A DNA stretch of 57,651 bases, the filler included, from Stramenopiles sp. TOSAG23-2 (Eukaryota), in NCBI GenBank assembly GCA_900128395.1. It is 3 parts of 3 records of this genome, joined end to end, with 100 filler letters (N's around TTAATTAATTAA, not from the genome) between each part and the next. Parts side by side here need not be neighbours in the genome. Positions count along the whole stretch, not along the records: positions 1 to 19,248 come from LT649587.1; 2 more parts are not named here. One strand, written 5' to 3'. A model generated the notes under the pieces. That model was not told the DNA's origin and searched no databases. It worked only from the letters and a program-made list of their open reading frames with translations. Below are positions 1 to 57,651 of this stretch, piece by piece. The translations under genes and the position numbers were made by a program. Positions within the stretch are counted from its first letter, which is position 1, and the number at the start of each line of letters is the position of its first letter.

Positions 1-271
1 GATTATGTGTTTACAAAACTAATTTATTCATGTGTATAATGATATATTTTTGTTGAAATATGGGGATCTTAAGGTCGCTTATACAGTGGTAATACATTTA
101 TCCATATCGATTATTATTAAAATAAATTTCCGATTTAAAATTATTATATTATTAGTATTCTAAAAGTACAAATAAATAGGAAACATAATATTATAAAATT
201 GTATGAGTTAATTCCATTTTATAGATGAATATAAAAAATTTGTTAGATCACACAAGATTACTAAAATTCGG

Positions 272-295
272 GAATGGCCTCGATCGAGGCCATTC
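272..295. repeat. Perfect 24-bp palindrome GAATGGCCTCGA|TCGAGGCCATTC upstream of the first gene
   Basis: Seen directly: the second 12 nt are the exact reverse complement of the first 12. It is GC-rich in otherwise very AT-rich DNA. Confidence 0.9.
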
Positions 296-535
296 AGATT
301 ATCCCATTAAAGGATAGTACCTGGTAGTCGTCTATAATGAATAAAACATAGAATTGAAATAATTATAATATATTTATATACTATGTACATGTATAATAAG
401 TACATTTAATTTAAATATACAGAAACAAAGATATTCCACAGATCAAATGATCAACTAAAATATTTTTCAACGCATCTTAGAGTTTAATTGCACCTAATTA
501 TTACTATTGTCTGTAGTAGTAGTAGTAATAGTATT

Positions 536-3500
536 ATGTCGCTAGCAATATATACTTTGAAACGAATTTTATCATTAGGAAAACAAAGATCAAAAGCAGT
601 TCATATTAAAACATCAACCACATGTCGTACTGCAGTTTTTTCATTAGTAGCATTATATTGCAGTAATGGTTATATTATACTGCGTTATGCTGGTCCTTCG
701 AATGACACTAGAAATGTTTTGCCCATTGTTAGGTATATCCCATGGTCTGTGTCTAGTGACTCTTTTGAAAGTAATAACACAGATAAAAATTTAGACAAGA
801 AAAATAATAAAAGCGATAATGATAATAATAATAATAATAGTACAATGAAAAACAACAAGCTTTACAACCATGCTGTAAAAGCATTAACATTTAACGACAA
901 TGGAAAGCAACTATTTGTCTTATGCGCAGATGGGAGTGTTTATTGTTTACCCGCTCTCGCAATTGTGATGGAAACAAACCCAGCAAAATCATCAAACAAT
1001 AATTCTAAAAATAATAGTAATAATTTAATACGCTCTGTTCCAGCAAATCAACTTTTACAATCATATGCTAGGACACCGGAACATGGGGAGAGCACAAGTG
1101 ATAATAGTAGTATAAGGCAAGCACGTCATGCGGTTAGGGATGCACGAAGGCTTGTTAAAAAAGGTAGCGGTGGCGTCTCGATCGTTTTTTGGCGTTCGTT
1201 TCAGGGAAAATCATACTTATTGCTAGGGACAGAACAAGGACGTATGATAATTGTAGATTGTGGTAAAGAAAATTTTGGTGATTATGTCCTTGGTCTTTTT
1301 ATCGCGCCAAAGCATCGTGTAGATAAAATAAATATATTGACAGATGGGTCAAAACAACGTCGATGGCGTTATGCTATTATAAATACATCAAAAGGTAATA
1401 AGGATGGACACAATACACGAATAAAGGATACATATCGAATATTATTAGAACGACCTAAAGCATTTGTACAAGGTTTGATGTCGCCATATAAAGATGCCAA
1501 TAAAATGTCTAGAAACGAATATGTAAACTTATGCGATCATTTATCATCATCAGAAGCTGATAATCCTTTATCGATAAGTGGTGGGATTGGCTTTTCGTTG
1601 GGTAGCATTAGAGGTAATAAGAGTCAAAAAAATAGTCCTGGTAGCAATAATTACAGTAGCCCTAACAAGAATAACATTGGTAATAACAGCAATAATAGCA
1701 ATAATAATAATGCAAGTTTGCAATTACATCCTGATTTTATTCCACAAAAAATTACATTTGTTGAAAATTATATGTCTAATAATAATAATAATTTATCTGA
1801 ACAACATTTAGGAAGCTGGCAAGGATCTGGATTAGGTTTATATGATCAAGAAAAATTTTTGTTCTCATTATTTTCTGTAGATGCACCATTGCCACAACGA
1901 TATCCATTGTTTGAATTTAATATGCCATCTTCAACGGAAAATATTTTATATACGAAACGAGTTCTTTTTGTAGGATGTAAAGATGACGTGCAAAACAATA
2001 GTAAGAACTACAATAATGGTAAAACTATTGTTAAATTATTCTCGTCATTTTTATTATCTGGTGTTTCAACCGATAGAAACGATGATGATGATATAAATGC
2101 TGATAGTAACGATACCAATGACAATAAGAGCGGTGATAGCAATATTGGTTTAATACAAACATTCGAAATACCAACTGATTGTGATACTAATATCATTAAT
2201 TTTGAATATGCGCCATGGTGCTTTACAAAATCTGAAGATTTGTATTTAGAAGGTGTTATCATGATAACACGTGATGCAATTTATGAATTTCAACCAAGAA
2301 GTATTGAAAGAATTGAAGAGAATTTTCAAAATTTGATCGATCAAGAAGAAGAAGAGGATATTGCAGATGAACTGCAGCAACAAGTAAATGATTTATCAGA
2401 GATAAATGAAGACAATGACAACGGTAATAATAAATCGATGAATGTTGAAAGCACAAGCCCTGAACAATACGCCCAAGTATTAGGTTTAAATATATTAGCA
2501 TTGTATGAACAAGCTGGTGATAGAAAGTTAAAGGAAGGAAAACAAAATGCGGCAAGAGCTTTAGCATTGTACAAATTATCAAATATGAGTGTACATCAAA
2601 TATTAAAGCGCTTGATTTTGGCTGGTAGGCCTGATTTAGCTGCTACACACGCTGCGTTTATCTTAAGCTCAAATGCAAATAATGAAACATCTGAGTTTAA
2701 TAAAGCAGAAATTACAGATTTATCCCATTTAGCTATAAAATGTTATTTGAGTTGTGTGGAGAGGCTTCCTAATAATGGTGATGATAATAAGCAGAATGGT
2801 GGTGATCAAATTGATGATAAGACAAATATGAATACTTATGTAGGTAATGATACAGTATCGTTACAATTGTGCAGCGATCAAGCTAAAATTGTTGAGCCGA
2901 ATGCACCTTTTGGTTTGCTCAGTTTTTTAGAAAAAAACAAAATTTACGATCTGAAATTTGTGTTGAAGTTATTATGCCAAACTGGTTTATATGGTGCCAT
3001 TTTTGTTGCTGCACATTCAAGAAAGAACATATTGATAGCATTGGAATTGTTTGCGCTCTCATCAGCTCCTAAGTTAAACCAATTGTGTTATCAATATTTA
3101 TTGCAACACAATTACATTAAGGAAATTTGCTTAGCATCTGAATCAAGTATATTCCATGCACTGACGGCAGATAAACAATTTCAGTTGCTATTCAAAAATA
3201 ATTGTATCATTACGACAAATGTACAAATCAGTTTAATTGTTTACTTGTATCCAGTCCTATCCTCTCGTATATATGAATGGAGCAGTGAGCAAATATTACA
3301 TGCTACAATTGTAGTTGAAAATTTGCTGCAAGAACTAAATAATATGTTCATGAATAGCAATAATAAAAAAGATAATGCCAATAGACGTCGATCGTTATGC
3401 GTATTATCAGAATGTTTAATACATTTTCTACTATTTTACGTATCTAAGCCACCATCCTCGGTGGAACATGACGAAGAACGCCAACGACAACTGAAACGAT

Positions 3501-4447
3501 TAGAAGTTTTTGTATCTTTACAAACAAAATATTTTCGTCCAAATGTGATTGAATGTTTAACCGTCGATTTTGAATGTTTTAGTATTGGTGCTTTAATGTA
3601 TGAAAGTAATAATAGATTCGATAAAGCTGTAAATTTACGCTTGTCTGAAATTCAAAGCAATTATGTCAATAGTAGTAATGAAGGCAGCATGGATGGTGAA
3701 TTTTGTAATTTATTATTAAATTTGATTGAAAGTCATATTTTAAAAATTTCCATAAGTGATCGTTTAATACGTGTCAAATCATTACGAAAAATATTTCACC
3801 TGTGGTTTAAACTTAAATTTGATGTTAAAATCTTTGAGGCTGTGATATTAAAACATATATCTTCTCTTGGATATGAATTTAGTGCCATATTATTTCCACA
3901 GCATGACATTAGGAAACTTAATAATAATAGCAGCAACAACAATTACAACAGAAAGGATGGTATCAATAAGGATCGTAGAAATGATGATTCGATGGAAGCT
4001 TTATATCCACACTTTTCAAAAGACGTTTGCTTTGCTTTATGTATTGATCAAGTTTTGCCATCTCAGCATGAAAATAGGAGACGAAGACGAGCATCGTCTA
4101 TTGGTTTGTTGGGAGGGATTTGTACGAATCTTGCGAAAGGTATTAATGATAACAGAGAAATTGTATTGCATGCAGAAGATATTGATGGAATATGTCGTGA
4201 AAGTAATAATGGAACCAGTAGTGGAGGTGATATTTTAGTATTTTCATGTGGCCATGTATATTCAAAGCAAATTTTTTTCGAAGAAGTATTAGAACATTTT
4301 AAGCAAAGATTATTAAAATTGCGTTATACTTTACCAGCGACATTGGCAGTCATCTTGAAAGAATATAGAAAAGAGCATATATCATGTGCATGCCCAAAAT
4401 GTCTTATCATGTATTTTGAAGATATTGATCAACATATCGAGGAATAA
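536..4447 (+). CDS. Large uncharacterised protein; possible beta-propeller + helical solenoid + C-terminal degenerate RING/Zn-finger (Vps/HPS tethering-like layout)
   Basis: Long uninterrupted ORF; first ATG at 536 (the track's start at 488 is TTG). Beta-rich N-terminus (ALTFNDNGKQLFVLCADGSVYC, YLLLGTEQGRMIIVD), helical middle, C-terminal FSCGH...CACPKC. Family assignment is inference. Confidence 0.55.
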   Translation: MSLAIYTLKRILSLGKQRSKAVHIKTSTTCRTAVFSLVALYCSNGYIILRYAGPSNDTRNVLPIVRYIPWSVSSDSFESNNTDKNLDKKNNKSDNDNNNNNSTMKNNKLYNHAVKALTFNDNGKQLFVLCADGSVYCLPALAIVMETNPAKSSNNNSKNNSNNLIRSVPANQLLQSYARTPEHGESTSDNSSIRQARHAVRDARRLVKKGSGGVSIVFWRSFQGKSYLLLGTEQGRMIIVDCGKENFGDYVLGLFIAPKHRVDKINILTDGSKQRRWRYAIINTSKGNKDGHNTRIKDTYRILLERPKAFVQGLMSPYKDANKMSRNEYVNLCDHLSSSEADNPLSISGGIGFSLGSIRGNKSQKNSPGSNNYSSPNKNNIGNNSNNSNNNNASLQLHPDFIPQKITFVENYMSNNNNNLSEQHLGSWQGSGLGLYDQEKFLFSLFSVDAPLPQRYPLFEFNMPSSTENILYTKRVLFVGCKDDVQNNSKNYNNGKTIVKLFSSFLLSGVSTDRNDDDDINADSNDTNDNKSGDSNIGLIQTFEIPTDCDTNIINFEYAPWCFTKSEDLYLEGVIMITRDAIYEFQPRSIERIEENFQNLIDQEEEEDIADELQQQVNDLSEINEDNDNGNNKSMNVESTSPEQYAQVLGLNILALYEQAGDRKLKEGKQNAARALALYKLSNMSVHQILKRLILAGRPDLAATHAAFILSSNANNETSEFNKAEITDLSHLAIKCYLSCVERLPNNGDDNKQNGGDQIDDKTNMNTYVGNDTVSLQLCSDQAKIVEPNAPFGLLSFLEKNKIYDLKFVLKLLCQTGLYGAIFVAAHSRKNILIALELFALSSAPKLNQLCYQYLLQHNYIKEICLASESSIFHALTADKQFQLLFKNNCIITTNVQISLIVYLYPVLSSRIYEWSSEQILHATIVVENLLQELNNMFMNSNNKKDNANRRRSLCVLSECLIHFLLFYVSKPPSSVEHDEERQRQLKRLEVFVSLQTKYFRPNVIECLTVDFECFSIGALMYESNNRFDKAVNLRLSEIQSNYVNSSNEGSMDGEFCNLLLNLIESHILKISISDRLIRVKSLRKIFHLWFKLKFDVKIFEAVILKHISSLGYEFSAILFPQHDIRKLNNNSSNNNYNRKDGINKDRRNDDSMEALYPHFSKDVCFALCIDQVLPSQHENRRRRRASSIGLLGGICTNLAKGINDNREIVLHAEDIDGICRESNNGTSSGGDILVFSCGHVYSKQIFFEEVLEHFKQRLLKLRYTLPATLAVILKEYRKEHISCACPKCLIMYFEDIDQHIEE

Positions 4448-4473
4448 TTTGTATGTACATGTTTTATATAATG

Positions 4474-6555
4474 TTATTTATATCCAACTTTTCTAACACT
4501 TGGTACTTGCAATGTAGTTTGGAAGCCTTGATTAATACCCTTACGCTTCTTTCTACGACGATTTTTATCATATTTTTTAGAAAATTTGCCTTTACCATGT
4601 CTGCGTTGCCATTCTTTATGCCTACCGGTGGTTTCAAATTCATTTGTAGTTGCACGGCGAGGTTTCTCCTCTTCATCATCGCCATTATTGCTACCATCAT
4701 CACCATCATCGTCGTCGTCATTACCTTCTTGTGATTCATATGTAAAGGATTGCAATGGATCAGCTTGTGCATTTTTATTTTTTCGTTGAGATGCACTACT
4801 GTAATTATTAGCGCCATTGGTTTTCTTACGCTTACGTTTTCTTTTATTGCCAAAGTTAGTTTTTTTCGGTTTCATATCAGCTGGTAATAAATAGTCCGGT
4901 ACATGTGCTAAATGTTTTTTAATTAAATGCGGTCGCAAGGTACCTGCATGTTGCAAAATTTGTAAATCTTGCGGGTTTTCTTTAAAGTGATCTTTTAAAC
5001 GCTCGGAATTAATCATCTCCTGCTTCAATTCGCGAACACGTGCATCTCGCACTGCAACTTTAGTCACTGCACGTTTAACATCATCCATACGATACCTAAA
5101 ACCTTCAAGATCTTCGATTTTAAAATCAAAAAAAGCTGGTTGGCATAACATATCATCGCCTTCCCCTTGTAGTGTATCACCGTCTTCATCATTATTATTG
5201 TCAGCGGTACTATTTGCAGTTTTACTATTTAATCTTGGTTGTTCATCTTGCACTAATTTTAATATTTTTAACTCTTCCATATTATCATCTTCAACAAATG
5301 ATATAGCAGTGCCTGATGCACCACCACGTGCTGTACGTCCTATTCGATGTGTATATGCTTCAGGCGATTTTGGAAAATCTATATTTAATACAAATGTAAC
5401 ACCATGAAAATCAACACCACGAGATACGCCATATTCTTTATCATTTTTTGAAGTAGATTTTTGATTTGATTTCTTCGTTTTAGATGAATCTGCGTCGTCT
5501 TCTTCCTCCTCATCACTAGAATTATCTGATGATGAAGACTCCTCTTCATCATTTTCTTCCTCCTCTTCTTCCATTCCTAAACTATCATCAGTTGCAATTA
5601 ATATATCAAATACGCCTTTGTTAAATTCTTTTATAATATGTTGTCTAGAATTAAATGGCAATTCTGAATTCAATACTGCTGCATGAATACCAAATTGTTC
5701 CATGATTAATTTTTTGCGATAACATGCTTCAACATCATTGACGAAAAATAATGCTTTCCCAGTAATTACACCTAATTTAATAAATGCATACAATAATAAA
5801 TCTTTATCATCTTTTGGTATTGATAAATAAAATTGCTTCAGTTGACCATCACGTTTTCCCATTTCTAATCTTAAAATGACTGGATTACGCAACACTACTT
5901 TTTTCAATTTTTCCAAATCGTCACTAAGTGTTGCGGACATTAATAAAGATTGACATGTTTTAGGTAATTTTTCCACTACGGATTTAACATCATTTGCATA
6001 TCCATACGATAAAACTAAATCAGCTTCATCAACAATCAAGGTAGTGATAGTCTTCGCGTTGAAGTTGCCAGCTGCTAAGTGTTTCGCTGCTCGCAATGGT
6101 GTCGATATGATAATATCTGGATTTTCTCGCAACCATGCCTTTTGTGTATCTAAGCTTTCACTGGCAAAACTTAACGAAGTAATATCGTCTTTGCAATAAT
6201 AACATAATTGCTCTAATTGGTTCAACACTTGTCCACATAACTCACGTGTTGGGACTAATATCAACGCACGTACACCTTTTTTATAACTACTTTTCAAACT
6301 TTTTTCCAATAATATTTTTTGCAATATTGGTAAGCAATATGCTGCTGTTTTACCTGAACCAGTCCTTGCATGCACCAATACATCTTTCCCTTCCAATGCA
6401 AACGGTAAGCATTTTGCTTGTACTAACGTTGGATATACAAAGCCTAACTTTGCAATTGCTTTTGCCAATCTAACGTCTAAACCAAGGCTTTTACATGCTA
6501 CTTGAAATGATACTTGATCATCCAATAAATGGTGGTCTGTTTTCGTTGTTGTCAT
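4474..6555 (-). CDS. DBP9: DEAD-box RNA helicase DBP9/DDX56 (60S ribosome biogenesis)
   Basis: ARTGSGKT, PTREL, DEADLVLSYGY, SAT, EYGVSRGVDF, HRIGRTARGG, and DDX56-type C-terminus (FRYRMDD...REL, HLAHVPDYL). Confidence 0.92.
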   Translation of the reverse strand: MTTTKTDHHLLDDQVSFQVACKSLGLDVRLAKAIAKLGFVYPTLVQAKCLPFALEGKDVLVHARTGSGKTAAYCLPILQKILLEKSLKSSYKKGVRALILVPTRELCGQVLNQLEQLCYYCKDDITSLSFASESLDTQKAWLRENPDIIISTPLRAAKHLAAGNFNAKTITTLIVDEADLVLSYGYANDVKSVVEKLPKTCQSLLMSATLSDDLEKLKKVVLRNPVILRLEMGKRDGQLKQFYLSIPKDDKDLLLYAFIKLGVITGKALFFVNDVEACYRKKLIMEQFGIHAAVLNSELPFNSRQHIIKEFNKGVFDILIATDDSLGMEEEEEENDEEESSSSDNSSDEEEEDDADSSKTKKSNQKSTSKNDKEYGVSRGVDFHGVTFVLNIDFPKSPEAYTHRIGRTARGGASGTAISFVEDDNMEELKILKLVQDEQPRLNSKTANSTADNNNDEDGDTLQGEGDDMLCQPAFFDFKIEDLEGFRYRMDDVKRAVTKVAVRDARVRELKQEMINSERLKDHFKENPQDLQILQHAGTLRPHLIKKHLAHVPDYLLPADMKPKKTNFGNKRKRKRKKTNGANNYSSASQRKNKNAQADPLQSFTYESQEGNDDDDDGDDGSNNGDDEEEKPRRATTNEFETTGRHKEWQRRHGKGKFSKKYDKNRRRKKRKGINQGFQTTLQVPSVRKVGYK

Positions 6556-6556
6556 T

Positions 6557-6590
<34 letters not shown>

Positions 6591-6611
6591 TTAACTATAA
6601 ATAACTAAAAC

Positions 6612-7111
6612 AATATATAGATAAATATGAGTGATTGATCAATGTATGTTGCATATATCAATATCCTGTGATGGATACCAACTTTATCTTGTAATATATA
6701 TAACTATTATTATTATTACATGTATTAATACAATCTTCCTTCTCGTCTACTGGCCATCCATCCTGTTGTTGTGGCATAAAACTTGAAGTAGTTTTTAATT
6801 GGTACTGTCTTTGATTTATTATCCCTATATATACATAGATCTGGATGGACACAGCATTAAAACATATCAGAGCTCCCTATTACAGGTCTACAGTACAGTA
6901 CTGTATAAATTGAGGAGGCGAGCCCGAACAACAACAAACTAAAAACAAACTCGTCATTTTTTTCACCACCATACCGGTATAGTATTATAATACGTGCCAA
7001 TTACGCCAGTATATTATTAATATGTGCATATTAATAATACTGGCATAATAAAAAAAAAGAAGAAATATATAATATATAGATAAATATGAGTGATTGATCA
7101 ATGTATGTTGC
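6612..7111 (+). repeat. Identical 41-bp direct repeat (6612-6652 and 7071-7111) bracketing a divergent promoter
   Basis: AATATATAGATAAATATGAGTGATTGATCAATGTATGTTGC occurs twice, 459 bp apart. Confidence 0.9.
7001..7048. repeat. Imperfect inverted repeat (hairpin) in the divergent promoter
   Basis: GCCAGTA(TA)TTATTAATATG-TG-CATATTAATAATACTGGC forms an 18-bp stem with a 2-nt bulge. Confidence 0.75.
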
Positions 7112-7169
7112 TTGTTATCGTGTTTTATTGTTTTAAATTCCATAATTATAACTATTGCCCATTATTACA

Positions 7170-8609
7170 ATGACCAGAAAAGGAAAACGAAGACGTAAAT
7201 ATGAAAATTCAAACCAAGAAATTAAAAAAACATGTAAACCACATGATTCCACAACAAATATGGATATGGAGCAATTGAAAAAAAATTTAGGGTTTGTTCC
7301 ATCCAATTTATATTGGGTGAAAAAAAGAAGCAAAAAAGATGTTGAAACGAATGAAATAACGCCACAAGCTTGCGTTATGTATCCATTGTCAACTACTGCA
7401 TTGAATGGAAAATTAGAGCCGTTTCCAACGATTTGCTGGTTAACTAGTACAAAGTTAAAAACTCGTGTTAGTGCATTGGAAAAATCAGCATGGATAAAAG
7501 ATTTTCATTACATGTTAAAAACAAATGTAAATACATATGGTAAACGTATGAGAAATGCACATGAAATGTATGCAAAAACACGAACTAATTTATTAACTGA
7601 GGAAGATCGAGATCTAGTCATTAAAAATGGATGGACACAAGCTTTAAGTGAAAATAGAGGAGTCGCTGGTATCTTGAAAACGTCTGTAGATATGAATAAT
7701 AATAATAATTCAACAACAATAACTACATGGGATATAAGTGTTAAATGTTTACATGCACATCTTGCACATTATTTATGTTTTCCAGAACATGACAATATAA
7801 TTGGTAAATGGACTTGGAATGCATTAAATAAAAATTACGATTCGAATCGAATTTGTACAACATTACCGTTATTAAATTCTATATATCAATTATGGAATGA
7901 CAATAACTCAAATGATGAAATTGTGAAAATGCAAGCACAAATGTTAAAGAAATGTTTAAATACAATGTATATAGAAGAAGATAATAATAATAATAATAAT
8001 AAAATTTGTAAAAAGTGGGATGATATTCATCAAGTAAAAACGGTACCTCCTGAAAATGTAAGTCAAATGCTATCAAAGAATAATAATAAGCATGAAAAAA
8101 TATTGAAACCAATTAAAATATTATTAGAGAAAGCATGGGATGTCTTACCATGGAAACTTCCAAAAACATTGTCACATGATTATTCAAATAATATGGGCGA
8201 AGTATTGCAGCATTTTAAAAGTGTCATGATAGTTGGTAATCCAGAATATGGTGCCATGATAGAAAGCAATGAATTATATGTTGGTTTATTTTATTTAAAA
8301 GAAAATATGCATTATCCAACCCATGCACATGAAGCATTTGAAACGTATACATTCATAAGTGGTAATGGGGATGAAGTATTACACCAACGTGATCAGAAAG
8401 ATGATGATAATAATAATGAAAATACAGCGATGACAATTGCAACCCCAACACCTTATATACATAATCATGGTCATCAACCACACGCTATTAAAACATCGAA
8501 TAAACCATTAGTTTGTTTATATGCCTGGACACGTGGTATTAATGTTGATGGTGTTAACAATAATAGTAATAGCTTTGAGCTTCCAGGGAAGTATTGGTTT
8601 TGTTCTTAA
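7170..8609 (+). CDS. Fusion protein: N-terminal DUF501 + C-terminal DMSP-lyase-like cupin (DddQ/DddL type)
   Basis: DUF501 motifs PFPTICWLT, RGVAG and VKCLHAHLAHYL...NIIG. Cupin motif 1 VGLFYLKENMHYPTHAHEAFETYTFISG and motif 2 HNHGHQPHAIKTSNKPLVCLYAWTRG. First ATG at 7170. Confidence 0.75.
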   Translation: MTRKGKRRRKYENSNQEIKKTCKPHDSTTNMDMEQLKKNLGFVPSNLYWVKKRSKKDVETNEITPQACVMYPLSTTALNGKLEPFPTICWLTSTKLKTRVSALEKSAWIKDFHYMLKTNVNTYGKRMRNAHEMYAKTRTNLLTEEDRDLVIKNGWTQALSENRGVAGILKTSVDMNNNNNSTTITTWDISVKCLHAHLAHYLCFPEHDNIIGKWTWNALNKNYDSNRICTTLPLLNSIYQLWNDNNSNDEIVKMQAQMLKKCLNTMYIEEDNNNNNNKICKKWDDIHQVKTVPPENVSQMLSKNNNKHEKILKPIKILLEKAWDVLPWKLPKTLSHDYSNNMGEVLQHFKSVMIVGNPEYGAMIESNELYVGLFYLKENMHYPTHAHEAFETYTFISGNGDEVLHQRDQKDDDNNNENTAMTIATPTPYIHNHGHQPHAIKTSNKPLVCLYAWTRGINVDGVNNNSNSFELPGKYWFCS

Positions 8610-8983
8610 AAAAGATTATATATATTTCATATTATATGTCACACCGTTAGATCTTATACACTATATGTAATATTGTAGTACTCTTTTAGCAACCTTACCA
8701 CCGGTAGGCATAAAGAATGGCAACGCAGACATGGTAAAGGCAAATTTTCTTGTGACATATAATATGAATATATATAATCTTTTTTAAGAACAAAACCAAT
8801 ACTTCCCTGGAAGCTCAAAGCTATTACTATTATTGTTAACACCATCAACATTAATACCACGTGTCCAGGCATATAAACAAACTAATGGTTTATTCGATGT
8901 TTTAATAGCGTGTGGTTGATGACCATGATTATGTATATAAGGTGTTGGGGTTGCAATTGTCATCGCTGTATTTTCATTATTAT
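8410..8983. repeat. ~233-bp inverted duplication of the 3' end of the DUF501-cupin gene (arms 8410-8643 and 8751-8983)
   Basis: Minus-strand ORF 8784-8990 reproduces the last ~64 aa of the 7170-8609 protein. The arms differ by a 1-bp indel (TATTTCAT vs TATTCAT). Confidence 0.95.
8697..8750. repeat. 54-bp inverted copy of DBP9 coding sequence (source 4579-4632) inside the inverted-repeat spacer
   Basis: ACCACCGGTAGGCATAAAGAATGGCAACGCAGACATGGTAAAGGCAAATTTTCT is the exact reverse complement of 4579-4632. Confidence 0.95.
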
Positions 8984-9032
8984 CATTCATTCATTGAGAG
9001 ACAGAGAGAGAGATAGAGAGATACGTATCAAT

Positions 9033-11324
9033 ATGTTTCAATCATTGCAAGAATTCGACTTTTACAAAAAAGTACATAAAGATTTATATCAAACTAGTAC
9101 TGTAGGTGGACTTTTTTCAACATGTGCAGTCATTTCTGTTGCATTACTCTTTTTTCTAGAGCTAAATGCATATTTAACTATTAACCATATGAGTCAAATT
9201 ATATTGGATTCTGGTGGATATGAGCCGTTTGTTAGCATACGGTTTAATATGACGTTTCCACATTTGCCGTGTAAATACGTAAGTGCAGAGCTGCAAGACG
9301 TATATGGACACCATACATTGAATGAATCAACGAGTAGTAACGTTGATGTAAGAATATTTAAATGGCGTGTTGTGGACGAAGGGAAAAGACGTGTTAGTGT
9401 TATGGAAGAACATAAGGAACCAAATGATGCTGGGCATCATGAAATTTTGCCAGATGATCATCATATACATAGTATGCAAAAAATTGCAACAAATTTAACT
9501 GTTGCCACGTTTGATTCTTTCATACAAAAATATGACGTTGTTATGGTCGATTTCTATGCACCTTGGTGTATTTGGTGTCAACGTTTAGAACCTGTTTGGG
9601 AAAATACGGCATATGAAGCTAGTAAAAAAGATTATGCAGATTTTGTACGATTTGCAAAGGTTGATTGTACGACGAAAGAATGGGCACCGATATGCAGGAA
9701 AAAGAAAATATTTGCATATCCTAGCGTATTTATGTACCGTGATGGTAGATCAGATCGCCATCAACAATATCATGGTGCACGTACGACAACTGCATTTTTA
9801 TCATACATTGAAGATTTACCAGTTGAAACAGAGCAAGAAGAGCAACTATTAGATGAGGAACAACTGGTTAAAGAAGAAATAGAGCAGGAAGAATTAGGTA
9901 AAATAGGAGCAGCAGAGCGACATGCGAAAACGGCTGATAATTTGCCAATAGACCATGACATCAATCATCCCCTAAAAGCTGTAATGCCAAGAGGAAAAGA
10001 TAAACATGGTTTAAAAGCATTGATGTCCATTTTAAACATTTTGGCAAACAATGGTGGGGCACGTCAAGGTGGTACAATACGCGTGTTGCGTGCTAAAAAT
10101 GGTGGTTCAGTTCGTATCATATCAATAAGACGTATACCGTTCGGTAAACGCCACAAGATGAAAGGAAAGTTTATGAAGAAAAGTGGCACTGCAAACAGAC
10201 CAGAAAAAATTGGAATTAAAAAAGTATTAAAAAATGATCCAAATATTAAAATTAAAATTTTGCCAAGTAAGAAAGGCCAGCCATCCGCTAACCAACCTAC
10301 AACAGCTGAAGTATTAAAACAAGCAACAGAAGTAGCCAAGGCTGCCGACAAAGTGAAAGGAGTCGTAAAGACCGTGGAAGATGCTGCACAAAAAGCGAAG
10401 GACGCCGTCAAGCCATCTGGAAGAAGAAGACGGAGACGTTTGATGTCGGTAGCCGGTGATGGAAGCAGAATCTCGACGCAAGAATTAAGACAATTGAAAG
10501 ATGAATTTTTAGGTGAAAAAGATACGAATAAAAGACAAGCAATATGGAAAAACAAAGTTTTACAATTAGACGATGATTTGCAAAAAAGATTTCAAGATAT
10601 GTTGGATGGGAAAGAGGTAGAAGATGGTGAAGCAGAGTTACATCATCATGAAGAAGCAAAATTAGTAGCGGACCATGGAGACCATGAGCACCATGCAGAT
10701 GGTTCCAGAAAACCTGATTATGGGGATATATCTGGACGTGCACCAGAAGACCATCCACATCATGTTGGTCATACCGAGGGGTGTTTAATTTACGGTGCAG
10801 TAGCCGCGGAAAAAGTTCCCGGTACGCTACGAATCACTGCTAAGTCAAAATGGCATGATTTTGTTGGGCACCATATTGATTTGTCGCACACGATACATCA
10901 TTTATCATTTGGTGATTTAACCCACGTCCTACAGAATGAATTCGAACATATTGATTTTCATGAATATGAAGGTTTGAAATATATTTCTACATTAGGTGGA
11001 AAGTATTTTAAATCTGATGCTAATAAAATGACACATCATCATTATACAAAAGTTGTTAAAACAAAGTTTAAGTTGATGGATCAAATTCCCCCTGCATTAC
11101 GTGGACATGAACTTTTTCAATATACAGCATCGAGCCATCAATATGAAGATTATACGCATGTTCCATCCGTTAAAGTATCATTTGATTTTAGTCCAATGAC
11201 GTTATACTTTAAGGAGCATGGAACACCAATGTATAAATTTTTGACTTCTGTCTGTGCCATTATTGGTGGTGCAGTAACAGTATTTTCAATGGTAAATTCT
11301 ATTGTACAATCGATGAAAATTTAA
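9033..11324 (+). CDS. PDI-C/ERGIC-type protein (ERGIC_N + thioredoxin WCIWC + COPII-coated ERV domain)
   Basis: FDFYKKV...STVGG + TM + FNMTFPHLPC...D; DFYAPWCIWC; GCLIYG...KVPG, SHTIHHLSFG, FDFSPM, FLTSVCAIIGG. Likely start ATG 9033, because the upstream part of the track ORF is the inverted-repeat arm. Confidence 0.88.
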   Translation: MFQSLQEFDFYKKVHKDLYQTSTVGGLFSTCAVISVALLFFLELNAYLTINHMSQIILDSGGYEPFVSIRFNMTFPHLPCKYVSAELQDVYGHHTLNESTSSNVDVRIFKWRVVDEGKRRVSVMEEHKEPNDAGHHEILPDDHHIHSMQKIATNLTVATFDSFIQKYDVVMVDFYAPWCIWCQRLEPVWENTAYEASKKDYADFVRFAKVDCTTKEWAPICRKKKIFAYPSVFMYRDGRSDRHQQYHGARTTTAFLSYIEDLPVETEQEEQLLDEEQLVKEEIEQEELGKIGAAERHAKTADNLPIDHDINHPLKAVMPRGKDKHGLKALMSILNILANNGGARQGGTIRVLRAKNGGSVRIISIRRIPFGKRHKMKGKFMKKSGTANRPEKIGIKKVLKNDPNIKIKILPSKKGQPSANQPTTAEVLKQATEVAKAADKVKGVVKTVEDAAQKAKDAVKPSGRRRRRRLMSVAGDGSRISTQELRQLKDEFLGEKDTNKRQAIWKNKVLQLDDDLQKRFQDMLDGKEVEDGEAELHHHEEAKLVADHGDHEHHADGSRKPDYGDISGRAPEDHPHHVGHTEGCLIYGAVAAEKVPGTLRITAKSKWHDFVGHHIDLSHTIHHLSFGDLTHVLQNEFEHIDFHEYEGLKYISTLGGKYFKSDANKMTHHHYTKVVKTKFKLMDQIPPALRGHELFQYTASSHQYEDYTHVPSVKVSFDFSPMTLYFKEHGTPMYKFLTSVCAIIGGAVTVFSMVNSIVQSMKI

Positions 11325-11998
11325 AAATGTGGTCATAATAATTATCATATTTTTTGGGAGAGACGTTTTGTGCTTTTAAAAAAAAATATATAAAAAAAAA
11401 ATTTACGATTCGTAGATGTACCGACTTCGGTACATTTATATAAATATTAAAATACGAGTTTATTATACGTATATAAAAAATTCTCTTATTTATTAAGTTT
11501 AAAAATTGCGTATATATATGTGTTTTTCTCTTACTCATATATGTTATATATATATTTATATTTTTATACTTTATTTTTTATAATATCGTGCAATTAGAGC
11601 TTCCACTCTATTGTAGGATAGAGAATATTATTCCTTGAGATTGAGTATTGTGAGCATATTATTTAAATATAAGCATATGCATACCATGGGAAGTAAAATT
11701 ATTATCATGTACATATGTAAAGATATATAAATACACGTTTGTACGAATCAATATTTATGTACGTATATTTTTCGTAATAAAAAATATAATACGAAGGATT
11801 CGTAATATTTTTTTTTTATGTAACACTTTTTTAAATGGACGATTTTTCAAATATTTTTTTTAAAATATCATACCTTCTTTGTTTTCTCTTATAATTGTGC
11901 AATTCTTGTCCCAATGAAACGTTTAAATTAGTCGTTTTAATAAATAAACCAAGCATAAGTTAATTGATTCCAATTGAAAAAAAAAAAAAACTACTACT

Positions 11999-12733
11999 TT
12001 ATGCGGTTTCAGTACCATGTCCTTCCACGGTATCTAAGAAGTTATCGCTAATTGCAAACTCCTTTACTATCTTTTCATCATATTCTGAATATTGAGCAAA
12101 TAAATTATCTGCACGTCTATGTAACATGAAATCTGAATATGGTTTTAAACGCATATTTAACATCTGTGCACGTGCAAACTGAAAGCCTAACAAAGTAAAA
12201 CTTGCAGTACCAAGTACAGGTTCCATCCAGGTCCATGTCCATGCACCAGTTTCTAGCCACGTTTCAAGATCAGCTGGTGGTGGAATATCCGTAGTCACAT
12301 ATTTGTCGTTAAACCAAAGAGCAACATCCAAGTTAAATACCATAGGAATGGAACCAACACCGGTAAGCATTGCAGCGAATACACCGAGTTTATATGGAAA
12401 AGTTGCAACACCCATACCAGCTTTATTTGCAACTTCTATCTCAGTCAATTTTGGACCAGCGGCGTCCCAGTCGACATTATCAACAGCCATAATTTCCCTA
12501 CGAAGACGCTCTTTATTTGCTTCGTGTTCACCAAGCGCGCCCAGTTGCATCAGCATGTCATTTGGCATTTCGCAATACTCACGTGGCATATTTTGTGCTT
12601 CCTCAATAGTAGGTTTGGATATTTCATGGTTGTAATTACGGTGTGGAGTAAAAAAAGTAGCAGCATTTTTTGCTGCCATTCTACTAAAAGTAGATTTATT
12701 TACTAATACTTTTCTTGAAATTTGATTAAACAT
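11999..12733 (-). CDS. Hypothetical membrane protein, probably mitochondrial
   Basis: 244-aa ORF with a basic, S/R-rich N-terminus resembling a targeting peptide, two hydrophobic segments and a WLETGAWTWTWMEP motif. Confidence 0.7.
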   Translation of the reverse strand: MFNQISRKVLVNKSTFSRMAAKNAATFFTPHRNYNHEISKPTIEEAQNMPREYCEMPNDMLMQLGALGEHEANKERLRREIMAVDNVDWDAAGPKLTEIEVANKAGMGVATFPYKLGVFAAMLTGVGSIPMVFNLDVALWFNDKYVTTDIPPPADLETWLETGAWTWTWMEPVLGTASFTLLGFQFARAQMLNMRLKPYSDFMLHRRADNLFAQYSEYDEKIVKEFAISDNFLDTVEGHGTETA

Positions 12734-13771
12734 GTTTGTTTTTGTTTGAATGTTTTCTTACTTCTATATTTCTTGTTTTTGTTGTATATATATTTAGATG
12801 TATATATATAAATGTATATATATGTGTGTGTGTCTCTATGTTTACGTTGTTGATGCCAATCTTTATAATTTTGGATTTAAAATTATTAGAAGAAGATATA
12901 TAATGATGATGTGCTAATAATAATAATAAAATATGCTCCACTTTTGGGCATTGTAAGCCTATTTCTATGGTATTAACAAAATCTTTAATCAATCTTGCAT
13001 CACATCCTATACTCTTCCTACCACCGTGGTAATCCAGGTAATCCACCACTCCCCGCTGCTGGCCTTAGCTGGGCACAGTATTTTACCTCTATTCTGTATA
13101 ATAAATGAAATAAATTTAAATAATTAATTCCGAAGCAATTTCTTTTCTGTTTTGTTGTTGTACCAGGTATTGTGCTATTGTTGTATTGCGAGGTGCCGAG
13201 ATTGTAATACATCAGTATATGCTGGTATGTTGATGATAACGTCACCCTATGTCCTGTATGAATATTTCATACTTTACGAGGACCCAGAGGACATGGGACA
13301 ACATTTAGCAATAGTAGCAGCATCGTCTATTACTGTACTGATGGAGTAATATTATACAGTAGTGCATTTATTAATACTAAAAACCACAGATACATTGAAT
13401 AGCTATTATACTCCTCATACCAGAAGCATACACACAGTAGTATTATAATTATAACGATGTCATTTATATATATGTTATATTTAGTTAATAAATACTAAAG
13501 ATAACATATATATATATTGAATGAAAGAAGAATCATATTTATATTTAAATATAATTACATTCATACAAACATATTTATACATATATAGATATATAGATAT
13601 AGATATATCACAAAGAAAGAAAACGAAACTTAGTAAATTTATCAGTTGTTTGCTGTTGTTGGTTTTTATTTATTTTTCTTGTTAGTTCATTATTATTATC
13701 ATATAAACTTAGTTATACATATATTATATTTAGTACTATAATAATTTAACTGTTTTTAAAAAATAAAAAAA

Positions 13772-16072
13772 ATGTCTTCTAAAAAAAGCAAAAAGTTAGT
13801 TATAAAACCATTTCGACCAAATGCACAATGGAATGAAGATAAAGCAAAAAATGTATGGCAAGCATTGAGTAATGCTATTAAAGAGATACATAAAGAACGT
13901 GCTGGTTCGTTAAGTTTTGAAGAATTATATCGTAATGCATATAATTTAGTATTACAAAAACATGGTGATTTATTATATCGCGGTGTATCGGATCAAGTGA
14001 AAAATCATTTGCGTGTAGTTGGTAAACATGTTGCTCAGGCAACTGATGGTAATTTGCTTCAGCGATTAAATGAAGCATGGGAACGGCATACGACGACTAT
14101 GGTGATGATACGTGATATATTAATGTATATGGATAGAACCTATGTTATACAACAAAAAAAAGATGATGTATATAACTTAGGTTTAAAAATATTTTTAAGT
14201 GAAATTGCTCGACATCCACAAGTCAAAGAAAGATTATTAAATTTACTTTTAGGCGATATTCAATCAGAACGTTCAGGGGAGGTAATTGACCATAGTTTGA
14301 TTAAAAATGTCTTAGCAATGTTAGTTGCATTGGGTGTCAATTTTAACAACCATACACGAGATGTATATCAACAAGATTTTGAAAAACATTTTTTAAAAGC
14401 AACTGCTCAATTTTATATGAATGAATCCACACAATTTATTGCAAACAATACATGCCCTATGTATTTAATCAAAGCTGAAAAACGTTTGAAGGAAGAACAA
14501 GAACGGATTGTGAGGTATTTGGATGCAAGTACAGAACCTAAATTGATTAATATTGTACAGCGTGAATTGATATGTAAACGTGCTGAGATGTTAGTGAAAA
14601 TGGAAAATAGTGGTTGCGTAGCAATGTTTAAAGATGACAAATTGGAAGATTTACGGCGCATGTATTCCTTATTCAAAGGGGTTGATCAACGACAAAGTTC
14701 AGTCAATACATTGAAGAATATACAAGATGCATTGGATAATTATGCATATAAAAGTGGCCAAAGGCTGATCAAAGATGAGGAAAAGACAAAGGACCCTGTA
14801 GCATTTGTAGATGAAATTTTAAAAATGAGAGAGAAATTTGAAAAAATTGTGATTTATTCCTTTGAAAAGGATAAAGTATTTGAACGTACGCTTAAAACTG
14901 CGTTTGAACGATTTATTAATGAAGATAGTAGATGTGCAAGGTATTTAAGTTTGTACATTGATCATCTATTGAAGAAAAAGTTAAAAGGCATGACGGAAGG
15001 TGCAGTGGATGAACAATTGGATAAAGTCATTGTCATTTTTCGTTACTTATCAGACAAAGATGTTTTTGAAAATTTTTACAAGCAACATTTATCGAAACGT
15101 ATGTTGTCTGGGCGTAGTATATCGGAAGATGCAGAGCGTGGTATGATTAGCAAATTGAAAAAAGAATGTGGATACCAATTTACACAACGTATGGAAGGAA
15201 TGTTTAAAGATGTACATATATCAAAAGATATTTTAGATCAATTTCGCAAATCAAAATATTCCAATCGTAGCGATAAAAGTAAAAAAAGTAGCAGCAGTAG
15301 TAAAAGCAAAAGTGGCAATGTGGATTTGGAAGTGAAAGTATTAACATCAGGTTTTTGGCCAACACCACCTGTGCCACAATGTAATTTCCCTGCAAAACTT
15401 TCTGAATTAGCAGAACGTTTTAAAATGTTTTATTTAGAAAATCATTCTGGGCGTAAATTAACATGGCAATGCAATATGGGAACAGTTGATGTTCGTGCCA
15501 TTGGCTTTAAAAAGAAACATGAGTTCAACGTTAGTACATATCAAATGTGTATATTGGATCTATACAATAAAAACAACGAATATACCTTTCAAGATATATT
15601 AGATGAAACACAAATTCCACGCGATGAATTGAAACGTCATATAATATCAATGTCTTTATCAAAATTTCAAATATTGCGTAAGAAACCAAGAGATAAAGGT
15701 ATTAAAGATACGGATGTCTTTGCTATTAATTTTGATTTTAAAAGTAAAATGTATCGTGTTCGTGTACCATTAGTTACAATTAGTAGTAAAAGTAGTGGTA
15801 GCTCTGGTGGTAGTAGTAGTAAAGAATTGCATCAAATTTCAAAAGCAGTTGAACAAGATCGACGACATGCAATCGAAGCGTCCATTGTACGTGTGATGAA
15901 GACTAGAAGAACATTAGATCATAATACATTAGTTGCGGAAGTTACTAAGCAATTATCTTCTAAATTTGTTCCATCACCACAACATATTAAAAAAAGGATT
16001 GAAAGTTTAATTGAACGAGAATATTTAGAACGACAACGGGAGGATAGGAAAGTTTATAATTATTTAGCTTAA
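13772..16072 (+). CDS. CUL3: Cullin-3
   Basis: LSFEELYRNAYNLVLQKHG, MIRDILMYMDRTYV, KDVFENFYKQHL, neddylation site IVRVMK, IESLIEREYLER...YNYLA. Confidence 0.96.
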   Translation: MSSKKSKKLVIKPFRPNAQWNEDKAKNVWQALSNAIKEIHKERAGSLSFEELYRNAYNLVLQKHGDLLYRGVSDQVKNHLRVVGKHVAQATDGNLLQRLNEAWERHTTTMVMIRDILMYMDRTYVIQQKKDDVYNLGLKIFLSEIARHPQVKERLLNLLLGDIQSERSGEVIDHSLIKNVLAMLVALGVNFNNHTRDVYQQDFEKHFLKATAQFYMNESTQFIANNTCPMYLIKAEKRLKEEQERIVRYLDASTEPKLINIVQRELICKRAEMLVKMENSGCVAMFKDDKLEDLRRMYSLFKGVDQRQSSVNTLKNIQDALDNYAYKSGQRLIKDEEKTKDPVAFVDEILKMREKFEKIVIYSFEKDKVFERTLKTAFERFINEDSRCARYLSLYIDHLLKKKLKGMTEGAVDEQLDKVIVIFRYLSDKDVFENFYKQHLSKRMLSGRSISEDAERGMISKLKKECGYQFTQRMEGMFKDVHISKDILDQFRKSKYSNRSDKSKKSSSSSKSKSGNVDLEVKVLTSGFWPTPPVPQCNFPAKLSELAERFKMFYLENHSGRKLTWQCNMGTVDVRAIGFKKKHEFNVSTYQMCILDLYNKNNEYTFQDILDETQIPRDELKRHIISMSLSKFQILRKKPRDKGIKDTDVFAINFDFKSKMYRVRVPLVTISSKSSGSSGGSSSKELHQISKAVEQDRRHAIEASIVRVMKTRRTLDHNTLVAEVTKQLSSKFVPSPQHIKKRIESLIEREYLERQREDRKVYNYLA

Positions 16073-16239
16073 GAAATAAAGAGGATATTAGATATATATA
16101 TGCTCATTTCGATATGCAAATTTAGATGATAGATTTTACAATATAAAACTAATACTCTATAACATCAATAACAACAACGAGTACAATATCTAAACCTTTA
16201 GAAGCAGTTGTAAATAATATTACCTAAAAAAGAAACAAG

Positions 16240-17325
16240 ATGGAAACGCTTGCGATAATATTAATCATAGCAATTATATTTTTAATTGAAGAAGGACAAA
16301 GTAAATTATCATGCCTGGACAACAATTTAAGCGACGTGGATTGGTATAATGCAGTTAAAGTACCTGATGATTTCTTATTCAGTTACTTTGATCCAAGCTC
16401 ATCTCCAAATTCTCCACCTGGGTTGCAAATCTTTCCTGGGCATAACATGAATACAACCTCCAGTTCTGTCGGTGGTACGATAAATCAAGTTTTTCAAGAT
16501 AAAGATGTTGCATATGTAGCTTGGAATGATGAATGTCCAGATGATAATAACATAAAGAAAAATGGTTCTTCTATGTCAATACGAAGACGCCAATTATATC
16601 ATCAACGTGCACACTCAAAAGGTGTCATTGCATGGGATGGTGAAAGTGGATTTTGGTTAATACATTCCGTGCCAAAATATCCAGACTTTGATGATAGTAA
16701 ATATTCATGGTCTGGTGATATTAAAGGTAGAAACGCACAATCATTTTTATGTATTTCACTTGACAAAGACAACATTGAAAAATCTGCGTCTCAAGTGTTA
16801 TTCATGGATCCGGATGTATGTACATCGAATATGCCATCTGCTTTAAGTAGTGAAGTGCCAAATTTAACCGAGTTGGTAAATGGTGGTAAAACATCAATAT
16901 CAGATACTACAAGTGTGGAAAAAATTTCTAGTGTAAATGGTCAATCCTTTACATCTTTTGCAAAAACTACAGCCTTTAATAGCGATTTATACGAAGACCT
17001 CGTCATTCCAAAACTAGGAAGTTCATTTGAATGGCAAACATGGAGACGTGCCTCTGGCACACCGGAGGATTCGTATTGTAAAGGTGATTATGATAGTGAA
17101 AATGTATTGTATACATCATTTCCTTTTGATAATTTACAATGGCATTATACGAAAGATCATTCAAAATATGGAATTAGTTCTGGCGGTAGTGACTCTTATA
17201 TTTGTGTTGGTGGAATTAACCGAATGGTCTCACAGAGAAAACGTGGAGGTGGAACTGTTTGTTTTGAAAATGATGATTTGCATGATTCTATCTCTGCTTC
17301 CTTTTCTAACGTAGAAGAATGTTAA
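16240..17325 (+). CDS. DNASE2: Deoxyribonuclease II (secreted/lysosomal)
   Basis: Signal peptide; VDW, AHSKG and DHSK (two HxK motifs), GFWLIHSVPKYP, QSFLCIS, CVGGINRMVSQRKRGGGTVC. Confidence 0.92.
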   Translation: METLAIILIIAIIFLIEEGQSKLSCLDNNLSDVDWYNAVKVPDDFLFSYFDPSSSPNSPPGLQIFPGHNMNTTSSSVGGTINQVFQDKDVAYVAWNDECPDDNNIKKNGSSMSIRRRQLYHQRAHSKGVIAWDGESGFWLIHSVPKYPDFDDSKYSWSGDIKGRNAQSFLCISLDKDNIEKSASQVLFMDPDVCTSNMPSALSSEVPNLTELVNGGKTSISDTTSVEKISSVNGQSFTSFAKTTAFNSDLYEDLVIPKLGSSFEWQTWRRASGTPEDSYCKGDYDSENVLYTSFPFDNLQWHYTKDHSKYGISSGGSDSYICVGGINRMVSQRKRGGGTVCFENDDLHDSISASFSNVEEC

Positions 17326-17566
17326 AGCATTTAAAAATGAAACAATAAGTACAGAAAGTTGAGAAAGTGGTGTTGTGTGTCAATTTATTACATATTTTGA
17401 ATTGTTTTTTATTTACTAGATTCGTAATTCGGTTATAGATGTATTACTATTACTCTGGTCACCAGAGATTTTCCTTGCCAGTACCCTGACATATTACTAT
17501 GCTACTAGATGTATTTATTAGGTATTAGAGTATGAGCAAGCAAGAAAAGCAATAGACGGCCTTGTA

Positions 17567-18976
17567 GTGGCTGTAATGGATAGAAACAAAGGAGAACTAA
17601 CAATAGAATGCCCGTGTGCATACTACAACAATTTAAATAAAATGTTCAACGACGAAATTATAAATAAAACCAAAGATGAAGTAAAAAAACTAGTAATGGA
17701 AAAATACAACCCTTTTAAAAAAATAGCAACACTAAGAAAATATACGTACTACAATAAAAAACAATATACCACAAACATATCGAGACATGCGTATGTAGTA
17801 AGAAAAAACAAGGATGCAATGCGAGTACGACCTGTAGTACCACGATGTGGAACACCGTGGGAAAATATAGTGAAAATAACAGGAAAAATAATAACATATT
17901 GGATTGAAAATGCGACCATAAAAACGAAAAACTGGCACATGAAAAAAGCAACTGACATTAAACATCATTGGAAAATAGAAAAAACGCGAATCAGTAAGAA
18001 ATATGGTACGAAAACAAGATTTCTAATAAAACCTGGAGACCTGAAATCTTTCTTCACACATTGTCCACATGATCGAGCGATTAAAGCAATAGAATTTCTT
18101 AAATCAAAACAACAAAAAAACAGAACAAATTATTATAAAGTAAGAAGATTCGGAAGTGGTGGAGTATATAACATTAGAAGGAGAGATACCGACACACTTA
18201 AAGGAAAAACATATGCTACAATAACAACAGAGGAAGTGATGAAAATAGCTAAGATTATTACAGATAACCAATACTATATACTAGGTGACGGTGTGAGAAG
18301 ACAATATAAAGGATTTCCAATGGGAGATCAAGCATCACCCCCGTTCGCGAATGCAGATGCCACATACGAATGCGAACAATGGGCAATAAATAATCCAGAA
18401 AGTTTTGAAATAACAGCAGGTATACGGTTCGTTGACGACCTAGTACTTGTTGCAGCATATGAAGAGGGAAACGAAGAATCGAAAGAACATGCACAAAAAA
18501 TACTAGACGACATGTTTAAAGATAGCCAAGTAAACAAGAAGGGGCTATTCGGAAACCCAATACAACTATTACCAGAAGATGCGAATGAAGATGGTTCATT
18601 TGATTTTCTAGAAACCCGTATAAGCTTAATAAATAATGATACAGATCTACATATACGACACCTATCAAAAAATGAAACTGAAATAATAAATGATACAAAA
18701 TTAAAATTGAAAAAAGTAATACCAGCAACAAGCTACAATAGCAGTACAACAAAACGAGGCACATTAATAGGCACACTAATACGAATACATACACAATCAC
18801 CGGATGCACACGAAGACCAGTTTAACGACTTACAACATGCCATACAAATTGCCATGAAAGAGTACCTAATAATGGGATACAAATACAGAGATGTTATGGA
18901 TGCAATAGGGGTACTAAAACAACGAACAATGGATGAACGACTTAATAACATACGCATCATGCAAACAAAATTATAA
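17567..18976 (+). CDS. Penelope-like (TERT-related) reverse transcriptase
   Basis: VMDRNKG (ADK-type motif), RVRPVV, motif A GDLKSFFT, motif B RQYKGFPMGDQASPPFAN, motif C IRFVDDLV, motif E FDFLET, thumb KRGTLIGTLIRI...MGYKYRDVMDAI. Confidence 0.85.
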   Translation: MAVMDRNKGELTIECPCAYYNNLNKMFNDEIINKTKDEVKKLVMEKYNPFKKIATLRKYTYYNKKQYTTNISRHAYVVRKNKDAMRVRPVVPRCGTPWENIVKITGKIITYWIENATIKTKNWHMKKATDIKHHWKIEKTRISKKYGTKTRFLIKPGDLKSFFTHCPHDRAIKAIEFLKSKQQKNRTNYYKVRRFGSGGVYNIRRRDTDTLKGKTYATITTEEVMKIAKIITDNQYYILGDGVRRQYKGFPMGDQASPPFANADATYECEQWAINNPESFEITAGIRFVDDLVLVAAYEEGNEESKEHAQKILDDMFKDSQVNKKGLFGNPIQLLPEDANEDGSFDFLETRISLINNDTDLHIRHLSKNETEIINDTKLKLKKVIPATSYNSSTTKRGTLIGTLIRIHTQSPDAHEDQFNDLQHAIQIAMKEYLIMGYKYRDVMDAIGVLKQRTMDERLNNIRIMQTKL

Positions 18977-18999
18977 TTACAATAAACAATAATACAATA

Positions 19000-19055
19000 A
19001 GGCCCAACAATATCTAAAATAATAATAACAGTATCAGGCCCAACAATATCTAAAA
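19000..19055 (+). repeat. Two 20-bp direct repeats AGGCCCAACAATATCTAAAA just downstream of the RT stop
   Basis: Copies at 19000-19019 and 19036-19055. Confidence 0.85.
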
Positions 19056-19248
19056 ACCAATAATACGTAGTGTTAATATTAGAAAATAAAAACGAGGAGA
19101 CGAAAAAATAGAAAAAAGAAACTTTCAGCACAAAAAAAAGAGGCGTAAGTAAAGATACACAGACTTACACATATATATTAGATACACACACGCATATACA
19201 GAAATACTTATAACTAAAAAGAATAAAAATAAAAAAGAAAAACCAAAG

Positions 19249-19348
19249 NNNNNNNNNNNNNNNNNNNNNNNNNNNNNNNNNNNNNNNNNNNNTTAATTAA
19301 TTAANNNNNNNNNNNNNNNNNNNNNNNNNNNNNNNNNNNNNNNNNNNN
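19249..19348. other. Artificial contig linker (44 N + TTAATTAATTAA + 44 N)
   Basis: The 12-mer gives stops in all six frames; an identical linker sits at 38490-38589. Confidence 0.97.
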
Positions 19349-21788
<2,440 letters not shown>

Positions 21789-22211
21789 CCTGTATGAGCT
21801 GGAGTGGTGCATAGTGTGGTTTTAAATATTACACACTCTCGTATATTTTTATTTAAACTTTTAAGCTTAAAATTTTAAATAAAATAAAATATATAGACCG
21901 TATCTCAAATACCATGCGCATATATATACGTATATCTCTGTTTCTTCTTTTATTCACACCACGCACATTAAACATCTTAAATCACATATGTAAAATGTAA
22001 ATGTGATTTGGCCGTTAGTCATATTTATTATTTTGTCATTTTTTTGAAAAAGTTAAAGGTGGTGGAGGTGGTGCAAAAGAAATTTGTGATGTTAAATATA
22101 ATAATGCTATTCCTATGCTAGTTTCAGCACAATTTTCTGTCCACCTCTAGCACCTCTGTGGTCTGCAAATAATATAATAATTTATACAAATAGAAGAACA
22201 ACACAAAAAAA

Positions 22212-23987
22212 ATGAACTACACAAGTGGTTCAGATAGAGAGGAAGTTATTTACAAGTACAACTCTTCAATATGTGTAGAAACGATGACGACAAAAATAAT
22301 ACATATGATACGCCATGGCGAATCAGAGGCCAATCAATTGATGAATGATTCCGCGCTTGCAATGGGATATGAAGATATGCAACATGGTATGGTGAAAATG
22401 AATAATACTGAACGGGCACAAATGATGGAGCCTTTGTTTAATAGAAAAGAAATTGATTATAACTTAACCGATATGGGATATAAGCAAGCTTGCTATGTAC
22501 AAACAGATACGGACATACAAAAAGATATTACCTTGATAATTTCATCTACACAAGAACGTGCTATACGGACAGCTGCTGTAGGTTTTGGTCATTTAATTAA
22601 GAGTGGTCAAGCACGTGGTGTTGCATTAGATTCTGCTAGAGAGTTTATAACTGGTGAACCAGGTGAATGCAGAACAAGTATTAGTAATAGGTTGAAGGAT
22701 CCAATGTTTCACGCTGGATGGGATTTTTCAAATTGTTCAGATGAAGATATAATGTGGAAAACTATGGAAAAAAATAATGAATTTGAAATGTCATGGAAAA
22801 ATGATAGTGGAGAAATGCAACCAATGTGGATGCAACCAAATTTGCGAAATTCAATAAGAAAAAGAGGTACGGAGGTATTAAATTTTATTTTTGATCAAAA
22901 TGATAAAGTTATTGCACTCTTTACTCATGCTGGATTTGCTAGCATGGGTATCATCCGCGGGCGGTTAAAGAATGATACTCAAGCAAATGAATTGTTTCGT
23001 GGTAATTTTAAAAATTGCGATAGGGTAACAATGAAAGTAACAAAAACAAATAATAATAAAGATCCAAAAGATAATTATAAATTTGAAATCATTGGTTTTC
23101 GTAAATGTTCCAAAGAATTAAATAAATTATATCCCACTAAAACAATACATTTAATTCGTCATGGGGAATCTGAACAAAATAAAATAATGTCTGACTATGC
23201 AGCAAAGCTTGGTATTGCAGATGCTGTTCATGCACCAATGACAAAATTTACAGATGAACAACGTTTTGAAATGATATCAATGTTACGTAATGGGAAGAAA
23301 ATTGATTACAATTTGAGTGAGAAAGGTTATAAACAAGCTGAATTAGTGCAATCGGATGTGGATATACAGAAAGGTTTAACATTAATAGTTGCATCTACAC
23401 AAGAAAGAGCTATTCGTACAGCTGCAATTGGGTTAGGGCATTTAATTAAAAGTGGACAAGCTCGTGCTGTTGCATTAGATTCTGCTAGGGAAGCTTTAAG
23501 TGATGAAACTGGAGAGCGTAGATCAAAAGTTAGTGATAGATTGAAAGATCCAATGTTTGAAACTGGATGGGATTTTTCAAATGTCACAGAAGATGATGAA
23601 TTATATATGTCAAATATGAAAAACAATACATTTGAATTAAAAATTAGTAATGGTAAGGTTATACCGCCATATGAAAACGAAAGGGTGCAAACAATGATAG
23701 AAAAACGTGGCACTGCAACACTGGATTTCATATTTAAACAAACAGATGATGTAGTTGCTCTTGTAACTCATGGAATGTTTACATTATTTGGTATTCTTCA
23801 CGGAAGACTTAGGAATAATAAAATAGATTTTCGTGCCAAAGAAAATTTTGCAAATTTTATGGCCAATTATAATAATTGTGATCGAAGAAGTTTAAAAGTA
23901 ACAAAAACAAATCATGGGTATGAAGTTGTTCTTACTGATCAACGCAAATGTCCACCAGTAAAAGCGAATAGGATTAGTAAATTGTAA
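22212..23987 (+). CDS. Histidine phosphatase (PGAM-like) protein with two tandem catalytic domains
   Basis: Two IRHGESE motifs, two STQERAIRTA motifs, second His in THAG and THGM; the halves are clearly paralogous. Confidence 0.85.
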   Translation: MNYTSGSDREEVIYKYNSSICVETMTTKIIHMIRHGESEANQLMNDSALAMGYEDMQHGMVKMNNTERAQMMEPLFNRKEIDYNLTDMGYKQACYVQTDTDIQKDITLIISSTQERAIRTAAVGFGHLIKSGQARGVALDSAREFITGEPGECRTSISNRLKDPMFHAGWDFSNCSDEDIMWKTMEKNNEFEMSWKNDSGEMQPMWMQPNLRNSIRKRGTEVLNFIFDQNDKVIALFTHAGFASMGIIRGRLKNDTQANELFRGNFKNCDRVTMKVTKTNNNKDPKDNYKFEIIGFRKCSKELNKLYPTKTIHLIRHGESEQNKIMSDYAAKLGIADAVHAPMTKFTDEQRFEMISMLRNGKKIDYNLSEKGYKQAELVQSDVDIQKGLTLIVASTQERAIRTAAIGLGHLIKSGQARAVALDSAREALSDETGERRSKVSDRLKDPMFETGWDFSNVTEDDELYMSNMKNNTFELKISNGKVIPPYENERVQTMIEKRGTATLDFIFKQTDDVVALVTHGMFTLFGILHGRLRNNKIDFRAKENFANFMANYNNCDRRSLKVTKTNHGYEVVLTDQRKCPPVKANRISKL

Positions 23988-24419
23988 AAACAAATAAAAT
24001 GGAGCTTAAAGTTTTTCATGTTTCCATTTTGCTCCGTGTACAAAGTTTGTGTGTATACATAGTGTGCATGTAAAAGCTGTTTTATACATACTGTGTAAAT
24101 TATGTGGTGATTTTCTTCTTCTCTTTTTATTTTATACAATACACGTATAATGTTCCTTCCTTAAAATTTCATTATCATAGGTGCATATTAATAGCACCAC
24201 CATACTGTACAGGTAATACCTGGTATACTACTGTAATAACGTGCTAATCATCGGTTCAGGGTTCAGCACGTAAAAATAATAATAGATATCTAGTAGAATA
24301 TAAATATATATTCAATAAAAGATATATGAGAATGTATTTATATATGTATTAGACATTTTATTTTATAATAGACAGAAAAAAGAAATTATCATAAATTACT
24401 CCTAATCATTTCAGAAATA

Positions 24420-27400
24420 ATGGCGGACGTGTATGAGGTACCATCCACTAATAACAACGATGATAATGTTGATGAATATGACTCAGAAACGATTGATGAA
24501 GAGATGTTAGATGAAATCATGTTGGATTTGCATGATAATGAAATAATACAAAATATATTGTCTCCAACTAATGACCTGGAAGGTCAAGTAAATGAAGCAG
24601 AAGAAGAAGTAGTATTAGAAAAGGAAGCACAGAAATTAACAACAGTTGATGTAAATGAAAACGAAAATATAAAAGAGGGTACGAATATTCAAGATATTAA
24701 TGTTCACGATAGTTCTATAAAATATAGTAATAAACAAGCACCAACGTCAACAACGAGAAATAATAATATTGAGGCACAATTATCAAATCAAACGTCAATA
24801 AAACCAAGTCCACAACGAACGCCGTTAAAACCCAATTTTGCAGCTTCTCCTATGGAACCTGAATGGATTGAATATTTTTCATCTTTGCAGCATCATTGCA
24901 ATCAAGATGGTGGTGGTGGTGGTGGTGATGATGATAATAGTAACAATAATAATTTAGATAATACAAATAATAATAATAATAAGAAAAATGAGCAAGTATA
25001 TAAAATGTATAGAAACCATTTAAAAGGAAATAAAAAATTTATTGATACTAATTTCCCATCGAATATTGCATCTATTACTGGTAGAAAAAATAATAATAAC
25101 GGCATTAAAAGTACAAGAAAACGTATGTCATGGTTTTCAGAACATATAAAAGAGGATCAAGTGCAATGGCTTCGGATTCCTGATATTGTAGAAAATGTAT
25201 CATATATTAGATTTACATGGCATCGTAACTTGAATAAACTTGATAGTAGTATATTCACTAATTTATTACATGCAACAACAGCTGATAATGCTATGCGTAT
25301 CTCTGGTATTTCTACTATGACGTTAAAAGAAGTTGAATATAAAAAGCAATGTTTTGCCATGGATGAATCATGGACATCTGTTCGTCATGCTTATATGGAT
25401 ACTGCAAAAGCAGCTGCATTGTCTGGAATGGTTGGACAAATTTCCGGCTGTTCAAAATTATTTGATAATGAGTTGAAAACCTGGTGTTTGGATAAACATG
25501 GAAACAATAAAAATACGAATGGTTACAATTTCTTTGACAATATAAAAAACAAAGCTTTTCCATGTAAATTTGAACGAGATATTACAGTAGCATATTTTTA
25601 TGCAGAGTATCCCATGAATCGTGAAAATCCCCAATTAAGCGGTGAATATGCAAATGGATTGCATGTACCATCGATTGATGATGAAGCTATTGTACATGTA
25701 ATATGTGCAGTACATTTTAATGCTGGGCCTAAATGTCTATTTGCAAAGGAATACGATAATAATAATATGGCTGAATTTTTTGAAAATGATCAATATAAAA
25801 ATGATTTTTTTGATAAAGAAAATCCATTTTTTGATGCATTGGGATGTTTAGTAACTGCAGGAACAGAAGCTACAAGGGAAAACAACCACGAAGACATTGA
25901 CGTAAACGATAAGACCCATCATCAGGGTAATAGTATTAAAACATATCATTCAATTTCAAAGCAATTATTTCCTAAAATATTTCAATACCAAGACAAGATG
26001 AAAGTAATGATAGATCAAGAATTAAACGATAACGGGATCTATCTTGTTGAGCTTTATTATAATAATGAAAAAAACGTTGTAATAATAGATGATCAAATAC
26101 CATGTGACAATTTTGGTATGCCATTATTTACAAAGCCATTAAAGCCACTGCAAGAAAGAAAATTAAAAAGTTATTTGAATCCATCATTGCCATGCCCGAC
26201 GGAGTATTGGCCATTGTTAATTGAGAAAGCATATGCAAAGCTACATGGGTCATATTACAATATGAGATTTAATGTAGAAACACAAAGTGAAATGGATTAT
26301 TTGCGATCTCAATCTTCATTATTAATAACTAATAATAATGTTGGTAACAAAAACAAAATGACACAATTATGTAAATCTTTAAACTCGTTAACTGGTGGCG
26401 TATCAACAACGTTTCAATGGAATTTAAAAACAGGACGAGGTTATCGAGATGGTATATTAGATTGGTTTATTCCCCCATCAAAAAGAAAAACAAATACCGA
26501 TGAATCGCCAAGGCGCAAAGCCGCAAGTTTAGACAGTACTACTCCAACTAAAAGATCTCCGACTAGAAGTAGAGCAGGAACTTTAGATAGCATCGTTGAA
26601 ACAAATGACGATAGTGATGATGCTATGGATAGTAGCATGAATGTTAGTGATTTAAATCTCGACGATAATAGCTTTTATAATGAAAGCATCGAAGATGAAC
26701 GGCATGAAGAAGCGGCGAAAACGTTATTCAGACGTCTGCGAACGATTGCGATTGGCGAAGAAAATAAAGATACTATATTTATTGTTAAAAAACGCAATGA
26801 TGACGAAGATGAGGATGTTGAAGAGTTAGATACTTATGATACAAATGTATATATTGCTACAAACATTTTAAATAAAGATCGTGACTCTTTAACATGGATA
26901 TTAGATGATCCAAGTACATTAAACAGACGTCAATCATTCGTGACAAAACTTAGTTCACCAATGACTACGTTAGTGCGTCCATGGAATTTAATAAAACCCG
27001 TAGATGATAAGCCTAAACAGGGTGATAAAAATATAGATGATCTCAATCAACCTATGCATATAAGCATGACTGAACTTTATAAAAATTTTCGTGCAATTAC
27101 TGTACATCATACTTGTAATAATAGATTGTTGTCAACTGCTTCTTCAAGTAAAAAAAATCCTTTTAAGTATCACTTAAATATTACAGGCAAATGGAATAAT
27201 GACGATAAAAGGCATACATCGATTAATAATCCACAATATCATATATTTACAAGTACTCCATGTAATAGTATTATATCTATTGAAACATTAAGTGATGTGG
27301 TCAAAGTGACAAAAGAAGACGACATGAAAAGAAAGATTACAAAAAGAAAGAAATTTTCATCATCACCACCTTCATCACCGAATGATAATGAAAAAGAAAG

Positions 27401-28925
27401 ATTCCAATTTTTACGTACACCTTCTTCAGTAGGCTTACTGCTAGAAAAACGTGTTTCTGATAATGCAAATGAAACCCTTGGTAAAAAACGTTTCCAAATA
27501 GGACTACCAAATAATCGCATTGAAAATGGATTAAGATTTAGTAAATATATTAATCAATCTTATTTATGTGTTTCATTGGAATGTACTTTACTAGATAATA
27601 ATGTTATACATGAAGATGATGAAGAAACATATTATAGTAGTGAAGATGATGATAAAGAAGATGTACCCTATGTATTAGTTCCTGTAGCGATGGCACAAAC
27701 AAATCAACATACTACTAAATGTAGTAATAAATATGTCATGTCAATTTACTCGTCTGAACCTTTGACTGTTAAAGAGCTGAGAAGTCCAAATTATGGTGGC
27801 TATAAATATTATTTAACAGTGAATGGTGTGGTTGGCAAAAAGATTGGTAAAAGTGGACGTTTGTTATCGCCATTGAAAATTAGCATGAAAAGTAGAAACA
27901 GCAGCAGCAACAATAATAATAATATTAGTAATATAGTAGATCCTGCTGAATATGGCGGTAGTTATCCAAAATATAAATCCTGGTGGTTGAATCCACAATA
28001 CATGTTTGAAGTGAGCAATGGTAATCATGATGCTAATGATGGAAGTAAAACGGAAGTATTAATCGCATTGCATAATAAAACAGACGTGACGCGTCGTGGA
28101 CGATCAAATTCCAATGCTATTCCAACATGGCCAAGTATTGGCTTTTTAATTGTAAAATGTGAAAATTCACATATTATACGTTTTTTACCTTCTAAAATAT
28201 ACGTAGATAGTGCAAAATGTGACCATGTTCCGACGATATTAAAAACTTTATTTTTAGAAAATGGAAAATATATTTTGATCCCATTTGGCAAAGATCCATC
28301 AATAGCATTTGAGTTTACATTGAACGTTTACTGTGATAATTCACTGTCTACAAAAAATTTAGTTTTGTTAAAAGATTGGGATTCGCATATATGTTGGAAA
28401 AGCAATTGGGTCAAATATTTCTGTGGTGGTTGTTGCAATAATAGGGGAACTTGGTTGCAGAATCCAACTGCAACATTTGAAATTTTCATGAAAGAAGATA
28501 TGGATGAGGACGATGAATCCGATGCGATAAATAATGAAGAAGAAGAGGAAAGTTCGTTTCATGAAATAAATAAAGTAGAAAAAACATGTACTGTCCAGAT
28601 TGAGATATTAGGGAAACATTTAAGTGAAACTCCGCATGGTTTTTTTCTCTATTCCGGTTTACCACCATACAATCCAAAGAAATACGATGGTGATGATCCA
28701 AAATTCATTGGTCAACCATGGATACAAAATCGATTTAGTGGTAAGCTAAAATCTGGTTCATATACAATTGTTGCACAAACATTTAAACCAAATATTCTTG
28801 GAAATTTTATTGTGCACATGTATAGCGATGATGGTGTTTTAATACCAGGTAGATGCATTGGTAGAAATGGTGGTGCAGGGGGTAAATGGATTGTCAATGA
28901 AAGGAAACATGATGTATGTATTTAA
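24420..28925 (+). CDS. Calpain-like protein (degenerate CysPc + several domain-III/C2L repeats), probably non-catalytic
   Basis: FIDTNFP, WLR, GIYLV...IIDDQIPC, WPLLIEKAYAKLHGSY, SLTGG; repeated NPQY/NP and YVLVP/YILIP domain-III motifs. No QGxxGDCW catalytic motif found. Confidence 0.8.
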   Translation: MADVYEVPSTNNNDDNVDEYDSETIDEEMLDEIMLDLHDNEIIQNILSPTNDLEGQVNEAEEEVVLEKEAQKLTTVDVNENENIKEGTNIQDINVHDSSIKYSNKQAPTSTTRNNNIEAQLSNQTSIKPSPQRTPLKPNFAASPMEPEWIEYFSSLQHHCNQDGGGGGGDDDNSNNNNLDNTNNNNNKKNEQVYKMYRNHLKGNKKFIDTNFPSNIASITGRKNNNNGIKSTRKRMSWFSEHIKEDQVQWLRIPDIVENVSYIRFTWHRNLNKLDSSIFTNLLHATTADNAMRISGISTMTLKEVEYKKQCFAMDESWTSVRHAYMDTAKAAALSGMVGQISGCSKLFDNELKTWCLDKHGNNKNTNGYNFFDNIKNKAFPCKFERDITVAYFYAEYPMNRENPQLSGEYANGLHVPSIDDEAIVHVICAVHFNAGPKCLFAKEYDNNNMAEFFENDQYKNDFFDKENPFFDALGCLVTAGTEATRENNHEDIDVNDKTHHQGNSIKTYHSISKQLFPKIFQYQDKMKVMIDQELNDNGIYLVELYYNNEKNVVIIDDQIPCDNFGMPLFTKPLKPLQERKLKSYLNPSLPCPTEYWPLLIEKAYAKLHGSYYNMRFNVETQSEMDYLRSQSSLLITNNNVGNKNKMTQLCKSLNSLTGGVSTTFQWNLKTGRGYRDGILDWFIPPSKRKTNTDESPRRKAASLDSTTPTKRSPTRSRAGTLDSIVETNDDSDDAMDSSMNVSDLNLDDNSFYNESIEDERHEEAAKTLFRRLRTIAIGEENKDTIFIVKKRNDDEDEDVEELDTYDTNVYIATNILNKDRDSLTWILDDPSTLNRRQSFVTKLSSPMTTLVRPWNLIKPVDDKPKQGDKNIDDLNQPMHISMTELYKNFRAITVHHTCNNRLLSTASSSKKNPFKYHLNITGKWNNDDKRHTSINNPQYHIFTSTPCNSIISIETLSDVVKVTKEDDMKRKITKRKKFSSSPPSSPNDNEKERFQFLRTPSSVGLLLEKRVSDNANETLGKKRFQIGLPNNRIENGLRFSKYINQSYLCVSLECTLLDNNVIHEDDEETYYSSEDDDKEDVPYVLVPVAMAQTNQHTTKCSNKYVMSIYSSEPLTVKELRSPNYGGYKYYLTVNGVVGKKIGKSGRLLSPLKISMKSRNSSSNNNNNISNIVDPAEYGGSYPKYKSWWLNPQYMFEVSNGNHDANDGSKTEVLIALHNKTDVTRRGRSNSNAIPTWPSIGFLIVKCENSHIIRFLPSKIYVDSAKCDHVPTILKTLFLENGKYILIPFGKDPSIAFEFTLNVYCDNSLSTKNLVLLKDWDSHICWKSNWVKYFCGGCCNNRGTWLQNPTATFEIFMKEDMDEDDESDAINNEEEEESSFHEINKVEKTCTVQIEILGKHLSETPHGFFLYSGLPPYNPKKYDGDDPKFIGQPWIQNRFSGKLKSGSYTIVAQTFKPNILGNFIVHMYSDDGVLIPGRCIGRNGGAGGKWIVNERKHDVCI

Positions 28926-29292
28926 AATAAAAATGTTTTTTTGTGTAATATACGTATATTTTTTTACGAATCGTAATGAAAATACTTAATTTTTTAAATA
29001 TTTTATAATTAAATATATATACGCGTATCATTAAATATAAAAAATAAAAAACAAAAAATATTATACGAGTATTTTTTGAGAAGAAGTAAAAATTATTTTT
29101 ATATAACTTTAGATTTTAACCACATCATTTTTATATTATAAAAATATAATCACACAAACACACTACTTCGTACGAACATTTTTTGTTTATATATTATAAG
29201 TGCTATAAAAACGATATTTATACGAAGTACATCTCTCTCTTTCTTGTTCTCCCCTCTTCTTTGTATATGTATATACCAAAAACATATAACTT

Positions 29293-29997
29293 TTAGCTTT
29301 TAGAATTGTCTTGATAACCTCCACCATTTGTTAAAGATACCCCATCACAATCGACCTCTTGTGTTGGAAAAGGTTGTTGTTGTGGCAATATCTCAACTAG
29401 GTAGCCATCAGGATCATAAATAAATGCCAATCCTTTCATTCCACCTGAATTTGGACTTTTTTTAATCTTTACTCCTAACTTCTTAAATCTCTCACACGCA
29501 GCATAAACATCTGGTAACGTTATGCCAAGGTGCCCAAAACCTCCAGTTACCGGCTGACCATCTTTTGTACCAGTTGCATCACCATTGCCAGTATTATAAA
29601 ATTTATCTCCATCTTCATTTTCACTTCCATGATTATGAGTTAATTCAATACAACCAGGAGTTTTCAAACAAAATGCAAATCTTTCTTTTTCATCCGTTGG
29701 TATAGTTGCTGGATCACAACAAGCGACAAAGTAAACACTGAATTTCCATTGAGGAAAGTGGCTATAGTGAATCAAATGCATACCGAGTGTATTGCAATAA
29801 AAATCCAACGAACGTTTTGGTTCTTTTATTCGTATCATAGTTTGTTGCATGCAAAATTCTTTTGTTGATTCATCTTTTGGAGTTGTCAAATATGACGATA
29901 CATTGAACATTTTATCCATTTTTGTGTTATATTTTCTTGTTGTCTGTAATATTGCGGTGTTATTGATTGTATTGTTCGTTTGGCCTAATATTCGCAT
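29293..29997 (-). CDS. GLO1: Lactoylglutathione lyase (glyoxalase I)
   Basis: MQQTMIRIKEPKRSLDFY, IELTHNHGSE, GFGHLGI, MKGLAFIYDPDGYLVEI. The true start may be the ATG at 29919 (MDKMF). Confidence 0.93.
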   Translation of the reverse strand: MRILGQTNNTINNTAILQTTRKYNTKMDKMFNVSSYLTTPKDESTKEFCMQQTMIRIKEPKRSLDFYCNTLGMHLIHYSHFPQWKFSVYFVACCDPATIPTDEKERFAFCLKTPGCIELTHNHGSENEDGDKFYNTGNGDATGTKDGQPVTGGFGHLGITLPDVYAACERFKKLGVKIKKSPNSGGMKGLAFIYDPDGYLVEILPQQQPFPTQEVDCDGVSLTNGGGYQDNSKS

Positions 29998-30447
29998 TTA
30001 TTCTATATTTATAAAAATATTATACAGGTACAGTATCTTTTTTTTATTATCGTTGTGGTGGTGGTGGTGCATTTTTCTTCAACAACAAACCAAACAATAG
30101 CAGTGGTGCAACACAAGTATATGCACCAAAAGAAGAGCAAGAAGAAAAATAAATTGATGCCTCCCTACTGGACTGTACTAGCTATTCATATAGCCTAATA
30201 TAAAAGTATACATTCATATATAAAAATCCTTAAATAGAGTCGCTTCGGTCGGTCGGTCCAACACTAAAATCTCCAGCCATTTAGGCAAAAAATCATTAAC
30301 TTTTTACTTTTATTATTCTAATTATATATATATTCCGAAACCAAGGTATATATGTATAATAAGTAATTGAGTAACATATCGATATAGATACATTGTATAT
30401 ACGCATAGGTCAGTCAGATAAAGAGTAAATAAAGAAGAAGAAAAAGG

Positions 30448-30972
30448 ATGGCTGCATCGGTACGGGTTGCGCAAGGGCTGGCTGCATCATCTCTTGGTAT
30501 TGCTGCATTTTTGACTTATACAAATCCAGTAAAAGGCTTCAATATTACTAGGTTTTTAAATTTATTTCAAGCTGGTCAATATCTAATGCCAGGTCTCATA
30601 CATACATTCAAAGAAGATGGTGGTATTTTATCCATTGGAGCAGGTCTTGGTTATACATTTAATGGGCCAGTCAAACGAGAAAACCACCGGCTTGTGCTGA
30701 TTGCTAGTAAATGGGGTTCTGCTAAATTATTATCAGCTTTTTTTCTATATTATTTAGAAATGCATAATAACGGCGAACATTCAACTATAGGAACGTTATT
30801 TGTTTTGATAGAAAATTTGATTCAATATGTGATTGTTGGTAGTATTCTAGGTAAAAAAATTGGAATGGGTAAATCGAAAGCTCCGGGACGATTTCGTGAT
30901 ATTAGTATGTTAGTATTTGGTGCTTTAATTCTATTTTTAAATAGAAAACGTGATGCAACACGTAGTAAATAG
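30448..30972 (+). CDS. Small multi-pass membrane protein, unknown function
   Basis: 174-aa ORF after an A-rich leader, with several hydrophobic segments. Confidence 0.6.
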   Translation: MAASVRVAQGLAASSLGIAAFLTYTNPVKGFNITRFLNLFQAGQYLMPGLIHTFKEDGGILSIGAGLGYTFNGPVKRENHRLVLIASKWGSAKLLSAFFLYYLEMHNNGEHSTIGTLFVLIENLIQYVIVGSILGKKIGMGKSKAPGRFRDISMLVFGALILFLNRKRDATRSK

Positions 30973-31211
30973 TTTGATGTCTGAAATATTAAAAAGAAGG
31001 CAATTAATTCAAGGTGGTGGTGATCCTGGGTGATGGTTCACTTTGAAAATTGTGAATGTGGAAGACTATGCTCATCGAAATGCTACAAAAAGCAAGAAAG
31101 GTTGTAAAAAAATGTGTACCCACGTGCCTAGATACATTCTTAACTTTTCAATATATGTATATATATATAATATATTAAAAAAAAAATGTACAATTTTTTA
31201 AAAACAATATC

Positions 31212-32342
31212 TTAAATTTCTTTTGCATTTACACGCGCAATTGCTTCTGTCACTTTCGCTCGAACTGCTCTTGCGGCTTCCCTTTGAAGCTGCGCATCAT
31301 CAAAAATAGGATAAATTTCTTTTTGATTTGTTAATGGACCTGCTGCACCAATATAAAGTGGAAACAATGATGCCGGTGATCCTATTACGGAACCTGATGG
31401 AAATTTATTAGGAAATTCATTTTCAGTTAATGCTGCTACATATCTCTTTGCGCAATCTTCTTTTGAATGAACAGCACGCATTAATCGAAACATCGAACCC
31501 ATTATAGGATTAGATGCTATTGCACGAAGAGGTTGTACACTATCTTTCATAGCATCTGTATCAAGAGAGCCACCTGGAGAAACTGTTGCAAAGTAAATAT
31601 TCTTTCTCTCTTTAGCGAGTTGTGACAACCATAGACCACCTATTGTTTTGGCGCTTCCATATACAGCATGCATAATCCTCACTGAAATACCCCATGTTCC
31701 TTGCATAGGTGGACTGTGCATGTAGGTTGCTAATTTGCCCTTTTCAATTACTGGCCATGCTTGAAATCCTGTCATTGCCCATACAGGACGTGCCATTTCA
31801 GAACCACTAAATACTATCCGAGTACCACCACTTAAAGATATTTTATTCTTTGAGAGTAGACCTTCCAGCAATGTAACGTGTCCAAGTGTATTCTTCGCAA
31901 AATCACGTGTAACTCCATCCTTTGTCATTTCCTTACCAATTCCAAGGCCACCAGCATTCATAATGAGAGCATCAATCTTGTCAGGGAGAATTGAAACAGC
32001 GTCCATCACACTAGCAGTATCTTCAAGATCCAATAATACATACGAAAATTTGGAAATAGGCTGCGCGGAAGCTGCAGATGCCAATTTTATAGCATTTTCT
32101 CCCTTTTCATTGCTTCTTACGGTTAGAATATATTTTGAAAAATGCTGTCCTTTAGCTAATTGAATAATAGTTTCTAAACCAATACCTTTGTTTGCACCAG
32201 TGATAACAACAGTTCCATCATTAGGGATATTGCTATCACAATTTTCTTTTGTATTTTCAGTACAAACTTTTTCTTGTTCATTTAATGAATTTACCACTAC
32301 TACGAGTAATATTATTACATTGATGTTGAATAATATTTTCAT
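31212..32342 (-). CDS. Short-chain dehydrogenase/reductase with N-terminal signal peptide
   Basis: VITGANKGIG, LDL, MNAG, catalytic YGSAK (YxxxK), VSPG. Confidence 0.85.
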   Translation of the reverse strand: MKILFNINVIILLVVVVNSLNEQEKVCTENTKENCDSNIPNDGTVVITGANKGIGLETIIQLAKGQHFSKYILTVRSNEKGENAIKLASAASAQPISKFSYVLLDLEDTASVMDAVSILPDKIDALIMNAGGLGIGKEMTKDGVTRDFAKNTLGHVTLLEGLLSKNKISLSGGTRIVFSGSEMARPVWAMTGFQAWPVIEKGKLATYMHSPPMQGTWGISVRIMHAVYGSAKTIGGLWLSQLAKERKNIYFATVSPGGSLDTDAMKDSVQPLRAIASNPIMGSMFRLMRAVHSKEDCAKRYVAALTENEFPNKFPSGSVIGSPASLFPLYIGAAGPLTNQKEIYPIFDDAQLQREAARAVRAKVTEAIARVNAKEI

Positions 32343-32615
32343 TTTATATATATATATATATATATTAGAGCATATATATTGTTTTATGTATGTCAGATTT
32401 ATTTTAGATTTTGTACTTTAATAATGTATAAATAAACAGAAGAGAGGATTTTCGTAGTCTATTTTATTTAAATATATATATTAATATTTGATATATATTG
32501 AGTATATCTGAGAAGACTCACCACAAAAAAAGGTCGAATCTTCGCATACAAAAACCTTATACATGTAGTTTTTCGTTTATAATGCTATTCCTATTCTATT
32601 GCGGGAAGCTGATGT

Positions 32616-32673
32616 GGAAGGCGGCTGGAAGGCCCAGAAGGCCAGAAGGCTGGAAGGCTGGACCTGGAAGGCC
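32616..32673 (+). repeat. Degenerate GC-rich array of GGAAGGC/AGAAGGC units
   Basis: GGAAGGCGGCTGGAAGGCCCAGAAGGCCAGAAGGCTGGAAGGCTGGACCTGGAAGGCC. Confidence 0.8.
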
Positions 32674-32684
32674 ACACTTAGTAA

Positions 32685-33056
32685 AAAAAAGGGGAAAGCT
32701 CAAATTATAAATATTTAGCCGTATCAGATGACGGAAAACAATGCGCATGTAATAATGAATTTAATACCAAGCCCAGGCGTTACAAACATGTTGGCGATGG
32801 ACAATGTCTATCCAACGGAAAACTTGTCGGGAAAAAACTCGATGCTGTTAAAAACACAGGGTTTGTTGAAATTGAAAAATGGGGGCGTGCTCGTAATCGT
32901 GCTCGTAATTGGGCTCGTAGAAAAAAAGAGCAGGAAACTAAAATTGTTCCTCTTGGAGATAAAGATCCATCAGAGAATTATTTTAAAAGGATTTTGCGAG
33001 AGTTAATAACGTCAGTCTTACCAAAGTTTTCGCCATATCAAACGAAAGCACGTTGA
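32685..33056 (+). pseudogene. ATG-less open frame (~123 codons); orphan exon or gene relic
   Basis: My translation reads AVSDDGKQCACNNEFNTKPRRYKHVGDGQCLSNGKLVGKKLDAVKNTGFVEIEKWGRARNRARNWARRKKEQETKIVPLGDKDPSENYFKRILRELITSVLPKFSPYQTKAR*. It has coding-like GC content and a possible acceptor TTTAG ending at 32718. Confidence 0.35.
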
Positions 33057-33605
33057 TAGAATTTTAAAATAATTAAGCAGTTGTCTTATTTTTTTTTTTG
33101 GTTGTAAATTAAAATATATTAATGCGAATACCAAATATGATATATATACACGAAATATAGTATTTTATCCGATATTTATCTGAGAGAGACAAGAGGACTA
33201 CCAAGGGACATATAAAATTTTATTATACTCTAATAAGTACAAAATACACATATTTTCCTATCAAACCTCTTGCATTATAATAATAATAATTCCTAAAAAT
33301 CAATAATACCTTAACCTGGTGTGCTGGTGGCGCGGTACGCGGTAATCATTTTTTTTTTTGGAAAGAAAATTATTTGTTTGTTGTTTTACATGTATGATAT
33401 ATATATCTAATTACACTAATACACAGGTACGAATATCGTATTTTTTTAATTTTCATTTATTATTTCGCCAGTAATACCAAGTAAAAGTATACTTTTATTT
33501 GGACTGATCTAATACATTGCCACTGATAATAACATCCATTATATACAGTATCAAGTTTAATTTGTATATGCTATATTTCATATTACTCATAATAATTGAA
33601 AAAGA

Positions 33606-36003
33606 ATGAAATACAATAATATTTTAAATTACTTCAGGATAACCTTCCTTATAGCCTTTGTTATTACATTTCAACTTTCAATAGTATTATCCCATTCATG
33701 GAAGTATATTCCAAAAATTCCATATCGAGGAAAACAGGAGGAATATGAAAAAAATAAATTTGCAACAGATGATGATACAAATTGTAAAGAATTTATATAT
33801 ACAGCACCACTTGATCACTTTTCAAAAGATAATACAGAAACATTTACTGTAAGATATTGGGTAGATATGTCTTGTTCAAAAAGTGGCGACTCATCACCAA
33901 TGTTTGTTCAAATGGGTGGAGAAGGAGCGGCTGGTTGTGTTCCTTGCAGTGATGGTTTATCACAGAAATACAATGGAATTTCAGTTGCAGTCGAACATCG
34001 TTTTTATGGGAAAAGTGTTCCAATGGGTGGATTAACATCAAAAAATTTGCCATTCTTGACTGTTGATCAAAATTTAGAAGATACTAAAGCAATCATTGAA
34101 ATATTAAATCCAAATAAAAAACATCGAGTAATAACGCATGGTGGCTCTTATTCTGGCGGTACAGCTAGCTGGTTTCGTACTCATTATCCAGATACAACGT
34201 TTGCAAGTATATCTAGTAGCGGTGTAGTGAATGCATTGATTGATTTTGTTGAATTTGATGAGTCAATTATGGAAGCATTAACAAATTATGAAAAATTTCC
34301 AAATTGCCTTGATTCATTATTACAAGTATTTGATGATATTGATCAATTATCAGATGATAAATTACAAGATTTAAAATCAAATCCATTCAATGCAAGCAAT
34401 TTAGTATCAGATGTAGATTTTTTTTACATGGTTGCCGATGCAGCTGCAATGGCAGTACAATATGGACATAAAGAAACACTCTGTAAAGCAATGAGCAGTA
34501 ATAGCAACCCTGTTGCTTTACTTGCTGAATTTATATCAAGTTATTATGGCAATGAATTTCAATCGCAACCATTTTATGATCGAAAACAAATTGCAAATAT
34601 GATTTCTCAATCATCGACTGGTGTTGGTGCAAAAAGTTGGAGATGGCAAAAATGCACGCAAGTTGCTTATTTACAATCACACGATGCTGATAGTAGTAGT
34701 AAAGGTTTACGATCTAAAAGATTAACACAAGAAAGTTTATTGGAACAATGCCATGAAATGTTTCCTGATAATTTATTAGATTTAAAAAAACAGAATAAAA
34801 TTTTTCAAAAGAAATATGGTGCGGCCCGTCCTGATCTTGTAGGTGCTACGAGAATTTTTTATTCAGATTATTCCGATGATCCATGGAAAGAAGCATCTGT
34901 GAAAGGTCCATTTAAAGAGTCATTGGATTTACCATATTGCTTTACCAAATGTGATGGATGTGGGCATTGCGGTTCAGGTGTTCCAGCAAATTTAACAAAG
35001 TGTACTAATGAATTGGATAAAACAATTGGCAAATGGTTGGGTGTGATGAAGTCAGGCACGAATAATGGCAATGGATGGAAGAAAACGACAAAGGATATTT
35101 TCAAGTATCCGATCATGAAAAATATGAAACCAATTGAAGAGAGAAGATATGATGTAACGATGAAAAAATCTTCCTCGAATAACTTACCAGAAACATTTGA
35201 TTGGCGAAGGCAACACGGGGCATGTATTCATCCTGTTTTAAACCAAGGGCAATGTGGTTCGTGCTGGGCATTTGCTGCAACAGAGGTCTTAAGCGATAGA
35301 TTTTGTCTGGCTACAAATGGGTCAATAAATGTTGTGTTGTCACCGGGTGATTTATTAGCATGCGAAAAATTAAATTTAGGATGTACAATGGGTTCTCTCC
35401 CTGAATGGGCATTTTCATATTTGAAAAATAATGGAGTAGTAAGTGAATCATGTGTGCCGTATGTTAGTGGAAATGGTAAAACACAAAAATGTACACATGG
35501 TAAATGTAGTGCCGTCAGTAATAAAAATAATAATATAACACAACGTTACTATGCAGAATCCTATAAACATTGTGGTTCAACTATTAGTCCAACGTACACA
35601 TGGTAAATGTAGTGCCGTCAGTAATAAAAATAATAATATAACACAACGTTACTATGCAGAATCCTATAAACATTGTGGTTCAACTATTAGTCCAACGTCA
35701 CATGTAAATGAAATTATGCAATGTATTATGGAAGGTGGCCCCGTTGATGTTACCTTTAATGTATATACGGATTTTCAACAATATACAAGTGGTATCTATA
35801 CACACAAAAGTGGTAAATTTGAAGGTTTACATTCTGTTAAAATGATTGGATGGGGACATGACGATGAGACTGGTTATGATTATTGGATTGTACAGAATAG
35901 TTGGGGTGAAAATTGGGGCACATCTGGATTTTTCAAAATACGTCGTGGAACAAATGAATGTGGAATTGAAAGATTAGTTTATGCAGCAACACCAAAATTG
36001 TAG
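33606..36003 (+). CDS. Fusion of S28 serine peptidase and cathepsin-B-like C1A cysteine protease; frameshifted in this assembly by a 103-bp duplication
   Basis: Signal peptide. S28: LDHF, GGEG, EHRFYGKS, GGSYSG, WRWQKC, DDPW, GHC. C1A: LPETFDWR, NQGQCGSCWAFA, LSDRFC; in the shifted frame GPV, Y.SGIY, HSVKMIGWG, YWIVQNSWG...GFFKIRRGTNECGIE. Confidence 0.88.
35491..35698 (+). repeat. Exact 103-bp tandem duplication (35491-35593, 35594-35696, plus a 2-nt GT overlap)
   Basis: GTACACATGG...AGTCCAAC is repeated; 103 is not a multiple of 3, which produces the premature TAA at 35604-35606. Confidence 0.95.
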
Positions 36004-36339
36004 AAATGAAAATAAAAGAGCATTTTTTTAAATTTAAAAAAAAATAAAAAATTATACGGCTCGTAGTATATATTATATAAAAAATTCTCTTATTCCATAT
36101 ATCAAGTATCATAAGAGAATTTTTTATATATATGATATTATATTTATATTCATATAATATATGATATTTTGTATATTTTACAAAAAAACAATTATATATA
36201 CGAATATAATGTATGAATAAAATACGCGTATGATAATCATATGTACATTTTTTACAAACCATACAAAATATTACACACACCTGGCATCAAAAAAAAAAAT
36301 ACGAACCCGTACAAAAATTATCACACCACATATATTTTT

Positions 36340-38440
36340 CTACTTCTTTGTATCAAAACCTTTTTCCTCCTCAACATTCTCTTCTTCTTCATTGCTATTA
36401 CTAACATCATCATCAGCCTTTTCTGCAAATCCCCACGAATTAATTTTATCTACAACATCATACCGTAAACTTTTATCTATTGATGGGTCATTAATTGCTT
36501 TTGTTACATCTAAAACAGTAAAATTAGTTAACAAATAATAAATACATCTAGCTTTCAGTCTTGGCGCTTTCACGGTAGATGTAGCACTAAGTATCATCAT
36601 CACACTATCTTCATCAATCATTCGCCCAAGTTCATCTTCCACTAGACTTTGTAATCCTTGCATATCCCATTCATTCGATGCCATCAATAAATCACAAGCA
36701 ACATCTGGGCTTATATCAGTTGTTCCAGAGTACATGTATTCAACTATACGTTCAAATACAGCACCTTCCCATGGTATATCCACAGTACTTTGCCTAGATT
36801 CTCGCATACCAGACAGAAACAATGCACGGAAATATGGACAGCGTGCGCATACAATTATTTTATGTAAACGAAACAGTTTACCATCTTCGGTTTGAAATGT
36901 TACATCATCAAAGTTACTCTCGTTATTTTTATCTAATGCGTTTAAAAATGAACATGGATTGGATAATGCAAATGGTTGGGGAAGATGGCGAATTTTACGT
37001 GTAAATATGATTTCTCGTAAATATTTTATATAATTCACAAGTGAATCAATATTAAATAATGTTCCTAATTCTTCTAACGAGTCAAATGTAGTTGCACATT
37101 CGTCTCCAAGCTGTCTAATATTATTTTCAAATTTTTCAATTACACCACAATACAAAAATTGTAATAGATGCACCCATATCATTCTCGAACCATACGTAGT
37201 TGTAAGTGTACTATCATTATCATCGCCATCATTGTATTTACTACTACGCCCAACACGATTTTTATCATTCCTATTATTATACTTCAAAACCCTGAACATT
37301 TTTGGTGCACGTAAACGTAATATTATTTCATGAACATTGATTTCAAAATCCAAATTATTATCACCATCATTCTCATCATCGTTTTTATTATTGTTCATAT
37401 CGTTATCATAAATAATTTTCAAATCACAAAAGTTTGCATCATTGTCATCTAAATCTACGTAAAACTTCATTTCTGAAGCAAATCGACGATATTCACAAGA
37501 GTTAACATCGACATTAATGTCTTTCACACCAAGATTTCTTAACCCTCTAACTGCTTGTTTTTGAACATGTTTATCCGATGATTTAGTTGCATCTAAAAGT
37601 GGTTCTAACGCACCACATTGTATAATTTCTGATTTAATATCCTTATTAGTAGCAATATTAGCAACTGCACCTGCAGCATGTTTTCGTACTTCCACTTTAC
37701 TACTAGATAATAAATTTAATAACGGCAATAATCCTTTGCAAAAAACTATTTCTCTTTGGTTTTTTTCACTCCCAGCAAGTGCAAATAATGCCCTTGCTGC
37801 TTGACGTTGAACATTTGAACTGGCAGAACTTGTCAATGCAATTAAAGGCATGATAGCGCCGCTTTCCGCTACTTTTTCTTTATTACCACGACCAATGGAT
37901 ATATTCGCAATTGCACCTGCAACATCCCTTTGAATTTCAAAGACATCCTTCGTACCCTTTGATGATTTTCGCCCATTCCTTTTACTCATGCGTGTCAATG
38001 ATGATTGTGCCATATGTACTAAAGGCAATAAACCGCCTTCAGCGACAATCATATCTTTTATTCTTTGGTGCGCACTTAAAGTAAATATCGTTCGTGCAGT
38101 TTGTCGTTGTACAAATTCATTTGTGCTATTTGCTAAATCTAATATTGGTATGATCACTCCAGCTTGATAGACACGATCTTTCAATTCATTTGACATGGCA
38201 ATATTTCCAATCGCACCAACTGCATTACGTTGGACTTCCTCATGATGAGATCCTAATAAATGATTTAATGCTTGTAACCCATTTAAATCAACAATACCTG
38301 AACGAATGTCTGGATGTGCAGCCTGTGGAGTGTAGTATATGAAAAAATAAAGAGTTAGAGAGGTTTGTATCTTTTATAGGTTTACGGGAATGAAATTTCC
38401 TACTTACCAACGCAAATAAGCCACGTGCTACTTGACGTTG
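36340..38440 (-). CDS. Armadillo-repeat + BTB/POZ protein (ARIA/ABAP1-like layout), 5'-partial; exons ~38440-38408 and 38322-36340
   Basis: ARM repeats (VQRQAARALFAL, AAGAVANIA) and BTB motifs (DVTF...LHKIIVCARCPYFRALFLSGMRES, YMYSG). The minus-strand intron 38323-38407 has GTAAGT, CTAAC and CAG, and joins QRQVARGLFAL to AAHPDIR in frame. Confidence 0.85.
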
Positions 38441-38489
38441 TGTTATATTATTATTTTTATTACTGACGGCACTACATTTACCATGTGTA
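38435..38489 (-). repeat. 55-bp inverted third copy of the cathepsin segment (35492-35546) fused to the ARM-BTB gene at the contig end
   Basis: Its reverse complement is TACACATGG...ACACAACGT, and the junction shares a CAACGT microhomology. Confidence 0.92.
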
Positions 38490-38589
38490 NNNNNNNNNNN
38501 NNNNNNNNNNNNNNNNNNNNNNNNNNNNNNNNNTTAATTAATTAANNNNNNNNNNNNNNNNNNNNNNNNNNNNNNNNNNNNNNNNNNNN
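38490..38589. other. Artificial contig linker (44 N + TTAATTAATTAA + 44 N)
   Basis: Identical to 19249-19348. Confidence 0.97.
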
Positions 38590-39585
38590 GAATTAATCAT
38601 TCCTAGTGCATTGGCATTGGAAAATGAAAGTATCATGAAGTTATCAAATGAATTGTATGATAATTATGATTTTATTAATTATATGGAAGAATTGGATATC
38701 GAAAAAACTGGAGTAATTATAACATTAGCAAAGAAAGAAGCAAAGAGTTTGAAACGAGCTTGTTTGAATTTATATGAATCTTGTATCAATTTTTGTACTA
38801 TTGCTACTAATTTTAAATTTGTTTTAAATCGTTGTGATAATTTATTATCGTCATTGCGTTTGGTGGAGTATACATATCAAGCCTATTTATGGCTTGATGA
38901 TATGAAAACAGAAATGAATCGACAAAGTTTGGATATAAATAATTTATATAAACAATGTATACGGTTTCAAAATTTTGTAAAGTTGCTAGATCATCAAGTA
39001 GATTCAGAATCTTTAAATAAATTGAAAAAATTACCATGTTATAATTTGTTATTTAAAATTGTTAATAAATATATAGAAGATTGTCAATTTTTATCAAAAA
39101 TTTTAAGCAACACAGATGAAGCAAATTTAGCCTTAGATTTTTTAACATCAAACCCTACGTCATTGATACATGACGATGATAACAGTGATGTTGACAATAT
39201 CCATATCTATTCAACAAGTGGTAATGGTGGAAACAATAATAATTCAAAATTGTATATATATGGACCTTTTCTTAAACCGAGTACTCATCATCAAGAAGAG
39301 GAAGGGGAAGAGAAAATAGTCAAAGATGTAGGTGTAAGCCGCAAGGATAGTCAAAACAATGATGAACATATTAATGATAGCGATGATGAAACACAAAGGA
39401 ATCTTTCTTTTATTAATGGTAAAAATAATGGTAACGATAGTAATATAGCAAATGGAAAGATTGATCAGGATGGTCATGGTTTGACTATAGGAAAAGCACT
39501 TGAATTTTATAATAAACAAGGTGAGAGTTTAGAATCATTAGTGAGTTTATCCTCACAATTTAGAGAAATGAGTCAATTGGACTGA
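38590..39585 (+). CDS. C-terminal fragment of an uncharacterised helical protein (5'-partial)
   Basis: Frame is open from the contig edge; no recognisable motif. Confidence 0.55.
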   Translation, partial: ELIIPSALALENESIMKLSNELYDNYDFINYMEELDIEKTGVIITLAKKEAKSLKRACLNLYESCINFCTIATNFKFVLNRCDNLLSSLRLVEYTYQAYLWLDDMKTEMNRQSLDINNLYKQCIRFQNFVKLLDHQVDSESLNKLKKLPCYNLLFKIVNKYIEDCQFLSKILSNTDEANLALDFLTSNPTSLIHDDDNSDVDNIHIYSTSGNGGNNNNSKLYIYGPFLKPSTHHQEEEGEEKIVKDVGVSRKDSQNNDEHINDSDDETQRNLSFINGKNNGNDSNIANGKIDQDGHGLTIGKALEFYNKQGESLESLVSLSSQFREMSQLD

Positions 39586-39717
39586 TGAGAGATGCAAACC
39601 CGTACCAGAACAATATTCAGCAGGGCCAGACGCGATGAAATTGTTTTATGTATTTTATGCGTGTACTTTATTGCGTATTTTATTAAATGTACGTATAATA
39701 ATCCTATATATCTTTTT

Positions 39718-41391
39718 TTATAAAAAAATTTTCTCCGTTAAAAAATTTAAATCTCTAAACAATAAGTCCACTTGCCATACACTTAATGCAAAACCATTTT
39801 CATTTAATTTAAATGCTATCTTATCTACACTTAAAACACATGCAGCTTTTAATAAAATATAATTTCGATAAACAATTCTTTCAAATAAATCTAAATCTTT
39901 TAAAATATCTGGATCAAAAATCAGGACCACTTTCAATTTTCGTAATATCGCCAAAATTTTCAAGTCTGCAAGACACGTCAAAGTTGATAATTGCACTTCT
40001 AAACTTCTTTCATTATTTTGTACTAAAAAATCATCTGTCTCAAATATATGGACATTTAAAAATAAATCACGAGTAAACAATTGTGCATTTCGATAAAAAC
40101 CAACTTTAATTTGTGAACGGCCATGTTTACTTGTTAATAAATATTGATCGCAAAATGGAGAAAATGTTTCCGCCAATCGTTGTACAAAAAAAGCATTGAG
40201 TGTGATATTTCCATTATTATTACTATTATCATTATTGTTGTTCTCATTAAGTTGGTAGTTTTGATACATTTTATGGATAAAATCAGCAAAGTCGACATAA
40301 CCTGCATCTTGTAATATTGTACCACACATATGTAATATATCTTTCATTTTCTTTAAATATAGTTTGAAAATAGTATCTTTCCCAATATATATACCCGTTT
40401 TCAATCGTTCTTCTTGTGTAATTGGTAAATTAAAGTATGAACATAAATGATTCATATCAATTTTCAATAAAAATTTAGCATCCCAACCTCTTGATGATGT
40501 AGCTGTAACTTCGTTACTTCCTAAATGCATTGTCATTAACCCCCTAATTTGCATTTCATTAAATGTACATTTTAAATGTTTTTCAATATCTTTACCAAAT
40601 TCATATTCCCCAAAATTACATAATGCTTTAACTGCATAGAAATTAATTTGTTCTTCCTTTGTTTGAAATTGTATAGGCAAACACGTTAAACTTTCCGTCA
40701 TATCTTTAATTTTTTGAACAATATCATCTTGTTTAGTAAGAAGAATATTAACAATTTTTTCCATTTGTATTGTATCAATATGTATTTGGGGCAATACCAT
40801 ATTGATTTTGTTATTATTATTATTATTGTCATCATGTTCATGTTCAATCGCTTTAATTTTATATACAGTTCCCATAGCAATTGTGCAAGAAGGTTTTACT
40901 TGACTTAAACAATTGCGTAAAACAGTTGATATTCTTTTTTGCGAAGATGGTGCTTCTAATATTTCCTTTGTTTTTCTCTGTGTTATTACTTTCTTATACA
41001 TTTGCTCAACTTCTGAATTTTTTGGATTTAACATTTTTGCTTTTGAAATATCAATACAAGCTTCTTCCAAGTTATTTTTCAATTCATATGAGCGTGCACG
41101 CCTATACAATGCCTTGACACATTTAGGCTGTATCTTTAAAGCTTTTGTACAATCTGCAATTGCATTATCAAATTGTTTTAAACGTAAATAGCACAATGCA
41201 CGATTACATATAATTTGTACTTTATTATTGTCATTATCATTATCATTATTACTATTTTGTTGGTGGTATTTAATCATTACATCTAACGCAATATTATATT
41301 GTGTAATAGCATCTTCAAACTTATTTAATTTGAATAGATTATTACCTTCATTTTTTAATGTTTGTATTTTATTAATCGTTGCAATTTCCAT
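39718..41391 (-). CDS. TPR-domain protein fused to a queuosine-salvage (DUF2419/QNG1)-like domain
   Basis: TPR clamp LKNEGNNLFK...NRALCYL...KALYRRA. C-terminal RLAETFSPFCD, VGFYRNAQLFTRDL, LTCLADLKILAIL and QVDLLF resemble the family motifs FYKRAQ, MFADY and LDYYLW. Confidence 0.65.
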   Translation of the reverse strand: MEIATINKIQTLKNEGNNLFKLNKFEDAITQYNIALDVMIKYHQQNSNNDNDNDNNKVQIICNRALCYLRLKQFDNAIADCTKALKIQPKCVKALYRRARSYELKNNLEEACIDISKAKMLNPKNSEVEQMYKKVITQRKTKEILEAPSSQKRISTVLRNCLSQVKPSCTIAMGTVYKIKAIEHEHDDNNNNNNKINMVLPQIHIDTIQMEKIVNILLTKQDDIVQKIKDMTESLTCLPIQFQTKEEQINFYAVKALCNFGEYEFGKDIEKHLKCTFNEMQIRGLMTMHLGSNEVTATSSRGWDAKFLLKIDMNHLCSYFNLPITQEERLKTGIYIGKDTIFKLYLKKMKDILHMCGTILQDAGYVDFADFIHKMYQNYQLNENNNNDNSNNNGNITLNAFFVQRLAETFSPFCDQYLLTSKHGRSQIKVGFYRNAQLFTRDLFLNVHIFETDDFLVQNNERSLEVQLSTLTCLADLKILAILRKLKVVLIFDPDILKDLDLFERIVYRNYILLKAACVLSVDKIAFKLNENGFALSVWQVDLLFRDLNFLTEKIFL

Positions 41392-41964
41392 AATAATGAT
41401 GATAGTCTTATGATGATGTTGTTATGTTTTTATAATCAGAATACCAAGTTAAAGTTTTATATACAGTATATATACAATATACGTAAATCACATTGTAGAT
41501 ACTTATACTTCTGTCAATTAAAGCAAGTCTATATATTTTGTGCCAAGCCAGCAAGTGGTGCAGTACCAGAGTACCCCAAGAAAAAAACAACAACAACAAC
41601 AGTGCAACACATTTCGTTAGACGACTATTCTAATTCTTCTACAGTATAATATGCCTATCAATAAATAGACCTACTAATACGGATGGAGGTTCTTTCGTCT
41701 TCTTTTAAGTATATATGTATATACATTATTTAAGTATAAAGTACACTGGATGATAGCTACAGTACAGTTAAGTTAGTATTGATACTATATCATAATAACT
41801 AAAAGAAGTTACACAGGTGATAGAGCCTTACAGACATTTTTTATTAAAAAATATCAAATTAATGGATGCGAGAATAGATAGATAAATCGATAAATAGATA
41901 AATAGAGAGATAGATAGAAAGAAAGAAACATAGACAAACAAAAGGAAGTAACAAAAAACAAAAA

Positions 41965-42585
41965 ATGTCTAATATAGTAATGAATCAAACGATGAATGAT
42001 GGTAGTAGTAGTAACAACAATAATAACAATACCACAACGACTGTTATTAGTAATAGGACAAAACCGAATATATTAATTACTGGTACACCTGGTACCGGGA
42101 AAACATCAACTTCGAAATTAATTGCTGAAATGACTGGTATGAAACATATTAATTGTAGTGAGTTGGTGAAAAAAAATCAATTATCAACCGAGAAAAACGA
42201 GGAATATGATTGTTTAATGCTAGATGAAGATGCTTTGTGTGATGAAATTGAAAATGATATGGATAATGGTGGTAACATTGTTGATTTTCACAGTATAGAT
42301 TTTTTCCCAGAACGTTGGTTTGATTTAGTTTTAGTTCTTCGTACCAATAATACTATTTTATATGATAGATTAAAAAATCGTAATTATAATGATAAAAAAT
42401 TAACAGAAAATGTTCAATGTGAAATCATGCAAGTAATCTTAGAAGAAGCTCATAATAGTTACGATAAAGCTATTATATACGAAGTGCAAAGCAATACGAT
42501 CGATGACATGGAAAATAATGTTGAACATGCAATTGAATGGTTAAAACAATTTAAAACACCATATGTAAATACACGTAATAAATAA
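41965..42585 (+). CDS. AK6: Adenylate kinase 6 / Fap7
   Basis: PNILITGTPGTGKT, LDED, IVDFH, FFPERWFDLVLVLR, LYDRL, ENVQCEI. Confidence 0.95.
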   Translation: MSNIVMNQTMNDGSSSNNNNNNTTTTVISNRTKPNILITGTPGTGKTSTSKLIAEMTGMKHINCSELVKKNQLSTEKNEEYDCLMLDEDALCDEIENDMDNGGNIVDFHSIDFFPERWFDLVLVLRTNNTILYDRLKNRNYNDKKLTENVQCEIMQVILEEAHNSYDKAIIYEVQSNTIDDMENNVEHAIEWLKQFKTPYVNTRNK

Positions 42586-43099
42586 TTTAATAATAACCGA
42601 GACATCTGAGAGAGGGAGAGAGAGAGAGAGAATGAAAAATAAAACAACACACACACACACAAAAACTAATATTCTAAAATATATCAGAGAGAAAAGTGTA
42701 TTGTAGTACGATCGTACAAGTTTGTGGCAAGCCAAGATTACAATTTATACGAGTAATAAAATTAATACGAACTCGTACCACACGAATATATCTCTCTCTA
42801 CGATTCGTATATTTAATATCATATAAATATTTAATATAATTTATACATTTATTTTAATATAAATATTTATCATATGCATACTTTTGTATGACATAATACT
42901 TCTACATATCATATAAAATATAATATTATGATACATATAATGCATACCTGGCATATCATACATCACACACACAATAATTTTACGATACGAAGTATATGCA
43001 TACGTATATATATTCGTACGTAACACTTCATACACACACACACACACACACACACATGGTTTCGTCCAAGATTTCCCATTTTCTTCTATTTTTTTAACA

Positions 43100-44323
43100 C
43101 TAGCAACAACTCCAATATTTATTTTCCCATAAATTATCCCACCATTCTTCACTATCTCTAACAATTTTACCTGGTAATTTCCAATTTTGTGGTTCCCATT
43201 TATGATTAAATATAATATGCAATAAGCCATCTTTAAAAAAGAAAAATTTCATATTAGTAATTAAACCACGACTATATGGCAAATCGAAATCACGTGTACC
43301 TTTTAAATAATCTATCCTATTGCTACGCATAAATTCATATGTTGTCATGCATGTACATGCTAACCATGTATGAAAGATATATAAACCACCAACAAATGCT
43401 AGCAATATATATAAAATAAGTACAGTAATAAATGCATGTGCATTTAATCCCCACCATGATTGTGATTTTAGATACGGATATCGAAAACCACTATGAACAA
43501 TTCCAATTGCCCAACATAAACATATCGTTTGCATTTGTAAAAAAAACCAGAAACGTGCATGATTTTTCTCCCCAATTGGTGTTTCAATTACACCACAATA
43601 ATGATCGAATGTTGCTACCCAACGACGTACTTGACGACAATAAATGGCACGATATGGATATTTAGGATGTTTGGTATCTAATCGTGGCATTAATGAAACA
43701 AATTCATTATCTTCATCATAATCTTCAAACAATTTACGATCTTCATCTTCTTTTTCCATCATATCTACATCAGATGTATGTACAACTTCATCACCTTGTT
43801 CTAAATCTGTTTTTTCCTCCTCCTCATCTTTTTTCGATGAAGAAGAAGCATTATTATTACTATTATTATTATCATCATCTTTATCTTTAAATTTCTTAAA
43901 TTTTGTTTTAGCAATAGAAATTTCATCCCTACCTTCATTTAAAAAGTCGTCATCCCACATATCAGCACGCATCGCTTCTGTACTATATTCAACAGCTTCA
44001 TCTGGTGTCACTTCCTCTGATAAATATCCAGGATCTGAACCTTGTACAAGAAAATATGCAACCCATGAGAATATTATAAATAATATTTGTGTGAATAAAT
44101 GTTCCCCGTTGACAGTACCGTCTTTACGCCATAATGAAGTATTAGATGTGGTATATACTAAGGTTAACATTACACCATTTGTAATGAAATATCCAAGTCT
44201 TGCTCTCCAATGTCTACGATTCTTCCTTGCAAAAGCTAACATTCTTTTCTTTGTTTTTGACATTTGTTTTTTCCCCATAGTCGTTCTACTTTGTATCGTG
44301 GATGGTGGTTCTTCTCGTAACAT
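43100..44323 (-). CDS. DHHC-family palmitoyltransferase, DHYC variant
   Basis: TM helices, SDPG, FDHYCG...IGEKNHARF, MTTYE, PYSRG. Confidence 0.88.
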   Translation of the reverse strand: MLREEPPSTIQSRTTMGKKQMSKTKKRMLAFARKNRRHWRARLGYFITNGVMLTLVYTTSNTSLWRKDGTVNGEHLFTQILFIIFSWVAYFLVQGSDPGYLSEEVTPDEAVEYSTEAMRADMWDDDFLNEGRDEISIAKTKFKKFKDKDDDNNNSNNNASSSSKKDEEEEKTDLEQGDEVVHTSDVDMMEKEDEDRKLFEDYDEDNEFVSLMPRLDTKHPKYPYRAIYCRQVRRWVATFDHYCGVIETPIGEKNHARFWFFLQMQTICLCWAIGIVHSGFRYPYLKSQSWWGLNAHAFITVLILYILLAFVGGLYIFHTWLACTCMTTYEFMRSNRIDYLKGTRDFDLPYSRGLITNMKFFFFKDGLLHIIFNHKWEPQNWKLPGKIVRDSEEWWDNLWENKYWSCC

Positions 44324-44901
44324 GGTTTGTTGTTTGTTGTTTGTTGTTTGTTGTGTATTTTATTGAAATTATTAAATTAATAATAATAATAATAAAATAT
44401 GTACACGGTGCTATAATAAAAAAATAAAAACAAATATCGAAAGAATAATTATATTTTCCTTGTAATGAATATGTAATGCTCTTACTAAATTTATATATAT
44501 ATACACATATATATTGTCATAGAAGAACAATTAGTTGGGAGGTAATATTACATGTGTGTATATAAGCTAAGAAGCTATACACGTGGTCGTCGTCGTCTAA
44601 ATATATTTACATTTTGAAAGGTGAAGTGATGCATATACAGTGCATATATTTATGGTGGTGGGCTTTTGCTTTTATGGAGATTCTATGGAGGGGTGTCAAA
44701 ATTTCAAAAAATCTTGAAACAAAAATTAAGGAAAGTACCTCTGCGAAGGCTTTATTACAGTAGATTGCGATTAGCAGATTAGCACCCATTAGTATAGTAT
44801 AGTAATTATAATAGAGCTAAAAAAATTAGCTTTTACTACTAAAAAGTAAAATTTTTGAATCGCAATCCACCACCAAAGTGCCAAACACAAATCACTCACA
44901 C

Positions 44902-45067
44902 ATATATATAATATAGTACTGTATCCAAGAAAGGAATAAACTATAGATATTGTATATTATAGCGTCGTCATACTGCTTAAAGAATATATATATAATAGTA
45001 CTGTATCCTAGAAAAGGAATAAACTATAGATATTATATATTATAGCGTCGTCATACTGCTTAAAGAA
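44902..45067 (+). repeat. Slightly diverged ~83-bp tandem duplication immediately upstream of the 45088 ATG
   Basis: TAGTACTGTATCC...GGAATAAACTATAGATATT.TATATTATAGCGTCGTCATACTGCTTAAAGAA occurs twice with a few differences. Confidence 0.88.
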
Positions 45068-45087
45068 GGAAAATTGCACCTCAAAAC

Positions 45088-46053
45088 ATGAGAGTAAGAA
45101 AAATATATAATTGTCATCAAATTGTTAGTATAGCAATTATAGCAACAACTTTATTTATTCAATATAGTTGTAGTGAGGAAATAAAAAAAGAAAAACCAAA
45201 TATACGCATTCAAAACATTAACAATAAGCATAATAAACAAATACATAATAAACATTCTCAAAAAAGTCAAACAAATTTGTTAAAAGGTCCATTAAAAGTA
45301 TCAATCAAGGATTATTTTCCAGATGATGAGTTTTCTGTGAAATTGCCACATTTATCAACAAACGGAACTTGTTATGAGTTGCCACCTGATATATTAGAAG
45401 ATGAGCATCCTATTGCAATTGCAATAGCACCAGCTAGGAAAAAACATCAACGATATTGCAAGCACGAAGATTTTGGAACGTGCGGACATTCATGTTGCGC
45501 TATGCAAATTGTCGCACCGAAAGATTGTGATACGAAATGTGCATATCGTAGGATTTTACGTAGCTTGAGAATGAGAGGGCCTGATCAACGATATCGATTA
45601 TTGAATGCTACGGATTTAAGAGAGTTGGAAGGTGCATATCGTCATAATATAGAATTTATGATTGATGCAAGGCATCAAACGGAGCATTATTATAAAAATC
45701 AAATAATACAGTTAGTTCTATCTCCAGTAACGACCATGGGTAATCAAGCCTTAGTAAAAGGATTTTCATTATCCGTTGGGCATGATTCATTAAGAGATTT
45801 TGGACAAAATTATAAAAATTTAGCTGAATTGATGAAATCAATTTTTTTTGACGCAGATCGAATTGCAATTTTACATGGTTGTGGTAGAAGTGGTTTAATA
45901 CAATCCCAAGGCACGGCTAGCGTTGCTGTTGGTACTGGTATTATTGGTGTTGTCATTGGTATTATATTAACAGGAACTGTATTTTTATGTTTTGCACAGC
46001 AAGTGGAGGGTGGTGGTAATAGCCACGAAGGATCATCTCATAAAATAAATTAA
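45088..46053 (+). CDS. Signal peptide + Cys-containing ectodomain + C-terminal TM protein, unknown function
   Basis: N-terminal hydrophobic segment, DFGTCGHSCC, DFGQNYKNL and a C-terminal TM (GIIGVVIGIILTGTVFL). Confidence 0.7.
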   Translation: MRVRKIYNCHQIVSIAIIATTLFIQYSCSEEIKKEKPNIRIQNINNKHNKQIHNKHSQKSQTNLLKGPLKVSIKDYFPDDEFSVKLPHLSTNGTCYELPPDILEDEHPIAIAIAPARKKHQRYCKHEDFGTCGHSCCAMQIVAPKDCDTKCAYRRILRSLRMRGPDQRYRLLNATDLRELEGAYRHNIEFMIDARHQTEHYYKNQIIQLVLSPVTTMGNQALVKGFSLSVGHDSLRDFGQNYKNLAELMKSIFFDADRIAILHGCGRSGLIQSQGTASVAVGTGIIGVVIGIILTGTVFLCFAQQVEGGGNSHEGSSHKIN

Positions 46054-46238
46054 ATTTAATATAAAATTTAAATAAAAAATAATATTGTACGTTCGTACGA
46101 GTACACACATTTGATATATTTTTTCTCTTACTCATAATTTTGTGTATCAATTATATTTTCGTATTCTTCTAAAGATCATATATCAAATACGTATATTTTG
46201 ATAACATGTGTATATACACATATTTTAAATACCTTCCA

Positions 46239-49200
46239 TCAACTATTAATTTTAATACGCAAATTGTGTAAATTTATACCCGCTCCAGCATCAGGAGTTG
46301 CTTCCAACTCTAAATTAAATCCAGAAATACAATAATCACTTGCATTGGTTGGCATGCCATGTGGAAAATGCGATGGAAATGCTTTTAAACCATCTGCAAT
46401 CCCTTGCTCCAAATGTTTCGACTTCACTTCATAACCAAAATATTTACGATTCGTCCATGTTTTATTACTACTTTTAGAAGAATTATGAAGTAATTTATGG
46501 TATTTTGAAATGCCTGATAACGGAGAGGCAATTATTAGCTTTTGAGAAACTGTATCAATAAAAACATGATCCAACATAACATCACGTCCAAAATCAAAAA
46601 CTTTTGTTTCATACCAAATGAAATGGTTTGGCAATCCAGGTTTTGTATGTACATTTATAGACAATGAAGCATACACAGCACATGTATTTTCCTTTAAGAA
46701 TTTTTTAAATGCTGTTGGAACTGCAAGCTCATATTCCACTAGGAAGCTATTTTTATCGTTATTATTATCCCATACATTTAAACATTCTCCAAATGACGTT
46801 TCAATGGTATTTGTCGTTAGAACTTCTTCTGCATTAGTTGTATTAATCGCAGATGCATATATTCCATTGTCGGAATATTGAATTGCAGAGAATGGAGTAG
46901 TATGATTGCTACCAAAAACTACTGCTTGCTGTTCTGGCTGAACTTTAATCCCAGTAAGTTTTGAAACATCTATTGTTGATGAATCAAACGGTGTAATAAT
47001 ATTGGTATTTAAATGGTTCCTTTGCCATATGACAGAGCAGGTTTTGTTATCTAACGCTTCTCGTGGCCAACCTTTTGGCTGATGTGTTGGGTTGACGAAT
47101 ACATTTGTCTTTACATCCACAGCCTTTTCTGGCTGCAAGTAGACAATGTTGTCATCATCAACATCATCATCATCATCATTATTATTATTATAGACAATGT
47201 TAACAACATCATCATCATTATTATTATTATTATTATTAGTAGTAGTAGTAGTAGTAGTATTTTTCATATTTTCATTTACTAACATTTGCAAAATTAATGC
47301 AGCCGTCCAATGATAATCTCTTACTCCTCCAGTGGAAGCACCTTTTCTCAATAACGTGCGTGGATCGTGTTTACCTTTCGAATCATAAAATTCATAAAAA
47401 ACACCCGTTTTTTTATACCACATATCAACACAATCAATAGTTGATTTCAAAATCTTGTGTGCTAAGTTCATTGCGCCATATTTCTTTAAACCTAAATATA
47501 CAAAATAATTTGTATTTATCCACATTGGTCCACGCCACATGTCTGTACTAAATGTTTCTGTATCTAATGCTACGGAGGGAATCCCTATTGATGAATTAAA
47601 TGATGTTGCTAGTGCATTTAACATTCGATGCATTCTATCCTTTGCTGGGAAATCATCCAATAACATCGGTAAAAATGATGCAACACTTTTGACAGTAGAA
47701 AATACTTCTTTTCCATTATTTTCTTTTATACCAGCATGTCTATCCATATAAAAATTATTTTTATCATCCCATAACAAATTGTGAACAGCAGATGACATCG
47801 TAGAACTTATGTCTAACCATTTTTTATATGCAGTTGTATTTCCAATTTCCTTTGCAATCAATACTAATTTTGATGCATCCAAAGCAAAAAATGTTGAAAA
47901 ATCAACAGCAAGCATTGAACGTACATTTCCAGGATTTGTCACATCTGCATCAAATCGTTGTGAATTATCCATACCACTCTCTGTTCCTTTCACCCATGAT
48001 AACAATGGCGATAAATTACTTGGATCTGTTCGTTCACGAATATCCCATTCTAAATATCCTTCTAATATTGGGAATGCATATTTCAATCTATCAAGCGCGC
48101 GATTTTTATTGTTTGCACATTGCAATTTATCATAGCACGTGGTATGAATTAAAGCTTGATAATTATGCCACACAGAATATGATAATAAGGGAGGTTGTGT
48201 TTGCTTTACTTTTTGACCAGCAGTAATTGGTGTGCGTTGAATTGCAATGCCACCATCTGGCGATGCAGCATCAAGTACAGCTTTAAGATATTCCCAGCTA
48301 ACTTCAACACCATCTAGGTTATCACTGATTGTTTTAAAAGATTTATCCAAACCTATACGTTTCTTCCAAACAGTACTCTCTGCATCACTATTAATTGGTA
48401 TATTTCTTAATAAATTCATGCCAAGAGAATGAAAACAAGAATCCCATAACCACATCCATGTATGTGGCATACGGTCTGGTGTAGACCATCGCTCTTTTAT
48501 CAAACCTTCTTTGGACAATGAATTGACCCTCATAATACTAATAGCTTTGTTACGTAATTTTTCTCTACCAGGTTTCACTGATGGAAGATTCACATGATAT
48601 TGCCCCATGCGATCATTTGCAATGCTTTGTATATTTAACGTTAAAGATTTTTTTGCTAATTCAACAGCTTCATTTATTGTTGAATTAGATGTATATACAA
48701 GTGAAAATGTTGATTTTTCCATGCATAGAGCAACAATACTACTCTCCATAACGCTTACAGAGCAACTGTTAACAATTGAGCTGTTATCTAATATCGTATC
48801 AGAAACACCAGTTCCAATTAAAACATCCCAAGATGCATACGTAATTACTACATCATTATTATCATCTTCCTCATGTTCACTTCCTATGACAATGACATCA
48901 TTGGTTGCAATTTTAACTATGTTTTCATTTCCTACTGATGTAGTAATTGTTAATCTCCGAACATTATTTTTTAATCCACAAAAACGCAAATCAAAATTAG
49001 TGTAATTATCTCCTTCAATCAGAGCAATAAAATTATGCAATTCAGAAGTTGCACCGTCTAATCCTGAAAATCCAAATAACCATCCGCTACAACCACCTAA
49101 AACACCACCAGGTGGTGCAGATGAATTGCCCCCCCAAACATTAGGCACATTGTTTGGTAGAATTATATTACTACTACTACCTGTTATGATTGATAAAGAA

Positions 49201-49265
49201 TTGAAAAATATTAATAGTATAAACATAGAAATTGACATTTCCCTCATGTTACTTACTGATTTCAT
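46239..49265 (-). CDS. Secreted (alpha/alpha)6 glycoside hydrolase (GH63/MGH1-like, trehalase-related) with an extra C-terminal domain
   Basis: WMWLWDSCFH, QTQPPLL, ESGMDNSQRFD, LLWDD, MWRGPMWINTNYF, FYEFYD, YHWTAA; signal peptide; T/N/D linker followed by ~300 aa of unassigned sequence. Confidence 0.8.
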   Translation of the reverse strand: MKSVSNMREMSISMFILLIFFNSLSIITGSSSNIILPNNVPNVWGGNSSAPPGGVLGGCSGWLFGFSGLDGATSELHNFIALIEGDNYTNFDLRFCGLKNNVRRLTITTSVGNENIVKIATNDVIVIGSEHEEDDNNDVVITYASWDVLIGTGVSDTILDNSSIVNSCSVSVMESSIVALCMEKSTFSLVYTSNSTINEAVELAKKSLTLNIQSIANDRMGQYHVNLPSVKPGREKLRNKAISIMRVNSLSKEGLIKERWSTPDRMPHTWMWLWDSCFHSLGMNLLRNIPINSDAESTVWKKRIGLDKSFKTISDNLDGVEVSWEYLKAVLDAASPDGGIAIQRTPITAGQKVKQTQPPLLSYSVWHNYQALIHTTCYDKLQCANNKNRALDRLKYAFPILEGYLEWDIRERTDPSNLSPLLSWVKGTESGMDNSQRFDADVTNPGNVRSMLAVDFSTFFALDASKLVLIAKEIGNTTAYKKWLDISSTMSSAVHNLLWDDKNNFYMDRHAGIKENNGKEVFSTVKSVASFLPMLLDDFPAKDRMHRMLNALATSFNSSIGIPSVALDTETFSTDMWRGPMWINTNYFVYLGLKKYGAMNLAHKILKSTIDCVDMWYKKTGVFYEFYDSKGKHDPRTLLRKGASTGGVRDYHWTAALILQMLVNENMKNTTTTTTTNNNNNNNDDDVVNIVYNNNNDDDDDVDDDNIVYLQPEKAVDVKTNVFVNPTHQPKGWPREALDNKTCSVIWQRNHLNTNIITPFDSSTIDVSKLTGIKVQPEQQAVVFGSNHTTPFSAIQYSDNGIYASAINTTNAEEVLTTNTIETSFGECLNVWDNNNDKNSFLVEYELAVPTAFKKFLKENTCAVYASLSINVHTKPGLPNHFIWYETKVFDFGRDVMLDHVFIDTVSQKLIIASPLSGISKYHKLLHNSSKSSNKTWTNRKYFGYEVKSKHLEQGIADGLKAFPSHFPHGMPTNASDYCISGFNLELEATPDAGAGINLHNLRIKINS

Positions 49266-49321
49266 GATAACTTAAATAGAATATACAGGTATTATATATA
49301 TATATATATATATATAGATAG

Positions 49322-49846
49322 ATAGATGAAGAACAAGATACACAAATAAACAAGACGAAGGGACATACTACAAAAACCTGGTAACCGGTTAGGATAATAA
49401 TAATATCTTTTTTTCTTTTCGTCTTTATATATTTTTATTCACAGCAGTCGTCGCATCATCACAGTCGTCGCAACCAGTCCGTCTCGGGTCTCGGCATTCC
49501 AGCATTCCCTGGCATTCCAGCATTCCAGCATTCCAGGCATTCCAGCATTCCAGCAGCAATCCAGCAATCCAGGAATCCAGCAATCTGGCAATCCAGCAAT
49601 CCAGCCTCCAGCGATCGAAGGCATATTAATATTATTGTACTTATTAGCTTATAGTTAGAGAGTAGGAAGAATAGCTAGAATCAGGGAGAATGGACATCAC
49701 CACATCATCAGTATAGTTTATAGTGCTATACAGAAGATCTAGTAGACTGGTAGATATTAAGCTATAGATCTAATATTCTAAAATATAGATATAGATGAAG
49801 GACAAAGATATACAAAACAAACAAGAAGGGACATACTAAACAAAAA
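49322..49846 (+). repeat. Diverged ~55-bp direct repeat (49322-49376 and 49791-49846) bracketing a divergent promoter
   Basis: ATAGATGAAGAACAAGATACACAAATAAACAAGACGAAGGGACATACTACAAAAA vs ATAGATGAAGGACAAAGATATACAAAACAAACAAGAAGGGACATACTAAACAAAAA. Confidence 0.82.
49493..49612 (+). repeat. Minisatellite of ~8-nt units CCAGCATT/CCAGCAAT (roughly 14 degenerate copies)
   Basis: Seen directly; it accounts for the spurious ORF 49439-49624. Confidence 0.9.
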
Positions 49847-49868
49847 TTATTAGGAAAAGAAATAAAGT

Positions 49869-51092
49869 ATGCCAAATCTAGTACCAATCTTCAAATCAAT
49901 TACGGCATCGGCATTGTCGGCTGCACCGTTCAAATCGAATTCATCGAATACGCCTGGTGTGCCAGATAAAACGCAACCAACACGTGGTTTTACGTTTGCA
50001 CATATTAATGATGATAGTTGGCAAACGTTTGTTGGCGTAACATTATCTTTATTAGGTTCGTTTTGTTTTATTATTGGTTGGAAATACATGCATGATGCAA
50101 ATATAGAAAGGAAGGAAGCACAAAAAAATGCGGTGTTGGAAAAAAAAGCCGATAATAAATGGTATGCTGCTGTTGCATTGAATGTACTTGCTGGCTTATT
50201 AGATGCTGGTGCATTTGCATTTGCAGCACAAAGTATTATTAATTCTTTAGGTGGCATATCAGTTATTTTATATGCTTTAATTATACCATGTTGGAGCGAG
50301 CGAGAATTGGCACAATTGAAAAGGACTAAATTTGCCCCATTTTATGGATGTTTTATCATTATGATCGGGGCAACAATGTGTGTCTTAGCTGGTGATCATA
50401 GGGCAACTGCATATTCCTCACGCGAATTAGAATTATTTTTTGCCGAACCAAGTTTTATATTATTCGAGACAATTACATTATTAATTTTGGGATATTTCAT
50501 TTTAATATATGTATTTTATCGACATTATACAGATCGTAAAGAAATTATTGATTTATTTCTGTTAGGGTATGGTCCAGCATGGCTAGGTGCTATAATGAAT
50601 ATGATGTTAAAAGTATCGATGGAGATATTAAAAAGTTCTATGAAAGGTGAAAGTAATTTTATTTCTATAGAAACGTTTTTATCAGTATCGGTAACAATTT
50701 TATTAGCAGTTGCACAAATATTATTTGTTAATCGTGGATTAAAGAAATTTGAACATCGTACTATCAAATTTATAGGTTTTTACCAAGCTATTATGATGTT
50801 ACTTGGTGTAACTACTGGTGGTATTTTTTATGGCGAATTTGATATGTTTACAAGTGGACGATGGGCCGTCTTTATATTTGGAGCAGTTTTTGCTTTATGG
50901 GGTTTGCTTATAGTAGCATTTGTTGATACACCACGTACACATTTAGTTGATATGCCTACTAGAAGATTTTGCCCATGTCATAGTAGATTTATATGTGGTA
51001 TTGCAGATGCAATGATTATTGATTATCCAGTTGGGGAGGAAACAGAGATTAGAAAGAAAGGATTTTTATCTACGTATGATGATGGGCTTTAA
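49869..51092 (+). CDS. NIPA-like magnesium transporter (DMT superfamily)
   Basis: Multiple TMs; AFAFAAQSIINSLGG, Q..FVNRGLKKFE, YQ...GGIFYGEF. Confidence 0.8.
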   Translation: MPNLVPIFKSITASALSAAPFKSNSSNTPGVPDKTQPTRGFTFAHINDDSWQTFVGVTLSLLGSFCFIIGWKYMHDANIERKEAQKNAVLEKKADNKWYAAVALNVLAGLLDAGAFAFAAQSIINSLGGISVILYALIIPCWSERELAQLKRTKFAPFYGCFIIMIGATMCVLAGDHRATAYSSRELELFFAEPSFILFETITLLILGYFILIYVFYRHYTDRKEIIDLFLLGYGPAWLGAIMNMMLKVSMEILKSSMKGESNFISIETFLSVSVTILLAVAQILFVNRGLKKFEHRTIKFIGFYQAIMMLLGVTTGGIFYGEFDMFTSGRWAVFIFGAVFALWGLLIVAFVDTPRTHLVDMPTRRFCPCHSRFICGIADAMIIDYPVGEETEIRKKGFLSTYDDGL

Positions 51093-51245
51093 CATTTAAA
51101 CACACACGACAAAAACATTTCAAAAAATATTACACACGCGTATATATCTATATTATATATATATAATATAGTAAATGTGGACTTAATAATTTTAAACTCT
51201 CTGATGGCAGATCTCCTGGTGTCTCGCCCTATTTCTTCTTTTTTG

Positions 51246-51536
51246 TTAATGTTTAACTGGTTTTATTTTTTCCCCATACAATGTATTATAATCTATTTTA
51301 TTTTCCAATTCTTTATCTATTTCACCTATGACACTGACATTATCACCACGTATTATATATAAACCTAACTCTTCTTTTTTTACACCTTGATTTTTTGAAT
51401 ATTTTCTTTCATGTGCATTAGAAAGAATTACATTTGTAGCACGATCACAACCTTTTAATACACCACATATATTACTACCATCCCCTGTTATTATACAAAC
51501 TTCTTTATCAACTAAACTATACAAATAATTTGCCAT
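51246..51536 (-). CDS. LSM8: U6 snRNA-associated Sm-like protein LSm8
   Basis: IITGDG...GVLKGCDRATNVIL...HER, LGLYIIRGDNV. Confidence 0.9.
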   Translation of the reverse strand: MANYLYSLVDKEVCIITGDGSNICGVLKGCDRATNVILSNAHERKYSKNQGVKKEELGLYIIRGDNVSVIGEIDKELENKIDYNTLYGEKIKPVKH

Positions 51537-52109
51537 TTTTTCTATACAACTAAAAAAAATTAAGAAAACGCGTATTAAGAGAAAACAAAATAAAATGAAA
51601 CAGTATTACAAAAATGTTCAAAAATTAAATTTATCTATCTATCCCCGTCTCTCTCTCAATTATTATCTCCTTACTGATATATATATATTAAATCTAGACA
51701 ACAACTAGTCTATACACTGGAAATATAAAATTATTCTAATTATTTTAGAATCTATCAACAATATAATTAAAATTATTAATTATTATTTTTTCGAGGAGAT
51801 ATTTTTTTTTCAGGTTAAGGTGGTTATGGTTCTATATTTCTATTGTTAGAATAATAAACTTGTACTTTATTTCTAAATGACATACACACCTCGACACCTT
51901 AACCACCGAATTATAAATAGACGGCGGATCCAACCAAAAAAGACTATAATTGGCCTTCTTATAACTTTGTTTTTTGATCAACAACAAAACCAGGAATAGA
52001 AAAAAAAACAATTATAACTATATATAGATGTAGATATGGAAAGATACAACCATTTTATTTATAGGAACATTCATTCAACAATATCATTTATAGTAAAATT
52101 TATAATATA

Positions 52110-53792
52110 ATGGACTGCAAAAAATGCACTTTATTAACATTCATATTAATGGCTTGCTTTTGCTTCACAGGCATTATATTCGGCTATGCACCTTTATTGT
52201 TAATGTTGGAGAAGGAAGGTGTGTATGATGAGTTGTGTAAACCTGGTGATCCAAGGCCATGTATAGCACAGCAAGAGCGCTTTAATTTGTGTTTCACCCT
52301 TGCTTGTTTTATCCTTTCGTTCTTAAGCTTACCAGCTGGTATATTTTTAGATAAATTTGGACCAAGATACACCATGATGTTCAGTAGTGTCTTTGTATTC
52401 ATAGGATTACTTGGTTTTGCATATGCAGATTCAAAGCACTTTGATGTTTTTTTACCTAGTTTTATATCCTTGGCTTCAGGTGGTATTATGATTATGATGT
52501 CCTCGTTTCCAGTTTCTTTCCTCTTACCCGAGTACCAAGCAGGAATATTAGCAAGTATTAGTTGTTTGTTCGATGCCTCGTCATTAATATTTTCCATTTT
52601 TTTGCAATTAAATATTCATTTTCAATTCACCAGAAAGCAATTATTCATTGGATATGCATTTCTTTCATTGTTCATATTATTACCACCTATTGTTTTATGG
52701 GTAGAAATGGAAAAATTGATATTACACAAAAAAGATAATAATGATGATCATCATAATGATTTTAATAAAGGTAAAGTAGATGGAAATAATGATAATTATA
52801 ATAGTATCACAGAAAAAATACATTTTCAAGATATGGATGATTTGCAATTAAATGATGTTGCTGATGATGGAAATAATAATAATAATAATAATAATATAAC
52901 AAGTGTAAAAAATGAATTTATACCGGTTCATCAACGTAATTTTTTTGGTCAAATAAAATCGTTTGAATTTCTATTTGTCATATTATTTGCATCAATGCAA
53001 ATGTTAAAAGCAAATACGTATCTTGGCTGTGTTGTTGAATTATTAGATAGTTATGGGGATGCTGCGTCAAAACATTATTATTCCAAAGTATTTTCATTTG
53101 TATTACCTGCTGGTATTGTATGTGTCCCATTGATAGATCGATCTATCCATTATTTTGGTTTGGTTGGTTCATTAACTTTAACAACAATAGTTGGTTTGAT
53201 ATTTTCTGGAGTGGCATTAGTCCCGGATTTACAATGGCAGATCGTAACGTTTGCTACCTTTACAATCTTTCGTGCATTTTTATATGCTGTAATGTCTACG
53301 TTTAACGCACACATTTTTGGATTGGAAACATTAGGTAGAATTACTGGGATCGTATTTACATCATCAAGTATTATGGGCTTGTTGCAATACCCATTAGTTG
53401 ATATTACAAATCAAGAATTTAATGGGGATTTTAAATATCTATTGTATTTCTTATGTGCATTATCTTTGCCTACGTTTGTATTAATCGTATTATTTATGCG
53501 CCACCGTAAAAAATATTATGGTGAAATTGTTGTTAAATCGCCAAATACTAGTATTCAAGGTTCACCATCTGTAGCAGGCTGTGCTAGATTGGATCGCAGC
53601 AATTCGTATGGCGTGGATGTATTAACTAAATCGCCAGGTCGAACTGGTGGCTTTGCATTATGGTCAGGTATTGATAATGTTAATGAACAAAGTTCATTAC
53701 TTGAAGAGAACAATGGTATTGTTGGTGGTGAATATCATACGTTGGATGTTCCTGAAGTGAAAGATGATAAAAATAATATTCGTATGAAATAG
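52110..53792 (+). CDS. MFS transporter, SLC43/LAT3-Fmp42-like
   Basis: GIIFGYAPL...EGVY.ELC, LPAGIFLDKFGPR, FDASS, FRAFLY, FG..TLGRITG; many predicted TMs. Confidence 0.82.
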   Translation: MDCKKCTLLTFILMACFCFTGIIFGYAPLLLMLEKEGVYDELCKPGDPRPCIAQQERFNLCFTLACFILSFLSLPAGIFLDKFGPRYTMMFSSVFVFIGLLGFAYADSKHFDVFLPSFISLASGGIMIMMSSFPVSFLLPEYQAGILASISCLFDASSLIFSIFLQLNIHFQFTRKQLFIGYAFLSLFILLPPIVLWVEMEKLILHKKDNNDDHHNDFNKGKVDGNNDNYNSITEKIHFQDMDDLQLNDVADDGNNNNNNNNITSVKNEFIPVHQRNFFGQIKSFEFLFVILFASMQMLKANTYLGCVVELLDSYGDAASKHYYSKVFSFVLPAGIVCVPLIDRSIHYFGLVGSLTLTTIVGLIFSGVALVPDLQWQIVTFATFTIFRAFLYAVMSTFNAHIFGLETLGRITGIVFTSSSIMGLLQYPLVDITNQEFNGDFKYLLYFLCALSLPTFVLIVLFMRHRKKYYGEIVVKSPNTSIQGSPSVAGCARLDRSNSYGVDVLTKSPGRTGGFALWSGIDNVNEQSSLLEENNGIVGGEYHTLDVPEVKDDKNNIRMK

Positions 53793-54297
53793 TAAATATA
53801 AATATATTAATATATTTTAGTAAAATAATTTTAATTTTTTTTTAGTAAAAATATAGCTGATTTTTCATCTTCTTTTCTGCTATTTTTTTTATTTTTCTAA
53901 AAAAGCAACGCTAAACAGATGTTGTAAATATATGCAAACAACGACATACGTCCATTCATTCATTTTTTTTCAAATCTCAAATCCACACAGTAAAACCGCA
54001 AAGCAAATCAGGAAGATTTTACTATGGACACACGATTAAAAATCGTTAAATTTAAAAAGAGCACAAGAAAATGAATAAATATTTAAACTATTTTTATAGC
54101 AATGCTATTCCCATACAAATATATAAATTAAAATAAATTTACTCTATTTACTCTAGTTACTATTGAAAAAAAACCAACAGACACATAAAAATATATATAT
54201 ATATATACAAATATTAGTAAAATATGTACATTGTGTTATAGATATTTGTAGATGTTATATAACAGAAAACAAAACTTAATTGTCCTTTGAAGTTTAA

Positions 54298-54615
<318 letters not shown>

Positions 54616-55352
54616 AAAAATGTATTAGAGTTTATGAAATGGTAAGTTCCTTTTATATTGTCAAATATATATACATATGTACATCGTTTATTGGTTCCTC
54701 AGTTTGTTAAAACACCCCCCAACTAACATAATGTATTCCAACATGTAATATATAACCAATAGGAAGAAAGCGCATCGGGAGAGAGTTGCGCCGGCTTGAG
54801 TAGGGTAAATTGTTAGGCAAGAATAGTTAGAATGAAGCAGATCTACATATAAATATAAATATATATGTAACTTTGCCAACTGAAAAACTTTCTGGAAAAA
54901 TGAATATTATTGAGAGAACAGTTTATATTTCAAACCTAACTCGTAATCGCAAGGCGCCCCAACCTTTGTGTTTGTCTTCTTGAAGAAAGAGGAAGAATTT
55001 ATTATGGCGAAGATTTTAGATGAGGGAAAAAAGAGAGGAATTGTAGCTTTACGATGTTGTTTGCTACGTATGGTATTAGTTTAGAGAATTTATGGATAGT
55101 GTTATGATTTTATGGATTCAATTTATATATGAGAGGGAAAGAAAAAAGGTTTTTCCTTCCTTTTGCTGTTATAAATTGATTGATCGAAGATTGAGTTTTT
55201 GTATGTGTGTGTATATAAATTATTATAAATATATATATATATATAAGTTACACAGTGTATAGAACTTGTGCAAATTTATTAAAAAAACGTTTTACGTATT
55301 GTATTTTTTTTTACGAAGTATATTATACGTAATATATAAATCCCCTCCATCT

Positions 55353-57534
55353 CTAAACATCACGTGAGTTTGGACGATTATATGGTGCACTCCTTCTTAA
55401 CGGTGTCGGGGTTTTTCCTTCGGTATCACTACTGCTATTTCTTTGATGAATTAAATATGGTTTCAAAGATTGATTCTCCAATGCAACACCCAATGTTCTA
55501 GCTTTTCCTTTTAAGTTCTTATCAAATAAAATATCTTCAACCAAACATATATTATTATCAAGCAATTCCTTTGCTTTTATAATACCAACGTTATGACCTA
55601 TCCAAGAACATGGTTTTCCGCATTTAGCATCGGATGCTACCCATTCACCAGATTCATAATTGCCTTTCCAAACTCCATTACCGCAATAATATTTATCTCT
55701 CAAGCCACGTAATACTGGATGTGCACGAGTAACTTTACGTCTTTTGCCACACCCGTCACACTTCAACCATGTAAAAAGGCTATCATTTTGTTCTTCAAGT
55801 TCGTTCCAATAATGCCTTGAAATGAAAGATTCTATATCGACATCTTCTTTTCCCTCTTCTTTTTCATCCGATTCTTTTTGCAAATCAGCTTCATCATCAT
55901 CAATGAAGGTATAAGTTGGTATGCTTATGGGATTTCCTGCATTTCTTCGTTTTTTTGGTGAATTGGATGCAAAGTTAAATTTTGAAGATTTCAACGAAGA
56001 ATATAATAAGTCTTCTTTTGCAATGGCATTCGTTTCATCATTTCGTGAAGGTGAAGATATACTGGACTCTTCCTCCTCCTCTTCTTCTTCTTCTTCCTCC
56101 TCCTCCTCTTCTTCTTCCTCCTCCTCCTCCTCTTCTTCTTCTTCTTCCTCCTCCTCCTCTTCTTTTTCCTCGCCGCTACTACTATCAGACAATTCTTCAT
56201 CTTCTTCGCTACTTGAATTTCCAACGATTTGTGTTGTTCTTCTAAATGATCTTAATTCCATCCTATTATTTTCTATAATGCTTTCCTTCTTCTCTAACAA
56301 TTCAAGTAACTTATCAACTTGTTTCTTTAATTTAGCATTTTCTTTTTCCAATTGAATTTCTCTCTTACTTCTCTCATCACCATCAGCAACTACAATATCA
56401 CCAATCTCCAAATCTCCTTCAATACTTTGGATATACTTCTTCATTCTCTCCATTCTCTGTAATTTCTTTTTCTCTTCCCGCATTTTCCGCTCTTTAATCT
56501 TTTGCTCTGCACGTCGCTTCTTTTCCTCTTCCAGCTCCTTTTTTCTCTTAGCTGCTGCTACTATTTTTTCAGCGAGAAGGATACGTCTTCTTTGTTCCTT
56601 CTCCTCCTTCGCCATCATCTTCCTTTCTTGTTTTTCCCGTCTTTGCCTCATCTCCAATAGCTTTCTCCTCTTGCGTTCCTCCTCCTCTTCTTTCCTCCTC
56701 TTCTTTCTTTGGATCTCCAACGCTTCCCTTTTTTTCTCAAGCTGTTTCTGTCGTTCTTTCATTTCAATAGCAAGTTTCTCTGATTGTTCTTCCGCAAGTG
56801 TCACACGAGCTTTCATTGCACGTTTCCCACGTCCTTTTGCACTTTTTTCCCTTTTTTTTTGTTCCTCTACTTCTTTCCTTTTTAAATGTCCTTTTGCATT
56901 TAATAAACGCCCACGCGATGTTCTTTGTGCACCTTCTTCCTCTTCCTCGTCATCATAATCCCCTTTTAATGTAGCTATAAAATCGACGACTTCTGAACCA
57001 GAAGCAAAAGCATTATAGCCAACACTTAAATCTTTACGTGTTACACCTGGCATGCAATACACCATACCATGTAAACCACCACTCGTCCATCGCCAACCTA
57101 ATGATTTCAAATAACACCACTTTTTTGTCAGTGTCCCCCCCGAACAATCGAAATCAAGATATGGTGCACGTCGTATTCGATCTACATACTCTATTGCATC
57201 GTCTTGGTCTGTAAAATATTCAATTCCATCTAATTCAGGATCTCTTAACATTTCTCTGGCTATACCTGGTGGGCAATATTTGCCATTTTTCCATGTCCAA
57301 CCCAATTTTACTAAAGCAGACCATAACCATCGCTGCATACCATCTGAAGTGTCTAATAATATGTATTTCGTTGCCTCTTCATGCGGAAGCTTATTTGCTT
57401 TTTTTGTTCTTGGTGACATGAAATCAATCGCTGGTTCGTCTTCATCATCCTCTTCCTCATTATTAGATGCATTATCAGTATCATTAGAAGCATTACCATC
57501 ATTCCTATTGTCCAACACGGTTGCTGTCGTCGTG

Positions 57535-57568
<34 letters not shown>

Positions 57569-57650
57569 AAATAGCAGCAGTTGCTGCTGTTGTTGTTGTA
57601 TTGCTTCTTGTTGTCTTATCATTTTCAATATTATTATTACATTTTATATC
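55353..57650 (-). CDS. 5'-partial nuclear-type protein: two W..L...GW.W..G..YC.PG repeats, coiled coil, poly-Glu tract and CW-type zinc-finger-like motif
   Basis: The frame stays open past 57518 to the window end (DIKCNNNIEND...TTTT). WLKCDGCGKRRKV...YYCG...W...C resembles zf-CW. Confidence 0.7.
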
Positions 57651-57651
57651 T

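Follow-up and report, generated by a model that had tools for sequence, protein, structure and literature searches.

The window analysed here is a stretch of 57,651 nt from the genome of Stramenopiles sp. TOSAG23-2 (GCA_900128395.1). It contains an open reading frame at 7155-8609 on the + strand, in which the first ATG, at 7170, starts a coding sequence of 479 aa that ends with a TAA stop (7170-8609, +). No intron is required, and the product is colinear with the orthologues P0002, P0046 and P0003 and with contig L078 from a separate collection. A preliminary description had reported one uninterrupted frame with DUF501 motifs and both metal-binding cupin motifs, and we found all of them: the 479 codons are open, PFPTICWLT lies at residues 84-92 and KCLHAH at 192-197, the YPTHAHEAFETY stretch is at residues 382-393, and the QPHA...YAW stretch is at 436-453.

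The protein begins with the basic stretch RKGKRRRK (residues 3-10; 7176-7199, +), which is common to the N-termini of eukaryotic DUF501 proteins and missing from the bacterial consensus; R8 is nearly invariant in the alignment. The DUF501 domain covers residues ~30-222 (7257-7835, +) and contains the codon of Glu104 (7479-7481, +), which supplies the Glu of the metal site proposed for DUF501, and the KCLHAHLAH motif with Cys193, His195, His197 and His200 (7743-7769, +). The C-terminal half is composed of the helical N-terminal part of a DddQ-like module (residues 223-330; 7836-8159, +), delimited by an AF2 model and superposition on DddQ, and a cupin beta-barrel (residues 331-479; 8160-8606, +), delimited by Pfam, the AF2 model, Foldseek and structural superposition and carrying a low-complexity insertion at about residues 401-421. 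Alignment with DddQ 5CU1 placed Cupin-DLL motif 1, HAHEAFETY (His385, His387, Glu391, Tyr393), at 8322-8348 (+) and motif 2, from His438 to Trp453, at 8481-8528 (+). Poly-Asn runs occur at residues 176-180 and 272-277, the second (7983-8000) inside the helical part, and the orthologues are without them.

Pfam searches detected both families above their cut-offs: DUF501 (PF04417) at residues 64-217 (7359-7820), with E 9.6e-29 and 100.5 bits against a cut-off of 23.8, and DMSP_lyase (PF16867) at residues 315-448, with E 3.8e-08 and 33.7 bits against a cut-off of 27. Beyond these, only DUF5576 was matched in Pfam, below threshold. The NCBIfam scan returned no family for the fusion protein, and the protein Atlas gave only leads with a score of 0.75 to bacterial DMSP_lyase clusters for the whole protein and no usable match for the DUF501 part.

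Other genes of the window, for cullin, DNase II, calpain, DHHC and ERGIC proteins, bear out the eukaryotic host named in the preliminary description. Its hydrolases of lysosomal type comprise DNase II and cathepsin-like and S28 peptidases. The best named cullin matches (48-53% identity) include six stramenopiles. The stretch was matched in sequencing runs of 12 studies, of which the metagenome and metatranscriptome runs carry marine or seawater labels. The gene is genuine and nuclear; its host is an uncultured picoeukaryote of the sea, AT-rich and poor in introns, and probably a stramenopile. The main texts of two articles on uncultured marine stramenopiles (PMC8163842, PMC8237690) do not contain the terms DMSP, dimethylsulf-, cupin or DUF501.

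The 3' flank of the gene carries a perfect 220-nt inverted repeat. Arm A (8407-8626, +) comprises the last 203 nt of the gene and 17 nt of 3' flank, and it is the authentic copy, because contig 27 of run X4 covers 8399-8658, RNA contig 12 of run X15 (8350-8585) crosses its start, and L078 reaches 8687. Arm A' (8767-8986, -) repeats the end of the gene in inverted orientation; this perfect copy is missing from independent contigs, L078 among them. Between the arms lies a 54-nt perfect inverted copy (8697-8750, +) of the 3' end of the helicase gene (4579-4632), also absent from L078, which diverges from the window after 8687. The X4 contig links 8658 to 9029 by 272 nt, compared with 370 in the window. 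Arm A' gives rise to a spurious 68-aa ORF (8784-8990, -), and it makes the next gene, which truly starts with the ATG at 9033, spuriously appear to begin further upstream. No RNA contig was found over 8622-9025, and this gap carries no evidential weight.

These perfect local duplications resemble chimeric junctions, and the short-read Logan contigs of four runs (X4, X11, X15 and X17) all break at an AAT repeat (7969-8011) between the two domains, as might be expected if two unrelated genes had been joined by an assembly or amplification chimera. Against this reading, L078 (1802 nt) matches 7112-8687 at 98% and spans the whole frame with an uninterrupted 480-aa reading frame, so that the region 7830-8050, where the preliminary description had asked for spanning sequence, is crossed by L078 and not by the short-read contigs. 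A 99%-identical protein belongs to a cluster of 30 members, 12 of the 15 listed being 479-485 aa long, on contigs of 1.6-5.4 kb. Both halves are retained in two orthologue clusters (56% and 50% identity), and the domain junction is the same in orthologues that lack the AAT repeat. At the locus of the 56%-identical orthologue (L079), the order is the same as in the window: a DEAD-box helicase gene (-), the fusion gene (+) and an ERGIC-thioredoxin gene (+). The chimera reading, which we consider extremely improbable, is thus refuted by L078, the 30-member cluster, the repeat-free orthologues and the L079 synteny, and the fusion is real, as the preliminary description had held, and old.

The same architecture was found elsewhere: 3 of the 15 homologues found contain both Pfam families, and their clusters have 30, 15 and 5 members. 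Compared with P0002 and P0046, identity is 66-67% in DUF501 and 56-58% in the barrel, and in the helical part of the DddQ-like module the identity to orthologues is 46%, making DUF501 the more conserved half. A search of shorter proteins for split forms returned only three same-family fragments, on short contigs or at contig ends, and these sequences give no sign of a separate cupin gene in the lineage. Contigs of RNA library X15 matched 7761-7968 and 8350-8585, and those of the oligo-dT library X17 matched 7777-7930 and 8187-8395, all at 99-100%. The gene is probably expressed, with the reservation that the RNA libraries may include DNA carry-over. Among the literature matches listed, no paper joined DUF501 with DMSP or a cupin, in agreement with the earlier statement that no description of it was known.

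In the DUF501 half, E104, C193 and H195 were present in all 66 aligned DUF501 sequences, the window's included, and K192, C193, L194, H195, H197, A199 and H200 were likewise invariant in this set. The available text of bioRxiv 10.64898/2026.08.31.746906 proposes the Glu-Cys-His metal site of DUF501 on computational support only, recognises a eukaryotic branch of the family, and gives DUF501 as essential in three actinobacterial genera; the earlier characterisation of DUF501 as mainly bacterial was therefore incomplete. The window's protein resembles the bacterial DUF501/Rv1025 family (PF04417, COG1507) in its strong Pfam match and intact Glu-Cys-His site, whereas the aligned bacterial members are single-domain proteins of 146-213 aa, and a C-terminal cupin on DUF501 was found in the window's lineage only (3 of the 15 homologues). 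Phylogenetic analysis of the domain, one of the checks suggested earlier, gathered the nine fused rows into one clade (support 100), nested in a clade of 21 eukaryote rows (support 98), with the 45 bacterial rows apart from it. The bacterial neighbourhoods are of a housekeeping kind: 11 of 23 loci have sucD and ddl, and other loci have S1, Ppx, TruB, RecO or LplA. No Cupin-DLL gene was detected within 10 kb of DUF501 at any of 77 bacterial loci, even at E 10, with a profile that matches the window's ORF at 1.5e-47.

The full-length AF2 model has a pLDDT above 90 over residues ~20-222. Its cupin half has a pLDDT below 50, because only nine fusion-family rows (the window's included) cover it, and the model therefore gives no interdomain geometry. 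When MAFFT aligned DUF501-only and cupin-only proteins together, it misplaced all 12 DUF501-only rows in two test sets and also in alignment A2. Searched with the full-length model rather than with DUF501 singly, Foldseek returned no solved DUF501 fold (0 matches at E 0.001 or better), and in VIA-align, across 48,161 chains, the matches (Z 7.2 or less) were confined to the helical linker and included no DUF501 fold.

Modelled by itself (residues 222-479), the cupin half reached pLDDT 86.7 and pTM 0.87, with helices at positions 4-23, 29-47, 76-81 and 88-104 in the numbering of the half. The top six Foldseek rows were DddQ chains (E 3e-11 to 3.4e-09). VIA-align superposed the model on five DddQ entries with Z 18.5-19.8 and rmsd 2.5-2.7 Å over 187-190 residues; the superposition spans model residues 5-258 and covers 187-190 of the 189-197 DddQ residues, that is, nearly whole chains. 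Lower scores were obtained for DddY (Z 15.8-15.9), DddK (9.7-9.8) and generic cupins (9.5 or less). A profile of 87 cupin relatives matched DddQ 5CU1 at E 3.8e-31, DddK at 2e-05 and DddY at 0.004, so that by profile and by fold DddK and DddY are both weaker than DddQ. As deposited, the nearest solved structures are all DMSP lyases. On the predicted model, the C-terminal 258 residues thus form a complete DddQ-type Cupin-DLL module with helical cap and barrel and the whole-chain DddQ fold. The preliminary description had called the cupin DddQ/DddL-type; the DddQ likeness holds, and as far as testable the module is not DddL-like.

H385, H387, E391 and Y393 align with H139, H141, E145 and Y147 of DddQ 5CU1 and are invariant in all four fusion proteins compared, and H438 and W453 align with H180 and W195 and are invariant in the fusion family. 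All six residues of the Cupin-DLL superfamily are therefore kept there, and judged by alignment the cupin half carries the two motifs and six active-site residues by which the superfamily is defined. Of the 87 cupin relatives, 82 retain H438 and 73 retain W453. Against PF16867, the orthologues scored 42.7 and 43.9 bits and DddQ-like bacterial relatives 95-98 bits.

DddQ (PDB 4LA2, 4LA3, 5JSP, 5CU1, 4B29), the 'DMSP lyase' cupin of marine Roseobacters, shares with the window's protein the helical cap and barrel fold and, residue for residue in 5CU1, the HxHxxxExY motif and the His and Trp of the second motif. It differs in that structural alignments give only 13-18% identity, and the window's module is ~60 residues longer, has low-complexity inserts, is eukaryotic and is fused to DUF501. 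Alma1, the algal DMSP lyase of the Asp/Glu racemase superfamily, has an unrelated fold and shares with the window's protein only its eukaryotic origin and a connection with DMSP. The preliminary description had cited Alma1 as the characterised algal lyase; this was incomplete, since the available part of PMC13738216 describes fungal cupin DMSP lyases, DddF and Aspergillus DddW. These resemble the window's protein as eukaryotic cupin-family proteins linked to DMSP. DddF is reported there as DddK-like (~30% identical), whereas the window's module is DddQ-like and matches DddK at only Z 9.7-9.8 and profile E 2e-05, which sets it apart from DddF by description. In the main-text passages available, the description of the Cupin-DLL superfamily (Lei et al., bioRxiv 10.1101/161257), made from bacterial and Tara sequences, mentions neither a DUF501 fusion nor a protist subgroup.

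The cupin tree came from a quick search over 133 columns and leaves many forks open. It places the fusion clade (support 99) within a group of 49 rows (SH-aLRT 90), to which all nine methyltransferase-fused cupins and one protein each of Tetraparma and Picozoa also belong. Three DddQ-like rows, which match DddQ structures at E 5e-19 to 6.5e-16, fall outside this group; judged by these rows, as the tree has no true DddQ sequence, the protist cupin subgroup containing the fusion does not group with DddQ. At the Tyr393 position, 23 of the group's other 48 rows carry a replacement, while the 38 rows outside it show no substitution and one gap; the fusion clade retains the Tyr that its neighbours lose. 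In a scan of 41 cupin relatives, nine proteins were composed of a cupin and a C-terminal class-I SAM methyltransferase (PF08241/PF13649), none contained DUF501, and two (P0138 and P0141) also matched AraC_binding. The cupin-methyltransferase fusions (P0061, P0063 from a Picozoa cell, P0065 and others) are the nearest sequence relatives outside the fusion family. They share the 49-row subgroup with the window's cupin but differ in their partner, a C-terminal methyltransferase instead of an N-terminal DUF501, and many have Phe, Trp, Ile or Leu at the Tyr393 position. NCBIfam gave nothing above cut-off for them.

The reading we lean towards, with slightly better than even confidence, is that the gene encodes a lineage-specific two-domain protein carrying two metal sites, whose cupin acts catalytically and whose DUF501 acts on a neighbouring step, the native substrate probably being something other than DMSP. 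The cupin would hold one transition-metal ion on two His and a Glu, with Tyr393 and Trp453 lining the pocket, and would act on a small carboxylate or zwitterion through beta-elimination or some related step assisted by the metal, while DUF501 would handle the neighbouring step on the same metabolite. A single polypeptide may have been kept under selection because of this proposed neighbourhood of the two steps. The preliminary description had mentioned a two-metal enzyme linking DUF501 to a cupin reaction; the residue sets of both sites are indeed intact, and from these we infer the metals and the catalysis. The fusion itself is the one observation from which we infer that the halves are functionally coupled.

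The other earlier proposal, a protist route to cleave DMSP, is not supported as stated, given the separate subgroup, the loss of the Tyr in about half of it and the promiscuity of DddQ. In its full form, the cupin would be a native lyase that splits DMSP, whether imported or set free by the digestion of prey, into DMS and acrylate by a DddQ-type metal and Tyr mechanism, with DUF501 as an accessory. The six active-site residues with Tyr393, the nearest solved folds (DddQ, then DddY), the marine planktonic organism and the lysosomal-type hydrolases of the window speak for it, and the fungal cupin lyases (available part of PMC13738216) show that eukaryotes can use the fold. We nevertheless hold it to be unlikely: the PF16867 score is just over the cut-off and far from that of the DddQ-like bacterial relatives, the cupin sits in a subgroup apart from these in which the Tyr is often lost, and no acrylate-handling gene was seen in the window, which at 57 kb is a small sample. 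Furthermore, the available parts of bioRxiv 10.1101/161257 and 10.1101/168930 judge DddQ's DMSP-lyase activity promiscuous, very weak and cross-reactive, as the earlier caution about cupins of this type anticipated, and state that most Cupin-DLL members are not DMSP lyases. DMSP cleavage is possible, more probably as a side activity than as the native one; the deposition of the nearest solved structures as DMSP lyases and the Tyr retained in the fusion clade leave some room for a native lyase.

If the cupin were instead a ligand-binding or regulatory module that senses a small molecule or metal and controls an active DUF501, this would be consistent with the sensor role of cupins elsewhere, the AraC_binding matches of two relatives, the better conservation of DUF501, and the essentiality of DUF501 alone in three actinobacterial genera (available text of bioRxiv 10.64898/2026.08.31.746906). 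However, orthologues with no more than 50-60% identity all keep every metal ligand and pocket residue unchanged, the pattern expected for catalysis, and the module is a full DddQ-type enzyme fold, so a sensor seems improbable. To our knowledge, no algal enzyme is known for the oxidative decarboxylation of DMSHB to DMSP, and the protist Cupin-DLL subgroup might make or interconvert sulfonium or betaine osmolytes by such a step, and not degrade them. The nine methyltransferase fusions among 41 relatives suggest this, and the available part of PMC11306096 reports that knowledge of the decarboxylase step of DMSP synthesis is still lacking and that DsyGD, which acts in bacterial DMSP synthesis, joins a PF08241 methyltransferase to a decarboxylase domain. 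But PF08241 is generic, the methyltransferase halves receive no specific family from NCBIfam, the two domains stand in the opposite order to those of DsyGD, DsyD belongs to another Pfam family (PF04115, same source), and the window's protein has DUF501 and not a methyltransferase; we regard the osmolyte role as quite improbable for it.

Returning to the two-metal-site protein, a conserved natural fusion is one of few genomic clues linking two orphan families to one pathway, and its product is a soluble-looking eukaryotic construct for the joint assay of both domains. A bolder and decidedly doubtful extension takes the fusion as a Rosetta stone, placing DUF501, itself essential in Mycobacterium tuberculosis, and the DddQ-type Cupin-DLL on one small-molecule pathway, with predatory flagellates able to cleave DMSP or some related compound of the sulfonium or betaine type. 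If this were true, an abundant marine predatory flagellate lineage would have its own enzyme, and grazers would be direct DMS sources and not mere releasers of algal or bacterial activity. If the cupin does not cleave DMSP, it would be a clean test case for the true role of DddQ-like enzymes; if it cleaves DMSP efficiently, a widespread set of small predators of the sea would be added to the bacteria, algae and fungi that make DMS enzymatically.

The fusion gene lies on the plus strand at 7170-8609 as one open frame of 479 codons closed by TAA, and 7170 is the first ATG past the upstream stop. Pfam searches placed DUF501 (PF04417) at residues 64-217 (E 9.6e-29, 100.5 bits against a curated cut-off of 23.8) and DMSP_lyase (PF16867) at residues 315-448 (E 3.8e-08, 33.7 bits against 27). 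Both domains named in the preliminary description thus exceed their curated cut-offs, and every motif it quoted was found in place in the protein. Since orthologues show other residues or gaps at its poly-Asn runs (residues 176-180 and 272-277), these are lineage-specific inserts.

The results showed that the fusion of DUF501 and cupin is real, not a chimera. A word-indexed search found 15 homologues, 12 with DUF501 alone and three with both Pfam families (P0001, P0002 and P0003, 99%, 56% and 50% identical to the fusion); the clusters of these three hold 30, 15 and 5 members, and some of their proteins, 473-513 aa long, come from separate contigs. L078, a 1802-nt metagenome contig from another collection, aligns with 7112-8687 at 98% identity, and its 480-aa frame is uninterrupted; it thus runs across the junction of the domains as well as both AAT repeats. 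The orthologue locus L079 keeps the gene order in the same orientation as the window, with a DEAD-box helicase gene (minus strand) upstream and an ERGIC-thioredoxin gene downstream. Conservation extends over both halves: compared with the orthologues P0002 or P0046, identity was 66-67% in DUF501, 46% in the helical region and 56-58% in the barrel. Contigs from two RNA libraries, one oligo-dT primed and either possibly containing DNA, cover stretches of each half at 99-100% identity. None of the short-read contigs from four runs crosses the AAT repeat 7969-8011, where all of them end, and the junction is thus left unbridged by them; the interval 7830-8050, for which spanning reads had been suggested as a check, lies within the match of L078.

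The window has a G+C content of 27-35%, is gene-dense with long uninterrupted frames, and further encodes a cullin, DNase II, calpain, a DHHC palmitoyltransferase, an ERGIC/thioredoxin protein and lysosomal-type peptidases. It is eukaryotic nuclear DNA; a eukaryotic host had been supposed for the fusion. Six stramenopiles (Phaeothamnion, Chrysoparadoxa, Rhizochromulina, Tribonema, a bicosoecid and Achlya) are among the best named relatives of the cullin, which are 48-53% identical to it, and further close kin were found at 91, 76 and 71%. Runs of 12 studies contain the stretch, and those of metagenome or metatranscriptome type all bear a marine or seawater label. We take the host to be an uncultured marine picoeukaryote, and probably a stramenopile.

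A domain tree of DUF501 (66 rows, 160 columns, quick search) grouped the nine fused rows as a single clade (support 100), nested in a 21-row eukaryote clade (support 98) and separate from the 45 bacterial rows; the fusion therefore goes back to a single event that involved a eukaryotic DUF501 gene already resident in the genome. Alignment showed that the fusion shares an N-terminal basic stretch and an LG(F/Y)xPxN motif with 12 eukaryotic DUF501-only proteins, the closest named one being from the diatom Leptocylindrus. Because these 12 proteins end directly after the domain, the C-terminal cupin is the added part. Judged by sequence alone, three eukaryotic DUF501-only proteins (P0007, P0011 and P0015) have a hydrophobic, signal-peptide-like start, unlike the basic start of the others, which may mark differently targeted paralogues. 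All 66 aligned sequences retain Glu104, Cys193 and His195, and His197 and His200 are likewise invariant. The first three correspond to the predicted Cys-His-Glu metal site proposed for Rv1025 in the available text of a preprint (bioRxiv 10.64898/2026.08.31.746906). The AF2 model of the fusion was confident across residues about 20-222, and Foldseek found no solved structure resembling it at E 0.001.

In the prokaryote genome scan, 77 DUF501 loci were found in Bipolaricaulota, Fraserbacteria, Planctomycetota, Thermotogota, Riflebacteria, Actinomycetota and others. A cupin profile gave no match in these loci even at E 10 (searched with flanks of up to 10 kb either way), and the same profile matched the window ORF at E 1.5e-47; the two halves are linked by the fusion alone. 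The two nearest ORFs were examined at 23 loci: the 26 best-scoring ones that had three or more ORFs close by, less L004, L013 and L022. Genes for the succinyl-CoA-ligase alpha subunit and D-Ala-D-Ala ligase adjoin DUF501 in 11 of the 23, and S1 plus Ppx/GppA, TruB, RecO or LplA were found at others. These bacterial neighbourhoods are housekeeping and indicate no pathway. The 11 loci (L002, L003, L005-L007, L009, L010, L012, L014, L016 and L019) belong to Bipolaricaulota, Fraserbacteria and Thermotogota genomes, and both flanking genes lie on the strand opposite DUF501. This arrangement differs from the Actinobacteria block eno-divIC-DUF501-ppx2, as described in the same preprint text (bioRxiv 10.64898/2026.08.31.746906).

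Exhaustive phmmer with residues 222-479 retrieved 96 proteins at E <= 0.001, led by the fusion family and followed by cupins that stand alone, for example P0051 (239 aa, 33% identity, E 5e-24). Among the 41 of these scanned by Pfam, PF16867 was present in 39, DUF501 in none, and a C-terminal class-I SAM methyltransferase in nine. The named relatives are few and all protist (Tetraparma gracilis and a Picozoa single cell). An AF2 model of the cupin half from 87 sequences (pLDDT 86.7, pTM 0.87) matched five DddQ entries best (Foldseek E 3e-11 to 3.4e-09; VIA-align Z 18.5-19.8; rmsd 2.5-2.7 A over 187-190 residues, nearly the whole DddQ chains). DddY followed (E about 2e-08 to 3e-08; Z 15.8-15.9; 3.7-3.8 A over 227-231), then DddK (E about 5e-06; Z 9.7-9.8; 2.7-3.9 A over 119-128) and generic cupins (E about 1e-06 or weaker; Z <= 9.5; 2.1-3.2 A over 107-125 for the best two). 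The sequence profile of the 87 gave E values of 3.8e-31 for DddQ 5CU1, 2e-05 for DddK and 0.004 for DddY. Six residues define the Cupin-DLL superfamily (Lei et al., bioRxiv 10.1101/161257, available text); in the fusion they are His385, His387, Glu391, Tyr393, His438 and Trp453, aligned with H139, H141, E145, Y147, H180 and W195 of 5CU1 and invariant across the fusion family, which bears out the two metal-binding motifs described earlier. Thus, by fold and residues, the C-terminal half is a whole DddQ-type module and a Cupin-DLL member; of the "DddQ/DddL-type" label, the DddQ part stands.

A quick-search cupin tree of 86 domains and 133 columns, in which many forks stayed open, placed the four fused rows in a clade of their own (support 99) inside a 49-row group (SH-aLRT 90). 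This group also takes in every one of the nine methyltransferase-fused rows, the Tetraparma protein and the Picozoa protein; the three rows matching DddQ structures (E 5e-19 to 6.5e-16) fell outside it. Of the 48 other rows in the group, 23 have another residue at the position of the active-site Tyr (Phe 15, Ile 3, Trp 3, Leu 2), compared with none of 38 outside it (37 keep Tyr, one has a gap). Changing this Tyr to Phe is reported to abolish or nearly abolish the activity of DddY, DddL and DddW (Lei et al., bioRxiv 10.1101/161257), so the group as a whole is unlikely to consist of canonical DMSP lyases; the fusion clade itself retains the Tyr. In the available texts of two preprints, the DMSP cleavage of DddQ is judged promiscuous and the vast majority of Cupin-DLL members are held not to be DMSP lyases (bioRxiv 10.1101/161257; 10.1101/168930). 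The suggested protist route to DMSP cleavage is therefore disfavoured by the placement apart from DddQ-like rows, the Tyr loss in the group and the promiscuity of DddQ. The evidence for the fusion as a DMSP lyase is thin, and we consider a native role of this kind improbable; some measurable DMS release in vitro is likelier than that.

The nine proteins with an N-terminal Cupin-DLL domain and the methyltransferase (P0061, P0063, P0065, P0070, P0076, P0077, P0082, P0094 and P0098) come from protists and metagenomes, one of them from a Picozoa cell, and NCBIfam assigned them no specific family. To our knowledge, no enzyme has yet been identified as the algal DMSHB decarboxylase. The methyltransferase partners belong to the same generic Pfam family as the DMSP-synthesis enzymes DsyG, TpMMT and DSYE (PMC11306096, available text). 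The cupin-methyltransferase fusions may point to sulfonium or betaine metabolism.

Downstream, the last 203 nt of the gene and 17 nt of flank form a perfect 220-nt inverted repeat (8407-8626 and 8767-8986), reaching about 8644/8751 if one 1-nt indel is allowed. Between the arms, 8697-8750 is a perfect 54-nt inverted copy of 4579-4632, the helicase gene 3' end. L078 diverges from the window past 8687, and a metagenome contig of run X4 (record 27) links 8658 to 9029 by 272 nt, compared with 370 in the window. These two independent contigs lack the patch, which other populations therefore do not share; it came about either through template switching, as a very recent rearrangement, or as an amplification/assembly chimera. 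The coding sequence is unaffected, its end being confirmed by contigs of X4 (8399-8658) and the RNA library X15 (8350-8585) and by L078. The patch is the source of a spurious 68-aa ORF and also makes the next gene (8910-11324; ERGIC_N, thioredoxin and COPII-coated ERV domains) seem to begin too far upstream: its listed GTG start at 8910 lies inside the patch, and the real ATG is at 9033, which corresponds to the start of the L079 orthologue. Upstream, a perfect 41-nt intergenic direct repeat occupies 6612-6652 and 7071-7111, and L078 diverges exactly upstream of 7112, where the second copy ends. A 103-nt tandem duplication (35488-35693, 99% identity) splits an apparent single Peptidase_S28 plus papain-family frame into ORFs 33606-35606 and 35551-36003, and a stretch of 34 residues recurs in both ORFs. 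At a distance of 2.8 kb, 38435-38489 is a perfect inverted copy of 55 nt. This 35.5-kb junction is of the same kind as that at 8.7 kb.

Both DUF501 and Cupin-DLL are known families, and the fusion architecture is already in public protein sets, unannotated. As had been supposed, no paper joining DUF501 to DMSP or cupin was found among the literature matches listed; the supplements of the DUF501 preprint, which list eukaryotic members, and those of Lei et al., which hold the Cupin-DLL superfamily tree, may already include the fusion. The finding is a combination of known families, and we lean slightly towards a lineage-specific enzyme with two metal sites and a catalytic cupin.
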